From NCBI GenBank assembly GCA_964270895.1, contig OZ185453.1: a stretch of 64,000 nucleotides of DNA. One strand, given 5' to 3'. How positions within the stretch are numbered: the first letter of the stretch is position 1; the number at the start of each line of letters is the position of its first letter. The position numbers were made by a program, and so were the translations under genes. Below are positions 1 through 64,000 of the stretch, in pieces. The notes below the pieces were generated by a model. It was not told where the DNA came from. It was given only the letters and a program-made list of their open reading frames with translations, and did no database searches. The stretch comes from Podarcis filfolensis (Eukaryota).

Positions 1-222
1 GAAATATAGCCCTGAATAGAATTGGACAGGAGCAAGGAAGGACTTGAGGCCATGGACAGATGGGAAAGGGGCACAGAGGAGCTAAGGGGAAGAAAGCCAG
101 AACAGACCAAATGTGGGGCCAGGACAGAGGGATAATGCCCAGGAGCTAAAAGGAGGATTGCAGGAAGCAGGGGCCAATGGAAAGAAGGTTTAAAGCAAAC
201 CCACTTGCTCCCAGGTACTTAC

Positions 223-378
223 TGGTACAGGGGGTGTCGGAGGTGTCTGAAGACGAACGGTAGTATCGGGTCAGGCAAGCACATTCACTGGAGCCTGGTG
301 TGGAAGAATAGCTGTGGGCAGGGCAGGGACTGCATGGTGCATCTCCCACTGATGCTTTGAAGGTGCCGACGGTGCAGG
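223..378 (-). CDS. EPHB6: EphB5/EPHB6-type receptor, coding exon 4 (156 bp; cysteine-rich/EGF-like region, ACTVGTFKASVGDAPCSPCPAHS...SDTPCT)
   Basis: Acceptor ctttag|CC at 379-380 and donor A|GTAAGT at 221-222. Phase 1 start joins exon 3 (G+CC=Ala). Cys spacing is typical of Eph receptors and matches my recollection of chicken EphB5 (ACPIGSFKASVGDDPC...SDAPCT). Confidence 0.93.
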
Positions 379-780
379 CTAAAGATTAAAAAAAGAGGGA
401 GAAAAGGGGATTAAGCTATTAAACCTAAGCAGGTCAACAACCATCCTTCTGTTTCCCAGCCTACCAGCAAACAAAATTCACCTTATCAATGGATTGGTCA
501 CAGGGAGCCCAACTGAACCTCCAGCCTGTCAGTGTTCAACTGGTAGGTCACAGTTAATATATAAAGTCAAGGAAGCTATTAGAGGGAAGAAGACTTCCTT
601 CCAAAAATGGAAGCCTTGTCGAGGCGAGGCAAACAAGGAAGAACAGAAATGCTGCTGAATAAATGCACATAGTCAATAAGGGATACCTTAATATTTATCT
701 TAATATTACTTACTTAATATTATCATCTGTGCAGAGTGTACACCTGGGTTTCCAGCCCTTCACTATATATCCCTATTATA

Positions 781-1018
781 GGTAAAGGAACCCCTGACCA
801 TTAGGTCCAGTTGTGGCCGACCCTGGGGTTGCGGCGCTCATCTCGCTTTACTGGCCGAGGGAGCTGGCGTACAGCTTCCGGGTCATGTGGCCAGCATGAC
901 TAAGCCGCTTCTGGAGAACCAGAGCAGCGCACGGAAATGCCGTTTACCTTCCCGCTGGAGTGGTACCTATTTATCTACTTGCACTTTGACGTGCTTTCGA
1001 ACTGCTAGGTGGGCAGGA
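781..1018 (-). mobile_element. Sauria SINE, 5'-truncated
   Basis: Sauria SINE body (gtcatgctggccacatgacccggaagc) and ACCTTT-type tail in reverse. Perfect 14-bp TSD ATATCCCTATTATA at 767-780 and 1019-1032. Confidence 0.9.
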
Positions 1019-1765
1019 ATATCCCTATTATATTTGGTATTTAAATGTCTACATGGCCTCCTGACACAGCTGGCCTGTGTATGACTTGAACTCTGAAGTT
1101 CCTAGTTAGTTTTCTCTGTCGGAAAAAGCGGAAGCTGGAGTTTCTGTCAAACACACAATATCCTATTGTCTGCATAACCAAAGTTTGCTTTAACAGAGGA
1201 TACAGTTTGAGAAAGAGAGACTCTCCTGGCTGCTCTTGTGAAGCTGATTGTGATGACTTTTTAAAAAGAGCTTTCTTTCCTTAGGTCAAGTACTGAGCTA
1301 AGGTGCATTTGCAGAGAAGCAATGTGAAGCTAGGCAATTGCCGTAAAACTAGTTTTTCAGCTATTTAAATAGTTTTGAAACACTTTCACTTCATCGTCCT
1401 ATTAAAATGTAAAGATACCCATCAGCAGAATGTATTGTTCAGGCTTTTTGCTGAAGAACACATCTCCTCTTTATTTGAAAGCTAGTCTCCTCTGAGTTTA
1501 TTGTTTGTTCCCAGCAAGCTCCCGTAGGTAATTTTAATATGTAACCTGAAAGCTGACTCATGTCTTCCAAACCAGGATATATATCTAAGCATTCCATGCC
1601 AGAAACATGGGGAGCTGTGGACTGTATTCCTCAGCAATGTAGCCCATAAGGCAAACACAGCTTTAACTAATCACCAGAAGTCTCTACCTGTATGCTTGCT
1701 TGTGCATATGTCTTCCCGTAAGTAGGGACACTGTTGCAAGTTCAGCAACCTGAAACAACCTACAC

Positions 1766-1894
1766 CAGGGTTTCCCAAACGCCAGCTGTTGTTGGACTAC
1801 AACTCTCATCATCCCTAGCTAACAGGATCAGTGGTCAAGGATGATGGGAACTATAGTCAATCAAAAGCTGGAGACCCAAGTTTGGGAAACCCTG
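1766..1894. mobile_element. hAT-type MITE (129 bp, palindromic)
   Basis: TIRs CAGGGTTTCCCAAAC / GTTTGGGAAACCCTG. 8-bp TSD ACCTACAC/TCCTACAC (7/8). Confidence 0.85.
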
Positions 1895-2924
1895 TCCTAC
1901 ACTGAGAGAGCATCCCATTCCTTTCTGACAATAAGTATCCCATGGCACACCTATAATCCATTCACATCTGCATATGCTGTGCACATGCAGGATTGAACAT
2001 CACCGTTTCCTAAAATAAGATGCAGGAAAAGATTATGCAATGTACAATATTTATCTAATGTGCAATAAATTCTCCCTCTAATAGTTGTGCCTTCCAAGGT
2101 AAGTCCATAATCCTTACTTCTGGATTCATTCTTCTGGTTTCTGGGAACAAGGTTCAAGCTGAATTTCTACCGATTTGTAAGTCCCACTGACTGTGATCAG
2201 TTGAGGTTAGTGCCTGTAAGACTGTACAGCCTAGAACTTAGATTTTGTGGGGCAGATTTCCCTTCATCACTATATGATGCTTTTTTGTTCTTAATTTTTT
2301 TTAAAATTAGTTTTTGCTAAATGCAATGTTTTAGGGTGAAAGGAAACCAAATCTAGCCATTCCTGAAAATCACCAATGGGACCAACATTCTGAAGTCCCC
2401 AGAATTCAAAAATATCAGTGGTAAATACATTAATTTTGCTGTCGGAAGCTGTCATTGATTTTGCTCAAGGGGATTCAGAATATGCATCAGAGTTCATAAT
2501 CTCAGGCTGATTTACAGGCAGAAAAAACGGTTTTAACTTTGCAAGGTAAGACAAGGCTCTTCAATACCCCACACTTTTAAGATGGGGTTAATTTCCCAGT
2601 TGCCAAAACAAAGCCAGTTTTGCAAACGTTGCTTCAGGCGAAGACATCAAGCTTTCATCTTTTTTTTTTCTTAACTGCTGCATACGTTTTCTTTTTTTTT
2701 TTTCATAACGGGAACATGACTGAGGAGAAGGAGAAAAGACTGGAAGAACAGGAACGCAAAGGAAAACATTTTTCTAGAGTCAGCAGCTAGAAATGCTTCA
2801 CAAATGCTGTGCCCTATTAAGGTGGCAATTTACAGCACAACCAAACAGCTGCCTCCCATGCGCCCAGATGGCACATCACGGAAGAGTCCCAGGACAATGA
2901 TGTATAATTTTCTACAGAAGAGCA

Positions 2925-2926
<2 letters not shown>

Positions 2927-2960
<34 letters not shown>
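2927..2960. repeat. (CA)n microsatellite
   Basis: Direct read of sequence. Confidence 0.95.
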
Positions 2961-2964
<4 letters not shown>

Positions 2965-3298
2965 GCAGTGTTTACATGCCACACTAAAACACGGCTTAGC
3001 GCACATGTGAGCAGCCCATGGCCCAACTGGGTGCCCACCACCAATTAAATTCTCTGCCTGAGGGGAAGCCCAATTGTGATCGGAGTCACACCAGTGCAGT
3101 TTCCTCCCCATGGAAATCATGTTTCTCTCAGCCCACCAAACAGCTGGGAGGAAGGCATGTGGAGAGTAATACTCAAACAGCTGTTTTGCAGGCTGGGGAA
3201 AGTATGGATGTGATGGGGAGGGATGGGCATGGAGGGATGACTCTCCCTTGTGCCTCCCTCCCCATCACAATGGAGTCTGTATGTGTAGGAGTGTATGC

Positions 3299-3718
3299 TA
3301 GGGATAGGAGAAAAAGTCTGTTCAGTTCACATTTAAAGGTTTACTTATCAAATTTGCAATTTTCAAAACAATATGTGAAGTGAAGCACAGCTAGCCTTCA
3401 AAGTTCAATTTTCTCTGAATTTTGCAATGCAGTTCTCCAGCTAGGTAATGTGTAGAAAAATGCATATGCTACTCTAGAGTGTGCATATATACTGAAACAA
3501 TGCATTGTATTAGGGAATATTGCTTTGGGGAAATGTGTATATTAGACAAAACTGCATCCCAAACTTTTTTTTTATTAGGAGACTTTCATACTAAAATACT
3601 GATGAATTTTCATGCCCACTTTAAACAACAATTTTGCTTTGTAAATTGGAAATGTGAAGAACTGAATATAAGATTGGCAATATGGTAATATTAGAGAAAC
3701 CAAATTTACTCACCCTGG
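3299..3718. mobile_element. AT-rich non-autonomous DNA-transposon-like element (TAGGGAT... family)
   Basis: Begins tagggatagg and ends aaatttactcaccc. The family termini are shared with 35136-35828. Superfamily not determined. Confidence 0.5.
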
Positions 3719-4296
3719 CATGTGTGTGCTATTGGCTCTGCCCATAGCTGGCTTTGGCCACTGGCATGAGTTGCTTCCCACCAACACATGTGGTTCTCCG
3801 TGGCAAAAAGGACATCTGGTTTAGCAGACATGCATGTGCGGGAACAAGCTACAATAAGCCTCAGGCTCTCCTCTGGTCAGGGGAAGTTCGGAAGTGTTTG
3901 CTTTGCTTTTGGTTACCCATGATTTTTTTGGATTGTCTACAGCAACAAACTGTCACTCACACTAACTATGATTAATTTCAGTTGAGTCAACTCCAAGACA
4001 TGGCTTCTAAGGATGGCTTTGTGAAATTAGTCATAGTTAGTGTTAGCCACAATATTAGGCCCAGAAGAAACAGCGAATTGTGAATAACTAAAGCTGGTAG
4101 ATGAAGAATGTCAGATAGTTGGGGACTTTCAACTGCTATTAAACTATTAAGTTGAATTGTCCATGAGTAGGATCTGTTTTTTTGAGCAGAATGGGTGTTA
4201 CAGTTATAGACTGCTGTTGTCACAGAATATGTCTGCTAATGCAATGGACTGTTTTATCAGTTTAATTATGTTTTGAGTGGTGTTTTGCTGTACTAT

Positions 4297-4490
4297 GGTT
4301 GCAAAGCTAATCCCATTTACCCAAGAGTAAGAACATTGGATTCTACAGGACTTACTTTTGAATAGACATAGTTAGGATTGAGCTGTGAGGCTTCTTAAGC
4401 CTAAACATGTTTACTTGGGAGTAAATACCACAGGACACAATAGGACTTGCTTCTGAGTAAACATGCCTAGGATTACATGGTAAATATTGC
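4297..4490. mobile_element. Two adjacent copies of a ~90-bp palindromic squamate MITE (aatcct...ttacctgggagtaag...ggacttacttctgagtagacat...aggatt)
   Basis: The same motif recurs at about 5645-5725 and 15011-15100. Confidence 0.6.
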
Positions 4491-4504
4491 AGCCTTGATA
4501 AAAC

Positions 4505-4533
4505 TGGTGGTGATGATGGTGGTGGTGGTGGTG
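4505..4533. repeat. (GGT/GAT)n trinucleotide repeat
   Basis: Direct read of sequence. Confidence 0.9.
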
Positions 4534-5149
4534 GGGAACACTTGGAATGTTAAAATCCAGTAGACCAAGACTAAACAAACAGTACAATAAGGCCAACCTT
4601 AATTACCTCTTCATAGACATGAAAGTCAACAAACATTTCTAGAAGGTGGAACAGAATCAGCCAAGGGGTTAGGCCTCTCTAGGGAGTGTCAATCACTCAA
4701 GGGGAGGGGGCACATGATTTGCTTCCACAAGCTCTCAGACTTTGGAAACTTATAAATATCTAAAGACATCTGGGAGTGAAGCAGATTTTTCTCCCTGTGT
4801 TCTTAGGAAGTTCTTCCTAAGATGGAAGTTTCATATAGCCATAGCGTAAAGTTCCGAAGATTAGCAGAAAAAGTTCCGAAGATTAGACAGAAAAAGTCCA
4901 TGTTTCCATGAATATTGGGGCCTTTTCTACAGATCTTGGCATGAGGAGAGAAGTAAGGGAGCAAGTGGTCCTTCAGTGATCACTAACTGACGGCTTTTTG
5001 ACCTTAGATTCTTCGTGACCATTTTTACTGATCTCACTTCACTAAAGAGACAGGAAAGTAGGAAACAACTGTACTAGATTCAGCAATACCCTACCTGTGT
5101 CACTTGGCAGTGGGACATACAAATGTCTCCCTCCCTTTTCATACCATAT

Positions 5150-5297
5150 GCCAAGCATGAAGAACCTGTGGTCCTCCATATGTTATTCAACTCCAGGTCC
5201 CATCAGCCCCAGCCAACATGAGCAGTGGTCATGATTGATGGGTGTTATGAGGTAAACATGTGGAATATGACAGGACATGTGTGGTTCCTCATTCCTG
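5150..5297. mobile_element. Old, diverged copy of the hAT MITE family
   Basis: Degenerate core cccatcagccccagccaacatg...gatgggtgttatg. Boundaries approximate. Confidence 0.45.
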
Positions 5298-5644
5298 ATA
5301 TATGTGATAATGGATCCTCCACAACTTTTCTAAGGTTGGGGTCAGATTCATGTTATTTCAATGAGTTGCCCATGGTGGAGGCTCTCATCATCTTTGTGCC
5401 CATTGTTTGCATATTAAGTAGTGTTTCAAAAGCCTGTAATACCTATTTCATTAGAGACAAAAAGAATGGATACTCAGTGAGAATGAAAGCTCTATGAAAC
5501 CTTCTTCAACTCTTGCCATCTGTCTCTGGTCTCCACAACCACATCTGGTATGAAAAGTTAGGATTTTTAGGTCCTTTTGGATGCTTGAGAATTTGATGTG
5601 AGCTGATCTGCCATTTCTGGATTTATAATGCTGATCAATTTCAG

Positions 5645-5725
5645 TGGCAATCCTAACTCCATTTACCTGAGAGTAAGCACCATTGAATTCAACAGGACTT
5701 TTGAGGAGACATGGTTAGGATTGTG
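5645..5725. mobile_element. ~90-bp palindromic MITE copy
   Basis: caatcctaac...ttacctgagagtaagcaccattgaattcaacaggact...ggttaggattg. Confidence 0.65.
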
Positions 5726-6227
5726 CGGTTATGTTTTTCACATTTCCCAGATCTTCCAATGACGTTTCAATAGCAAACATAAGGATGGAAACATCTGAAA
5801 GCAGCATTAGACTGGAAACTGACTAATTTGCCGATCTGTAGTTACTTTCCAAAGCCAATTGATCCAAATATGGTGTCTATTACTGGACTGCCCACTGGAA
5901 GCAGCTGAAGTGAAAATCCTCCTTAATTGGGCCATTAGTGGCTGAATGAAACTTGTTAATATTAATCCAAATTTTTAAAATGTTATTTCAATAGCGGCAT
6001 ACTGAATGAGGTCAAGAATAAGCCATGCAGCAGCAACAGAGCAATATATTTATTAGAACTAACCAACTCACAAGCTGTATTTTGAGTTTCCCAGAAGCTA
6101 GCTAATTTGCTGCTTTTAATTGTTTCTTATAAAAGCATTATGCTACTGGAGGTCGGGAGGTCTTCAGAATTCTACACAAGGGCTGCCCATAAAAGGGCAG
6201 CTCTGCTGGGAAAAGTGACTCTATGAA

Positions 6228-6342
6228 TCAGGCCTCTCCAATTTGGTGTTTTGAAGTACAACTCTCATCAGCACCAACCTGCATGGCCAATGATCAAGGA
6301 TGAGGTCAAAACACCTGGAGGGCACCTGGTTAGAGAAGGCTG
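6228..6342. mobile_element. Old, diverged copy of the hAT MITE family
   Basis: caggcctctcc...gaagtacaactctcatcagc...ggttagagaaggctg. Boundaries approximate. Confidence 0.5.
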
Positions 6343-7712
6343 CTAAAATAAGTACTCAGTAAGTGCTATTCATTCTTGCTGATTCCAGTTTTGTTTCACA
6401 CACATTTTTCCCCCCATTAGTGCTAGACTGGAATTATATAATTGTCTGGATTCAGGAAGCAAGTCAATCTACTGGTCAAAATTTAAGTGAACCATTTGTT
6501 ACTTGGCAACCTGGAGACTCCACCTGTATGTTTAAATTCACCACAGCTTTCTCCCATTTATTTTCCCCCTGGTTCTTATATCCACACATTTCACATTTCA
6601 CCCGCTGAAGTCAGCAGGACTCTCTGTGAATAGGGGCAAAGACTCTGGAACTCTGGCTAATGACAAACGGATAGCTATAAGGGGGAATTTTGGGGTGACA
6701 ACTCCATTTGACAGTTTGTATTGTAGACTTTCCCAGCAGACATAATCAGAGATGTTGCCCCCTTCTCCATACACACTTTTTGTGCATGTGTGCTTCTGTA
6801 CCCCCATGATTCACCCATGAAAATGGCAGGAGAGAACAGAATGCCAGGATACTGCCCCAAATTACATCCCACTATTTTCCAGGTTAACAGGGTTGCAAAC
6901 AGATTTTTTTTCAGAAAACAACTAAACCAGGAATGAGCACTGCAGTTCCACTAGATTTCCAGAAGTGACATTTATGCCATGCGGAAGATCACATAAAATA
7001 CAAAAAATTATCAGGTAAGGGAACAGCAAGAAAATGGGAAAGTTTTCTTGAGAAACATTAAACATCAACATTATCATTTAGGATTCCCTGAATCCTTTGA
7101 CTGTTTGAATTTAAATTTGCAATGTAAAACTTAATAAAAAAGATTTGACAAATAAGAAAACCGGAAAGTGCTGTCAGAATGTAGCCCAAATCAGATTTCT
7201 CTCCCACACATGCATACCTGCAATATATGTGTTTCAGACCCCGACCCTATTAATGAAGGGGAGACCTGAACTCCAAAAAAACCCCCACAAACTCCCTGAG
7301 AGCCATTAAGGTATTTTGTAAAGTCATTTGACTCTCATCATGCAGTGCTCCAGACAATACCATAGTGAGAGAGACCACTTTGAAAGATCCAAGATGGCCC
7401 AACTCTGACCAATATTGTTCTCAAAACAAACTACCAGCCATACGTGCATTTGCATATTATAAACATATTCCAAAAGTGAGAGGTAATATTAAAATGTGAG
7501 ATCTCTATTTATTGCAACCTGAGAACACTTCTGATAGGAATGTGAGGCACCAGATAAAATTGTGAGCAGATTGCCAGTTGGCCACCCCTGATTTAAATAA
7601 TACGTAGGCTTGATTCTACATTGATTTGACAACCATGAAAAAGAAGAAAACCCTTTGGCAACTATGCCAATAATTCCAGGTAGGGTTCTAGGTAGCTGCA
7701 AGCCCTAAAAAC

Positions 7713-7848
7713 CAGTATTGCCCAAACTTAGGTCTCCAGCTGTTTTTGGACTACAACTCCCATCATCCCTAGCTAGCAGGATCAGTGGCCAGGGATGATG
7801 GGAATTGTAGTCTGAAAACAGCTGGAGACCCAAGTTTGGGAAACATGG
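7713..7848. mobile_element. hAT-type MITE, same family as 1766-1894
   Basis: Shared core ggactacaactcccatcatccctagct...gatgatgggaattgtagtc with decayed TIRs. Confidence 0.8.
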
Positions 7849-8183
7849 TCTTAAACCGATGAGAGCGCAAGAGGCAACTTATATCTGAAGATATAGATAC
7901 ACATCTATTTTAGTAAGCGTAGAATGGATGAAGAAGTACTGTGCTGGTGCATCCTTCCTGAAGCTCAGAAAACAGGCCGTGATGGTAAGGAAGGAGGTGG
8001 TAGAGGTAGCAATGATGTTGCATGTGATAATGCAAAATGGCAAGGAAAAAGCAGCTGCCTTTCCCTCTAGGCACTCCTAAACAGATGAAGAACGGTGTTT
8101 GAGATGAAAGCACGGCTCTGCTCTCCATACGCCACCCCATGTGACGTTTGCAGGAGAGTAATCGCCTCTGTGGACAAAAATCT

Positions 8184-8185
<2 letters not shown>

Positions 8186-8213
<28 letters not shown>
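8186..8213. repeat. (CA)n microsatellite
   Basis: Direct read of sequence. Confidence 0.95.
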
Positions 8214-8216
<3 letters not shown>

Positions 8217-9877
8217 AAACTGCATCCACCAGAACTTAATATGCATGCCTGGGCTTGTTTTCATTGCAGCTGTGATTCCCCTTCAAGGACTTACAAGTGG
8301 GCAGAGTACAGTTCCCACCCAGCTCCTGGCATAGCAAGCCAGACAAAGGATTGCTGTATAGAATTCCACTTCTACCCTCAGGTCCTCCCGCCGCCCATAG
8401 TCTTGCAGACAAATAAATGAGCAGACTATCTTTCATCCTCAATGCATCGTCTGAGACTTCTCTTCGCCTGCCTACATCATGCAAGAAACTCTCTCTTGTC
8501 TAGAGGAGCCGCCCACCTCTCCTGCCTCCCGACATTCCACAGGTAAGGGATCTGTATGATGCTGTTGCTTTGGGTCTCCTAAGGGAAGAGGAACTAGCCT
8601 CCTCCTCTCTTCCAGGGGAAGAAAAATCCACATCTAGGCTTGCCACCTGGAGATCATTTGCATTTAAACATACGAGGGGAGGCAGCTGAGGCTCCTTCTG
8701 GCTGTTTGGGAGCTGCGGCTGCTTCACCCCATGCAGCATCAGCAAATTTAAAAGCTTGAGCTTTGAGCATCGCTCCTGGAGGCTAGTGGGCAAAATGAAT
8801 CCACACAGCCTTTCCGTATGTATCTGTGGGCCACAACTTGCCAAAGTTAAAGGGGGGGGGCTCAGCAGAATTTTCACTGCACCCCAAAGCTACAGGGGGG
8901 AAAACATACATTATGCAAACATGCACAAGTGTGCTTAACTGGCATGGTCGTTGCAGGTCTCAGAATCTAGTTTTTCCAGGCCCATAATTAGGACTACCTT
9001 GGACCCCGCTTTTTCTACCTGTGGTTCAAAGGTCTGTTTCCTAACCCTTCCCAGTTAAGGCTCCAGCTGACCTTTAAACAACACCAGCCTTTCAATGACC
9101 AGATTAGAATGGCTTTGCCCTGTGTTGGTATAAACAAGTTTTACAAGTTTTTACCTTGCATTTTCTTCTCATTGTCCCGAGTACACCGGGCAGAAGGCAG
9201 CTAACAAATGCTTAAACTGATAATAAATGAAAAATAGCGCTTGTTTTATATCATTTTACTTAAGGCCGGTGTGCATGTGGCGGTGTTTTCAAGTTGCCGG
9301 CCCAAATACTTTCTGCTCTGAATGGCACTACACATGAGAAAGACCTGCATCAATGTGCTGCACTTGGGGTGATTGGCTGATGGAAGTAACTCTGCCCTCC
9401 AGCCTGGCTTGTTTTTTCTTTCCTCCAATTTTCAGATGCAGTTCTCAACATCTAATGAAGACTAGTGGGAATGAGGGAAAGTAGGGCAAATTCATATGCC
9501 TGCTAGCTCTAAGTATGGTTATGTTTGGAAGGGAGTGGGAGAATCTAGTAAGAGCAGCTTAGAGTAGGCAGAAGGAGGTGGGAGAATGAGAAGGGCTCTG
9601 GATAGCAACAAGGGAAGACCCAGTTGTAAGAAACACAGGGATGCCTCCAAAAATGTCAGCCCCATCTGAAGTTCACCCTCCTCTCTAATCCAGTGCACAG
9701 AACAACTTATCTGGCATTCGACTGAAGTACTTCTCCACCCACATCAGTGACTGACAGCCAATAAGGAGGACTGGGGCAGGGGATGGAGAAATAAATAGCA
9801 TATGGATGGAGCAAGCTTGTTTTCTGCTTCTCGGGAAGGTAGGACCCAAACCAGTGACTGAAAGTTGCAAGGGAGGA

Positions 9878-10100
9878 GATTCCGATTGAACATCAGGAAC
9901 TTTCTGATGGTAAAAGCTGTTCAAAAGTGGAATGGACTCCCTTGGAAAGTGGCGGACTCTCCTTCCTGGGAGGTTTTTAAGCAGAGGTTGGATGGCCATC
10001 TGTCATGGATGCTTTAGCTGAGATTTCTGCATTAAAGGGGGTTGGATTTGATGACCCTCAAGGTCCCTTCCAACTCTACAAGCCTATGATTCTATAATTA
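9878..10100 (+). mobile_element. CR1 LINE 3' end
   Basis: cagtggaatgg-like...gaggttggatggccatctgtc...gatgaccctcaaggtcccttccaactcta, with a TTCTATGA-type tail. Confidence 0.8.
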
Positions 10101-12552
10101 CCGTATATGAGGATACAAGTAATTCTCATTGTAGAAAAAGGAAAGAAGGAAATGAGCACATACGAAGTGCCTGCTGGATCAAGTCAATCAATGGCTCATC
10201 TCATTCAGCATCCTTAGTGTGACCCACCAGATGCCTGGGGAAACATGGAACTGCTGTTTACAGTGGCAGCCCTGGGTTGATTATGATGTCCAGTTTTGCC
10301 CAGAGGAAACAGAAAGAGTGCATGTCCTTAGTGTATCTAGGGACTGGAGGCTACTTCAGTCATTATTCAAACTGCAAACTTTAGGCAATTAATTAACTAG
10401 ATTAATTAAGACACTTTTGATAAATAAAAAAGTTGCTCCCAGTTCATTTGTTTTTAGTAAAAGTCTACATAAAGCCTTTAATACAAAGTCTGCTAGAAAT
10501 ATACACAACTGACAACCTCTGATAGGTGTACGCTCCACATTCTCTATCATGGGGAGACTGTGTGATAAGCTGGCATCTTCAATGACAGATCAACAAAAAA
10601 TGAAAGTAGTATGCTCTTTTTTTCAGAGTGATTAATTTTTTTTAAAAAATGTAACCTTTATGCAGATCTAATTGATTAAAACATACAATTAATCAGTTAA
10701 GGTTTTTAATTGAGTGACAGCCATAGAAAATACATGTATAGCATTTGGAAAAACAAGGATTTTCTCTCCGTGTCTTCAAGTCCATGCCTCAGTGCAAACT
10801 TGTGTATATCTGTTTGTATATAATTTTTTCTTATTGCCCATCACTCAAGGTTGTTTCAGGGGAAGTGGTTCATAGTTACCTTTGGCTAACTATGGGTTGT
10901 ATCTACAAAGTCACTGCGTGAGTGGATTGATTTCTGCTAGCACAATGGAATTTCATCTCCCTTGCCTCCCCTTGTGCCTTCCTCAATTTCTCTGGGTGTC
11001 CCCTGACCCCTTTGGGGCACAGCGAGGAGGGGAGAGAGAGGTAGTTCCATTGTGGAAGCTGTTACACTCATGCAATTACTAATTTAATGTTGCTTTTGAT
11101 AAAACTCAGTATATGCAGCAGTTCCTCAACTCATCATGGAAGAAACCTCCCTCTCAGTTAATTGGGCCTTTGTAATTCTTGTCTCTTTCTCTCCTACACA
11201 GAAATATTCCCAAATGCAGAGCTTCAAAGGAAAGCTGTAGGGCAACATTAAGAATACAGGAGCGTGAGGCAGAAAATGCTGACTCGTGGGAGAAATCTAG
11301 TGCTGGGTTTTCTGGAGCAGGCCCACAAAACAAATGGGGTGAAAATGGACACTAAGAGTGGGGAATTTGTGTGGCCAGAAGAATACCTCACCCAAGCTAG
11401 ACCCATATGTTCTGAGGCATCCACCATAGCTTGGTATCAACATTTTTCACCAGCCCTCCACATCACCATGAGTCTTTGAATAGGCACATAAAGTGGGATG
11501 TAGCACTCCCAGGGATGCTAGGAAGCTGCCATGCATGCTCCAGGGCATCTGATGTGACTGTGGATGTGGTGAAAACACCAAGCCCAACCTCAGAGGATAC
11601 CACCACCTCATACACCCCCAAAACACTGGTACAGCCAACAGTCCATGAAAACACTGAACCATAGCGGATTTTCTGTTGTCAAACAGGTCTGAAATAATCA
11701 GGATTCTCCAAGGATTTTCCCCCGCTGCATTTAAACCACCCCCCCCCACAAAAAAGAGAAATCCATTGGGTGGAAACCCATATTTCTGTTGCTCCTGCTA
11801 GCTAGACAAGAAGCAAAATAGCAAAATAAAATCATAGTGCATGTAAAGCCGATTTGCAGAGATTAAATGTGTTTCACAGATGTTCAAGCCTCCTCCACCT
11901 TCCTAATGAAAAGATAATTGGAGAGAAATCACCGTGACCTAAAATTTCGAGCAACTTACGTTTTTCATCTCCCACCTCGGTCAAAGAAGGCCAGATTGAC
12001 AGCACCGGAGGCAGAAGGTCTCTCCACAGAGGCCGTGGACCAAAAGGAAAGAAGTACAGCTGCCCTGAAATACCCCTTACCTCACAGAACCAACCCTTTG
12101 GGCCTAAACATTTAAGGGACAACACCAGAGGGCGGAAAAGAAAGAGGAAGCTGACACTTAAATAATGCACCCATGCTTAAAATTGCTGGCACAGGGACAG
12201 TTAAACCCTGGGTTTAAAAATGCATTCTCTACACTGGGTCCCTACAGCTTCTGGGCATAATTCAAAAATGATAGCGGTGGCTTTTAAAGTACTAAAGAGC
12301 TTAATCTCTATGTGCTGCAAAGGCCCCCTTCTCCCCTGCGCTCCACCAAGCTGATTCAGACAGAAGCCTCACTTATTCCAGCTGCATGCCAAGCACATGC
12401 CACAAAGGAAGTCACTGCAACATCCTTGGTGGTGGCCCATAACTGAAGGTCTCCCTTCTCTCAGCCCAGAATTACTGTGTGCCATTTCATTTGGGAAATG
12501 AAAGGAATCTGTTATTTCTTTATTTAAAATGCAAGTTACTAGCCCTTATGAC

Positions 12553-12689
12553 CAGGTGTGGGAAATCTTAGGCCCTCCAGATGTTGCTCAACTACAACTC
12601 CATCACCCCTGGCTATTGGCCATGCTTGCTGGGGCTGGTGGGAGTTGTAGTTCAGTGACAACTCGAAGGCCAAAAGTGCCCCACGCTTG
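12553..12689. mobile_element. hAT-type MITE, related subfamily
   Basis: Core actacaactccatca...gggagttgtagt. Termini caggtgtggg / ccccacgcttg. Confidence 0.7.
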
Positions 12690-15010
12690 CCTTACGGTAA
12701 CAAGGAAATGCATGAAGGTTTGTGGACAATGCCAGGTGGGATCTCCGAAGTTGCTAAGCAAAATATCCAGTAGTCAAAGGGTGGGGGCACAGTGGAGGGC
12801 CATTTCCTTCTTGACCAGCTTGTGAACGTCCAAATCCATCTGGATGTCTCTCGCTGGAAACAGAACGGTGGACAAGATGGACCTGGGTCTGATCCATCAA
12901 GACATGTTTTTGAGCTCTTAGTACAGCGAAACAGATGCCTCACTGTAGCACTGACCACTGGAAAAGCACAAAGCTAGGCAGAAGTACAAGCTGAGCCCTT
13001 GCAAAGTTGAGGCTGGAGCTGCATTTCCTCAGGGGGCATGGAGAGCTGCCTCTTCCCATTAAGTCAAGGCTGGCTAGAGCTTCCCTTCTGGTCTGTCTGG
13101 GTCTCTCCCTGCCCGCTTCTTCGTTGCTTGGCATGGTGTCAGGCTGCCAGTACAGTTCAGCTGGGCACAGCTCATGCCTGTACCCAGAGACAATGACCCA
13201 CTTTCCTTTACTCTTCGTCTACTGTGTGCCTGCCAATCAGGAGGAGGGGAGGAGCAATGTGGGTTGGACAGGAAGAGGATAAAACCATAACAAAAGATGC
13301 TGTGTGATGGGGAGGAAGGGGGTGGCAACTGTGGACTGATGGGGAAAGGAAGGGGACAGGGGAGAATGGCAGAATGGCACAGCTAGAGGGAGGGAGTAGG
13401 AAGCTGAGAGAGAAGGGGGAAAATATGGGTGGAGGTACAGTATGGGGTTTGATTTGCCAGACCAACTAGCAGTCCTCTGTTGCCTATGATTGGCATTCTA
13501 CTAACCTGTGTTTGGAGAAATAGGAATCCCGATTGACTGGCTGGATTCTTAACATATACTTAAGTGGAAATCCAAGACTGATTCCCTTCTAACAACTGGT
13601 TGCAAGAGCCGGCAGCCGGCACAAGCACAAGTGGTGGTTAGAGTGGCTGCCGCTGACATTTTCCTGAAATTCACTGAAAGCGAAATTTGAGAGCAAATGT
13701 GGGAGCTCCTCCTTGGATAAAATATTAAGGGAATTCTGAGGGAAACCAAAGGGTTTCACATGTCCCCAGGTTGTCACCCGGTTTTGCCGAAAGCAACATT
13801 CGAAACAAATCTGGAGAGTCTTTTTCGCCCAGCCAAAAAGTCTGAGAAATTTTAGGTGAAACCAAAAAGTGCTTGATAAATTTCCTGCAGCATGATGGGA
13901 TGGAGGGTCCACATATCTTCAGGCTGCCAGGAGGGATTTTCGCTATAGGGAAATTCAAAGTGAATCTGGACATTCTTCTTCAGGGTGATGAATTTCAAGG
14001 AAAACAAAATTAGTTTTGACAAGTCTTCTTGAATTTTCTGGCAGGGTGGGGGGTGTCCAGACATCCCGGTGGTGCTGATGGAAATAAACTCAGAAGAGAA
14101 TCTTCATTTTGAGTGCCAGTGTCTGCTGAGGCGATTATAAACAGAGTCAATGTGGGAATTTGTGTAGACACAGTAAAGGAATGTGCTACCTGGACAGTGG
14201 CTAGGGGCACTGCCAGTCTGATGCTATTTTACAGGTGGCAAACTCAGGTTGTGTAACTGAAGTGAATTTGGTGCTCTTACACAAGAAGCCAGCAATGACC
14301 CAGATGTTTTGTAAATGGAAAGTGACATGGAAATGCACTGGAACATGTGAGATAACAATTGCTTGATGTAGTGTCAAATGAAAAACAAACAGAATGGATG
14401 CTCAAAAAAGCAGCTGATGCCATATAAACTCCCCATAAATGAACAAAATCGGGGTGAATGCTCAATAAACAGGTTGTCTGGAAGTGTTTTATGGCCGTTT
14501 GTCTGATTTCCTTCCTTCCAAGTTTTTCTTCTTCTGATTTTTCAAAACGTAACATAAACATTTTCTCTCTTTGCTATGGATCTGTCTCATCATATGCTTC
14601 TGCAATGAACGCCCTCCCACCCTTGAAAACTGCACAGAAGGCGGCCTGAGGGGCAGAGAAAGGAGGGAGAGAACAGAGAAGTGCTGGATAGGATTTAATG
14701 GCCTTAATCAAAAACTTTCTCCCCATCCTCCAATCAGCTTCCTGCGGCTATGATATTATTAGACAGAATGCAAGGAATAGCGTGATTAGGAAGCTATCCC
14801 ACCACATATGTCACTGGGAGAGGGCAAATGGGAGAGGAGGATGAAGGCCCCTCCATCAGCTAAGCACAATATGGGTGGGATTTAAAATGCTCCCTTTGGA
14901 ATTGGGAATCTGATAGGAAGGCAAGGAAACAGGACAGCACCAAGTCCTGTACATTCCAGTCACCCCAAGGTCCTAGCTGTGCAGACAGGCAGACTGAGCG
15001 GCCTACCATA

Positions 15011-15100
15011 GGCTGCAACTCTATTCACACTTACCTGGGAGTAAGCCCCACTGGAAAAAGTGGGACTTATCTCTGAATAAACCTGCACTGAATTGTATTG
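15011..15100. mobile_element. ~90-bp palindromic MITE copy
   Basis: ggctgcaac...cttacctgggagtaagccccactg...gtgggacttatctctgaataaac. Confidence 0.6.
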
Positions 15101-15814
15101 CACACACAGTACTGCAAGGCAACACGTGAAAGGAGCAGGGAAGCTGTAGGATTGTGGGATAGGGATGGCAAAGGATGAAAACTAGAATGGATAAGTGCAG
15201 GTTACTGCTCCCTGAAAGCTGAAACAAAGCAGACTGAGATATTCAGTGAAACTTAAGGGATGGGATAAAGGGGATAGGAATGAAAAGCTGAGTGGTTGAT
15301 CTAGAGCAATTTTTTTTACAAGATTTGGTATATCTCTGGGCTTGTGGTTCTCAAACAGCACTGCCTCTCCATACTATACGGCAAACTGCTTCTGGACAAG
15401 AAGGAAGTTTCAAAAGAAGACGGGAAGGTCTGAATTTGGAAAAGAAACATCTCACTTGGGCAAGCATAAATTGGTTCTCTGGACACCAGGCCTGTGAAAG
15501 AGCACCACCAGACACACAAGCCTATGCATATTTCCCCCTCAGAAAATGAAAATGAAATAAAACTACAAATGGATTTGTAGCCTATCCTTCCCATATCCTT
15601 GGAATCCAACAAATGGCCTGGGGAATAAAATTATGCTGTTCTGAGGCCCAGTTCTTGCTGAAGTGGCGAGCCTTTGAGTGGGCTCCGCTTCTTCAGTCAG
15701 AAAGACTTGAGGGGACTTCCAGGCTAAAGCTCTGTGGTGCAACTGAAAACATCCCTCTTGCACAATGAAGAGAAGGCAGAATGGCAAATGTGCTTCTGCA
15801 CCACACCTTATATA

Positions 15815-16070
15815 GTGATGACGGTGATGATATTTATTTAATTTGCATACCGCCCTATATCGGCAGGTCTCAGGGAGGCTGCAACATTAAATCACAATAT
15901 CAAAACACAAAATACATAATTAAAATAAAAACTAAAACAACCCGATAAAAAAAAACCCACAACACATTTTAAAAAGGCATTGGATGTCAATCAGTCAAAG
16001 GCCTTGGTAAAGAGGAACGTTTTTGCCTGGTGCCTAAAGGTGTATAATGAAGACGCCATCAGTATTACTA
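15815..16070 (-). mobile_element. L2 LINE 3' end
   Basis: Reverse complement of the same 3' end (ataccgccctatatc...aaggccttggtaaagaggaacgtttttgcctgg). Confidence 0.7.
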
Positions 16071-17878
16071 TCTCATAATGATCTGTACACCCTGCAGCAG
16101 CATGGTAAGACTGGGTGGGGTTTACTGAACGGGGAATTATGCTTGCTCCTGAACTGCTTCCTTAAAGGGTTTCCTCTTTGCCCCCCCCCAATATTACCTT
16201 CTTTCTTTAACAGCATTAGAGCTTATGCACTCTTAGTCTCAACCCTCCTCCCTACACACACATGTCACTGTACACATCCAAACACTGCCTCAACAAAAGA
16301 AAAGGGAAATAACAGGAAGGCAGTGCTAAACACGGTGGGCTACTGTCCCACTCTTTGCAAAATAGTTGGATGTTCTGTGGATTGGTGGAAAGGCAGAAAC
16401 ACAAAATGGCAACGATTGGAGAGACAGAGAAAACACAAAACAGCAATGACTGAATGAGGACGGCATCTGGCTGCCCCATAAAAAGCAAATGAACGAAGCA
16501 TCGCAATTCCAGAGTTAACACCCCACCTGGAAGCACCCTGACTGAAAGCTCCTTCCCAGCAAAAGGAGAAGAAAAATCCCTGCAGATAGAAAGCAAGGAT
16601 GTCAAGAAGAAAGGTCCCACTCTGGCCTTCCCCTCCCCACCATGTTCATTATTCACTGGAAACTTTTCACTGTCAGAGAGCATTCAATAATGTGAGCACC
16701 TGCCTCCAGTCTGGAGGGACGTAACCCAGACAGAATTTTGCCACTTCAGCAAGCACAAGTCCACTGGCAAAGTCAGAAGTTGAAAATGCCATTTGCACAC
16801 TGTCTGAACTTTGTAAAGATGGGAAAGCAGCAAAGTTAAAAAAACAAAAAACACCTTGCCTGATGCAGCAGACTGCTGGTGGCAGTCATAGTAACCTTCA
16901 CAGCAGACAGCACAGTCGGTGATACTGAAAGGAAGCTCCAGGAAAGTAAGGGAAACACCTCGTGAACATGGCCTGAAAAGTACTAAATAGTAACAGGCTG
17001 TAACAGAGGCTTGCAAATGAAATAAAAATAGCTGTCTTGGTCATTTAAGGAGAAGCACAGACTTCAATTGTATCTAAGAACAGCACCTGTTTTCTTGTGA
17101 ATACCCTCTTGGATCATATATTTTCATGTAATACTGGAGTTTACTTGCAAGTTACAACTAGTTTTGCTTATAAACACTGATAATGCTATATAAATAACAG
17201 TAACAATAAGTTTCACAACCTTATTTAGAAACTGGATATTACAATTGTGCTTGCTTTTACTGAATTTTGAAAATATGAAAACATTGGTATTTTGGAAACA
17301 ACGCATGTTTGTTTTTTAATGCAGTTTTATGGAATCTGCAAGTGAAATAGGAACATCAGAGCTAAAAAGAAATCTGCATTTTTTAAAAAGTACCTCCCCA
17401 TTCTGCTGGGAAAGTTCTAGATTCCATTCCCTCACAAGGTAAGAATCATGATTACTCAGGCCAGGGTTTGTTTGTTTTTATAATAGTGGTGCCTCTCTGG
17501 GTATAACCTGGCTATTAGACAAAACTACTATTTAGGGATGAACTAGGCATTATACAAGTCATTTTGGGTAGCAACGCTGAAATTGATTCCCCCCCACTCC
17601 CTCCATATGACAAGATCAACTTGCCTCATGTCAAGTTATGGCAGAAGAGCAACAAACTCAATGTGGGGTTGCTGTTTTGTTGTTGTTTTTTGTAGCAGCC
17701 CCTGTTCCAGATAATGGGGATTTCTGCCTTTTAGCTTTGGTGCCTTTGCTTAACAACAATACAAACCACCCCAAACCCCTCTGCATCTAGTAAACCAACA
17801 GCAGCACCCACACATTAGGAAGAAAGGTGTAGGAGAATCCCTCCCTGATGTGCTCGTTTATTGCATGTAAGAAAGTTA

Positions 17879-17968
17879 TCTATATCTATCATCTATCTAT
17901 CTATCTATCTATCATCTATCTATCTATCTATCTATCTATCATCATCTATCTATCTATCATCCATCCAT
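17879..17968. repeat. Interrupted (TCTA)n/(GATA)n microsatellite
   Basis: Direct read of sequence. Confidence 0.95.
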
Positions 17969-19431
17969 CTATGTGGAGGAGCATTCAATAACATGACCAT
18001 CATGCACACATACCTTATATTCTGAAGTGGAAAAGACTACATCACCTAAGACTACCAGCTCATTCATCATACTGTATAGACCAGCTCTCAACAGAACTTC
18101 AGTTCTCGAGAGCAGAAATGCTAATGCCCCAAATCTCTTGAGAACCAGGATTCTGAGAAACCACAGAGCGTTCAGAGCCTTTGTGCTTGAAGAAGGAGTA
18201 ACTGTTGAAACACGGTGTACATGTGTGCATTGATTAAATCGCAATACAAAAGGAGATCCTGATGCATGGTCATGTGCTCACATCAACATTCCCCTTTCTG
18301 CTGTGATTTAATCAATGGGCTCATGTTCCGGTGGTAACTTAAAAAAAAAAAGGGGGGGGGAAGACATGGACTGAAAACTGCATATATCTAGCAGTTTAAC
18401 CAAGTCCAGAAACCAACAACAGAAGAACAGTGGTTGCTATTGCATCAGTGCTACTCCAGCCAGGGGCAGGGGCGCGTGTTAGGAAAGAACCTAAAATTCT
18501 CTGAGAAACTGTGATGGGGAGAGTTTTGTAAGGTTTTATTCAATGCTACTGTACACCAAGGGAATCCTGTTTTTAGCACCTGGAAGCACCTTTTCAGTTT
18601 TTGTGCAACTACAGAATTTCTCTGCGGCATTTCTCTATGAAGAGGTGCAATCTTCTTTGGAAGTCAAAATATAAACATTATAAGGACACTTTATAAACAT
18701 GGTAGAAGCAAAAATCCAACCAATGGGAAAGGGAAGGAGATTGTGCCAACCACGCCAGGGGACATCTTTTTTGGCCCACCGCTGTATAAACACAGGGTAG
18801 GCTTATCTTCCAAGTCAGCACTCACAAGACAGCTGAGAAGACAATCCAAACCAAGAGTGCACTTGTGAGTGTTACCACACTGCAGTTTCAACAAGCTCCG
18901 AGAAAGGGGCTTAAGATGATCATAGCTCTAACTAAGGAAGGGTGGTCCACATATTAACACAAATGTAAACAAATCATCGATCATAATCATCCACAGTTTA
19001 TCTCTAATCATGCTTATGAAATATTTGGCGAGAGAAGTAATGCTTTTGGTTTAACGCACTCACTTGGCATTCTGTGTGTACGTCTGTTTATTTGTCACTC
19101 CTGTTGTAATGCTCTGCTGAATACTGAGATATCGGAATGAAATTTAGTAGGCACACGAAGGGCAGAATTCCACACGTCAAGTTGAAATACCGTCTCATTT
19201 TCAAAGGAAGGAAGAAAATGCAAAGTGTAACACAATATGCCTTAAAGACTGAAAGATTAATATAAAAGTTGCTGTGCTTGTTCAAGATACCATTTTATGT
19301 TTCACGTTCAAAAACCTCTGCTTGACCTAACACACACACACGTATTCAATAAGACACATAAACTACAATGTAAATGTAAAATACGCTCCAGTGTAATATT
19401 TCTCTTATTATAAACATTTGTATTTCATTTG

Positions 19432-20112
19432 TGTGACCTGGCCACGGTGATCCATGCGATGGTCACCTCCAGGCTTGACTACTGTAATTCGCTCTAAGCG
19501 GGGCTGCCCTTGAAGCTGTGCCAGAAACTCCAGCGGGTGCAGAATGCTGCAGCGAGGCTTCTCACAGGGTCTCTGCCACGGGAGCATATTCACCCAGTGC
19601 TTTTCCAGCTGCATTGGCTCCCAGTGGAGTATAGGGTCAGATTTAAGGTGCTAGTTTTGACCTTTAAAGCCCTTCACGGCCTAGGACCCTCGTACCTACA
19701 GGACCGCCTCTCCTGGTATGCCCCACGGAGGACCTTAAGGTCCATATACAGCAACACCCTAGAGGTCCCGGGCCCCAAGGAAGTTAGATTAGCCACAACC
19801 AGAGCCAGGGCCTTCTCAACACTAGCTCCGGCCTAGTGGAATGCTCTGTCTCTTGAGACCAGGGCCCTACGGGATCTGATCTCTTTCCGCAGGGCCTGTA
19901 AGACAGAGTTGTTCCACCCGGCCTTTGGCTTAAAATCAGTTTGATTCCCTCCCCCTCTTTCTTTTTCCTTTCTCCTCCTATGAAGAGATTGCACCCTAAT
20001 GTTTTAATGTTGTATCTTAACCTTTTAAACTGTATTTTAATCAACTTGTTTTTATTATTGGTTGTCAGCCGCCCTGAGCCCGGTCTTGGCTGGGGAGGGC
20101 AGGGTATAAATA

Positions 20113-20115
<3 letters not shown>
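19432..20115 (+). mobile_element. L2 LINE 3' fragment (ORF2 C-terminus plus 3' UTR)
   Basis: Translates as DLATVIHAMVTSRLDYCNS*...KLQRVQNAAARLL...LHWLPVEYRVRFKVLVLTFKALHGLGPSYL with stop codons. Ends tgtcagccgccctgag followed by an (ATT)n tail. Confidence 0.9.
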
Positions 20116-20163
<48 letters not shown>

Positions 20164-20188
20164 TACTACTACTACTACTACTACTATT
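20116..20188. repeat. Compound (ATT)n(ACT)n microsatellite (tail of the L2)
   Basis: Direct read of sequence. Confidence 0.95.
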
Positions 20189-20464
20189 TTAACTGACTGA
20201 GACCTCAGAATGTAAATTGGTGCATAGATTTGGGGCTATATTCAATAAGTCAAGTGTGAGTCCCAGCACTGGAAAAACAAATCGGAGAGTAGTACAACAT
20301 CTGAAGTAAGGCGGGTCCTTTACTAAAGTATTATGTAGAAAAAGTGAGAACTGCATTGCAGGATAGATAATGCTCAAACAGACAAGACTTTTGAGTCCCA
20401 AAGCAGCCTGCTAGATACCTCTAGAAGCTCACATGCATGCAGGAACCAACGGGAAATACTTTGT

Positions 20465-20954
20465 TGTCAAAAGTACACTTGTAAGTTAGGAAAAGTCATG
20501 TCCTACGTCTCTCGACTACTCCTAGGTGTGCACCTGATGAGGCAGATGCAACAACGGAGAGGGTAGCCCTCCAACCTCAGCTTATGTATCTTCCCCACTT
20601 GAGCTGCACATAAGTAGGCAAAGACTGTTTCTGCATGGAACCTGCTTTTGCTCCTCCCTCTTCCATCCTCCCTTGGTGCTGGGAGACAGTGGAGAAGGAG
20701 AGGTGGGTGCAGGAGGAGGAGGTGCAGAAGTCCTTGACTCTCCACCGGCCTGACCTATCTCTCCTTCATCCTGCACACCTATTCTTCACTCTCCAATCCT
20801 GCAGCTTCTCCTGCCTCTGCCTCTCATCTCCTGGCTGTTCCAGGCTCCCTCAAATCACTGATCCCTTCTTCCAAGCCAGTTTCCAACTTCTTCTCTCAGT
20901 GCCCACTCATCAGTATCTAGCCACCACTCCTCAATGTCCAGCCAGTCCATGACA
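20465..20954 (-). mobile_element. Older solo LTR related to 32501-33018
   Basis: Identical terminus CCAGCCAGTCCATGACA and a similar pyrimidine-rich body. Left boundary uncertain (20465 or 20499). Confidence 0.55.
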
Positions 20955-22207
20955 TCTGGCCATCAAAGGTATACCACATTTGAACACAGAGAGGTCCATA
21001 GGGACATATTTTTGGCTGGCCTAGCTTTCATGAACCCAGTTGCTTCAAGAAGATCTGAACTAGCAGCAAGCGCCACATTTTATGGCATGAAAGATACACT
21101 TCTTCATACAACACTCAATTCCCCAGTGGGATTCAGTATCACTATATGTTCCGTTTACTGTTGTGTCAGCCACTGACAGAAAATTGATTTTAAAAATCTT
21201 TGGGAAAGGATGAAATTCACAGAGCACAGGCCTATCAATCACATATAGCCATGACAGCTTTAAATGGCATATCCATATTCAGAGACAGTTGACCTCTGCT
21301 TACAATGCACTGAGGACAAACAACAAGGGAAGGCCATCACCTTTGTGGTCCCCTGCGACTAGGGACTGATGGATAAGCCTTCATTCGGTCAGTGTGGATT
21401 TCACATGTGACTGACAGGAAGCCTATTCTGTGCATTTTGACAAGCATGTGCAAGTTTTGAATCCATCCAGAATTCTTTCAGGAAAACGACGTGTTTATTA
21501 GGTGATCTGAGAACTGCCTTTCAAATGCTTTTCTTTTACAGGTTTTAGGTACTTGGTGTGGCCACAAAGCACAACAGCTGCTGCACACCTTGAACACAGG
21601 CTTGAAAATGCCCCTTGGTCTGAGATCAACAGTATATGAGGACAAGTCATTCACCCCACAGAAATTTTATGGGGCAAAAGATGACTGCTCAATATGCAAC
21701 AGCTGCCGTATTGAAGCATGCAAAATGAAAAGAAAGTAAGTGGCACATGTGCAGAGCTACTGTTCTCACAAGTCCTGTGTCCTATTTCAGTGTCAAAATC
21801 GCTCCTTCCTCAGCAACCCGGCAATTATTTTCAGCAATGGTACTGTCGATCTATACATTATAATCCAGCATTAGATCTAAAATGCTGGATTAAGTTTCTA
21901 AAATAAAGTAGGGAGGGGCAGCCAGAATTATAATTTGGGTTATTGTAAAAAAATAAAAAAATAAAAATTCCTGTCATCTTATGTATTAGTGTACCCATAA
22001 AATAATTTAATTTACTTGTTGCCATAGAAACCCATATAATAAATTAATTAAAAACCCAGTCTGTTTTTTGTTTGTTTTTTTAAATGAAGGCGTGGAAAAG
22101 AAGAGCATAGGCTGAGATCTAGGTGAGCCAAAACAGGAAGGATGAAACCAGTGGGCAAATTGAGAGAATACAGAAAATGAACATAAAACAGGATTTTGTC
22201 GCGGGAG

Positions 22208-22208
<1 letters not shown>

Positions 22209-22254
<46 letters not shown>
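22209..22254. repeat. (GA)n microsatellite
   Basis: Direct read of sequence. Confidence 0.95.
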
Positions 22255-22258
<4 letters not shown>

Positions 22259-23039
22259 GAGGATTTACAGAGACTATAAAGCTGTGGAGGGAGGGTAATA
22301 AAGGGGAAGGAAGAGCCACTCGGGAAGAGAAGTAATGAGAAAAAGATTGGATTAATGAACTTTGAAGGACTGGAAGGGGGCAGTGGGAACATGCAGCAGC
22401 TGAGAATATTTGGTATACAACATATAAATATATTTACACGCAAAAACTCACCAGCCTACTTGGAGGCCTTTTGCAATTAAGTTAATAGGAGACGGTTTGC
22501 CAGTGGCAAATTATTATGGTAAGAAATTCCTTTCTGTTACCAAGGGACTTGTTTTGCGTCTTTAAAAATATATATGCACAGAGGTTTATTTTAAAATGGG
22601 TGATTGAAACCGTCGTCTCGACGTTTTCGATGCCTTGCAATTTTCCCAGAGCTCCTTAGCTCTTAAGACCATGGGCTAAGAAAAGGGCAAAGCTGTTTCA
22701 TTAGAAGGGTAGCATTTTTCAGCACAGCGGCGGCAGGGGAAGTACATCTAAGCATCAGGAACGCTACGCAGAAGGAATTTGGAAGTTTGCGGCAGACCAA
22801 TACTTGTGATTATTTGGGCTGTAATCCTAGACATAATCGGTTGGCTCACATGTAGGGTTGAATCTATGCTGTGATCCCATAGGTAGATTGGTGGGGGGGG
22901 GGGAGAGAATAGTGAAGGGCCACAAACTTCACCTCCCTAATAATTGTTTTAAAAGGCATGGTTTTTTCAGCCCTTGTGGCTGTGTAATGCATGTGGGCAA
23001 TGCATGCTTTAAATATCATTAGCCAGAAGGGTGAATAAG

Positions 23040-23076
23040 GAGGCAGAGTGGTATGGTGGTTAGTGTATCAAGTGCA

Positions 23077-23122
<46 letters not shown>

Positions 23123-23297
23123 GTAATAATAGAATTGGACACCCCAATTTTCATTGGAGAAATGTTGGAGGGTATGTCGCCAGCTAAGCTTACTGGGTGG
23201 CACTGGGCCACTCTCCCAGCCACACTTACCTGAAGCAATTGTTAGGATGATAAAATGGGGGCAGCAGCTTCTTATGAAGAAGGGTAGGACACAAATG
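23040..23297 (+). mobile_element. CORE-type SINE relic interrupted by (AAT)n and a short TIR-like fragment
   Basis: gtggtatggtggttag head and gttaggatgataaaatggggg core, separated by the microsatellite. Confidence 0.5.
23076..23128. repeat. (AAT)n microsatellite
   Basis: Direct read of sequence. Confidence 0.95.
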
Positions 23298-23305
23298 GAC
23301 TAAAT

Positions 23306-23441
23306 CAGGGTTTCCTAACCTTGCATCCCCAGCTGTTCTTGGACTACAACTCCCATCATCCTTAGCTAGCAGGAACAGTGGTCAGAGATGATGGGAAATG
23401 TAGTCCAGAAATAGCTGGGAACCCAAGTTTGGGAAACCCTT
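23306..23441. mobile_element. hAT-type MITE, same family
   Basis: TIR CAGGGTTTCC... Perfect 8-bp TSD GACTAAAT at 23298-23305 and 23442-23449. Confidence 0.88.
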
Positions 23442-24950
23442 GACTAAATGCTAAGATACCCAAATAATGAGTCTTCAGTCTCTTCTGCAGCTCCTTAGCT
23501 AGCACAAATTATGTGAGACAATTGATCAATTTGCATAATTTGAGTCACGTTGGGATTCCTAGAGGGTCTATTTTTACTGTGTTTTATCCCTGCCTGTCAA
23601 TATTGTATCCGACACTGTGTTTTTCTGTTGGTTTTAACTATGCATCATTATGACGGCAGTCAGCATGGTGCTTCGTAAAAAGGGCAGGATGAAATATGTT
23701 TCAGCTTTACTTGAGTGTGGAATTTGGCTAACCTGAAAGCAACGTTGCTTTTGTTTTGCCAGGAGGGGCCCTACCATTAGGCAGAGTGAAGTGGCCACAT
23801 CAGAGAGCTGGTTTCGAGTGTGATGAAAGAGCGGCAAATTGTTGGTTGTTTAATTCGCTATTGTTGTATTTTTTATTGCAGAGGAGTGGGATTTTGGGAT
23901 TTGTAAGCCTGAAGTGCCAAAATAATTTGACTGGCCATGTATTTCTGTTCTGCAGGGGCAGCTCAAGATATTTGTTGCCTGATACTCTGCTTCAGGCAAC
24001 AAAATGTCTTGGGCCGGCCCTGCAAAATATTCATTTAACCCTGCTAAATCCTCTTGCCTTGCTGGGCTACCTTTGGTTGCTACCAAATCACACCTGGGGT
24101 GAAGGGCCACAGCTCCTGAGTACTTTACAGAATCCCAAGTGAGGACTGCTCTTTCTGGCAAAAAGGCCCATCCGTAGAGAGCATTCAGAAAGGTTCTGAA
24201 GAGCACCTGACACCAATGCTTTGATGGCATGAATGTACACCAGTCCACCAGTTCTCTCTGGCAGGAGATCAGCCAGGTAATCAAGAGCAGCTGCGCAACC
24301 TGCAATCGCTTTGCTCCCTCTCTGAGCCCAGCATTACAGATGCTTGGGAACTTAATGAGTTATTATGTTTACAGCTGCATTTTGCAAGACTGTTGTTAAA
24401 GAGCATATGATTGCCCGGAGGGCATGTTCCACATCTGCCCAGACAGATCGCTTGGAACGTTCAAGAAACAGGTGAAGAAGACAAAACCCCATTAAGATCT
24501 CAAAGGCTCCGAATGGCTTAGCTTTCCAAATGCAAAAAGCCGAAACAGTATGACGGAAGACTCCAGTAATCGCTCTCTGCCAGACAACTTAGAAACCTTG
24601 TAAGAAGCATCTTGGCAGCCCATGAGACAATGGCAGTGGCCACAATCCACTCAAAAGACTACAAGTGGCAAAGAGAGAGGCAACAGGTGGGCAGCAGAGA
24701 AGGCTGGTCACCTCAACAATCAGCAAGAGAAGCAAATTTTGGAAGTATATGGGAATCCATGACACAGGAATGGTTTCCCAGGGCCAGTTGAATTCTGGGC
24801 TCTGATGTTATTGACTTGGCTTGAGCTCCATGCAGTTCCTTCCTCCAATCCATGCCCTTGTTGGTACAGGGAATAAGGAACAGGTACAATTGACCCAGAG
24901 GGCATCTGCTGTGTTTTATCCCCTATAAGGTACATCTACAAGCTCTGATC

Positions 24951-25145
24951 TAGCCAGTGTGCTGTACTGGTGGGAATGTTGGACTGAGATTTGCGAGGCC
25001 AGAGTTCAAATCCCCACTCAACAGCTCAATGGGTGATCTTGGGCCAGCCTCTGTCCCTGACCCACCTCACCTGGTTGTTGCGAGGATAAAATGGGGATGG
25101 GGAGAACAATGGAGGGATCCTTGGAGGAAAAGTGTTACAATATTC
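24951..25145 (+). mobile_element. CORE-type SINE (Squam3/MIR-like)
   Basis: agagttcaaatcccc B box, gggtgatcttgggccag, and core cctcacctggttgttgcgaggataaaatggg. Confidence 0.7.
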
Positions 25146-27619
25146 TGGTAACAATATTCTGCTGGCATAGAGTGGATGAGGGAGAGACAGATTTCTTGCG
25201 GTCCACCGTTTTCTTTTAAAATGAAGCAAGAAGAACTGCCTGGCTGGATCAAGGGGAGACCCATCAGTTTTAGCATTCTACTTCTGACAGCAGCAAGATG
25301 ATGGCCATTCACTCTCACCAAACCTCAGAGCCTGGTGCTCAGAAATAGACTGCCCTCGTACATGGAGGTTCTATTTAGCTATCACAGCAAGTAGTGGTTA
25401 AAAAGACAACGTTCTTTCAACCTCCCTAATTCTTTCTGAAGTCTGTAAATTAATTATCATTACTACATCTTGTGGTGCTGATTTCCACAGCGTGAATAAT
25501 TACTTTTTGGTCTCTTCCATACGTAACACCATCCAATTTTGCTTAGTGACCCACAACTGTAGCATGATGGGAAAGGGAGAACAAACAGGATCTTTCTCAA
25601 CTGGGGATGGAGAGGAATTTCAGGAAGGGGAAAGGGTAGGAATAACCTCTCCTAGTTCAGAAATCCCAAGGTCATTATGAGCTAAACCTGACTCCTCCCC
25701 ACTCTCACACTTTCCTTTGGCTCTTAATAGCTTGAGCAACCATCTCATCCACTAGCCCCACCCCCCCACTCCCCCCCACTCTTTAAAAGTTACCAAGGGA
25801 TTTCAAGGTTAAAGCTAATGGCTCTACTACAATATTCTTGCTTTGCTGATGTGAGCGCATAGAAATTTACTGGAAATTGTACATATGTAGCTTTTGTATT
25901 CCTCATGGTAAATGACTCATTTTCCAAGAGGAATTCAAACGCCGCAAACAGTTCCCAGAGTTTAGCATGCCAGCCCTAGCATCAAATGAAATGAACTGAT
26001 GAATGTTTATATGTGCTTGTATTTTCAATCAAGGAACAAACAAACATGTGAATGCTTCTTTCAATCCATGAAAAACCTTCGATTATTTTTTTTTAAAAGC
26101 TCATTAATCTCAACGTTCAGAATCAGAAGCTACAGCTCTTTTAGACAAATGGTTCCAGTTAGAGAAATAAGCCCAGGTTATGCTAGCATTCTTAGAAAGT
26201 AAAAATTATTTGCTGAGATGGGGCAGGATATAAATAAAATAAATAAACACGAATTTAATGCGGCTCATTTTCTCTATAGTTGCTGGGTATCTGCAGCCTA
26301 CTGCTATACATGTTTACTAAGAAACGTCTCCCCACTATTAAGCGTGCATAGGACTCAGGAAAGGGTTGGGTATATTCTAGGGTGCACTTTTGGTTCATGC
26401 AAGATTCAAGTATGGTCAAAACAGCCTAGCCACTGCCCCACATGAAGTGAATGTGCACCCTAGAGAGCATGTCCCCAAACCCACTATTCTCATGCCCATG
26501 GCTTCCACATAAGGCATGGAACAGAGAGGTATAAAGTTTGAAAAGCACTTCCAGCATCATAGGACTTGTCCTCCGTATGCTATTGGATAACGATTCTAGG
26601 TATTTTGTATTGTATATTCTTTTCAATTTTCTGGTTTTTAATTGTTCTGATCTATTTGTATTCTATTTGTTAAATCGCTCTGAGACCTTTTTGGATAAAG
26701 TGACTTAACAAATGCAATAAATAATACGTAATAATAATAGTAATCACAATTTACGTAATTTTGTGGTTAAAAACAATTGCTTTGATTGACTTCAATTTGC
26801 ATATGTTTGTGTGATTATTTAATCACCTTTTGTCTTAAACAAGGAAGCTATGTTTGAGGATCAGCAGCCATGGCTGTAGTTGATAAGGAAACAGGGGGAA
26901 TGTCAAGACACGACACCCCCCCCCCCCGGGTTGGTTAACATGAATTTGAAACTTTTTTTCCAATCTATCACATCTTACCAAGTCTGTGTTGGTGGAAGAA
27001 CACCCATCCAATCTGCTTTTACAATGCCAACATGATTACAACGAATCCAGCTTGGAGACTCGAACCAATAATTCTGTGCCTCACATCTGGTCTGTGTTCC
27101 ACTTGGGTAGAAAAATAGCAGCTGAACAAAGGATTTGCACATACGACAGCTTTGTTTTGCTGCTAGCTACAGTACAGAGTCCCTTGTTCTCCACAAACTG
27201 CTGATATCAGAAGCGCACTCTTTTTCTGCATAAAAAAATTAGAGGCCCACTTACACTTCATCTTTGAACCTAGAAAAATGTTTATTCCCAGAGTGTGTGA
27301 GAGTAAAAATGACCTACCCTCCATGAAGGCCACCTCCTGAGGCAGTGAACAAGGTGTGCCTCTTAACTGGAGGGAGAAGAGTGTGGAGCAGGGACTCACA
27401 CAGAGATGCAAAAGAGCATTCTCCTACAATTTCCAAAATTTCTACATTTTGGGAGTGCTTGAATAGTTCAGCACAATAAATTGACTCCCCTAAATTCTGT
27501 TAAGCTAGTAGCAAGCAGGTACATTTCCCAGCGTCATGTTTGGGGTCATCTGGAATTTTGGAGTACATTGTCTGCAACCTGCTGGTGACACGTAGATCTA
27601 CTTCTCCTTTGCATCTGCA

Positions 27620-28525
27620 GGTGTGGAAGTGGGTGTGCTGAACCACCGTCTTGCCTCAGTAATAGACTAGATGAGAGCCAGTAAACTGAAGCTCAATCCA
27701 GGTAAGGCTGAGGCACTGTTAGTGGGTGGTTCCCCAGATCAGATTGCCTACTCTTGATAGGGTTACACACCCTTCTGAAGGAGCAAGGATGCAGCTTGGG
27801 GTTTTTTCTAGATCCACTGCTGTTGGTTGAGGCTCAGGTAGCCTAGGTGGCAGTGAGTGTTTTCCATCAGCTTCACCCATATCAGGACTGGGTAGCCTAA
27901 ATTCTGTAGTCTATGCTCTGGCAACCTCTAGGTTAGATTACTGCCACATACTATTTGTGGGGCTGCCTCTGAAGATGGTTTGGGAACTTCAGCTTGTGCA
28001 GAATTCAGCAACCAGATTGCTCACTAAGGCAACACGGTTTGAGCATGTAACGCCAATCCTGGCCTGAATGGACTGGTTCCCAATTAGTTTCCAGGCCCAA
28101 TTCAAAGTGCTGGTTTTGACCTATAAAGCCTTAAATGGCTCAAGACCACAATATCTCAAGTACCGCCCCTCCCCGTATTAACCAACCAGGGCCCAGAGAA
28201 AATCCTCTAAGGCCCTTCTTCATGTGCCTCCTTCATGTGCAAGGGATCCAGAGGGTGGAAACACAAGAATGAGCCTTTCTGTGGTGGCTCCTCACTTGTG
28301 GAATGCAGTCCCCTGGCTCCTTTGTTACATATCTTTAGGTGCCAGGAAAAAGCATTCCTATTCTCCTATGCCTTGTCCAATTAAACACTCTATGCTATGG
28401 CCTTTCAAACTAGGGAGTGGGGCGCGGTTGTTTTCACTTGTGACTATGATGGGTACTTTTGAGTTTTTATATTGTAAATCGCCCTGTGATCTATGGATGA
28501 AGGGTGGTGTAGAAATTTAATAAAT
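27620..28525 (+). mobile_element. Degraded L2 LINE 3' fragment
   Basis: Remnants of KLKLNP.K.E, SRLDYC, LQLVQNSA and FKVLVLTYKALNG. L2-type end tgtaaatcgccctg...aataaat. Confidence 0.85.
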
Positions 28526-29628
28526 TATCATAAACATGGTTGCTTGTTTATATAAATCACAAAATAATTATAAATGTAAACAAAGATGGTGCATGCCATT
28601 TTGGTCTTCCAAGCAACTTTTCTAGATCAGGGAAGACCAGGCAGCAGGGGAGGCTGATGAGTTCTGGAGGCATGCTTACTGGAAAAGAGGGGGGGGGACA
28701 GCACACGGCCCTCAGCCACCTTGCAACAATAAATAAAGGAATTCCAAAGTGCCCTGAGAATGGCGGCGGGGGGGATGGAAATTTCTTCCAGGGGAAGAAA
28801 GCTGTTGAGAAACTGAAGGGCAGATTTTTGCGCAACACATGCTGTTACTGACTATCTGCCCAACAAAAGTGAAGGAAAACCACCCCCCAGTATGCACTAT
28901 TACAGGCAAAGGTAGACAAGAGCTGTTGACAGTGATGCTCACATACTGATTTGAAATAAGCACAATATATTTGGCTGTAGGTTTCCAACAATTACGCATT
29001 ATTAAAGGGGTGCTTTGCTTTACCACAGCACAAGATTGCAGGAAGTTTCTCATGTTAGTTACAGGAATTGCACTCTTACATAATTGACAATAGTATTATT
29101 ATTATTAAACAATTAATAAGGTACCTTATTGCTGTATAACTATAGATGGGTGGTGGACACACAGGTAGGCTTCTGCCATTCTTCAACTGCTTGAGAAATC
29201 ATTTTGACTCATGCTACAAAGCTTACAAAGAGCTCTCTGGGGCTCTTTGAACATGGGAGGTCTGGCTCATCTGTGCGCACAATCGAAAGCTGCACATTAG
29301 CAATGCTTTCATGGCAGAGGCGTCCGCAGACAAAATAAGCCATGCATACTGAGAACTGGCTGGACATCTTGAACACACTTCTTGGCTGCGGTTTCCAGTT
29401 CCCGTGAAGTGGAAGAGGTGGAATCAGAGGCCTTTTAGGCATCCTTGCTTCTCTCCACAACCTTAAACAAACCCAGCTTGACTGCATTAAACCAAAAATA
29501 CTTTTTCCTTTAATCCAGACAAGGTTGACCTCATTGGACTTACCATACTCCAAAAACAGATAAGGAACTGGATCCAATCTTAGCCAAGCAGTGTTCATAT
29601 GACCCACCTACCCCACATTCACTAAACA

Positions 29629-29700
29629 CAGAATCATAGAATTGTAGAACTATAGAGTTGGCACAGACCCCAAGGGTCATCTAGTTGAACCCCCTGCAAT
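29629..29700 (-). mobile_element. CR1-type 3' tail fragment
   Basis: agaatcatagaattgtaga...gagttgg...ccaagggtcatctag. Confidence 0.65.
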
Positions 29701-30235
29701 CCAGTGATTGCCTACTAGCTTTGCCCTGTGATTAAGGTGCCTGTTTGGACCATGCCTCTGCAGCAGCTTTGTGAACCGTGCTAATTAGAAAGAGCCCTAT
29801 GTGGACACAGCTATGTGGACACATGTGGGAACCCTGGGCACATCGTGGTTCCCAACTGCAAGGAAGTGCTCCTTGTGTGGAGAGCCCATTCTCACTAGCA
29901 ATCAACATGCACCTGCCATGACCAGGAAATGCGATCTACCTTTCCTCGCCATTGCTTTTGGGGCATGCGTGGAAGAGATGTCTGTACATTCTCACCGAAT
30001 GTGAATTCGGCAACTTGCAATATTTGTCTCCAATATAAGCATCATACCATCACCACTGCCCCGAGTTCTTTCTGTTCAGGCTGCAAATTGAGGCACAGAA
30101 TAGTAGTTACTTTTTCACATACCCATTTAAGACCTCCCCTCACCTGGCTATGATGGTAGCAAGAACATTTCTTCTAGTCTCTTTCCTTCCTTCCTTGGCA
30201 CTTGGTTCATGACTATGGAAGCAACCCAGGCAATA

Positions 30236-30284
30236 GGAAGGAAGGAAGGAAGGAAGGAAGGAAGGAAGGAAGGAAGGAAGGAAG
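30236..30284. repeat. (GGAA)n microsatellite
   Basis: Direct read of sequence. Confidence 0.95.
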
Positions 30285-30458
30285 GTCCAGCTTGCTGCCC
30301 CAACAAGGTATGGGGATGGGAGAGACCTGGTGTTACGGAGGTTTGTGGGAAGGAGGGGACCATGGGTTGGTGAGGGGAGGGATTCAGACACATTTACTCT
30401 CCCATCAGAGGGTTGGGAAGAAGTTAGGTTATTCACGGTGACGAAAGACACTTTTAAA

Positions 30459-30590
30459 CAGGGGCAGCCAATGTCATGCCCTCCAGAAGGTGTTGGACTA
30501 TAACTCCCATCGTACCTGACTACTGGCTAGGCTTGCAAGATCTGACAGGAGTTGTGGTCCAACAACATCTGCAGGGTACCATGCTAACCA
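30459..30590. mobile_element. Diverged copy of the hAT MITE family
   Basis: caggggcagcc...gttggactataactcccatc...ggagttgtggtccaac. Confidence 0.6.
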
Positions 30591-31160
30591 CAAAGTGTAC
30601 TGGAAGTGTTTTGTGCAACCTTTCGCTGCTTTCCAAGGCATTCAGTGCAGAGAATGCTTATTCAAATGACATCTGTCATTGCACCTAGAATGTACATCAG
30701 CCTTCAACCATTTGCTTCACCCATCCCCTGGCCACTCTCACTGGACGAGTTTAACAGCTAATGCAGCTAACTTAGAGCTGATGCCATGGAAGCTTTTAGG
30801 CACAACAGCTGCTTTATTTGGGGGAAGGGGGGATATAGAGCAACGGGAAGAATGGGGAACAATCTTCTATGGGGAAAGGAAAGCTGGAAGGAGATCTGAG
30901 GAGGAATGATTCAAGCGTGGGTTTAACAGGGAGGGGCAGAACGTTACATTTCTTTCCACCAGACTGTAACACCTAGCTTTCACCTGGTTCCAATTTTCAT
31001 GAAACACACCCTGAGAGCATGAAAATCCAATTTGATGGAGGGGATGCAGGCCAAGAGTTTTCGCTCCCTTCCCACCTGATATGCACATTCTTTGTCCCCG
31101 CTTCTCTGCTTGCCTCCTAGGTTTGGTTTCTACAGATGGTGTTTGGGGCTCACTCCACCA

Positions 31161-31340
31161 CATAGAATTGTAGAGTTGAAAGGGTCACAAGAGTTAGCCC
31201 CTGAAATGCAGGAATCCCAGCTAAAGCATTCCTGACAGATGGCCATCCAACCTCTACTTAAAAACCTCCAAGCAAGGAGAGTCTGTTACCTTCCAAGAGA
31301 GTCAGCTTTTACTGTCAGATAGTTTTTCCTGATGTTTAGG
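31161..31340 (-). mobile_element. CR1 LINE 3' end
   Basis: Reverse of the 9878-10100 motif set (catagaattgtagagttg...gatggccatccaacctct). Confidence 0.75.
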
Positions 31341-32500
31341 AACACTTGGAAGGCAAAGATGATGCTTTGCGGCACAATGACTTAAGCATGGGCAGCCTTC
31401 TTCCCTCTGTTTCCTCCTCCTGGGTTTGGACTAGAGCAGAGTTGGGTTCCGGATCCTGCCACTGCTAGGCTTGGGAATGACGGGCTGGTATTTGCAACAG
31501 ACCACAATCACCACATCTCCGAGATAAACATGGCAGGGTTTGGGGGAAAGGGAACACTAGAGGAAAGGGTGGGTGTATTGCACCCCTCCCCACGTTGAGA
31601 TTGTCCTCACTTTCATAATGTTGATTGTCAAGCATGAAAGGAAAGGAAAAGAAATGAAAGAGAAGAGAAGAGAAGAGAAGTGAAAGCTGCCCTTTCTCTA
31701 TTTAGTGAATTGACAAATGGCAATCACAATGATTGAGGATGGAGGACTCTCCCTGGGTAGTGCCATCAATCACTGTGTGCTCTGGGCACAGACAAAAACT
31801 GCCCCGCTCTTGTGTGTCACGAGTCCACTCCACAAGTCCTAATGAGGATCAGCTACTAATGCCCACAGTCATCCTAACTTTGGTTGCACGGGTTGGGCAT
31901 AGGCGTGCCTAGCCTTTGAGAACAGAAAGACACGCATGGGTTACTGCTGGCATTGAGTGCATCTTTCCAATTACAGCTTCTACTCTATAGGAAGGTTATA
32001 TGGTCTTGAATGAAAAGGAAACACACAGAAATATTGTAGCAGACTTTGCTGAATACAAATCGCATGGTAAGGCAATGGTTTCAGGCGAAATCGATGTTCT
32101 CACAGGAAATTGGGGGAAAGCAGACTCTTATTTTTCTGAATTTACTCCAACAAAAGTTGAGTCATAAAATCCACTAAAATGTGTACTATGTAAATCAGGG
32201 GTGGGGACAGTGGGTGGGTGGGGCCAGAGGCAAAAAAACCCCCTGTGTGTTCATCCATGCAAAAAAAAGTATGATCAGAGTTCAAGGACTCATTCCAGCT
32301 AGGCAAAGACACTCAGGGCTGGTAGGGGGTTGTTGTCTGGGAAGAGGGGGTGTGGCCTGGGGAGAATTCTGAGGCTTAGATAAGGAGCCCTGGATTTCCC
32401 CTTCTTTAATGTAGACCCTTGTTGCAGCAGGAATAAAACCCCCGCCTTAGGTGGACTGCCTCTTATATTCCCTCATGTTCTTGCACTGACATTAGGTCGC

Positions 32501-33018
32501 TGTCAGGCCAGGTGTCGGGAGCAGGATCGCAACATAACTCTTTATTCAGAGAAACAAAACAGCTCGGGCCTAGTGAACAACTCTTCCCAGTAGGTCTTGC
32601 CTCAATGAAGCAGTTGCAAGGACTGAAGTTCCCCTGCCATCCCACCACTCCACCCCCTGAGACTTCTTCGTCTTGTCTGTCTTTGCTCCACCCTCTTCAT
32701 TCCTCTTTGGGTTTTGAGAAACCAGGGGAGAGGGGAGCAGGTTGCAGAAGGAGGGGTAGACACCCTGGATTCTTCAGCAGCCTGCCTCATCTCTGCCTCT
32801 TGCCCCCCACTCCTCTTCTGCCTCCGATTCTGGACTGCTCTCTGCCACAGCCTCGTCTTGCTCACTAAACCCTGTTCCCTCTTCAGCTTCCGACATCTCC
32901 TCCCAGTCTGCTCCCACTTCTCCTTCTGACCACTCATCATCATCCCTCCACCAATACCCTTGGGGGTTCCCCAGCTACTGCCTCTCACCACCCCTCTGCA
33001 TCCAGCCAGTCCATGACA
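32501..33018 (-). mobile_element. Solo LTR (Gypsy-like), 518 bp
   Basis: TGTCA...TGACA termini. AATAAA on the minus strand (tttatt at ~32540). Flanks GTCGC/GTCAT could be a decayed 5-bp TSD. Confidence 0.65.
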
Positions 33019-33199
33019 GTCATGAACATCTGTCACGTGAGCTACTGTGTTCATACAGTGGCTGACATTTGTTTCCAGCTGTGGCAAGGCAAAGCTTTTC
33101 CCCAACAGGCTTTCCCCTATGGCAAGGTTTGCTCCCTACCGCAAGCCCCCTTTCTCACTCATTGGGTTTATACAGTTATAAAGCTCCTGGAGAAAGTGC

Positions 33200-33660
33200 T
33201 GAACCATATAAATAAGACGCTATGGAAATGTTTTAAGATTTTCAGAGATGAATATGCTCTTGAACTGTATACCCATTGCATGGAAATTGACAACAGGACA
33301 GCGAAAATGAATTCTACGTGTCCTAATGGTGGCCAAGAGACTGATACTGATGAACTGGAAGAAACAAGGTACGATTCCCCTTAATCAATGGCTTGACAAC
33401 ATGACAACACTGGCAGCATGTGAAAGGGCAGCTTTCTTTGGATAAAGAAAGATGCAGACTTTCTTTGGATAAATACCATGATATTTGGAATGAATTTACA
33501 CAGAATATATTAGGTTACTGACAATTATGTGTGTATTAGGATAATAAGAATATACACATCTGTATATTAATGTATGGAAATATAACTATTTTTTCTTTCT
33601 TTTCCCCCCTCACTCTTTTTATAAATGAAATCTTCTAATAAAATATTAAATTTAAAAAAG
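33200..33660 (+). mobile_element. Old L1 3' fragment (ORF2 C-terminus, 3' UTR, poly-A signal)
   Basis: WKKQGTIPLNQWLDNMTTLAACERAAF* resembles the L1 ORF2 terminal WK...W...M..LA motif. AATAAA at ~33635 followed by an A-rich end. Confidence 0.65.
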
Positions 33661-35332
33661 TTCCTGCAGATAGAACAAAGCTAAGATGGTAAGGGGGCAG
33701 TTGCGGTCAGTGACTCAAAGGTTTGAGCTGGGGAACTTCAGAGCCGAATGAGCTACCACGGACTGTGTACAGCTCTTGCCTCAGAGCCTTTTCCAAGTGG
33801 CACAAGGAATAGGAAAGGTGCAACTGGGCAGGCACAACAAAGTTTCTAGATTGCAAAGCCCAACTGCTAAGAGTGGAAAGCTCCCTTAAGCAAATGGGAC
33901 TTGTTTCCACATAAACAGGAACCGCATTAACTACGGAAGTTTATCTGTATCATCTTAAGCCTCTCTGCGTGTTTATCTAGCGTCTCTGACTTTCCTAGGT
34001 AGGGAACCCTGGGGCTGCGTTGAACAGCTTGAAGAACTCTGAACGATGACAACGTACCCCTAAAGGTTCCCGGCACTGACATCACGATGTCTGTTTTCTG
34101 GCTCGCTGCCAAATCACAGCTGATGACATTGACTGGGAACGGAGACATGCACCGTGTAATGTTAGGGGACAGTGCTACGTTGCACTACATGGGTGGAAAC
34201 TTGGGGGGGGAGGCACGCATGCGCAGCACTCAACGTGGGGCTGTTGGTTTTGGCAGCAACTCCAGATCGCACCAATCCAGATTTATGGCCACATCCAACA
34301 AATAACCTCTTTGGACGTGCATTTTCTTTCTAATCTGGAACTGAATCATGTTCAGAACACAACTGTGGAGCAGCGCCAAGAGTCTGATAGCGCAGGTGCT
34401 AACTAGTTAATCTGTAACCACAAGGAGTCAGCCAGACAAGCAACAGGGTTGTGGAAGGGGGGGAGAACGATGGTGGGGAGAGATTATAAAATAAGCAATG
34501 GGAAATCAAGAGCTCTAAGCCCATTTCAGCAAATCTTGAGCTGTGAAGTGCTTCTTGCTTCCTTGATTAAAAAGAAAAAGATTCAGCAGACAAGGCACCC
34601 CAAGATTTCACATCTTTGCCCCTGGAAAAAAAATCTGCCAAGAGACCGAACATTTTTTAATAACGGGGGAAAGGGAAAGCAAATTGCTAGCCTTTTTCAG
34701 GGGCAGCTGCCAAGAAGATGGAGCCTATTCTTTTATTTATATGAAAGGAGAGAAACATGCATTCACTTTGAAGCTAAAACTGCCATATATCAAAAGAGAA
34801 GAAAGTGTTGCCTGAAAATGAAAATGAAAATTAGCGGAGGGAGAGAAATCAGGGATCCAAGACAAGTGCTAAGGAAGGGGGAGTGGGGAGAAAGGAAAGG
34901 AAAAACAGAGCTAGAAGCATCTGACATTGGACTAAGCAAGGTCAAATGATGTCCCGAGTGGAATTGCAGGGAGATGGACATGATGTGCTCTGAAACGGAA
35001 AAGCAAAGAAGTGGAAAGGAATAAAAGGAATTTTAAAAGAAGCTGCAAATTGGCTTCCTGGCATCTCAATCCAAAACATCTGTGCTATAAACCACACACA
35101 GGATTGGGATGATACCCAATTAAACCATCCTAGATTAGGGATGAACGAATCTATCAAATCAGTTTATCATTTTTTCCACATAAGTTCACAATTTTATTTT
35201 TTTTAAGTATCATGAAAACTTGTCAGTGTTTTAGTGTGCATCTCTCCCAACATTTTTGTACACTATATTAGCGAACATACATATTTTTGCAAGCAATTCC
35301 CCCAATATGATGCCCTTTTGTGTCGCATTTTC

Positions 35333-35449
35333 ACAGAATCGTAGATTTGTAGAGTTGGAAGGGAGCCCAAGGGTCATCCAGCCCAACCCTCTGCAAGGCA
35401 AGAATCTCATATAAAGCATCCACAACAGGCGGCCACCCAATCTCTGCTT
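35333..35449 (-). mobile_element. CR1 3' end fragment
   Basis: agaatcgtagatttgtagagttggaaggg...ggtcatccagcccaacc. Confidence 0.7.
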
Positions 35450-35666
35450 TTTCACCTTTTCTGGTACTCTAGGCTTTTCTGACCATTTTTCACCTTTCCT
35501 GGGATATTAGGTTTTTCTGACAGTTTTTCAATTATTCTGGGATTTGGGGTTTTTCTAACCATCTTCCACCTTTTCTGGGATTTTGCTTTCTTCTCCATCT
35601 TTCACCTCTTCTGGGATATTAGGTGTTTCTGATTCTTTTTCAGCATTTTGGAGTTTTTCCTGACCA
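35448..35666. repeat. Degenerate ~38-bp minisatellite, about 6 copies
   Basis: Consensus approximately ttttcacctttYctgggatattaggtttttctgacca, repeated head to tail. Confidence 0.75.
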
Positions 35667-37272
35667 ATATATTCATTTTTACACACACTTTTCTCTAACA
35701 TGAGCACTTGAATATACATTCTTGGATTGAATAATTACACTGCAAAATTCAGGAAAGCGCAAATTTCAAAGAACAACTGCATTTTGGTTTGAGAAGTGCA
35801 GATTAGCCAAATTTCTCACCCATCACTACATGTGAAGAGCACAGTGTAAAAACCAGCCTTCTTTCAGCTCTTGCCTACTCTCCCAAGGAAATATTCCCCC
35901 TATCCGACCCCAAATCTTACCATTTTGACAAGCCCAATATAAGAAGTATGGTGCCAAGGGAATATTGCAGGTTGGTTGGAGGGTGGTCAAGACTCCACTC
36001 TTGGCCCCCTGCTCTGCTAGTGGCACCCAAGTCGCCTAGTTCAGCATTTTATAGACCTATTTCATTTATTCAATCTATCTGTATGCTGCTATTTCCCACC
36101 AAATCTCAACAGTAAAAAGTTGCTAAAATTTCTTCAAGTTGTAACCGGTATACTTTTATCACAACTGTTTGTGCACTATCTTTTTTTCTTTTAAAAAAAA
36201 AAGATCTATCTTTATGGGGCAATTATAAATTTTAATATAATACAAATAAAAAAGCGAGAACAAAACATTCATTATTTCCAAAATCAAAGCCAGATCTTGT
36301 TCAACTCCTAAGGGGAAGATTAAGAGCTTGCTAAAACAAACACATTTTGAGCTCTCTCCAAAAGACAAGTAAGGGCAAGCATTGGTGAACTTCACTGGTA
36401 AGGCTGCCCCACAGAATAGGAAACACTGCCAGGAATATGCAAACCCTTTCACATTATCTCTACAAATACCTGCTTGTAGCACCATGTGCTTGGGATACTA
36501 ATCTACAAAGGAAATATTTTCAGTGCAGCTCCAAACTACAGTTACACACATCTCATACACTTTCTTTGTCTGCTAGCGGCCTATCAACTTCCCCATTCAG
36601 AAGCACAGATATTCTTAATTAATATGATGGAGATACCCGTAATTTTTCTGCATTGCACCCAGATTAATATCCATAATTAATATCCAAAACAAGACTGTGC
36701 ATTAAATTGCCATTTGTTTCTGTAAGGTTTCTGTAAGGTTGATATATAACCTTCTGCAGCAGACACCTGCTTGCACAATGGCATGTCTGACCTATGTACC
36801 ATCAGGAGGAGATTTTAGGAGGGCAAAGGGAGAGGAGAGGAAGGCCAAGTCCCATTGCGCAAATGGAACTCTACTTGCATAGCACTGGATACAATCCACA
36901 GTATGAAGTTTTCCCAGTTGAAAAATCACTGCTATTCACAGATCCCATGGCAAATAGTCTGCTCTTCACCCCAATCATATTACTTCTTGGGGCTTGCCAC
37001 TTGGGCCTGAGCATCTCCCAATTATCTTAATTGGACAAGACCAAGGGCAACCAGTGAGGAGGGGTGTCACTACAAAACTGGCCTCCCAGTGGCAGTGGCA
37101 CAGCTGCTTACTGGGATAGTGAGGGGCAGGGCACCAATGAGGTCAGGCTAGCACAGGTACACTGGCAGTGTCAATCCGGCACTCCCTCTGGCGCACCTGT
37201 AATGTCCTGCCCTTGCCGCTGTCCTGCTGGGTAAGTGGCAGCGATGCTGATGCTGAGATGTTTAAAACAATG

Positions 37273-37693
37273 GCTGTGGTCACGTTAAAACCATAGTTTA
37301 AGTTTAGCTATGACCTACCCCAAATGTACCACCGCTTCACTCCCGACCTGCTTCCAGGTGCAACAAACTGCAATCCTTGGTTTGTCGCGTCATCCACACC
37401 CAGGCTCGTGCTAATATTTCTCCCAAACAAATCCCACATGGTGAAACTAGAACAAACCTTGGCTGCTGCTGCTTTTGGTTTGTTTGTTTGTTTGTAAGGA
37501 AACAAACCATGAACTAGGCTCGAACAACATGACAAGGCAAAGCTTGTAGCTTGTTGCTCCCAACACAGCACGGTCAGGAGTAGGGGAGAAGTGAAGGGAG
37601 GACTTTTGAGCAGCATACACCAGTCCACCACTGATTCTTGTTAAACCACAGTTAAACATTAACTGTGACTTAACATGACACGCAAACCAAGCC
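37273..37693. mobile_element. Palindromic MITE-like element
   Basis: Loosely inverted ends (ggctgtggtcacgttaaaaccatagtt / aaaccacagttaaac...aaccaagcc) and internal aacaaacc/ggtttgtt symmetry. Confidence 0.45.
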
Positions 37694-38445
37694 GCTGATG
37701 CTAAATTCTGTTATAATTATGGCTGAGATGAAATGATGCACTATTTACTTGGAATATTTCCTGCAGCATCAAAATCTGCTTCCCCTTTAGCAAGGATTTT
37801 TTGGCTCCTGAATGGAAAAATGTTATAGGGCATCCTATAAATATTGGTTTAAAAAAAAAAAAAAACTTTAGCTTCCCTTTCCCCCTTTTTCTGTTAGCTG
37901 ATTTTATTCATCCTCAATAACTTCATCACATCGCCAAATCTTATTGCAGTGTATTGACGTCATCTTGTCCCCTGTATGATAACTGATTGGGAGAGATAGC
38001 GTATGTGACTAATATGACTAATCCAGGAAGCATCACTCTCATTCTTGATAATAGGGTCATAAAATGGGAGGAAGTGGATAAAAATAATTTCAAACTGGGG
38101 AAAATAATAATCTAAAGACTGTGCAAAGATTCAAAGATTTACCTGGCGGCTGTTACCTTTTTCCTTCCTGGATTAGTTGCATAGGTGATTCTGGTTAGTG
38201 GGAATCACATAATAAATGAGACACTATTGTCACACTGTATAGCCAATCAGATGTTACTATGTGATGATATCACTGGGGGTTAAGTGAAGTCAAAAGAGAA
38301 TGAAAACAAGAGAAGCTAAAGTAAATGAGTACAGGGACATTTTTGCAAGGTGTGCTGGAAAGATCATGGAAGAAGGAATTATTATTTTTATACCTAAAAA
38401 TGTTTACAAAAAAACTGAGCCATTCCAGCTCAGCCCCAGCAGATA

Positions 38446-38760
38446 CAGTGGTGCCCCGCAAGATGAATGCCTCGCAAAACGAAAAACGCGCAAGACGAAA
38501 GGGTTTTTCGGTTTTTGCGTCGCTTCGCAAGACGATTTTCCCTACGGGCTTGCTTCGCAAGATGAAACGTCTTGCGAGTTCTTGCGAGTTTGTTTCCTTT
38601 TTCTTAAAGCCGCTAAGCCGTTAATAGCCGCTAAGCCGTTAATAGCCGCTAAGCCGCTAATAGCCGCTAAGCTGCTAATAGCCGTGCTTCGCAAGACGAA
38701 AAAACCACAAGACGAAGAGACTCGCGGAACGGATTAATTTCGTCTTGCGAGGCACCACTG
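38446..38760. mobile_element. Tc1/mariner (Tigger/pogo-like) MITE, 315 bp, with internal 18-bp tandem array
   Basis: TA-flanked TIRs CAGTGGTGCC / GGCACCACTG. GCCGCTAAGCCGTTAATA x4 at 38609-38680. Confidence 0.85.
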
Positions 38761-39294
38761 TACTATTTTTCACTGCCTGCAAACCAATTCTATTTACGTA
38801 TCACAGAAGCAGGGTAAGAGACCCTTACGCTCATCTTTGCTATCAGGTGACCCTATGATGCAACTTAAAAGGTGGGGTAGCCATCTCATATACAAGGGCA
38901 GCCTTGGTATCAGGAGTCCAGATTTAACCAAATAGATGCCCTAGTGGGAGGCAGCACAATGAGTCCCACTGCTGCAATGGGGCTTCCCCCATCTTCTGCT
39001 TCCCCTGTACACCCCACCACACATAGTTCAGAAGCAGGTCAGAAGAACCCCCAAGAACAGCACATGGGGAGAAGAGAGGGGAAATTGCTCTGTCTGGCAA
39101 GCAGAAATGTTTGCACCAATGGAACAATCGTATTAGAGCAACAGTGAATTTCACCCAGAGAATATCTAAGCCTAGACTAATAGGATGCAATCAATTAGCA
39201 ATATCTGCTCAACCAGCTAACAAATATCACAATCCAGAAGCCATTTATAGGCAAAAAGTGTACTATTAATATAGCCAGGGTGTATGCCGTGTTA

Positions 39295-39950
39295 GGGGAG
39301 GGGAAGTACCTCTGGTGGGGGACACGTCGTGCTCCTTCTGGGGTAGTTTGTCCACCACCGGTCCCCACCCTACACTCAGGTCTCCTAGAAGCTGCTAGAA
39401 GCTTTGAGCATGCAACAGTGGCCAAACCTCAGGAAATGGCTGTGACTTGCTAACTAAACCAGGTGAGGGTAGTCTATGGGTCTCAGACCCTTGGTGAGTC
39501 AGGGACTTCCCCCGCATGCAAAGGCAGTCTCTGGTGGATTGAATGGACAAGACCAATAGCAGGTCCAACGGTCAAGTACGTGCTGCAAAAGGTAACAGAT
39601 GGGACTAGTCAAACATGGGAAAGTAGCCCATCTGATACGAAACCTTCGCTGTCTTGTGGGATATCTTCGGGAGAAGAAAAGGGTTAAGGAGTAATCCCCA
39701 CGCAAATGCGGTGTGAAGTCCCTAAGACAGTTGGATGTCTCCTTCCAGCATCTCCTTCCAGCAGCTAAGCTGGTGCCAAACGTATTGCTCTGGTTTCCTT
39801 TGGACCACATCAGCAAGGCAAAGGGGGGATGTTGTCTGGGCATCCCAGGACCTCCATACACATTGCTCAGGCTTGCGCTCCAGGGAAGTCACTTCGCTTC
39901 CGGAGGAGCACTCCAAGGTCTCTCGAGACAGATGGATGCCAAAAACAATC
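39295..39950 (+). mobile_element. Internally deleted (bipartite) non-autonomous RTE-clade retroelement
   Basis: The 5' part resembles RTE 5' UTRs as I recall them (gcagccaagctggtgccaaacgtattgctct...ggaccacatcag). The end encodes HSKVSRDRWMP (39909-39941), like the RTE ORF C-terminus, followed by an (A/C)AA-rich tail. No RT is present. Family assignment is from memory. Confidence 0.55.
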
Positions 39951-42041
39951 AATACGGCCACACACACAACTACACAGGCATTGTGATTACTGTTAAGAGG
40001 AACTATGTTTACAACTGTATACAATGCTGGTGTTTATTTGCATTGCTGTGTATGAGCTATGGGGAAATATACAGTATGCTTCCCACCCCCAGAATGTTCA
40101 GGGTTGGTATTAACTCACTGTTAGCACCCAACACGTCACTGAAATGTCACAAAAACTTATCAGATTTTTCTCAGGATGGATAAACCTGGTTTAATTTGTG
40201 GGGGGTGGATATGGGCTGTCCTTCTCATGCCAGCAACGTTGTGTGTACATTGCAAGCAATGTCCATGCATAAGGCACATGCACACCACACAATAAGCAGT
40301 CATCTGGAAGCATCTCCAGACACTAGACATGGCAAGCCCAGTTCTTTAGGAATCCAAAATTCGCAAACACCACCCCCACCACCCCTGTAAAGGCTGAGCA
40401 ATCGCTCAAACAAGTTCACACCTCAGTGAAACAGGAAGCCTTCCAGCTGAAAGGAAAGACAGAGATCAGATATGGCATTCTTGACATGCTTAAAACTCAA
40501 AAAAAGTTGGCAACAAACACCCATTCCCCCCCCCCCTGAGTTTCTCTCTGCTGAGTACGAAGCCAGCAAGAAGGCATGAACTACTTTGACTCGTGGACTG
40601 TCCTTAAAATGAGCTCTGAAAGAATGTTGTTTCCAAAACAGTAAATCTGCCTCTCTCTCAATCTACATTAGCATATTAAAAGTAACACTTGTGCAGTCGA
40701 TAAACAGCCCCCAGTGGCTTCACAGCGTCTTAACCCTCAGCACCCTGGCTGAATGATCATTTCTATAAATCACAGGCAGGCTATGAAAAATTTGTCCTTG
40801 CTACCTCATCGGGACGTGGAATTACTTTTCCTTTCCGGAAAAGTTATTCTGAGCCTGAGCACACATAATGCTCCCCATCAGGAGGGGGCTAGAAGAGGAC
40901 TGCATGGCCCCGCCAGGCCCTTTCTTCTGGCTCCTCCCTTCTAGAATTAATCTAGTGTTTTCCTGTAGCCATTAACTGCACAGTAACTCAGTGAGGCATT
41001 AGCTACAGGGTTAACCAGGGTTGCCTCTAAAAGCATTTCTGAAGCCAGTCAAGCCCTGATTGAGATTCACACCTTTACAACAGAGATTCCAGAACTTAAA
41101 CCAAGGACCTCTTGGCCCCTAGCATACCTATGGCATGACCCCCCTTTTTTTTCTATCTCTCTGGGGACAGACAAGCAATCTGCGGAAGTCTGAGAATCAA
41201 ATCCAGGAATATTAAAGACTCAAGTATCATTGGGTTCTGAACTGATTTGATAACTGAAAATACAAGCTTTCCAAGTGTTGCAGGATACCAGCTGGAGGAG
41301 TGGTTTTAGACTATGTTCCGGCAATCGTGCTATTACCACACCATCCCGGGGCCACAGCCAAATGCCAGCTTGGGAACCGTGGCTCTATGAAATCAGTGTG
41401 TTGGGTAGGGCAAATGAATGGAATTTTAAAGTAACTCTTTAATGGTAACATACATGAGATGCATTTAACCCAAATCAGCAACACAGGATTCATTTTCAAA
41501 TATCTGCACCTTCCATATTCTTATTTTTACCTTTTTCAGTCTGATATATCCCTCCACCCCATCCTGGGCTTATAAATTATCTCCTCTCCATTGCATCCTT
41601 TTTTCCTTCTCCTTTTGTTCAGTCACCAAAAGATGGTCATAGAACCGCCAGTGCAATCTTCCCTAAGTTATGGCTTGATCTGCACCAACGAGTTAGATCA
41701 TATTGCTTGGAAACTACCACTTCCCATGTCAATGATTCCTTTCCCTTGCAGGCATCCGATGTGCCACAAACCACTAACATGGATAGTGGAGCATGTTAGG
41801 AAAAACTGTTTGTGCACCAGCAACTTTTGTGACATTTTGGAGGAGTTGTCACAATATTCACAGCCTCTTTTGAGGGCAGCCTGCAAAGGCATTATCTTAC
41901 TATACCAGATGCACCAAAATGACCTGCTGCCCAGACAGAGGCAAGATCAAATGAGCCTCTGCAGGCTGCCTCTGTATGTTAGCAATAGCTCCAATTTGGC
42001 TGAAAAGCGCCCGCAGGTGATCCGCCCCGCCCGTTGCTCAC

Positions 42042-42738
42042 CTTTGCAGATTTTCTCGTCGTCCGCCGGCTCGTAGCCAGCCCGGCAGGCACATCTGCCA
42101 ATAGCCACCATCCACTCGCCTTCGCCGTTACAGTGCAGCCTCACCCCGGAGGAGCCTGTCACGCTGGCTTCCTCTGCGTCAGCCACACAAGTCCCTGGCG
42201 CCTCCACCAGCGAAGTCCTTTCGCCTCCAGCAAATGTCTCCGGGAAAGAGGCAAAGCCCTTCACCACCGCCGGGCACTTGTAAAAGAAAACCTGAACAGC
42301 CACCAGGGACATGCACGCCCCGGAGTCCTGGAAAGCCAAGTAGAAACCCCTCTTGGCGAGCGGGCCAAAGCTGCGCACTTTCACATTCATCTTTACCACC
42401 TCCCCGGTGCTGTCCACCTGCGAGAAGCTCTCGTCGGCTGCAATTGTATCCACCTTGGTCCACGGCCCCTCGCGCCACTCAGGGTACTCCAGGGTGGCCA
42501 CGTCTGCCTCCGATTCATGGTAGTAAAGGGTGAAGGTTTCCTTGCAGGATGAGGCCACAGTCCTCATGCTGGCGCAGTCCCGTACTGAAAAGCGGAGGCG
42601 GATGTGGACCCTGTGGGCTCCGCGCCGCTCTATGTAGTGAGTTCGCAGCCAGTTGTTCTGTCCTGGCTCAGCCACGTTGCACACCTCAAAGGTCCGGATC
42701 TGGTCCTTCCTGTCATACAAGACACTCACCTCGTCCCA
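42042..42738 (-). CDS. EPHB6: EphB5/EPHB6-type receptor, coding exon 3 (697 bp; ephrin ligand-binding domain and start of Cys-rich domain)
   Basis: ORF 41947-42729 has Eph LBD motifs (RTFEVCNV, NNWLRT, SCKETFTLYY, KVDTIAADESF, GFYLAFQD.GACMSLVAV, LHCNGEGEW). Acceptor tacag|TGG at 42739-42740, donor G|GTGAG at 42041. FPETFAGGERTSLVE and SSGVRLHCNGEGEW match chicken EphB5 (Cek9) as recalled. The gene symbol is inferred from recalled orthology. Confidence 0.95.
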
Positions 42739-43142
42739 CTGTACGGAGTTGGGGAGCGGGAGTAAGGAAGAAGAGATAAACAGAAGTTGTTTTCAGCTTT
42801 CCTGTAACTGGCAATAGCCTTCTCCTAGTCTTGACAACACTCACATGGACTGGAGAGGGGCGCAAGGCTTAGCCAGTGTGCACAAAAGGGGGTTTGGCCT
42901 AAGCTATAGATCAGTCGTGTCTGGGGGCTTCCCAAGCTCAAGGGTTGCAAAGTCCCCTCTCTCCCAATGCTTGGGAGGTCCCCTGAATGGTGGCCTAGCT
43001 AAGAGACTGCAAATATATAGGACTTGGAGGGGTGGGGGTTGCACTACTCCTCTGCCTGTGATTATTTTCTCTATGAAAACTTCTCTATTCCACCATTCAT
43101 CAAAAGGTGACTCCAGGGCTGTTTAGTATCCAGAACTCAGAT

Positions 43143-43298
43143 GAATAGTAGAATCATAGATCTGCAGAGTTATAAGTCACCTTGAGGATCATCTCATCCA
43201 ACCCCCTGCCTATGCCATGACTATGCCACTGTCCCATATGGGGATCAAACCTGCAACCTTGGTGTTAGCAGCACCACACTCTAAGCAACTGAGCTATC
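43143..43298 (-). mobile_element. tRNA-derived SINE with CR1-type tail
   Basis: Reverse complement reads ggatagctcagttgcttagag...ggtttgatcccc (A/B boxes) then ggttggatgagatgatcc...tctatgattcta. Confidence 0.7.
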
Positions 43299-44439
43299 CT
43301 GGCCTTAGGTTTTCAAGGGAAAATGTCTCCCAAGTTGAACGTGCAAATTTTGACCTCAAAATTCAAGTCATTTGAGATTCTATCCATTTTCACTTAAGGT
43401 GATTTATAAAACATAGAGTGAATATGTTGTGTTGAACTCAGAACACAGAGGTCTGGATTCAAATACAGCTCCTTTTGATGGCCAAGGACAAGCCATTCTG
43501 CTGTGTTGTGAAACTAGAATGGGGCAACCCCTGGAACGCCATTCTGACTTCCTAGGAGAAGAAGCACAAAGCAAGCTGATAACCTCCAAGCTCACCAGGA
43601 CTCATCTCCCAGCAGCCAAGGGATGTGGTGGCGGAAGCTTTGACGTTGGCGCTCGCCCTCCCCAGACCTTGGCAATCCATGGCTGAAAGTTCCAGAGGAA
43701 AAGACACATGGGGGAGGAGCATTGGAAGGGGTCCCGTAGCAGCTTAAGAGCCTTCTAATATATTGTGACAAGAGGTTTTCTAGGCTGAAGTCCATTTCGT
43801 CAGATTGTATCTAGCTGGAAGGAATGCATCTATCGGGAACTTGCCAACTGCTTCCGAGATGCGTTAGGATAAAGGAAACCAGGATTTCAAAAGAACATTC
43901 AGTCAAATTGAACTAGAACTTTTCTTGGGGGGGGGGGATAACCATCTAGTCTGCATTTCAAAATCTGGTTCAGGCCTGCATTCCAATGCAGTAGTTCTGA
44001 AATGCTCCCCACCCACCCCAAATCACTTAAAGATTGCTGAAGGTCTTGGTGGACCACTTAATGATTTTTCTACCTGGGGCATCATTATCTGTAATGCGAG
44101 ATTCTAGATGTTGCGTGTTTTTAATGCGTGTTTTTGGTTGCTTCTTTTGTTTCTTAGATACTGTATTTCACTGTATTACAACCTGCATTGTTGAGGTCGG
44201 GTAGGGCAGCAGCGCATTTGGGGCTGTGCAAGTACAGCAACAGTAGCAGTGGTCTGGTGCTGCTGCTGCAACTGCACAGCCCAGAATTTGCCACCCCCTT
44301 GCACTGATAAGCAGCAATGACTCCACCATAAGGAGGACAGTGATGCAGCAACATCCCTCTGTGCTGTCTGCTCCTTTCTGTGTGTATGTGTGTGTGTGTG
44401 CTGTTTTCACAAGCAGTAGAGAATGGAGGGAGCACCTAC

Positions 44440-44504
44440 CCCATCAGGAGGATGGGCAGTCCAGCCAATCTCAGAGGTCTCTCCTGTTGTATCCAAAAGA
44501 ATCT
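44440..44504 (-). CDS. EPHB6: EphB5/EPHB6-type receptor, coding exon 2 (65 bp; [22 protein letters not shown])
   Basis: Acceptor tttggcag|AG and donor GGG|GTAGGT. The 65-bp length and the L-D-T...W motif match the conserved Eph second coding exon. Phases (1 in, 0 out) fit both neighbours. Not present in the ORF track. Confidence 0.93.
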
Positions 44505-45653
44505 CTGCCAAATGAAAGAGACAAAAGTGATGAGTTTGATAAAGATATCCGTACAGCAGCCGCTCCTATCCACCGCTATTCCTCACCACCCCCATCTCAT
44601 CTCTTGCGGGCCAATATAATTGTTAGTCTTAAGCCCTACTCGCTATCGGATACGAGATCTAGGAGGAAGGAATTGCAAATGCATTTGTCAGCTTTGCAAG
44701 TGATTTCTTGCAAGTCTTGAGGCATGATTCTCATGGTTCTCCATATCTTGGGCATGAGTCATGTGTACCCTTGTTTATCACCTATTCATGCCAGCTTTCA
44801 TGGGAGAACTTGCTCGCGAGAAGCAGCTGATGCCCTTGTGCTCACACAGGCAGAACATTTGCCTCATGTGGATGCAGGGCTTGCCAACAGATTTGCAGAA
44901 GGCAGACCAAGCAGTTGAAGACAACCACCTCTTCAAACAATTGCATGATTGGACTCAAGACCAGAGGGGGATAAGAGTCTGAAAATACAAGTTATAATTG
45001 AAGGGGGCTGCTATAAACCATGCAGCAGAACAATGTAATGAGAGCTGGCAAAGAGTTATGAGCTGGATGTCCCCCATTCAAGTCTTGACTAAGCACCCTC
45101 AACCCTGGTCTTCATTGGAAATATGAGGATAACAGCATTGACCTCACAGGGTTGCTGTGATGATTATATGAAAAGTCTGAAGACTTTTGGAAAGTGTGAT
45201 TTGAATACAAATTATTAGCAGACATGCTTTTTAGAGCAACACACAAATTCTGAGCCTGTGTGAAGGAGTCAGCTCTGCCAAAGGTCTCCAACCAGGCACC
45301 CACAGACCTGCAGAAGTCTTCCCAAGCACCCATAACAGAACAGTATACAGTATGTGCTTGGTTGCATTGAAAGTGTAGGGCCTACATCTGTTTTGTCAGT
45401 TTGCAAATGTGCCCACCAACCAAAGAAGGTTGGCAGACTCTGGGCTATGCTATCTCCATGATCAAGGGATACCAGTGGGGCAGGTTCTCTCTTATGATGC
45501 TTGGTCTTCTCCTGCTTAGCCAATTTAGTGCTAAAGTGCTGAGCCAAGGACAGGATTAGCTCTTCTGCAGACCTGGCTTTTGGAGCGCTGCGTGTTTTTG
45601 AAGCACAAAAGAACCCTGGGCAACCCTCTAGGCTGCAGCTCATCTCTGAAGCC

Positions 45654-45840
45654 ACATAAGAACATAAGAGGAGACCTGATGGATCAGGCCAATGGCATTT
45701 TGTTTTCTCAGGTGCCAACCAGATGCCCCCAATAGGAAGCCCTCAAGCAGGATTCCAGCACAATAGGAACTCTCCCCTCTAGGTTGCAGCTCATCTCTTA
45801 AGCCAACACATATCCCTTGCACTGAAGTAGGGAGATGCAG
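45654..45840 (-). mobile_element. CR1 3' end of a second family ((TTCTTATG)n tail)
   Basis: acataagaacataagag...tggatcaggccaatggc...ccagatgcc. Related relics at about 10150-10255, 25210-25410 and 55525-55765 (+). Confidence 0.6.
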
Positions 45841-46439
45841 CCTAAAGGACACATTTTGGTGCACAGATGATTTTTGATTTAAGTTAGTCCATGTGTTTAC
45901 TCTCTGCGCAACCAAGTTTGCTTCATCCAAACTGAATAATTATTTGAGCCAAGCAACCAAGTTTTTGGACCCACTCTGCTCTTCTGTTTGCAATTTTTTT
46001 CACTTATTTGAATATTTTATTTTTATATTGTAACTTGCCCTGACACCTTATGGTAAAAGGAGGGTAATAAAATTAATAATAATAATAATGCAGTCATGCA
46101 AATTATTTTTAAATATGAGGGGAGATTTATAGAGAGGGAAAGTGGGAAACAGGGAAAAAATTGGCAGCCTGCATTCTGTGCTGCTGGCAAGCAGGCTACT
46201 CCCCAGATGGTCTGTCTCCGATGACCCTGGTAATTTTTTTTCAGAGCGTGAATATTTCATAGGCTAGCAAATATGCCTGGCCTGCAGCTGACAGGGCTTT
46301 TCCTCTAATAGGGAACATTTAATCCTACAAATGCTCCCTCCCTATTAGAGAAGGGCTAGCTATGGGAGGCTAGCGGGAGAGGCAGGGCTTCTGCAGTGTC
46401 TCTCAGGTCAGCATAACTAGACATCATTTCATTAGAAGC

Positions 46440-46755
46440 CCCATCAATACCATAGACTTAAAGCAGTATCATATCACTTTAAGAAGTCATGGCTAAAGAA
46501 TCTTGGAAACCTAAAGAATCTTGGAAACCGTAGTTTGTTAAGGGAGCTAAGAGACCCCTATTCACTCAGAGAGCTACAATTCTCAAGAGTGGTTTAACCG
46601 TCAATCCCTCTTCCCAGGGAACTCTGGGAATTGCAGCTCTGTGAGGGGAACAGGGGTCTCCACAACTTTCAGCACCCTCAACAAACTACAAGTCCCAGGA
46701 TTTTTTAAATGACTGTTTAAAGTGGCATGCTTTAAATTTGTAGTGTAGATGAGTT
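46440..46755. mobile_element. Palindromic MITE-like element (..gtagtgtagatg terminus)
   Basis: Internal inverted symmetry (gtagtttgttaaggg / ccctcaacaaactac; gagaccccta / aggggtctc). Confidence 0.55.
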
Positions 46756-46873
46756 CAGGAGTGAGGGATCAAGGCCAAAGGATTTTCTGCTTGGTTTCAT
46801 GACAGCTTTTGCTATTGGTCCCCTTCCTATGACCCACTGGGCGCCACCCTTTCCCATCAGGCATGGCCAGACT

Positions 46874-47255
46874 CTGTGGCTATGTAGTCTAAACCACCGA
46901 GCCTCTTGGGCTTGCTGATCAGAAGGTCAGCGGTTCAAATTCCCACGATGGAGTGAGCTCCCGTTGCTCTATCCCAGTTTCTGCCAACCTAGCAGTTCAA
47001 AAGCACACCAGAGCAAGTAGATAAATAGGTACTGCGGTGGTGGGAAGGTAAATGGTGTTTCTGTGCACTCTGGTTTCCGTCACAGTGTTCTGTTGCGCCA
47101 GAAGCGGTTTAGTCATGCTGGCCACATGATCCGGAAAGCTGTCTGTGGACAAACGCCGGCTCCCTCAGCATGAAAGTGAGATGGGAACCACAACCCTATA
47201 GTCGCCTTTGACTGAACTTGACCATCCAGGGATCCTTTACCTTTGCCTCACCCAC
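46874..47255 (+). mobile_element. Sauria SINE, near full length
   Basis: tRNA-like head with B-box-like ggttcaaattcc, body gtagataaataggtac...gtcatgctggccacatga, tail cctttaccttt. 16-bp TSD CAGGCATGGCCAGACT at 46858-46873 and 47256-47271. Confidence 0.9.
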
Positions 47256-47679
47256 CAGGCATGGCCAGACTTTGTCCCCTTACTCACTAAGTGCAACTCG
47301 TTACCTCCACTAGCTGCCAAAAGGCCCCACACCTCTTGTGTCTGCCCTTTATACCAAAATATCCTCCTTCTAACATCTCAAGATCTGAGATGCTGAAGAC
47401 CTTAACTCAGTCATGCATGGTGATCCTAAATGGACCCTCCTTTTTTGCACAGTCTATGCGGGACAGCAAAAACAGCAGCTTGGGGGTGGTTGCCAAATAA
47501 ACGTCAGGCCATAATATGTGACTGGTACCCTGCATTCAAGCTTCCTGGGTCAGGTGGTGCAGGTTTCCATTACCAATACATTGTCTCTCTTATGAGATTT
47601 GTTCTTGTGGATTTCACTGACATGGGCAATGGATGAATCTTCTTAGTAGAACTGAAATATCAATACCTGAATTAATAAA

Positions 47680-48560
47680 AATAATAGTTTTGATAGAATT
47701 TCAAAGTATACAATTAATTGGTCATAATCTAAATCAATGCCAGCGGGCATTTTGTAGATAATCTACTTTGTATACTACTTGCTGCTTTTGTTGGTGCCCA
47801 GAGGTCATAACATATCTAGGCATTTGGGTACCAAGATATATTTCTCAAATGAGTACAATGAATTTGAAAAGGTTGATAAAGGGGATCTTCAGTGATTTGG
47901 GAAGATGAGCACTACTTAGATTTAGTATTGGGGTTATGGTTAATACACTTGTAAGATGAATGTTCTGCCACAGATAATATACAGAGTTTGTGATATTTCA
48001 TAATGCATTTCCTGAGTGTATGTTCAAAAGATTAATGGAATAATTAGAAGGTTTATTAGGGTTAACTCTCCACCTCATTTTTCATTTAAGAGAATGCAGC
48101 TGCCAATATCGGAAGGAGGTTTTAAAGTTTCCAGATATTGGTGTATATCATAAGGCCTACCTGTCAGCTTGTACAAATAATTGGCAACTGGTTTCTCCTT
48201 CTATGAATACCCTAGTTTGGGTGATTTGAAAGATGGCTTATTTAACACCCAAACATTGGATGGTTAAACAGGAAAGACCAATACCACCTTCAGTTTTAGC
48301 AACTAGAGAGTTATTGTGCGCATGGCTTGGAAGTCAGGAGAACAACCAGAAAAGTCTGCAGAGAAGTAGAAGGGGAGTTGTTATGTCTGGCATGCAGACA
48401 TCTTGCTGGTTACCATGAGAAGACTAGATGGGCCTCTGGGCCTCTGAGGCAGGCTCTTTTATTCTCCCTAGGCTCAACTACCACCATCTCATTAAGTCCT
48501 GGGAGCTCACAGGCACTTGGGCAGTTAGATTTTTTTATTTTCTTTTTACATTTTCTTTCA
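47680..48560 (+). mobile_element. Highly degraded L1 ORF2 fragment (post-RT region)
   Basis: Remnants INWS*SK, ITYLGIWVP, KMNVLPQIIY and LPISEGG, in the same order as the intact ORF2 (LNKQKTK, VKYLG, KMNVLPKMLF, KERGGFALPD), with stops and frameshifts. The right boundary is approximate. Confidence 0.75.
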
Positions 48561-49554
48561 AGTTTTACTCTTAAATATTTCTGTGTACCTAGGGAGTGCT
48601 TCAAGTAGGGAAAACCACTATTTTATTTATAGCAGGCCCGTTTTGCTTTCTGATTGACAGGCACTTGGCCACACAAGGGATGAAAACATGGGCTTTGCTT
48701 CCCCCTTCACATTGCTAACAGGATAGCATCCTGTTATCATTGCTGTGCTGAGCACCGCCACACTGATCTGCCGGATCTGCTTTAAATCAAACCACATTTT
48801 TACCCCTGTCACTCAAGTACGGCAAGGAACTGGGGAAATGCCTCCCCGTTCAGCCAAGCCCAGCTACTTTGGAAGGGCGAGGTCATCATTATGTCTAAGG
48901 ACTTGCTCCTGCTGTGTATTTCAGTACAATGTCTTCACGGTTTATATGGAGCGACTCCTCCACCACCACGTTCAAAGGCATTTCAAGATGAAGAGGGAGG
49001 TCAGATTGCACCACTTCAATTTACAGAAGAAAACTGTGCCGTCTTATCAGCTCGGCCAGCCAACGCACAACAGGAAAGCGTGACGTTATCTCAGCATTTT
49101 ATTCACACCATGTTTGGAGGCCGGTTGGCTACAGTTATTTAAAGCACGAATCCTGTAGCACTTTTTCAGAATAATATTGGATGCAGCATAAGCTTGTGTA
49201 GGTTAGAACTTTCTTTGGATGCAAAAAGTGGGAAGTTGGCAGTAAGCAGCATGAGACAACCGATGGGAGGCGTGTGCTCAGCAATCCTCCGTTTCAAGAG
49301 TTGACAGTAACCTGCATTAGAAGTTGCACAGAAAAGCAAGGGGTAAATCATGATAAAATACACATCATCTGTCCTTATTTTCCATCCCTGCTGAAGCTCT
49401 GATCCTATTTTGCCTTTTGAGGAAATGTTGGGGGTGCCTTTTCAAAGCGTATGAGGATGCAAAACTTGACAGGTGCTTTCTTTCAGTTTCCGTCACCTCA
49501 AAAGGTCAAAAATTTCAAGAAGCCGGGGGATGGGGGGGTTGGTTCCTGAACATG

Positions 49555-49915
49555 CCGTATGTATGGATGACACCCAGCTCTTTCCCCCTCTTCCATCTGA
49601 ATCAGGAAAGGCAGCTGAGGTGCTAGACAGGTGTTTGGAGGCAGCGATGGGCAGGATGTGGGAGAACAAAAAGCAACTGAATCCTGAAAAGACAGAGGTG
49701 TTACGTTTTCCAAGTTCTTGCATCTGTAAGCTGGAGACGGCTTGTTCTGGATGGGGTTGCACGCCTTGAAGGACAAGGTTCATAGCTTGGGGGTGCTCCT
49801 GGATCCAACATTTTCACTCGTGGCCTCGCGGGCTACGATTGCCCATTCCCAGCTATAGCTCTCCGCCAGCTGCAGCCTCTTTTAGACAGAGATGACTTCC
49901 AAAACTATTACAATG
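49555..49915 (+). mobile_element. Degraded L2 RT fragment
   Basis: Degenerate YxDDTQL-like motif (gatgacacccagctc) followed by LNPEKTEV and LGVLLD remnants. Confidence 0.75.
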
Positions 49916-50864
49916 CGTTCTACATAGGGTGCACAACTCATGACCCACCAAACAACCAAACTCTGCTTTGGGACGCTACGTGAGGGACATCAAATAAAAA
50001 GGATCAATTAAAACAGCACCCAAACTGATGGCTGGGTGTTTCTAGCAAGGAGGTTTCAGGCAAGCAACTATTAAGAGCATCTGCTCATCACTGACTCATG
50101 GAAAGCTTGCAAAGTAGATAAGTCTTCCCACCACTGCAAGAACTGCCTAAAAAGAATGCAAAAAGTAATTTGGTGGATTGACTCTTCCTGACGCCTAGAT
50201 CCTTGCAACTTTCTCCTTTCTGATTGACTTTTCTGAAGCTCCAACAAACATGATTCCTTCTTTTCACCTAGGGCTGTCCTGTGCACTTCAAGAACCAAGC
50301 AGTGAGATGTGAACTCAAAATTACGACAATTCCCTGCACTTAGGAGGGAAACTGATGTTCAGTGGCAAACAGAAGACTGGGAAGTAGGGGCTGCTGTCTT
50401 TCTCCTGCAAAACAGTGTGGGGAGCTACTTGCAGGGGAAGTGATATGGGGAAGTGGGGTTTGACCCATTCTCTCACAACCTCTCTCCTCCTGCCTTGCCT
50501 TCTGTATCTTCCTTGAAAAGTGTGCCGCCGCCACTGGAGTAGTGGTGCAAGTCTGAAAGCCTTGGTCGGTTTTACCGCTTATGTGAATTTCCTGAATTGG
50601 AGGTGGGGTGGGGGTAGTTTTCCCCAGTTTCCTCGCTGCCCTATGCAAATCTCCAAGCTTCTGTAACATGTTGTGCATCCAAATATACCAATTCCCTCCC
50701 TGCCTCAGAGCAGTGTGTGCACAAAAGGTTGTGCCTCTATCTACTGATAATTTGTTTCCATGACTGAATTTAAAATTGGATATAATTGGGCATAAGGAGG
50801 GTCAAGAATTCTTGTCTGCCATAGTAGCTGAATTACAATATGTGCACCAGAAATTCAACAAGGC

Positions 50865-52215
50865 ATAGTGCATCCACTCCTGAAAAAAACAATCCTGGAT
50901 CCAGCAGCATATGGCATCTCCCAGTCACAAATATCTCTTTACTGGGCACCGTCTTGAAAGGGTGGTGACGGATCAGCTTCAGGGACCTTTGGAGGAAGCA
51001 GATTTACTAAGCCCATTCCAATCTGGTTTCAGGCCCAGTTTCAAGACAGAATCAGGCTTGGTTGCCCTGATGGATGACTATTATCAGGAGAAAGAGTCTC
51101 TCAGTGACTTCTGATACCATCAGCCATAATATCCCCTTGGATGGCTCTGTGGGTTGGGAGTGGGAGCCAACCTACTGCAATAGTTCTGCTCCCACCTCCA
51201 GGAGTGGCATTGGGTGGGACTGCATGTCAGCCCCTTGTATTTTGCACTGTGGAGTTCCACAGAACACCGCTTTGTCCCCAGTGCTGTTCAACATGAATAC
51301 GTAGCCTTGGGTGTGGTTACTGGGGGATTTGGAGCACAATGTCATCAGCACACGTTGCATCTTAACCAGGTGTGGCTTTGCAAGTCCTGGACCAGTGCCT
51401 AGAAGCAGTGGAGTGGTGGATGAAGACTACTAAACTGAACCTGATGCCTAGTAAGATGGAAGTGCTGTGGGTGGGTGGCTCCTAGTTCAAAGAATAAAGT
51501 AGGAGGGTGTCTGCTCTAAATGGCATTGCACTCCTCCCAAAGGAGCAGTTTCACTGGAGGTACTCCATGATTCATCTTTGTCAAGGAAGACTCAGGTGAC
51601 TGCAGTAGCCAGAAATGCATTTTATCAGCTATGGTTGTTCCTGGGTGGAGATAGTCTGGCCACAGTGGCCTATGCATCCAGAACAGCAGCTAGTGCAGAA
51701 TCCAGTGGCTACACTGCCAAGCGGTGCAATCTACCGCAAGCATGTCACACCTGCAGTGGCTGCCCATACGTTACTGGGCCAGGCTCAAGGTGATGTTCAA
51801 GGTGATATAAGGCCCTATCAACTGCGAACCAGGGTACTTGAGGGAGCATATTCTCCCTTATACTGACCTGCCTCTTCACTGGGATCTATAGATCAGGTAC
51901 TCCTGATTGTACCATTGTCTGCATGCATCTGTTGGCAATCAGGGAGAGACATTTTCTGTTGTGGCACCCAGTCCCTCTCCTCCAAAAGACAACAAGCCCC
52001 AACTTTAACTGTGCTTCATCCTCTTTTTTATTTTGCCAAGCATTAGCTGATCTTTAATATTCAACTTTCAACTGCTCTGTTTTATGTATTTTTTAAATGT
52101 GGTTTACTGTATTTATGCTTTTGAGTTAATGTTGTTTTAATATATTCTGTAAACCATCCTGGAATTTGATAATGAAGGGAAGTAATAACAGTAACAATAA
52201 CAATAACATTAATAA
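50865..52215 (+). mobile_element. Degraded, internally deleted L2 LINE
   Basis: Remnants of LERVV..QL, PFQSGFRP..TE, GVPQ..LSPVLFN and KLNL..KMEVL. L2 3' end with an AAT-type tail. Confidence 0.8.
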
Positions 52216-52640
52216 TAGACAGCCTTCCAGCAGTCTTTGGGCCTTTGCTGGGGTACCAATTCCAAACCGAGATGAAACTGGGAGTTTCTGTGTGAAGTAG
52301 AGCAAAAGAAATGCAATCACACTATGCCTTGCAACAGATGACATGGTGGACAAGCTAGGAAAGGCTTAGCATGTAACTATTGCTGATTTGGCTAAAGGGC
52401 ACCAGAGTAGAACACCGACAGCAGAGGGACACAGCTGAAATCTTTTTGCAAAAACCACATGGAATTTTGCATCGTCATCATACATGCAGGTTAACTTTTT
52501 GGGAAGAATCCTGGTGGTTACTGTTTTAAAAAGTTATCTCAGTGATAGCTAGTGAAATGAAATGTTTTATAAATTAATGGACGGGAATGTGGAAATAGAG
52601 CTAAAGAAATTATGGGGTATGAACTAGGGTACGACAAATA

Positions 52641-52882
52641 CAGTCGTACCTTGGTTCTCAAACACCTTGCGATTCAAAAGTTTTGGCTCCCGAACGCCGC
52701 AAACCCGAAAGTGAGTGTCCCGGTGTGCGAATGTTATTTGGAACCCGGATGTCCGACACGGCTTCTGCTTGAGTGCAGGAAGCTCCTGCAACCAAGCAGA
52801 AGTCACGCCTTGGTTTTCGAACGTTTTTGGAAGTCGAACGGACTTCCAGAACAGATTCAGTTTGAAAACGAAGGTATGACTA
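52641..52882. mobile_element. Tc1/mariner (Tigger/pogo-like) MITE, 242 bp
   Basis: TA-flanked termini CAGTCGTACC / GGTATGACTA. Confidence 0.8.
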
Positions 52883-52968
52883 TACCCTATTAGATAGCAG
52901 GGTAGAGGAAGTTAAGGTTGGTTTTTTTCAGCTTCAACTGTAGGGCTCTTCTATCTCATGTCCTGCTC

Positions 52969-53187
52969 GTGGAATGCTCCCCTAGGGAGGCTCGCCGGAC
53001 ACCTTCATTACATATCTTTAAGCACCAGGCAAAAACATTCCTCTTCTCCCAGGCCTCTGGTCAATTAAGCAATCTAAGGCCTTTTTAAAAATATATATGG
53101 GGGGTATTGTTTTTGTTTGCTATTATAGTATGTATTATTGTGCTTTTATATTGTAAACCACCTAGTGATCTTTGAATGAAGGCTGCT

Positions 53188-53232
<45 letters not shown>

Positions 53233-53240
53233 TACTATTA
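52969..53240 (+). mobile_element. L2 LINE 3' end with (AAT)n tail
   Basis: gtggaatgctccc...caggcaaaaacattcctctt...tgtaaaccacctagtgatc followed by (AAT)n. Confidence 0.75.
53189..53232. repeat. (AAT)n microsatellite (L2 tail)
   Basis: Direct read of sequence. Confidence 0.95.
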
Positions 53241-54190
53241 TTGCTCCTGCTCAAGAAGTGGTAAAATCATTTCCCACTGTTGGCTCTCAATCCCCCTGCT
53301 GCACTTTGCTTAGGATAGCAAAAGGCCATCTGCGGCATCCTCTACGGGCCAGCTCACACACCCTGCTTCTTAGCCAGCAGGAAAAATGCCAAAATGCAAA
53401 TGGCGTTACAAGATGCATGCGGTGCCATCGGCTGTGAAAATGTAAGCCCGGTGCTGCCAGTTGCCAGCTGGGTTCCTGGGATTTATGCATAACCATCAGA
53501 GATCCGGACCTTTCCCAGTTGCTGCTTCCATATTTATGGAGGAAAAACCCAACTACTAAAAATGCACGTGCGCCATTCACAAGAGACAGCGCCACACTTT
53601 TTTTTTTCAGCTGATGACAAACAGCTGCATCTGCCTTCCCAGAACTTCTACCCATTTCCTTCAAGCAAAGTATTGCTTCTCTCCAGACGGTACTTCCCTT
53701 CCTGCAGGTGCTCTTACTTTTCTTATCTCCCTTTGTTCTCGCCTTCGCTCATCACAGATTCCCTCCTTCCTTCGGTTCTCCAGCAATTTTACTCCTGCTT
53801 CCTGACCTGTCTCTTCCAAAGGCTTTCATGTGTGAGGGAAAGATGAGCATTCATCGTGAAACGGTTCAGGTCAATGAGCACATGTGGCCACAGGGATTTT
53901 CCTTGGCCCGGCAACAGGGCTGCTCATGAGTCATGACACTTTTGCCCTTCCATCTCCCACTCTCTCTTTCCCAGGTTTTTCTTTCTTCTCTCATCCCGCA
54001 TATTTGCCCCCTCTGACCACTTTCTACCATTTCCCAACCTCTTCATTAAACACAACCAAGCACCCCATAAGCGAAATCTACTTTGTTAGGGTTTTAGTCT
54101 TGTTTAAAGCCTATTGGCTGTTTTCCTGTTTCTAACCATTTTTAAATTATTTTAATTTCCTTGAGATGGCTGTTTAGAAAGGAATAAATA

Positions 54191-54432
54191 CAGTGGTACC
54201 CCGGGTTAAGTACTTAATTCGTTCTGGAGGTCTGTTCTTAACCTGAAACTGTTCTTAACCTGAAGCACCATTTTAGCTAATGGGGCCTCCTGCTGCCGCC
54301 GCGCCGCCGGAGCCTGATTTCTGTTCTTATCCTGAAGCAAAGTTCTTAACCTGAAGCGCTATTTCTGGGTTAGCGGAGTGTGTAACCTGAAACGTATGTA
54401 ACCTAAAGCGTATGTAACCCAAGGTACCACTG
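54191..54432. mobile_element. Tc1/mariner (Tigger/pogo-like) MITE, 242 bp
   Basis: TA-flanked perfect TIRs CAGTGGTACC / GGTACCACTG. Internal repeats of (t)taacctgaa. Confidence 0.88.
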
Positions 54433-54635
54433 TAAATCAACAACGAAAAACATTCATTTCTTTCTATCTTCTTGGCAAGAATGACAGGCCATAAACTGCA
54501 TCTCGAACAGTGTCATGTAATGTATCCCAAAACCTCACTCAAAACCATTCTGTTTTCTAAACCAGCACCACTCCAATGCAAGGGATCAAACCCCATTCCT
54601 AAACCCACAAGCACAAGGAATCACACCCCATTCCT

Positions 54636-55009
54636 CTCAGTTGGTAGAGCATGAGACTCTTAATCTCAGGGCCGTGAGTTCGAGCCGCACGTGAGGTAAA
54701 AGATTCCTGCTTTGCAGGGAGTTGGACTAGATGATGAAGAAGAGTTTGGATTTGATATCCCGTTTTATCACTACCCTAAGGAGTCTCAAAGCAGCTAACA
54801 ATCTCCTTTTCCCTTCCTCCCTCACAACAAACACTCTGTGAGGTGAGTGAGGCTGAGAGACTTCAGAGAAGTGTGACTGGCCCAAGGTCACCCAGCAGCT
54901 GCATGTGGAGGAGCGGGGATGCAAACCCGGTTCACCAGATTACGAGTCCACTGTTCTTAACCACTATACCATGATCCTTGTGGCCCCTTCGTACTCTATG
55001 ATTCTATGA
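54636..55009 (+). mobile_element. tRNA-Lys(CTT)-derived SINE with CR1-type tail, interrupted by another SINE
   Basis: Head ctcagttggtagagcatgagactcttaatctcaggg.cgtgagttcgagcc closely matches tRNA-Lys. The body gttggactagatgat resumes at 54971 and ends ctctatgattctatga. Confidence 0.8.
54731..54970 (-). mobile_element. CORE/L2-tail-type squamate SINE (Squam3-like), nested
   Basis: Reverse complement reads ggtatagtggttaag (A box), gggtttgcatccc (B box), tgggtgaccttgggccagtcac core and a (TTC) tail. ATGAT is duplicated at 54731-54735 and 54971-54975. Confidence 0.8.
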
Positions 55010-55264
55010 AGCCCTAAACCATCAGCATCTCAAAGGCATCTCAAATATTCCTCCCCTTCTCCCTTACTGATTTTTTGATAGGAACTCCAACCCAGGATCC
55101 ACGAACTCTTTAATTTAAAACCCTCTGTTCTCATTTCCTACTGAAGCTGATCAGCAAGTGCCCATGAGCAAGCAATTAAGTTATAGAAAAGACAGTCACC
55201 TCTTAACTTGACGCAATAAGGCCAATAGCGTTTTCTCTCTAGAAAGCACCAATATTGGACTTAC

Positions 55265-55343
55265 CTTCTAGAGAAGATGCTACACTGAGGATGCATGCCA
55301 TCCACAGCCAAACCATCCTCGTGGATCTTCTCTTCCCTCTCAT
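55265..55343 (-). CDS. EPHB6: EphB5/EPHB6-type receptor, first coding exon, CDS part (MRGKRRSTRMVWLWMACILSVASSLE; signal peptide)
   Basis: Donor AAG|GTAAGT at 55264. Hydrophobic signal-peptide core ending SSLE, similar to recalled chicken ...GMDWLWLVCFFHLVTSLE. An in-frame TGA lies upstream. The start could instead be the second ATG (55316). Confidence 0.85.
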
Positions 55344-55457
55344 GATGGCGTTAGGATCCGTGTAGCTTCTTCAGAGCTTCCCGCATCTTCCATAAGTCAC
55401 AACTGCCTCTCAGCACATGTTCCAAATGGACCAGGGGGCCTGCAGATCTACATGCAT
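55340..55457 (-). promoter_or_regulatory. Cluster of upstream ATGs/uORFs in the receptor 5' UTR
   Basis: ATGs at 55457 (15 aa, stop 55410), 55453 (ATG-TAG), 55418, 55393 (17 aa, TGA overlaps the main ATG) and 55386 (11 aa, stop 55351). Confidence 0.6.
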
Positions 55458-55469
55458 AGGCAGCTCCAC
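55344..55469 (-). other. EPHB6: 5' UTR part of the first coding exon (internal exon, so further non-coding exons lie upstream)
   Basis: Pyrimidine tract plus acceptor tctctctcctttcag|GTGGAG at 55470-55471. Whole exon is 55265-55469 (205 bp). Confidence 0.7.
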
Positions 55470-55524
55470 CTGAAAGGAGAGAGACGGCAAAAAAAAAAGT
55501 CTTGGCTGAAAGAAACCACTGCAC

Positions 55525-55765
55525 CAAAAATAGGAATGGGAGTTAAATGGCTGAAAGGGGATTAGACAAATTTGTGGGAGACAGACTAATCAATGGCTAT
55601 TAGCCACTGTAACTAAATGGAACCTCCATGTTCAGCAGCAGAATATCAATGAATAACAGCTGCTAAGGGACCAGCATGGCAGGATGCTGCCCTGCTTTAA
55701 GCTTCCAAAAAGCATCTGGTGGGACACAGCTGGAAACAGAATGCTAGAACTCTTGGCTTGGTCCA
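55525..55765 (+). mobile_element. Degraded CR1 3' fragment
   Basis: aaaggggattagacaaatttgtggg...tcaatggctattagccac...gcatctggtgggacac...tggtccagcaaggct. Confidence 0.6.
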
Positions 55766-55873
55766 GCAAGGCTTTTCATCTTAAACCAGCCACTTCTTGT
55801 TCCAATTATTTCAGCACGGTTTGCTGTTCTTAACAATAGCCAAAGTGAGGGAAGAATCCATATTGAGCGACCT

Positions 55874-56338
55874 GGACTTCCGGGTTAGCGCCATCACCTA
55901 ATGGCGGATTCCCTCCGAGCTCCGGAGGGAATCGGCTCAGTAGGGGATGGGTCCTGCCGCGGCGGCGACGCGGGGACCCTCAGAAACCACAGGCGCTGAA
56001 GCCTGTGGACCTGGTGACTCGGCGGGCACCATTTGCGCCCCCCCGACCCGCGAAGGAGCCTTTTTAAAGGCTTCGGAACGGGGGACGGGGAGCGGCACGG
56101 TGCTGTGAGTCGACTGCTTCCCCTACGGAGTGAAGCCGCGTGCCATGGTCGGAGAGCGCTGACTTCTTCCTTTGAACATTTGGACTAAAAGTAACAACCC
56201 GTGAGTAATATGGAAACTGGACTTAAAATTTCTCTTTTGGATTAGGCACGATCGGGGAAGGCGCAAAGAGGAAGTCCGTCTCCCCGCCTTGTAAACATTT
56301 TAAAGCAAGGACTAGATAACTAAGGTTGAGAGAACACC
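55874..56338 (+). mobile_element. 5' part of an L1-related non-autonomous element, interrupted by the full-length L1
   Basis: Starts GGACTTCCGG like the inner L1 and is colinear with its first ~330 nt (ACCACAGG..CCTGTGG, AGTGAAGCCGCGT, ACAACCCGTGAGTAA). Ends at the left TSD copy. Confidence 0.8.
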
Positions 56339-57387
56339 GGACTTCCGGAGGCGGCGCGACCGGTAATGGCTGCCTTCTCCGAGTAAGGAGAAGGGAGCTC
56401 CGCTGTAAACGGGTCGTCCGCTACGGCGAAGCGGAGACCCATTCAGGAAAACCACAGGTGGCAGAAGCCTGTGGTCTCGGGACCCGGCGGGCGCCAGAAG
56501 CAGCCCCCAAAACGCTGAAGGGACCCCGTAAGGGGCTCCGGATCGCGGAGGGGGTAGCGGCGCTGTGGGTCGTTGCGCAAACAGCGAAGTGAAGCCGCGT
56601 TGCTGTTGCCGGTCAGCGCTGTCCTTTCTTCCTGCAACTTTTCTGAACTTTGGAAACTACAACCCGTGAGTAAATTTGGACATTGAAAACTTTCTGAAAC
56701 TTTTGTCAACTTTCTGAAACTTTTTGAGAACTTTATGAAACTTTTAAAACTTTTTTAAAAAGTTGAAATCTGGCTGAAAACGGAGTGAGGATAAGCAGGA
56801 AGCCCATCTCCCGCTATACTGAACTTTAAGCAAAGAGCAGGAGGAGTGGAGACAAAAAGTTATGCGTTAACTAAATGCTGGCACCCTGTTAAAGCAGTTT
56901 TCTGAGTGAAAGACTTTGAGCTATTGACTTTTGCTGGTCATATTCGGGGTGCATTGATATCCTTCTTCTGTGGCACCAGTGGATTATAAAATAAATAAGA
57001 ATCTCTGGTGCTGGAGCTGCCTGGATGAGCACCAGTTTGCAACTTTGGATACATTGAATTCAGGTTTTGAAACATTCTGAGTTGGAACTGGATACTTTGA
57101 AACTGTTGCAGTCAAGGCACTGTAAGAAACACTGTTTTGCTTTAAGTTTTACTCTGCTAAAAATAATACATTGTGGAGGCGATAGACATGGATTTAAATT
57201 TATAAGTTTAACTTGGATTTGATCTTTTCCCTGAAGACGTATTAAGCTCCCTCTAGAGGATTTTGGACTTACAGCAGTGACTTTGTTTTACTTTCCCTTT
57301 CCCGGCCTCTGTTTGACTATTGTATCTGGGACTCTGCTTTCTCATGGGAACAACTTGGATTGACCTTGGATTACAGATAACTTTGGA

Positions 57388-58422
57388 ATGAGTGGCGCAA
57401 GGAGAAGAGGAAGGACTAAACAAACAACTCTAACTTTATCTGCAGCCTCACAGCGTAGATCTTCTGTGCCGGCCTTGCCTTCCACTTTGCCTCCAGACAT
57501 AGAGGCGGCCTCCCTAATACAGGCAGGGGAGGGTGAGACAGAGGAGCTGCACCTGGGAGATATGGCTTCAGGGACAAGTAGCTCTGTCTTGGAGAAAATT
57601 TTGGAGAAACTGGAGGCTCTGGACAAGAAGGCTGATTTGCATACAGCTAAAATTGAACAGAACACAGAAAGCTTGAATAAGCTGACTGGACAAGTTGCAC
57701 AGAATGCCCAGTCTATTGGAGAATTAAAGGAGGCTGTAGGTGAAAATCGTAAACTGGCTGAAGATACTAGTCAAAGATTGGAAGAACTTGAGAAAGAAGT
57801 AAGACCACTCAGCAAACAAGTTGGAGAACATCAGATTTACTTTTTGATGACAGAACTGCGAAACAGGGAGACCAACTTGAGGATACGGTCAATACCAGAG
57901 GTGGAAGAAGATAATTTTATTGAATTTCTAACTAAGGAATTTGCCAAGTTTTGGAAGTTAGAGGAAAAAGACTTTAAAATTGTATCTGCTTTCAGGCTTG
58001 GCAGAGTCAGAAGGACAGAGAAGCCCAGAGATTGTTTGATAACACTGAGATCAAAGGAGGAAAGGGACAAGATTTTGGGCCTGCACTACGAAAAGTCACT
58101 AGACATTTTGGGCAAGAGAATTGAAATCTACAAGGACATTCCTAAGCAGTTGCTGGACCTTAGATCTAACTACACGGAATTGGCAAGACTGTTGAGAAGC
58201 AACGCAATTATCTTCAGGTGGGAGTTTCCACAAGGATTATCCTTTACCTACAGAGGGAGAAAGATCAAAATCAAAACAGTGGAAGATAGAGACAAGTTTT
58301 TGGGAGCACACGGAGAAGACCTCCACAAAGGACTTGGATTGCCAGCGCCAGAACTTCCAGGGGAGCCCGCCCCCTCGGATCCTCAAGGACCGGAGAACAA
58401 GGTACCACCCCAGAAAGAATAA
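57388..58422 (+). CDS. L1 ORF1p (344 aa; coiled coil, RRM, CTD)
   Basis: Heptad-rich N-half, RRM start motif RETNLRIRSIPE, and C-terminal DIP...RWEFPQGLSF typical of vertebrate L1 ORF1. A 15-bp spacer precedes ORF2. Confidence 0.93.
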   Translation: MSGARRRGRTKQTTLTLSAASQRRSSVPALPSTLPPDIEAASLIQAGEGETEELHLGDMASGTSSSVLEKILEKLEALDKKADLHTAKIEQNTESLNKLTGQVAQNAQSIGELKEAVGENRKLAEDTSQRLEELEKEVRPLSKQVGEHQIYFLMTELRNRETNLRIRSIPEVEEDNFIEFLTKEFAKFWKLEEKDFKIVSAFRLGRVRRTEKPRDCLITLRSKEERDKILGLHYEKSLDILGKRIEIYKDIPKQLLDLRSNYTELARLLRSNAIIFRWEFPQGLSFTYRGRKIKIKTVEDRDKFLGAHGEDLHKGLGLPAPELPGEPAPSDPQGPENKVPPQKE

Positions 58423-58437
58423 CCAGACCTATCCAGG

Positions 58438-61400
58438 ATGTCTCTGCAGCTTTTGAGCTGGAACATAAATGGCTGTAACAGTCCCGAAAAAAGGTCTAAA
58501 ATTTTTCATATTTTAAAAAAGGAACAATTGGACATTATATGCTTACAAGAAACACATGTGATTAGGCTCCATAGAAAGGTGTTAATAAATAAAAGGCTTG
58601 GTCAAGAATTTATATCATCGGATACAGTTAAAAAGAGAGGTGTAGTGATCTATGCAAAAGAGAGCCTTTCACCAAAATTTCTCTTTAAAGATGAAAGTGG
58701 AAGAATCCTCGCAATAGAAGTACAGTATCAAGGAGAAAAAATTTTGATATTAGGAATTTATGCTCCAAATGAAGGAAAATCGGATTTTTATAAGAAGTTG
58801 CACGAGACCATGCTGGATTATCTGGATTACAACAACGTCATCATGATGGGGGACATGAACGGGGTCGTATCAACAAATATGGATAAGTCACAGAACCAGA
58901 ACATTACTAAAGAGGGAAGACTACCTAAGACCTTTTTTGAAATGACTGACAATATGGACTGGGTTGACATCTGGAGAGTTAGAAACCCCCTGGGAAGAGA
59001 AGGAACATTCTTTTCTGAAGCTCAACTGACTTGGACACGAATCGACCAAATATGGATAACTAGAAGTCTGGCACCTAAGGTGAGGAAGGTGGAAATCTGC
59101 CCCAAAACATGCTCCGACCATAACGCCTTGAGAATGGATATGACATTGATCCCAATCGGCTCCTTTAGATGGAAGATGAATGATGGCCTGTTTAGAGACC
59201 AAAGAATTGTAAAGAAGGCCCAAAAAACCTTAAAGGACTATTTTGAGATTAATTTGAACACTACGGTGGAAAAAAGAACTATCTGGGATGCAAGTAAAGC
59301 TGTGATGAGAGGGTTCTTGATTCAACAGAATTCCTTAAAGAAAAGACTGCAAAATGAAAAGAAAGATAAAATTCTGGAAAGTATCAAAGAGTTGGAGAAG
59401 AAGTTAAGATCTAACCCGAAGTCCCAACCGATTCTGAGAGAAATTAAACTTTATCAGGCGCAATATTCCAAGCTGATAAATCAGGAAATAGAATGGAAGA
59501 TTAAAACAATGAAACAAAAAACTTTTGAATCGGCAAATAAATGTGGGAAACTGCTAGCTTGGCAGTTGAAAAGGAGACAAAGATTAAATACAGTAACAAA
59601 CTTAGAGGTTGAAGGAAGGAACATTCAGAACCCGGGAGAGATTAGAAAGTGCTTCCAGAGGTATTTTAAAAAGTTATATACTCAAGGGCCACAAGATGAA
59701 ATAGAGATTACACAATTTTTGGAGAGAAATGGATTAGCAAAGCTGTCAGAAGAAAATAGAACAATTTTAAATGGCAAAATAACACGACAAGAGATTGAAC
59801 AGGCCATCCTGAGTCTGAAACAGGGCAAATCACCAGGGCCAGATGGACTGACCTCTAACTACTATAAGACATTGAAGGATTATTTGATACAACCTTTGTT
59901 GGAGGTCAGTAATGAAATAATGGAGGGGAAGAAGGCGCCTGAATCGTGGAAAGAAGCATTTATCACATTGATTCCAAAGTCAGAAACTGAAAAGACACAA
60001 CTCAAGAATTACCGTCCCATCTCCCTTTTAAATGTGGATTACAAAATATTTGCAGATGTTTTGGCACGAAGATTTAAGAAAGTTTTAAGTGAGATAATCC
60101 ATAAAGACCAGGCAGGCTTTCTCCCGGGCAGACATATGTTTACTAACACAAGGAACATCATAGACATATTGGAACTTTTACAAACAAACATAAACACTAA
60201 AGCAGTTTTAATTTTTATAGACGCGGAGAAAGCCTTTGACAACATATCTTGGAAATTTATGAAGGGGAATTTAAAAGAAATGGGAGTGGGACGGGGGTTT
60301 GAGAACGGGATTGAGGCAATATATTCAGAACAAAAGGCTAAACTGATAGTTAACAATGTGGTTACAGAAGAGTTTAAAATTGAAAAAGGTACACGACAAG
60401 GCTGCCCGATTTCCCCATTACTGTTTATTTCGGTTCTGGAAGTGCTCCTGAATATGATTAGGGGGGACCGGTTGGTGGAAGGGATTCAGGTCGGAGCGAA
60501 ACAATATAAACTTAAAGCTTTTGCAGATGACCTAGTTCTGACATTACAGGAGCCGGAGTCTAGTTTGAAAAGAGTACTACAACTGATTCAAAACTTTGGT
60601 CGAGTGGCAGGATTTAAGTTAAATAAGCAAAAAACTAAAGTTTTGGGGAAAAACGTGACAGATATTGAGTTGGAACAGCTTCAGAAAGAGACAGAACTAA
60701 ATGTGGTTAAAAAAGTTAAATACCTAGGGGTAAACATAACAGCAAAAAATCTGAGTTTATTTAAAGATAATTATGAAAAATGTTGGTCAGAGATTAAGAG
60801 AGACTTGGATAGCTGGTCAAGACTAAAACTTTCTTTGTTAGGCCGAATAGCTGCCATCAAGATGAATGTATTGCCAAAAATGTTATTTTTGTTTCAGACA
60901 CTGCAGATTGTAGACAAGACAGAGTGCTTCCGGAAGTGGCAGAAAGATATTTCTAAATTTGTCTGGCAGGGCAAAAAGCCCAGAATCAAATTTAAAATAT
61001 TAACAGATGCGAAAGAAAGAGGGGGCTTTGCCCTGCCAGATTTAAAGTTGTATTATGAAGCTGCAGCTTTCTGCTGGTTAAAAGATTGGTTACTTCTTGA
61101 AGATACGGATGTCTTGGATTTGGAAGGTTTTAATAATGCGTTTGGATGGCACGCATATTTATGGTATGATAAAGCTAAGATAAATAAGGCCTTCAAGAAC
61201 CATATTGTCAGAAAATCAGTTTTTAATGTCTGGACAAAATATAAAGACTTACTGGAGAATAAAACTCCGAGGTGGCTGTCACCCCTGGAGGCTAAGGCTC
61301 GGAAAAGAGCCAATATGGAGGCCAACTGGCCAAAATATTGGGAGATAATAGAAAAGGATGGTGACAACTGGAAATTGCAGAGTTTAGAAAAGATGAGAGA

Positions 61401-62178
61401 CAAAGTGCGAGACTGGTTACACTATGCTCAGATTAAAGAAGTGTTTAAAAATGACAAAAAGCTAGGATTCCAAGTGGAAAAGTCAAAGTTAGAAACTGAA
61501 CTGTTAGAACCTAAGACTAAGGTACTTTCAAGAATGTATAACTTGCTGCTGAAATGGAACACACATGACGAAATGGTAAAATCAACAATGATAAAATGGG
61601 CGCAGGATATTGGGTATAATATTATGTTTGAAGATTGGGAAAGGTTGTGGACCTCTGGGCTGAACTTCACTGCATGTAATGCGTTGAAGGAAAATGTGAT
61701 GAAAATGATGTATAGATGGTACATGACCCCTGTTAAACTGGCTAAAATATACCATTCGTCTGATAGCAAATGTTGGAAATGTAAGGAAAATGAAGGAACA
61801 TTTTTTCACCTCTGGTGGACCTGCCCTAGAGTGAAGGCCTTTTGGGAGAAGATATATAATGAATTAAAAAAGGTGTTTAAATACACCTTTACTAAGAAAT
61901 CAGAGGCCTTTCTCCTGGGTATTGTCGGCCAGAGTGTGTTAAAAAAGGACAGAACATTCTTTTTGTACGCAACAACAGCAGCAAGAATATTAATTGCCAA
62001 GAATTGGAAAACTCAGGAGCTACCCACTGTGGAAGAATGGCAGATGCAACTGATGGACTATATGCAATTAGCCGAGATGACCGGCAGAATTCGAGACCAG
62101 GGAGAAGAAAGGATGGAAGAAGACTGGAGGAAATTTAAGATTTATTTACAAAAATATTGTAATTTGGCTGAGTGCTGA
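58438..62178 (+). CDS. L1 ORF2p (1246 aa; APE endonuclease, reverse transcriptase, CCHC zinc knuckle)
   Basis: EN motifs SWNINGCN, LQETH, GDMN, SDH. RT motifs PGPDG, YRPISLLNVDYKIF, QAGFLPGR, DAEKAFD, GTRQGCPISPLLF, FADD, KYLG. C-terminal CWKC...FHLWWTC. Confidence 0.97.
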   Translation: MSLQLLSWNINGCNSPEKRSKIFHILKKEQLDIICLQETHVIRLHRKVLINKRLGQEFISSDTVKKRGVVIYAKESLSPKFLFKDESGRILAIEVQYQGEKILILGIYAPNEGKSDFYKKLHETMLDYLDYNNVIMMGDMNGVVSTNMDKSQNQNITKEGRLPKTFFEMTDNMDWVDIWRVRNPLGREGTFFSEAQLTWTRIDQIWITRSLAPKVRKVEICPKTCSDHNALRMDMTLIPIGSFRWKMNDGLFRDQRIVKKAQKTLKDYFEINLNTTVEKRTIWDASKAVMRGFLIQQNSLKKRLQNEKKDKILESIKELEKKLRSNPKSQPILREIKLYQAQYSKLINQEIEWKIKTMKQKTFESANKCGKLLAWQLKRRQRLNTVTNLEVEGRNIQNPGEIRKCFQRYFKKLYTQGPQDEIEITQFLERNGLAKLSEENRTILNGKITRQEIEQAILSLKQGKSPGPDGLTSNYYKTLKDYLIQPLLEVSNEIMEGKKAPESWKEAFITLIPKSETEKTQLKNYRPISLLNVDYKIFADVLARRFKKVLSEIIHKDQAGFLPGRHMFTNTRNIIDILELLQTNINTKAVLIFIDAEKAFDNISWKFMKGNLKEMGVGRGFENGIEAIYSEQKAKLIVNNVVTEEFKIEKGTRQGCPISPLLFISVLEVLLNMIRGDRLVEGIQVGAKQYKLKAFADDLVLTLQEPESSLKRVLQLIQNFGRVAGFKLNKQKTKVLGKNVTDIELEQLQKETELNVVKKVKYLGVNITAKNLSLFKDNYEKCWSEIKRDLDSWSRLKLSLLGRIAAIKMNVLPKMLFLFQTLQIVDKTECFRKWQKDISKFVWQGKKPRIKFKILTDAKERGGFALPDLKLYYEAAAFCWLKDWLLLEDTDVLDLEGFNNAFGWHAYLWYDKAKINKAFKNHIVRKSVFNVWTKYKDLLENKTPRWLSPLEAKARKRANMEANWPKYWEIIEKDGDNWKLQSLEKMRDKVRDWLHYAQIKEVFKNDKKLGFQVEKSKLETELLEPKTKVLSRMYNLLLKWNTHDEMVKSTMIKWAQDIGYNIMFEDWERLWTSGLNFTACNALKENVMKMMYRWYMTPVKLAKIYHSSDSKCWKCKENEGTFFHLWWTCPRVKAFWEKIYNELKKVFKYTFTKKSEAFLLGIVGQSVLKKDRTFFLYATTAARILIAKNWKTQELPTVEEWQMQLMDYMQLAEMTGRIRDQGEERMEEDWRKFKIYLQKYCNLAEC

Positions 62179-62453
62179 ATTGGATGCCAGTGCAGACAAT
62201 TGTCTACCATTAAATTAGATTTAAGGCTGAATTATATGTCAAACCAAATTAAGATTATTAATTAAGATGAGTTAAATGATAATTTGTTTGAAATTAATTT
62301 AATAATGATGTAAGTGTATGCGGGAGGTGTGGGGGAGTCCCATGTAACAATTGAGAGATGTTAAATGGACAATGATAAGTGGTGCTTATCTAATATATGC
62401 TTTATTTGAAAACTTCAATAAATATATTATAAAAAAAAAAAAGAGAGAACACC

Positions 62454-63931
62454 TTCTTCTTTAGTGGATAAAAGCAATTAATTTCACGTTTTGGCAGTAT
62501 AAGCGATTTTGCTGGAGGATAAGAGTTAACTTTGAGAGTGGAACTGTCACCCCTCCCCCCAGGACCCGGGAGCGATCCGTGAGAGAGCCTGTTGAAGAGA
62601 CATAGAAGATTTTGACAGCTGTCAAACTAGCTGTCAAAGCTGGGGGAAAAAGAGAGAACTTTGTTTCTGTTGTCTTTGCTGGTTATATTTGTTACATTCA
62701 GGTAATAAATTGTTGAAAACAAAGAGAAAAAGCTAATTTGACTTTTGGATTGGAACTGGAAGGAATACTAAGTAACCAGAACTCCTCTAGAGGGGGTTCT
62801 GGGACATTACAAGAATGGCTGCAAGTGGAAAAATACTGACTGAACTGGAGAGGGTTTTCTTTCTCTTGGGAAAGTTACAAGAACAGAGTAATGTTTTGGA
62901 TACAAATGTCACAACATTGAATGAAACAGTAAATAAACTTACTGAATCTGGAAGGGACTTGACTCAAGTCTTTGCATCTGAACAAAAAGTTTTTGTAGCT
63001 GAACTAAAAATCTTTGCAGCTGAACAAGAAAAGAAATCTGAGAAATTTGAGAAAGTGGGGAAAGAGATATATGATGATTTGGAGGGAAAGGAAGGAGGAG
63101 CTACAATGCCGCAGATGATTAAGGAGAGCCAGAGGCCTGTTAAGATGGATATAAAGGAAAATAAGAACGGGATCATGAAAATCTGGTTTGAATTGAAGAA
63201 TGAGGAATGGAGAGATCTCCTCATGTGGAGATCTGAAGACCTATGGATTACAAAATTGACTAAAGTGGAAGCTGGAGTTTTTGGGACATTTGGACTTAAA
63301 AGAAGTAAGAAACAAGATTTGGGCTACACTTTTAAATATGGAGGTCTGGCTGGAAGAAACATGGACCTTATTGGGACAGAGCTTCTCCGAGATTTGGTGT
63401 CCAATACAAAGGACTATCAAAAAAACCGGCAGAGAGGAATTGAGAGAGAATTAAGAGCCTCGGACGTGAGGTCACCAGGCTGACAGCAGATAGACTGATG
63501 GACATTTGTTGGGGAACCGGGAAACCGGGAAAGGCGGGGAGTGGGGCTTTGGGAATCCAAAGGGTGTACAATTATATTTTGTTTCTTTGTATTCTGTTTT
63601 GCTACTTATATAAAAATGGGGAATTCGTGAAAGGGAATTGGGGTCGACCTTAGAAAAAGATATTAAGAATAAGTACTGACGTATAAAGACTGAGGTTTAT
63701 GTTAAAATTGGTTAACTAAAATGAATTAAATATAATAAGGTAAAATTTGGGGATAAGAACTTGCTGAACTAAAAATTGAACTGGAATACAAGAAGGGGAG
63801 GTGTGGGGAAGTCAGGGAAATATGTTATTGAAAGTAAGGAATGCAAATTCTATGTGTGTGCGTTTTTTTTTAACTTTTCTTTTGTTTTTTCTCTATTTTT
63901 TGAAAATTCCAATAAATATCTTTTAAAAAAA
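62454..63931 (+). mobile_element. 3' part of the L1-related non-autonomous element (rest of 5' UTR, one ORF, 3' UTR, poly-A signal, short A tail)
   Basis: Resumes after the right TSD copy. The 3' end (GGGAGGTGTGGGGAAGTC at 63796-63813, TTGAAAATTCCAATAAATAT, A7) mirrors the inner L1 3' end. No ORF2 motifs are visible and no flanking TSD was found. Confidence 0.7.
62815..63483 (+). CDS. 222-aa ORF1-like coiled-coil protein of the non-autonomous element (no recognisable RRM/CTD)
   Basis: ATG-initiated open frame. LERVFFLLGKLQEQSNVLDTNVTTLNETVNKLT aligns without gaps to inner ORF1p LEKILEKLEALDKKADLHTAKIEQNTESLNKLT (9/33 identical, hydrophobic positions mostly conserved). Confidence 0.6.
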   Translation: MAASGKILTELERVFFLLGKLQEQSNVLDTNVTTLNETVNKLTESGRDLTQVFASEQKVFVAELKIFAAEQEKKSEKFEKVGKEIYDDLEGKEGGATMPQMIKESQRPVKMDIKENKNGIMKIWFELKNEEWRDLLMWRSEDLWITKLTKVEAGVFGTFGLKRSKKQDLGYTFKYGGLAGRNMDLIGTELLRDLVSNTKDYQKNRQRGIERELRASDVRSPG

Positions 63932-64000
63932 TAATAATACAACATTCTAAAATCATTTCATTAAAAAATTAATTCAAATCAAATTGATGGCAACCATTGG

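Follow-up and report, generated by a model that had tools for sequence, protein, structure and literature searches.

Compensatory base changes point to a conserved RNA fold in the 5′ leader of divergent lizard L1 elements

In the lizard Podarcis filfolensis, two nested L1-type elements with divergent 5′ ends raise the question of whether a common structure has been kept in their leaders and, if so, whether it acts as DNA or as RNA. Both lie in the window, by which we mean the whole 64,000-nucleotide stretch of contig OZ185453.1 analyzed here, and the coordinates of all features are collected in Table 1. The inner element (B) is an intact L1 inserted in the 5′UTR of the outer element (A) and flanked by an 11-bp target site duplication (TSD). 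Copies of A without B exist, as contigs of run X19 join position 56338 straight to the sequence at 62454. A is short and L1-ended; beyond the insertion it continues with the rest of its 5′UTR, one ORF, and an L1-like 3′ end. ORF2 was absent from A when this remainder (62454-63930) was examined, and the whole leader domain described below is retained despite the missing ORF2.

Table 1. Positions in the window of the nested elements A and B and of the motifs and predicted helices of their leaders
Feature	Position in A	Position in B	Strand	Remark
Outer element A, 5′ part	55874-56338		+
Outer element A, remainder	62454-63930		+
Sole ORF of A	62815-63483		+	222 aa
Inner L1 B		56339-62442	+
B 5′UTR		56339-57387	+
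B ORF1		57388-58422	+
B ORF2		58438-62178	+	endonuclease and RT domains
B poly(A)		62431-62442	+
TSD of B, upstream copy		56328-56338	.	GAGAGAACACC
TSD of B, downstream copy		62443-62453		11 bp
CTTCCGG, ETS-like	55877-55883	56342-56348	+	+4-10; 8/8 families
YY1-core-like	55900-55907	56365-56372	+	AATGGCGG in A (+27-34), AATGGCTG in B
GTGAGTA, 5′ splice-site-like	56201-56207	56666-56672	+	about 35 nt past the domain (about +326)
Leader domain, full R1 match	55874-56171	56339-56631	+	A 269.4 bits (model positions 1-297), B 275.9 bits
P1, 5′ strand	55882-55906	56347-56370	+	predicted to pair with P1 3′ strand
P1, 3′ strand	56141-56165	56602-56627	+
H1 hairpin	55907-55917/55923-55933	56373-56380/56387-56394	+
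P2, 5′ strand	55935-55947	56397-56407	+	predicted to pair with P2 3′ strand
P2, 3′ strand	56119-56131	56580-56590	+
H2 hairpin	55949-55961/55969-55979	56411-56422/56430-56440	+	conserved 7-nt loop NCGGCGA
H3 hairpin	55987-56008	56451-56475	+
H4, 5′ strand	56015-56030	56481-56495	+	conserved internal loop GGCGG/UGN
H4, 3′ strand	56099-56112	56559-56571	+
P5, C-run with G-run	within 56034-56097	56500-56508/56550-56558	+	encloses H5; helices 10-11
H5 hairpin	56055-56074	56520-56539	+	loop UUUA in A, GNRA loop GUAA in B
Candidate pseudoknot	55962-55966 with 56135-56139	56424-56427 with 56594-56597	+	H2 loop with conserved junction GAAGCCGCG

We compared eight L1 families, namely A, B, and six others from the Podarcis lilfordi genome and Logan contigs. 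All eight come from a single lizard lineage, and several are represented by one genomic copy with private mutations; L002 is a decayed copy and L003 a near-duplicate row. In ORF1, the other families show 38-55% identity to B; over the first 340 nt, the families show 55-78% identity to one another. Within the 5′UTRs, which measure 825-1115 nt, mean pairwise identity is 62% in the first 300 nt vs 37% in the remainder. A profile search for further families with 17 ORF1 proteins gave no new useful match, and the ORF2-anchored contigs L015/L017 and L016 stop short of the 5′ end. The single match of a three-block motif in a metagenome scan (L018) was discarded as a chance hit in a high-GC, Gly-rich bacterial gene. 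Three contigs that start at element nt 1-2 (L005, L010, and L011) were considered as transcripts, a reading that we dropped because assembly graphs break at repeat boundaries too; the contig runs examined are assemblies of unknown library type.

The first-pass annotation of this DNA had described five ordered helices, H1 to H5, in a unit of about 240 nt shared by A and B. The ordered helices stand, but the unit proved to be about 290 nt long and to be closed by two long-range stems, P1 and P2, that had gone unnoticed. The same closed domain, from about nt +9 to +292, is predicted in all eight families and comprises H1-H5, P1, P2, and an inner stem, P5. In the predicted architecture, P1 closes the domain and contains H1 and P2, and P2 in turn encloses a four-way junction from which the H2 and H3 hairpins emerge together with the rod H4-P5-H5. 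Nucleotides 1 to about 8-11 are unpaired in the consensus, leaving about 8 nt between the 5′ end and P1. Minimum free energies (MFEs) were −161.5 kcal/mol for the A leader (z = −5.43 against dinucleotide shuffles) and −157.5 kcal/mol for the B leader (z = −4.23), and in neither case was any of 100 shuffles as good. A covariance model of the domain, R1, recovered every one of the nine full 5′ ends, with scores of 232-289 bits, and had no other match in the window.

Recomputed folds of A and B reproduced H1, H2, H4, and H5 where they had first been placed, together with the H2 loop xCGGCGA and its closing pair (G-C in A, U-A in B) and the two double compensatory changes that distinguish H4 in A from H4 in B. 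H3, formed by CCACAGG/CCUGUGG, is likewise present in both, although its covariation is invisible between A and B and appears only with the other families. Most of the eight single-sequence MFE structures give the same helix set; B lacks P2, and L002 and L005 lack H4. H2 occurs in every one of them except that of L002, which regains it in a second-pass consensus-constrained alignment, and its loop is closed by U-A in at least five families other than A (none listed for L014). The inner register of H2 reads as 3 bp in the alifold consensus vs 5 bp plus the 7-nt loop in single-sequence folds. H5 is deleted in L014.

Changes on both sides of a pair are spread through the domain. They affect 4 of the 19 pairs of P1 (about +9-34 with +268-292; helices 1-2; 90-96% of cells paired), where the 5′ strand with its AATGGC motif is fixed and the partner strand varies only in wobble-compatible ways. 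The proportion is 7/9 in H1 (helix 3) and 8/11 in P2 (about +62-74 with +246-258; helix 4; 95.5% paired), one P2 pair being AU in four families, GC in three, and UA in one. The outer part of H2 (helix 5) has 3/6, H3 (helix 7) 4/8 with 95.3% paired and additional compensated variants in contig snippets, and H4 (helices 8-9) 5/11 with 96-100% paired. The H2 loop may also pair with the conserved junction, over 4-6 bp in seven of the eight families; this pairing is broken in the decayed L002 and reads CAGC with GCUG in L014, where both sides have changed. As this is the sole covariation event, we regard the pseudoknot as tentative.

Using a structure-blind MAFFT alignment, we obtained 67 consensus pairs, 29 of them changed on both sides, and an RNAalifold energy of −83.4 vs −33.4 ± 4.2 in column shuffles (z = −11.9). 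The 200 column shuffles kept each column's lineage pattern, with the structure re-predicted every time, and yielded on average 8.1 and at most 18 doubly changed pairs, compared to 34 in the actual alignment. In the covariance-model alignment, 92.9% of cells were paired. It had been stated beforehand that a lack of covariation in a multi-family alignment would speak against a selected structure; we found 34 of 78 pairs doubly changed and still paired, compared to 15.0 ± 2.4 in shuffles (0/500 reaching the observed count) and 6-11 with slid partners. The covariation score was 0.355, against 0.213 in letter shuffles (0/500) and 0.08-0.12 with slid partners. At least one doubly changed pair was present in 10 of 11 helix segments, the exception being the 3-bp inner segment of H2. 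A home-made structure-weighted aligner agreed in its verdict but placed P2 in the wrong register; we therefore relied on the MAFFT and covariance-model alignments.

Could a CpG-island promoter, conserved as DNA alone, produce such helices through GC-richness, CpG decay, or a fitted alignment? The composition would suit this explanation, as the first 300 nt have a GC content of 0.58-0.65, a CpG observed/expected ratio of 0.81-1.09, and invariant transcription factor-like motifs, and 26 of the 36 covarying pairs are of the transition type that CpG decay can mimic. The other ten pairs involve transversions, however, and dinucleotide, column, and letter shuffles as well as slid partners all fall far short of the data. 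Random deamination would give G-U and A-C cells in equal numbers, yet G-U cells outnumber A-C mismatches threefold (66 vs 22). Stems spanning 85-280 nt are not transcription factor palindromes, and the structure-blind alignment matches the fitted one in its counts. We judge CpG-decay mimicry insufficient and consider it extremely unlikely that the leader has no RNA function. The fold has been kept through compensatory substitutions in at least eight families, indicating that base pairing itself is selected, and the first proposal of a selected structure common to divergent L1 5′ ends is borne out by multi-family covariation far above that of GC-rich or column-shuffled sequence.

That proposal had left the choice between RNA and single-stranded DNA open and had named translation, RNP assembly, processing, and 5′ end completion as possible functions. 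The excess of G-U cells and the poorer folding of the reverse complement (−65.8 vs −83.4 for the forward strand) point to the sense strand, most simply as RNA, and argue against minus-strand cDNA. Were the structure to form in cDNA or second-strand DNA during integration, for instance for 5′ end completion, G-T wobbles would be available in sense-strand DNA too, but first-strand cDNA is antisense; in it the 66 G-U cells would read as C-A mismatches, and this strand folds 18 kcal/mol worse. We know of no persistence of unpaired sense-strand DNA, and this explanation appears very improbable. On the predicted fold and its covariation, the leader very probably contains a real, selected sense-strand RNA structure.

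The same segment probably also has a role as DNA. The leader domain is at once the 5′ CpG island and the best-conserved part of the 5′UTR; in the rest of the 5′UTR, taken whole, CpG observed/expected is 0.14-0.49, and in B, the one element profiled in sliding windows, GC is about 0.37-0.44 from the end of the domain to ORF1, where no second CpG island is apparent. Four invariant motifs are unexplained by the structure: CTTCCGG, AATGGC, the H2 loop CGGCGA, and the junction GAAGCCGC. CTTCCGG, which resembles an ETS site, lies within a terminus that reads GGACTTCCGG in five of the eight families, the first three bases differing in L001, L013, and L014; in the near-duplicate row L003, T is read at the first six bases. 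AATGGC occupies +27-32 in every one of the eight families and overlaps the YY1-core-like motif, the mammalian L1 YY1 site being CAAGATGGC (PMC5381506). Given the CpG-island overlap and the invariant ETS-like and YY1-like motifs, the leader DNA is probably an internal promoter and its RNA a selected leader. The domain overlaps this probable promoter, so its sequence is conserved in part for reasons that lie in the DNA. A conserved coding ORF was rejected on either strand, as no frame is open and alignable across families: sense frames all contain stops, and most of the open antisense (ORF0-like) stretches have no Met and are alignable over short segments only, even where the families are closely related (24 residues for B vs L010).

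Downstream of the domain, in a poorly conserved stretch, the 5′ splice-site-like motif GTGAGTA is kept in seven of the eight families (GTGAATA in the decayed L002). One possibility, which we consider unlikely, is that the 5′ structure and this motif together recruit factors that act co-transcriptionally or on RNA survival, promoting elongation, suppressing premature polyadenylation, and aiding the export or stability of unspliced RNA, by analogy with TAR or a constitutive transport element. A location right where the transcript begins, within the CpG island and ahead of the splice-site-like motif, would suit such an element, and many potential premature poly(A) signals have been reported in lizard L1 ORFs (PMC5381506). 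At that donor, only one low-depth GT..AG joint was seen, from 56665 to 56763, in a single contig of run X2 (library type unknown), and this joint could alternatively reflect length variation, in the DNA, of the repeat tract at 56683-56754.

A self-cleaving HDV-like ribozyme would trim read-through transcripts to the first base of the element, as has precedent in R2, L1Tc, and RTE elements, and here too the domain begins near nt 1 and may include a pseudoknot. Ribozyme-type processing, raised in the first-pass annotation, found no backing in Rfam 15 (E up to 10 in the window segment 55000-58000; E up to 1 in L005, L010, L013, and L014): no HDV, drz, CPEB3-type, or other ribozyme family matched, and no match to any other family came near its gathering threshold, the best in the leaders scoring 19-22 bits against gathering scores of 42-94. 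The weak leader matches fall in the repeat tract or in H5, and those to "bantam" and "MIR1435", in the AAACTTT repeat tract of B, were dismissed as chance. Moreover, an HDV-like P1 starts at the cleavage site, yet nt 1-8 are unpaired here, and in place of a nested double pseudoknot there is one tentative loop-junction pairing. The 5′ terminus is a promoter-type motif, and CTTCCGG matches the 5′ ends of Anolis and zebrafish L1 (PMC5381506), which suggests that initiation, not cleavage, defines the end. The chance that the leader is such a ribozyme seems to us minimal.

A structure of about 290 nt with multi-way junctions, conserved loops, and a possible pseudoknot also resembles viral IRES domains, and the leader might control ORF1 translation, either by contributing to an IRES or a shunt platform or by acting as a cap-proximal brake. 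The predicted P1 is stable and starts only about 8 nt from the 5′ end, and a stable stem so near the end should hinder cap-dependent 43S loading. The 5′UTRs (0.8-1.1 kb) also contain 1-9 upstream ATGs, which are awkward for plain scanning. Nevertheless, the ORF1 start lies 530-820 nt downstream, past an AT-rich stretch with 37% identity, whereas an IRES normally abuts the start codon, and shunting requires an upstream ORF ahead of the stem, where there is none. We rate translation control as rather doubtful.

That the structure is real and, in addition, that the RNA has some cis-acting function seems likely to us. In the reading that we prefer, the RNA would act in cis as a scaffold for proteins, by which full-length sense L1 RNA would be marked and its fate decided through RNP assembly with the element's own proteins, host factors, or both; the H2 loop and the junction would be its recognition or tertiary-contact surfaces. 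It would in this be similar to a retroviral 5′ leader, which likewise has a splice donor after it, or to the protein-binding 5′ RNA of R2. To this RNP or fate-signal role we give somewhat less than even weight. Somewhat more speculatively still, the leader may be an ancient structured 5′ module of squamate L1, perhaps also of fish L1s with the same GGACTTCCGG terminus, whose recognition by the element's own proteins or a host factor would be needed for productive retrotransposition. If so, a constraint at the RNA level, beyond an absent arms race, would explain why lizard L1 5′UTRs have never been replaced, unlike those of mammals, and why ORF2-less parasites such as A retain the module.

No vertebrate retrotransposon has been studied better than L1, and its 5′UTR is usually regarded as a promoter whose evolution proceeds by replacement. 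To our knowledge, no conserved RNA fold is known for the vertebrate L1 5′UTR; the first-pass annotation had supposed as much, and we found no conserved L1 5′ RNA structure in Rfam or in the literature searched for vertebrate L1. A 290-nt leader with dozens of compensatory changes implies an RNA-level step of L1 that is hidden in mammalian models, and the fold offers a testable explanation of the conserved 5′UTRs of non-mammalian L1. It also exemplifies a dual constraint on one DNA segment, in which a transcription factor-like motif is fixed on one stem strand and wobble-compatible change occurs opposite. In practice, R1 can be used to locate full-length L1 5′ ends in reptile genomes.

The nearest relative of these leaders in the literature is the Anolis "clade 1" L1 of Boissinot and Sookdeo (2016), whose 5′ ends are conserved in sequence with the terminus GACTTCCGG...ATGGCG, the second motif lying no more than about 20 nt behind the first, and whose 5′UTRs, about 1.3 kb on average, are alignable across families and begin with a CpG island, a second island following 300-400 bp downstream (PMC5381506). 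The lacertid families have the same type of terminus (CTTCCGG at +4-10 and AATGGC at +27-32, 8/8) and likewise combine a long 5′UTR, alignable across divergent families, with a most conserved 5′ end and a CpG island. In Anolis, RNA folding was considered for the ORF1-ORF2 spacer only, and the 5′UTR conservation was explained by the absence of an arms race with repressors (PMC5381506). That lizard L1 5′ ends are conserved in sequence is already known (PMC5381506), but we did not find the RNA fold in the literature searched; it adds about 78 base pairs maintained by compensation over about 290 nt, as against about 120 bp of sequence conservation.

Among non-LTR elements, the R2 5′ RNA, which forms a protein-binding pseudoknot, and the HDV-like R2, L1Tc, and RTE ribozymes are likewise structured 5′ RNAs conserved by covariation, with the cis action proposed here for the leader. 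The lizard leader shares neither sequence nor covariance-model similarity with them and belongs to the L1 clade, with its own Pol II promoter; protein binding by R2 RNA and ribozyme cleavage are properties of those systems. As an analogy only, with no homology and no primer-binding site, the leader recalls the retroviral 5′ leader (TAR, PBS, dimerization, and packaging), in which about 300 nt of multi-branched RNA likewise precede a 5′ splice-site motif; the parallel is to a signal on unspliced RNA. Human L1 has a YY1 site at +13-21 and splice donors that give rise to SpIREs in its 5′UTR (PMC5860796), and the lizard leaders resemble it in their probable CpG-island internal promoter, a YY1-core-like ATGGCG near the start, and splice-donor-like sites. 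Mammalian L1 5′UTRs, however, are often replaced and have no common fold, whereas the predicted lizard fold persists between families whose ORF1 is only 38-55% identical.

The divergent 5′ ends belong to two nested elements. The inner, full-length L1, B, was inserted within the 5′UTR of the outer L1-ended element, A, as an 11-bp target duplication flanks B. Element A is about 1.9 kb long, with an L1-like 3′ end, no ORF2, and a single intact ORF; no exact match to its 222-aa protein was found in a public gene index, and its N-terminal part is weakly similar to the ORF1 coiled coil (28% over 87 aa, E 0.009). Contigs of the DNA-type sequencing run X19 pass from 56338 directly into the 62454 sequence, which shows that copies of A without the interruption exist. 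Position 55874 is a true element boundary because many contigs have differing flanks just before 55873-55875; such joints and flanks come from assembled contigs of unknown library type. The best protein matches were from Podarcis, B ORF2 being 90% identical to P. muralis, which makes the host a lacertid lizard, probably Podarcis. Stretches with 47-53% identity to L1 ORF1, spanning 44-58% of its length, occur in three P. muralis gene models (P0018, P0019, and P0142) annotated as TRIM39-like E3 ligase and vomeronasal type-2 receptor; they represent exonised L1 fragments or else chimeric annotations. A tandem repeat in B is absent from A and explains weak Rfam miRNA matches, which we dismissed as chance.

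Features of elements A and B and of the 5′ domain (+n, nucleotides from the first base of the element)
Feature	Position	Remark
Element A	55874-56338 and 62454-63930	broken off at 56338, picks up at 62454
A ORF	62815-63483	222 aa
L1 B	56339-62442	full length
B 5′UTR	56339-57387	
B ORF1	57388-58422	344 aa
B ORF2	58438-62178	1246 aa; endonuclease and reverse-transcriptase domains
B poly(A)	62431-62442	
Target duplication of B	56328-56338 and 62443-62453	GAGAGAACACC
B tandem repeat	56683-56754	AAACTTT-type; unit ~10/20 nt, 3.5-7 copies; lies just past the splice-site-like motif
GTGAGTA	56201-56207 (A), 56666-56672 (B)	also in L001, L005, L010, L013, L014
UGAAGCC in A	55996-56002 and 56130-56136	
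P1, closing stem	about +9-34 with +268-292	
P2, second long-range stem	about +62-74 with +246-258	within P1
CTTCCGG	+4-10	invariant or nearly so
AATGGC	+27-32	invariant or nearly so
CGGCGA	H2 loop	invariant or nearly so
GAAGCCGC	junction between P2 and P1	invariant or nearly so

A and B are alignable from the first base, and both begin with GGACTTCCGG. Since covariation cannot be established from two sequences, relatives were fetched through ORF1 homologues. Six further 5′ ends were gained: two from the genome of Podarcis lilfordi (L001 and L002) and four from Logan contigs (L005, with near-duplicate L003; L010, with L011; L013; and L014). In ORF1 protein sequence these families share 38-55% identity with B, and the first 340 nt show 55-78% identity between families. 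The comparison set was eight families from one lizard lineage.

Compared with dinucleotide-preserving shuffles, the 5′ ends of A and B folded with z scores of -5.43 and -4.23, respectively, and none of 100 shuffles was as good in either case. RNAalifold on a structure-blind MAFFT alignment predicted 67 pairs, 29 of them doubly changed yet still paired. In 200 column shuffles, made within conservation and gap classes so that the lineage pattern of each column was kept, with the structure re-predicted each round, the alifold energy was -33.4 ± 4.2 (observed -83.4, z = -11.9) and pairs changed on both sides averaged 8.1 with a maximum of 18 (observed 34), placing the covariation beyond that of GC-rich random sequence. 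A covariance model of the structured leader, R1 (297 positions, 78 pairs), recovered every one of the nine full 5′ ends, with scores of 232-289 bits, and a scan of the 64-kb window gave no match besides full 5′ ends. Standard pairs filled 92.9% of cells in the R1 alignment (85.6% in 500 letter shuffles, 39-46% with partners slid 1-3 columns), percentages lowered by private mutations, as some families are represented by a single genomic copy. Doubly changed pairs numbered 34 of 78 (letter shuffles 15.0 ± 2.4, 0/500 as high; slid 6-11), and the covariation score was 0.355 (letter shuffles 0.213, 0/500 as high; slid 0.08-0.12). At least one doubly changed pair was present in 10 of 11 helix segments, the exception being the 3-bp inner H2 segment; P2 had eight of 11 and hairpin H1 seven of nine. 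Ten covarying pairs involved transversions, and contig snippets of other copies held more compensated variants of H2 and H3.

G-U cells exceeded A-C cells (66 vs 22), and the reverse complement folded worse (-65.8 vs -83.4); therefore, the structured strand is the sense strand, most simply as RNA. The first-pass annotation had allowed for either RNA or single-stranded DNA, and on this evidence we consider the latter very unlikely. Given the shuffles, slid partners, strand bias, and transversions, GC-richness, CpG decay, and alignment fitting fail to explain the signal. Together, the eight-family covariation and the shuffles show that the modeled sense-strand pairing is under selection, as had been proposed from A and B.

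The predicted closed domain spans about +9 to +292. P1 encloses H1 and P2; P2 in turn encloses hairpins H2 and H3 together with a rod in which H4 is followed by P5 (pairing of a C-run and a G-run) and capped by hairpin H5, which family L014 lacks. The five helices listed at first, H1-H5, were all recovered in place in both A and B. H2 has the NCGGCGA loop with a closing pair of G-C in A and of U-A in B, H4 shows both double changes described, and H5 of B has a GUAA loop; P1, P2, and P5 were absent from the initial list. When each of the eight sequences was folded singly, most MFE structures had the same architecture; the fold of B lacked P2, and those of L002 and L005 lacked H4. For the inner part of H2, the consensus of the alignment gives another register than folding of single sequences; the G-C to U-A covariation sits in the single-sequence register, with its 7-nt loop. 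CGGC in this loop can pair with GCCG in the junction in seven of eight families; both sides are changed in L014 (CAGC with GCUG), and in L002, a decayed copy, the pairing is lost. With one covariation event, loop and junction form a candidate pseudoknot. Most families have the heptamer UGAAGCC at two places in the domain, in the 3′ part of the H3 loop and at the conserved P2/P1 junction; it may be a repeated protein-binding or DNA motif.

The leaders match no Rfam 15 family, ribozymes included, which makes a ribozyme extremely improbable. No reading frame is conserved across families on either strand. Antisense open stretches of 72-115 codons occur in all eight leaders (in B, for example, 56443-56709 (-)) and shift frame between families; because they mostly lack a Met and align only in fragments even among close families, we rejected an ORF0-like antisense gene and regard them as a by-product of purine skew or base composition.

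The first 300 nt are a CpG island (GC 0.58-0.65, CpG observed/expected about 1) with a mean pairwise identity of 62%, versus 37% in the rest of the 5′UTR. Pairing does not account for four motifs (see table), among them CTTCCGG and AATGGC, which we take to resemble an ETS site and a YY1 core, respectively; a YY1 site near the start is characteristic of mammalian L1. The P1 strand carrying AATGGC is unchanged and its partner varies wobble-compatibly only (UG 5/UA 3; GC 4/GU 3), as would be predicted if the sequence were constrained at both the DNA and the RNA level. Within the YY1-like motif, the invariant ATG starts a uORF (55900-55944 and equivalents) that stops in or just past H1 in most families after 5-14 codons (27 in L013, longer in L005) and is probably incidental to the motif.

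About 35 nt past the domain (about +326), in a poorly conserved stretch, seven of eight families carry the 5′ splice-site-like GTGAGTA. In run X2 a single contig links 56665 directly with 56763 at this donor, skipping 97 nt (GT..AG), and run X19 has no such joint; either a small intron or length variation of the repeat tract in the DNA may be responsible. A role tied to GTGAGTA, whether co-transcriptional or in export or stability, seems to us unlikely.

The domain lies right at the 5′ end of the element, coincides with the CpG island, and is kept by the ORF2-less A. If the end of a full-length insertion corresponds to the start of the RNA, the domain would be +9 to +292 of the transcript. Its DNA probably acts as an internal promoter and its RNA probably as a cis-acting leader. 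We tentatively prefer a leader that would be a protein-binding scaffold marking full-length sense RNA and steering RNA fate or RNP assembly, with the H2 loop and the junction as contact surfaces. To translation control we assign a low probability: a stable stem lying 8 nt from the cap, together with 1-9 upstream ATGs, disfavours simple scanning, but ORF1 starts 530-820 nt away.

Full-text searches on L1 UTR structure or covariation returned no report of a conserved 5′ fold in vertebrate L1, in agreement with the first-pass annotation; the relevant literature covers the human L1 mini-ribozyme, 3′UTR stem-loops, and spliced L1 copies. Within the scope of these searches, the structured RNA domain is new. 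The 5′UTR itself is, by sequence, a member of the lizard-type L1 5′UTR family: Anolis clade 1 5′UTRs are long and alignable across divergent families, with conservation highest in the first ~120 bp and a terminus consensus of GACTTCCGG...ATGGCG (Boissinot and Sookdeo 2016, PMC5381506). That study ascribed the conservation to the lack of an arms race and limited its RNA folding analysis to the intergenic spacer (PMC5381506). Whereas sequence conservation was reported in Anolis, the lacertid families point to a paired RNA domain, which as a scaffold would work like the retroviral leader and the R2 5′ RNA.

Follow-up and report, generated by a model that had tools for sequence, protein, structure and literature searches.

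An ORF2-less, L1-derived retroposon family of lizards, resembling the half-L1 elements of mammals, one copy of which is interrupted in Podarcis filfolensis by an intact L1

The closest described counterparts of the element reported here are the HAL1 (half-L1) elements of mammals, derivatives of L1 that lack ORF2 (Smit 1999; Bao and Jurka 2010; both cited in PMC5753468 and PMC4161310). HAL1 elements are described as having arisen repeatedly within mammals (PMC5753468). A second mammalian system of relevance is L1TD1, a domesticated host gene that is derived from the L1 ORF1 protein (ORF1p) (PMC4161310). In the literature searched, which comprised one paper collection, HAL1 is described only from mammals, and nothing on similar elements of squamates was encountered.

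The retroposon family described here occurs in lizards and resembles HAL1 in being non-autonomous and multi-copy, with L1-type ends, no ORF2 and a single ORF that appears to descend from ORF1; for both, mobilisation by L1 in trans is presumed. It differs from HAL1 in its hosts and in the nature of its ORF, the product of which falls short of a complete ORF1p, has only the coiled coil as a recognisable part and carries a new conserved C-terminal motif. Judged from its host and its divergence, the lizard family probably had an independent origin, and its presumed L1 partners are lizard L1s. It shares with SVA, Alu and other L1-dependent retroposons an A tail and, presumably, the dependence on ORF2p supplied in trans, but those elements have neither an ORF1-derived gene nor an L1 5' UTR. 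L1TD1 and, apparently, the lizard ORF are derived from ORF1p, have both kept a coiled coil and both evolve fast, yet L1TD1 is a single-copy host gene, whereas the lizard ORF is found in thousands of retroposon copies.

The copy analysed lies near the end of the window, the whole 64,000-nucleotide stretch of P. filfolensis DNA under study, and is interrupted by an L1; the rest of the window contains no further copy of the outer family or of L1. A sequence-only reading had proposed that an intact L1 and one copy of its target-site duplication (TSD) occupy 56339-62453, and that their removal restores a unit of about 1.94 kb with L1-type ends, one 222-aa ORF, an AATAAA signal, an A tail and no endonuclease or reverse transcriptase (EN/RT). 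This description was confirmed and its coordinates are correct; the excision joins 55874-56338 to 62454-63931 to give a unit of 1,943 bp. The features are as follows, with L001 to L010 denoting relatives of the outer unit.

55874..56338, + strand: 5' part of the outer element, an L1-type 5' UTR that opens with the same GGACTTCCGG as the inner L1 (about 63% in alignment; also in L004 and L009)
56328..56338, + strand: first TSD copy of the inner L1, GAGAGAACACC, which is also outer-element sequence (present once in L001 and L004)
56339..62442, + strand: inner L1, intact, 6,104 bp with its A12 tail (ORFs, TSD, Pfam)
57388..58422, + strand: ORF1 of the inner L1, 344 aa, a type II ORF1p (open; profile of relatives)
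58438..62178, + strand: ORF2 of the inner L1, 1246 aa, endonuclease and reverse transcriptase (Pfam)
62443..62453, + strand: second TSD copy of the inner L1, GAGAGAACACC, 11 bp, a perfect match to the first
62454..62814, + strand: rest of the outer 5' UTR, up to the ATG (collinear in L001, L004 and L009)
62815..63483, + strand: outer ORF, 222 aa, with an N-terminal coiled coil, a variable middle and a conserved C-terminal motif
62966..63027, + strand: three copies of a 21-bp unit inside the outer ORF (Tandem Repeats Finder, protein alignments)
63484..63931, + strand: outer 3' UTR, which contains the GGAGGTGTGGGG motif (alignable to that of L002, L005, L006 and L010)

The inner element bears the full set of L1 features, namely ORF1 and ORF2, an APE-type endonuclease, a reverse transcriptase, a poly(A) tail and a TSD. 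Its first letters, at 56339, are GGACTTCCGG, and it closes with AATAAA and A12 at 62442. Its ORF2 matches the Pfam families Exo_endo_phos (PF03372, 1e-13) and RVT_1 (PF00078, 4e-38), and a profile built from relatives of its ORF1p, some of which are named in Podarcis, matches the solved structure of mouse L1 ORF1p, chain 2ldy_A (E 6e-4). Public contigs also contain an ORF1p (P0012) that is 99% identical to that of the inner L1.

Both untranslated ends of the outer unit, the 5' UTR and the 3' terminus, are L1-derived. Its first 350 nt align with the 5' UTR of the inner L1 at about 63% column identity, the first 10 nt being identical, although this homology is visible only by global alignment; when the two elements were compared by tblastx and blastn, nothing beyond the 3'-terminal 37 nt was returned. 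Over these 37 nt the outer unit and the 3' terminus of the inner L1 show 86% identity; the poly(A) signal AATAAA occupies 63911-63916 and the A run 63925-63931, and the G-rich GGAGGTGTGGGG in the 3' UTR is a further likeness to lizard L1. The outer unit differs from lizard L1 in having no endonuclease or reverse transcriptase, no remnant of which was detected by tblastn with ORF2p, and in the length of its ORF, 222 aa against the 344 aa of ORF1. No TSD for the outer copy was found in the earlier reading or in a renewed search, where the best candidate, 8 nt with one mismatch and lying 50 nt away, was at chance level. Because no TSD was found for the outer copy and no fetched relative contains both ends, the hallmarks of retrotransposition observed in this family are only its A tails and its differing 3' flanks.

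Logan contigs were mapped on 62101-64000, a range that takes in the 3' part of the element, with the 5' end at 55874 lying outside it; 4,635 contigs came from X1 and 3,237 from X5, which represent two coded organisms, and every bin of the outer part within the range was covered. The stretch is present in runs of six organisms from nine studies. None of the runs containing the outer element is on record as RNA, run X15 being RNA by guess only, and because all runs are Logan contigs, their depth does not give a copy number and RNA ends are unreadable. A HMMER search with the 222-aa ORF yielded 11 protein clusters of 129-215 aa, six of them at E<=1e-10 and all of them made up of Logan members, whereas a word-index protein search with the same query gave no match, so that the full HMMER search was needed. 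Relatives fetched through this protein are about 64-78% identical to the outer unit at the DNA level. L004 and L009 cover the outer 5' part at 73-78% identity, and L009, which is 1,865 bp long and encodes an ORF of 215 aa, follows outer positions 26-1698, almost the whole unit, collinearly. The two outer halves belong to one element, since L001, L004 and L009 run without a break through the point at which the L1 is inserted. L005, L006 and L010 share the AATAAA..A(n) terminus with the window copy, which makes four different 3' flanks in all, and the single run ERR14654793 yielded three diverged subfamilies whose ORFs are open. As far as assembled contigs can show it, the family is dispersed and in high copy in several organisms, with thousands of contigs in two of them and copies that lie at different genomic places and share a common 3' end.

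Internally deleted L1 copies are common, and the outer unit might be one of them, arising once or recurrently, or might belong to a family whose true members are autonomous, with a small ORF1 followed by ORF2. Also in favour of such a reading, the relatives inspected number only about a dozen, all of them under 1.9 kb. In every relative that extends beyond the stop of the ORF (L002, L005, L006, L009 and L010), however, the shared 3' UTR begins at one and the same place, across lineages that have diverged by 22-40%; the 11 protein clusters consist of short proteins, none of which was found joined to an ORF2 or ahead of one. No trace of EN/RT was detected anywhere by tblastn, which covered the outer unit and L001-L008, and L009 and L010, judged by their collinearity, show none either. 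The absence of ORF2 thus characterises the whole family rather than a single copy, and judged by these alignments it goes back to the ancestor of lineages that differ by about 25-45% in DNA. Deletion from an ordinary L1 is a very unlikely explanation. The proposal of a non-autonomous squamate family is supported by the copies, the relatives and their shared ORF2-less layout: the unit is not single-copy, its halves are not unrelated, and the loss of ORF2 is not a local deletion. The further suggestion that the inner L1 lineage may prefer the outer family as its target, with a site specificity like that of some Tx1-group elements, finds no support and is very unlikely. The outer element has just upstream of it a flank (TTGAGCGACCT) with some likeness to the target of the inner L1 (TTGAGAGAACACC), a loose resemblance that is probably due to chance and was set aside as a target motif. 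The nesting is a single case here; L001, L004 and L009 carry no insertion at the site, and in organism B a contig near-identical to the 3' end of the inner L1 continues past the A tail (62442) into a different, unrelated flank. The endonuclease of ORF2p is of the APE type, and the insertion site TT/GAGAGA fits the loose, TT/AAAA-like preference of the L1 endonuclease, so that it is an ordinary site for an enzyme of this kind.

A third alternative accepts a real, L1-mobilised family but regards the 222-aa ORF as a decaying relic, with only the ends of the RNA mattering. We consider this unlikely, even though several observations are in its favour. The median dN/dS over the whole ORF (pairwise Nei-Gojobori estimates) is 0.55 in frame, only modestly below the 0.72 and 0.78 obtained in shifted frames; the central part of the protein can barely be aligned, and lengths range from 171 to 222 aa; and open ORFs are selected for among the relatives, as these were found through a protein library. 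The ORF has no match in Pfam or the ESM Atlas, nor does the family profile in the PDB, and the AlphaFold model (10 sequences; mean pLDDT 51.8) is confident only for a helix at residues 2-93 and poor beyond it. Against it, start and stop stand at the same positions in nine lineages separated by dS of 0.6 to above 1. The ORF and its protein relatives have in common the start MAAxGK and the end RASDVRxPG. Over the first 25 codons dN/dS falls to 0.26 and over the last 35 to 0.34, with dS of about 0.9-1.2, and the UTRs of the outer element contain no ORF comparable to that of 222 aa. Because dN/dS is this low at the ends while synonymous sites are near saturation, a constraint on the protein rather than on the RNA is suggested, and on these estimates the reading frame has been maintained, with purifying selection acting on its two ends.

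The relationship of this protein to ORF1p is recognisable mainly in the coiled coil. Comparison of the family profile with a lizard ORF1p profile gave an hhalign probability of 77% (E 2e-5), with a collinear match that is largely coiled coil; blastp and hmmsearch returned weak collinear matches to many ORF1p, and the 222-aa ORF is about 28% identical to the inner ORF1p over the coiled coil only. The homology is thus weak and lies mostly in a region where composition can mimic it. The RRM and C-terminal domain of ORF1p are unrecognisable in the 222-aa ORF, and the family profile has no match in the PDB, whereas the ORF1p profile does find 2ldy_A. The label ORF1-only claims too much for this ORF, in which the coiled coil alone is clearly ORF1p-like. 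Within the ORF, the 21-bp triplication lengthens the protein by about 13 residues (roughly two heptads), which distant relatives lack. By these comparisons, the product is a fast-evolving small coiled-coil protein.

Taken together, the outer 1,943-bp unit is probably a full-length copy of a non-autonomous, L1-derived lizard retroposon family, and the inner element a later, recent and ordinary L1 insertion that came to be nested in it by chance. The family has kept the L1-type 5' UTR, presumably as an internal promoter, along with a small ORF, the L1-type 3' terminus, the poly(A) signal and the A tail, and has no endonuclease or reverse transcriptase. The ORF appears to be a much reduced descendant of L1 ORF1 that preserves the coiled coil, whose RNA-binding core can no longer be recognised and which seems to have gained a conserved basic motif at its C-terminus. 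Such an element would be transcribed from its own 5' UTR, and its polyadenylated RNA would be copied into DNA at nicked targets by the ORF2p that co-resident L1 lineages provide in trans. The particular lineage of the inner L1 is not the sole possible partner, since its 3' UTR is missing from the contigs of organism C, where the outer family is abundant. The small protein may assist in this; the likeliest ways are that it coats its own RNA or that the coiled coil lets it join assemblies of ORF1p. A bolder and quite tentative possibility is that it is no mere relic but an adaptor, a coiled coil with a conserved basic tail, which either enters the trimers or condensates of resident ORF1p or replaces ORF1p on its own RNA. 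If so, it would bring the parasite RNA to ORF2p and defeat the cis preference of L1, heptad-sized expansions such as the 21-bp triplication would track the coiled coil of the partner in an arms race, and the family would represent a protein-based parasitism of L1 that evolved outside mammals.

The outer family is HAL1-like and, in reptiles, corresponds to the half-L1 parasites of mammals. It appears to be independent, abundant and long-lived, with several diverged subfamilies that carry open ORFs in one sample, and in its ORF, ORF1 seems to have been pared down to a coiled coil and a new, conserved tail, with selection acting on both ends. In squamate repeat libraries, such units would be annotated as truncated or deleted L1s unless the family is recognised. 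The family may serve as a natural minimal system for studying the part that ORF1p-like proteins play when elements are mobilised in trans, and it bears on the question of why parasites of L1 retain any ORF1.

The stretch at 55874-63931 consists of two nested elements, an intact L1 inserted within an outer unit, whose features are as follows:

56339-62442, plus strand: inner L1, which starts with GGACTTCCGG and ends with AATAAA and an A12 tail
57388-58422, plus strand: inner L1 ORF1, 344 aa
58438-62178, plus strand: inner L1 ORF2, 1246 aa, with Pfam domains Exo_endo_phos (1e-13) and RVT_1 (4e-38)
56328-56338 and 62443-62453, plus strand: perfect 11-bp target-site duplication of the inner L1, GAGAGAACACC
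62815-63483, plus strand: sole ORF of the outer unit, 222 aa
63911-63916, plus strand: AATAAA of the outer unit, followed by a short A run

Excision of 56339-62453 yields one unit of 1,943 bp, as the sequence-only reading had proposed. The first 350 nt of this unit share ~63% column identity with the inner L1 5' UTR, including the same first 10 nt, where the homology begins, and over its last 37 nt the identity with the L1 3' terminus is 86%. A GGAGGTGTGGGG motif is found in the 3' UTRs of both, and the search for ORF2 (tblastn, L1 ORF2p as query) returned no match in the outer unit. On sequence grounds, the outer unit is thus a single element of L1 descent. Its 5' end at 55874 is set solely by identity with the L1 start, and no target-site duplication was found for it; the best candidate, 8 nt long with a single mismatch and lying 50 nt past the tail, is at chance level. 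The other family members likewise showed no such duplication. The G-rich form of the shared motif, GGAGGTGTGGGG(A/G)AGTC (63765-63828 and 62322-62342), recurs in the 3' UTR of the L1, of the outer unit and of the related contigs L002, L005, L006 and L011, and in DNA runs X1 and X5 summed depth peaks in the bin that contains it.

Parts of 62454-63931 are present in runs of six organisms from nine studies, none of which is on record as RNA. At ≥80% likeness, 4,635 contigs in run X1 and 3,237 in run X5 align to 62101-64000 and cover all bins of the outer part, counts that, being of Logan contigs, represent many distinct variants and not copy number. A word-index protein search with the 222-aa ORF returned no match; a full HMMER search recovered 11 clusters (129-215 aa; E≤1e-10 for six), from which the contigs examined as relatives (L001-L013) were taken. 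Where they align, these contigs match the outer unit DNA at 72-78% identity, and over the whole ORF identity drops to 54-72%. L009 (1,865 bp) aligns collinearly with outer positions 26-1698, from the 5' UTR through the spacer and a 215-aa ORF into the 3' UTR, and L001 and L004 run uninterrupted across the inner L1 insertion point. None of the eight contigs L001-L008 retains a trace of ORF2, and in L002, L005, L006 and L010 the common 3' UTR begins directly after the ORF stop; L005, L006 and L010 also share the AATAAA..A(n) terminus of the window copy, beyond which the flank is different and unrelated in each. Run ERR14654793 alone holds three diverged subfamilies with open ORFs. A single-copy unit, two halves from unrelated elements and a local deletion of ORF2 had each been named as findings that would overturn the proposal of a family; the thousands of contigs and 11 protein clusters, the relatives spanning the junction, and the ORF2-less contigs, respectively, argue against them. 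By comparison of these copies, the outer unit belongs to a family in which the ORF2-less state is ancestral.

The 222-aa ORF is likely a descendant of ORF1 in which the coiled coil persists, an RNA-binding core can no longer be recognized and a conserved basic tail has been added. In pairwise comparison, the protein aligns with the inner ORF1p over the coiled coil only (28% over 87 aa, E 0.009), and blastp and hmmsearch give many collinear but weak matches between the family protein and ORF1p. Comparison by hhalign of the family profile with a profile of 17 lizard ORF1p is collinear with a probability of 77% (E 2e-5); in it the starting MAA of the family falls on an internal MAS of ORF1p, its GTFGLKR on the invariant AFRLGR and its Y..LA..RN on Y.DLV.LLR.N. 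The lizard ORF1p profile matches the solved mouse ORF1p chain 2ldy_A (E 6e-4), and the outer-family protein profile matched none of the solved chains. AlphaFold (10-sequence alignment) predicts a single long helix over residues 2-93 (block pLDDT 54-86), with low confidence past residue 93. Because composition alone can make coiled coils match, descent from ORF1 is likely, short of proven. Within the ORF of the window copy's subfamily, a 21-bp unit is repeated three times at 62966-63027, adding ~13 residues, or roughly two heptads, that lengthen the predicted coiled coil; the distant relatives P0001-P0011 are without these extra residues, and contigs of sampled organisms A and C have the full length.

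The relatives have a common start, MAAxGK..LxGxLQ(E/D), and a common end, LLRDL..KDYQQNRxRGTERDLRASDVRxPG-stop, flanking a middle that is variable and uneven in length. Start and stop positions are identical in nine lineages, a sample in which open frames are selected for by origin from a protein library. The median pairwise Nei-Gojobori dN/dS is 0.55 in frame versus 0.72 and 0.78 in shifted frames (the same 36 pairs, nucleotide alignment), falling to 0.26 in the first 25 codons and 0.34 in the last 35, with dS at ~0.9-1.2, which indicates that the ends are conserved as protein and not as RNA. Among contigs on 62101-64000, supported variant sites in the ORF are split 4:8:7 among first, second and third codon positions, a pattern without third-position excess that agrees with a fast-evolving protein.

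HAL1 is described as a non-autonomous L1 derivative that encodes ORF1p only and has had several origins in mammals (PMC5753468, citing Smit 1999, Bao and Jurka 2010; PMC4161310). The outer family would work alike and fits the structural definition, but its ORF falls short of a complete ORF1p; the earlier half-L1-like reading holds for the HAL1 structure without ORF2 (tblastn, L001-L008), and only partly for the ORF, which resembles ORF1p in its coiled coil. No report of HAL1-like elements in squamates was found in the literature searched, and novelty is claimed within that literature only.

The inner L1 ORF1p has a 99% identical copy among public contigs, and its nearest named relatives are Podarcis proteins at 38-56% identity, which marks the host as a lizard. 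Two Podarcis muralis proteins annotated as TRIM39-like E3 ligases (P0029 and P0030, with RING and B-box Pfam domains) share 53% identity across 58% of ORF1p, which points to a TRIM-ORF1 fusion or else to an artefactual gene model covering an L1. ORF1 and ORF2 lie in one frame, with only a single TAA followed by five sense codons between ORF1 and the ATG of ORF2 (58420-58440; QKE*PDLSRMSLQ), and the 5' UTR carries ~3.5 copies of a 20-bp tandem unit (56683-56754) that is missing from the outer unit 5' UTR.

L1 endonucleases have a loose preference for TT|AAAA-type targets, with which the insertion site of the inner L1, TT|GAGAGA, is compatible. A specific preference for the outer element had also been suggested; the nesting is a single case, the relatives are without an insertion at this site, and a contig of organism B nearly identical to the L1 3' end continues into unrelated flank after the A tail, so the nesting is read as chance. 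The flanks upstream of the two elements are loosely alike (55863-55873 versus 56326-56338; TTGAGCGACCT versus TTGAGAGAACACC), probably by chance.

Outer-family elements are abundant and dispersed to different loci, with the architecture described here, a common 3' terminus bearing A tails and a maintained ORF. Their transcription would start from the retained L1-type 5' UTR. Both elements open with GGACTTCCGG (56339-56348 and 55874-55883), at whose extreme 5' end the shared terminal GG-ACTTCCGG contains what we take to be a canonical ETS-type core, CCGGAAGT, on the opposite strand; a conserved TAATGGC(G) ~25 nt further on presumably resembles a YY1-type core, and the two motifs may serve as the internal promoter signal in lizard L1s. 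The RNA would be polyadenylated at the conserved AATAAA and undergo target-primed reverse transcription by ORF2p of co-resident L1s. Over the inner L1 3' UTR (62165-62356), summed depth is very high in organism A; organism B has a single near-identical contig there, and organism C, where the outer family is abundant, has none at ≥80% likeness. This 3' UTR is therefore of far narrower occurrence than the outer family, which could have drivers other than the inner L1 lineage. The small protein would help this process by acting in cis on the RNA that encodes it, or together with L1 ORF1p through the coiled coil.
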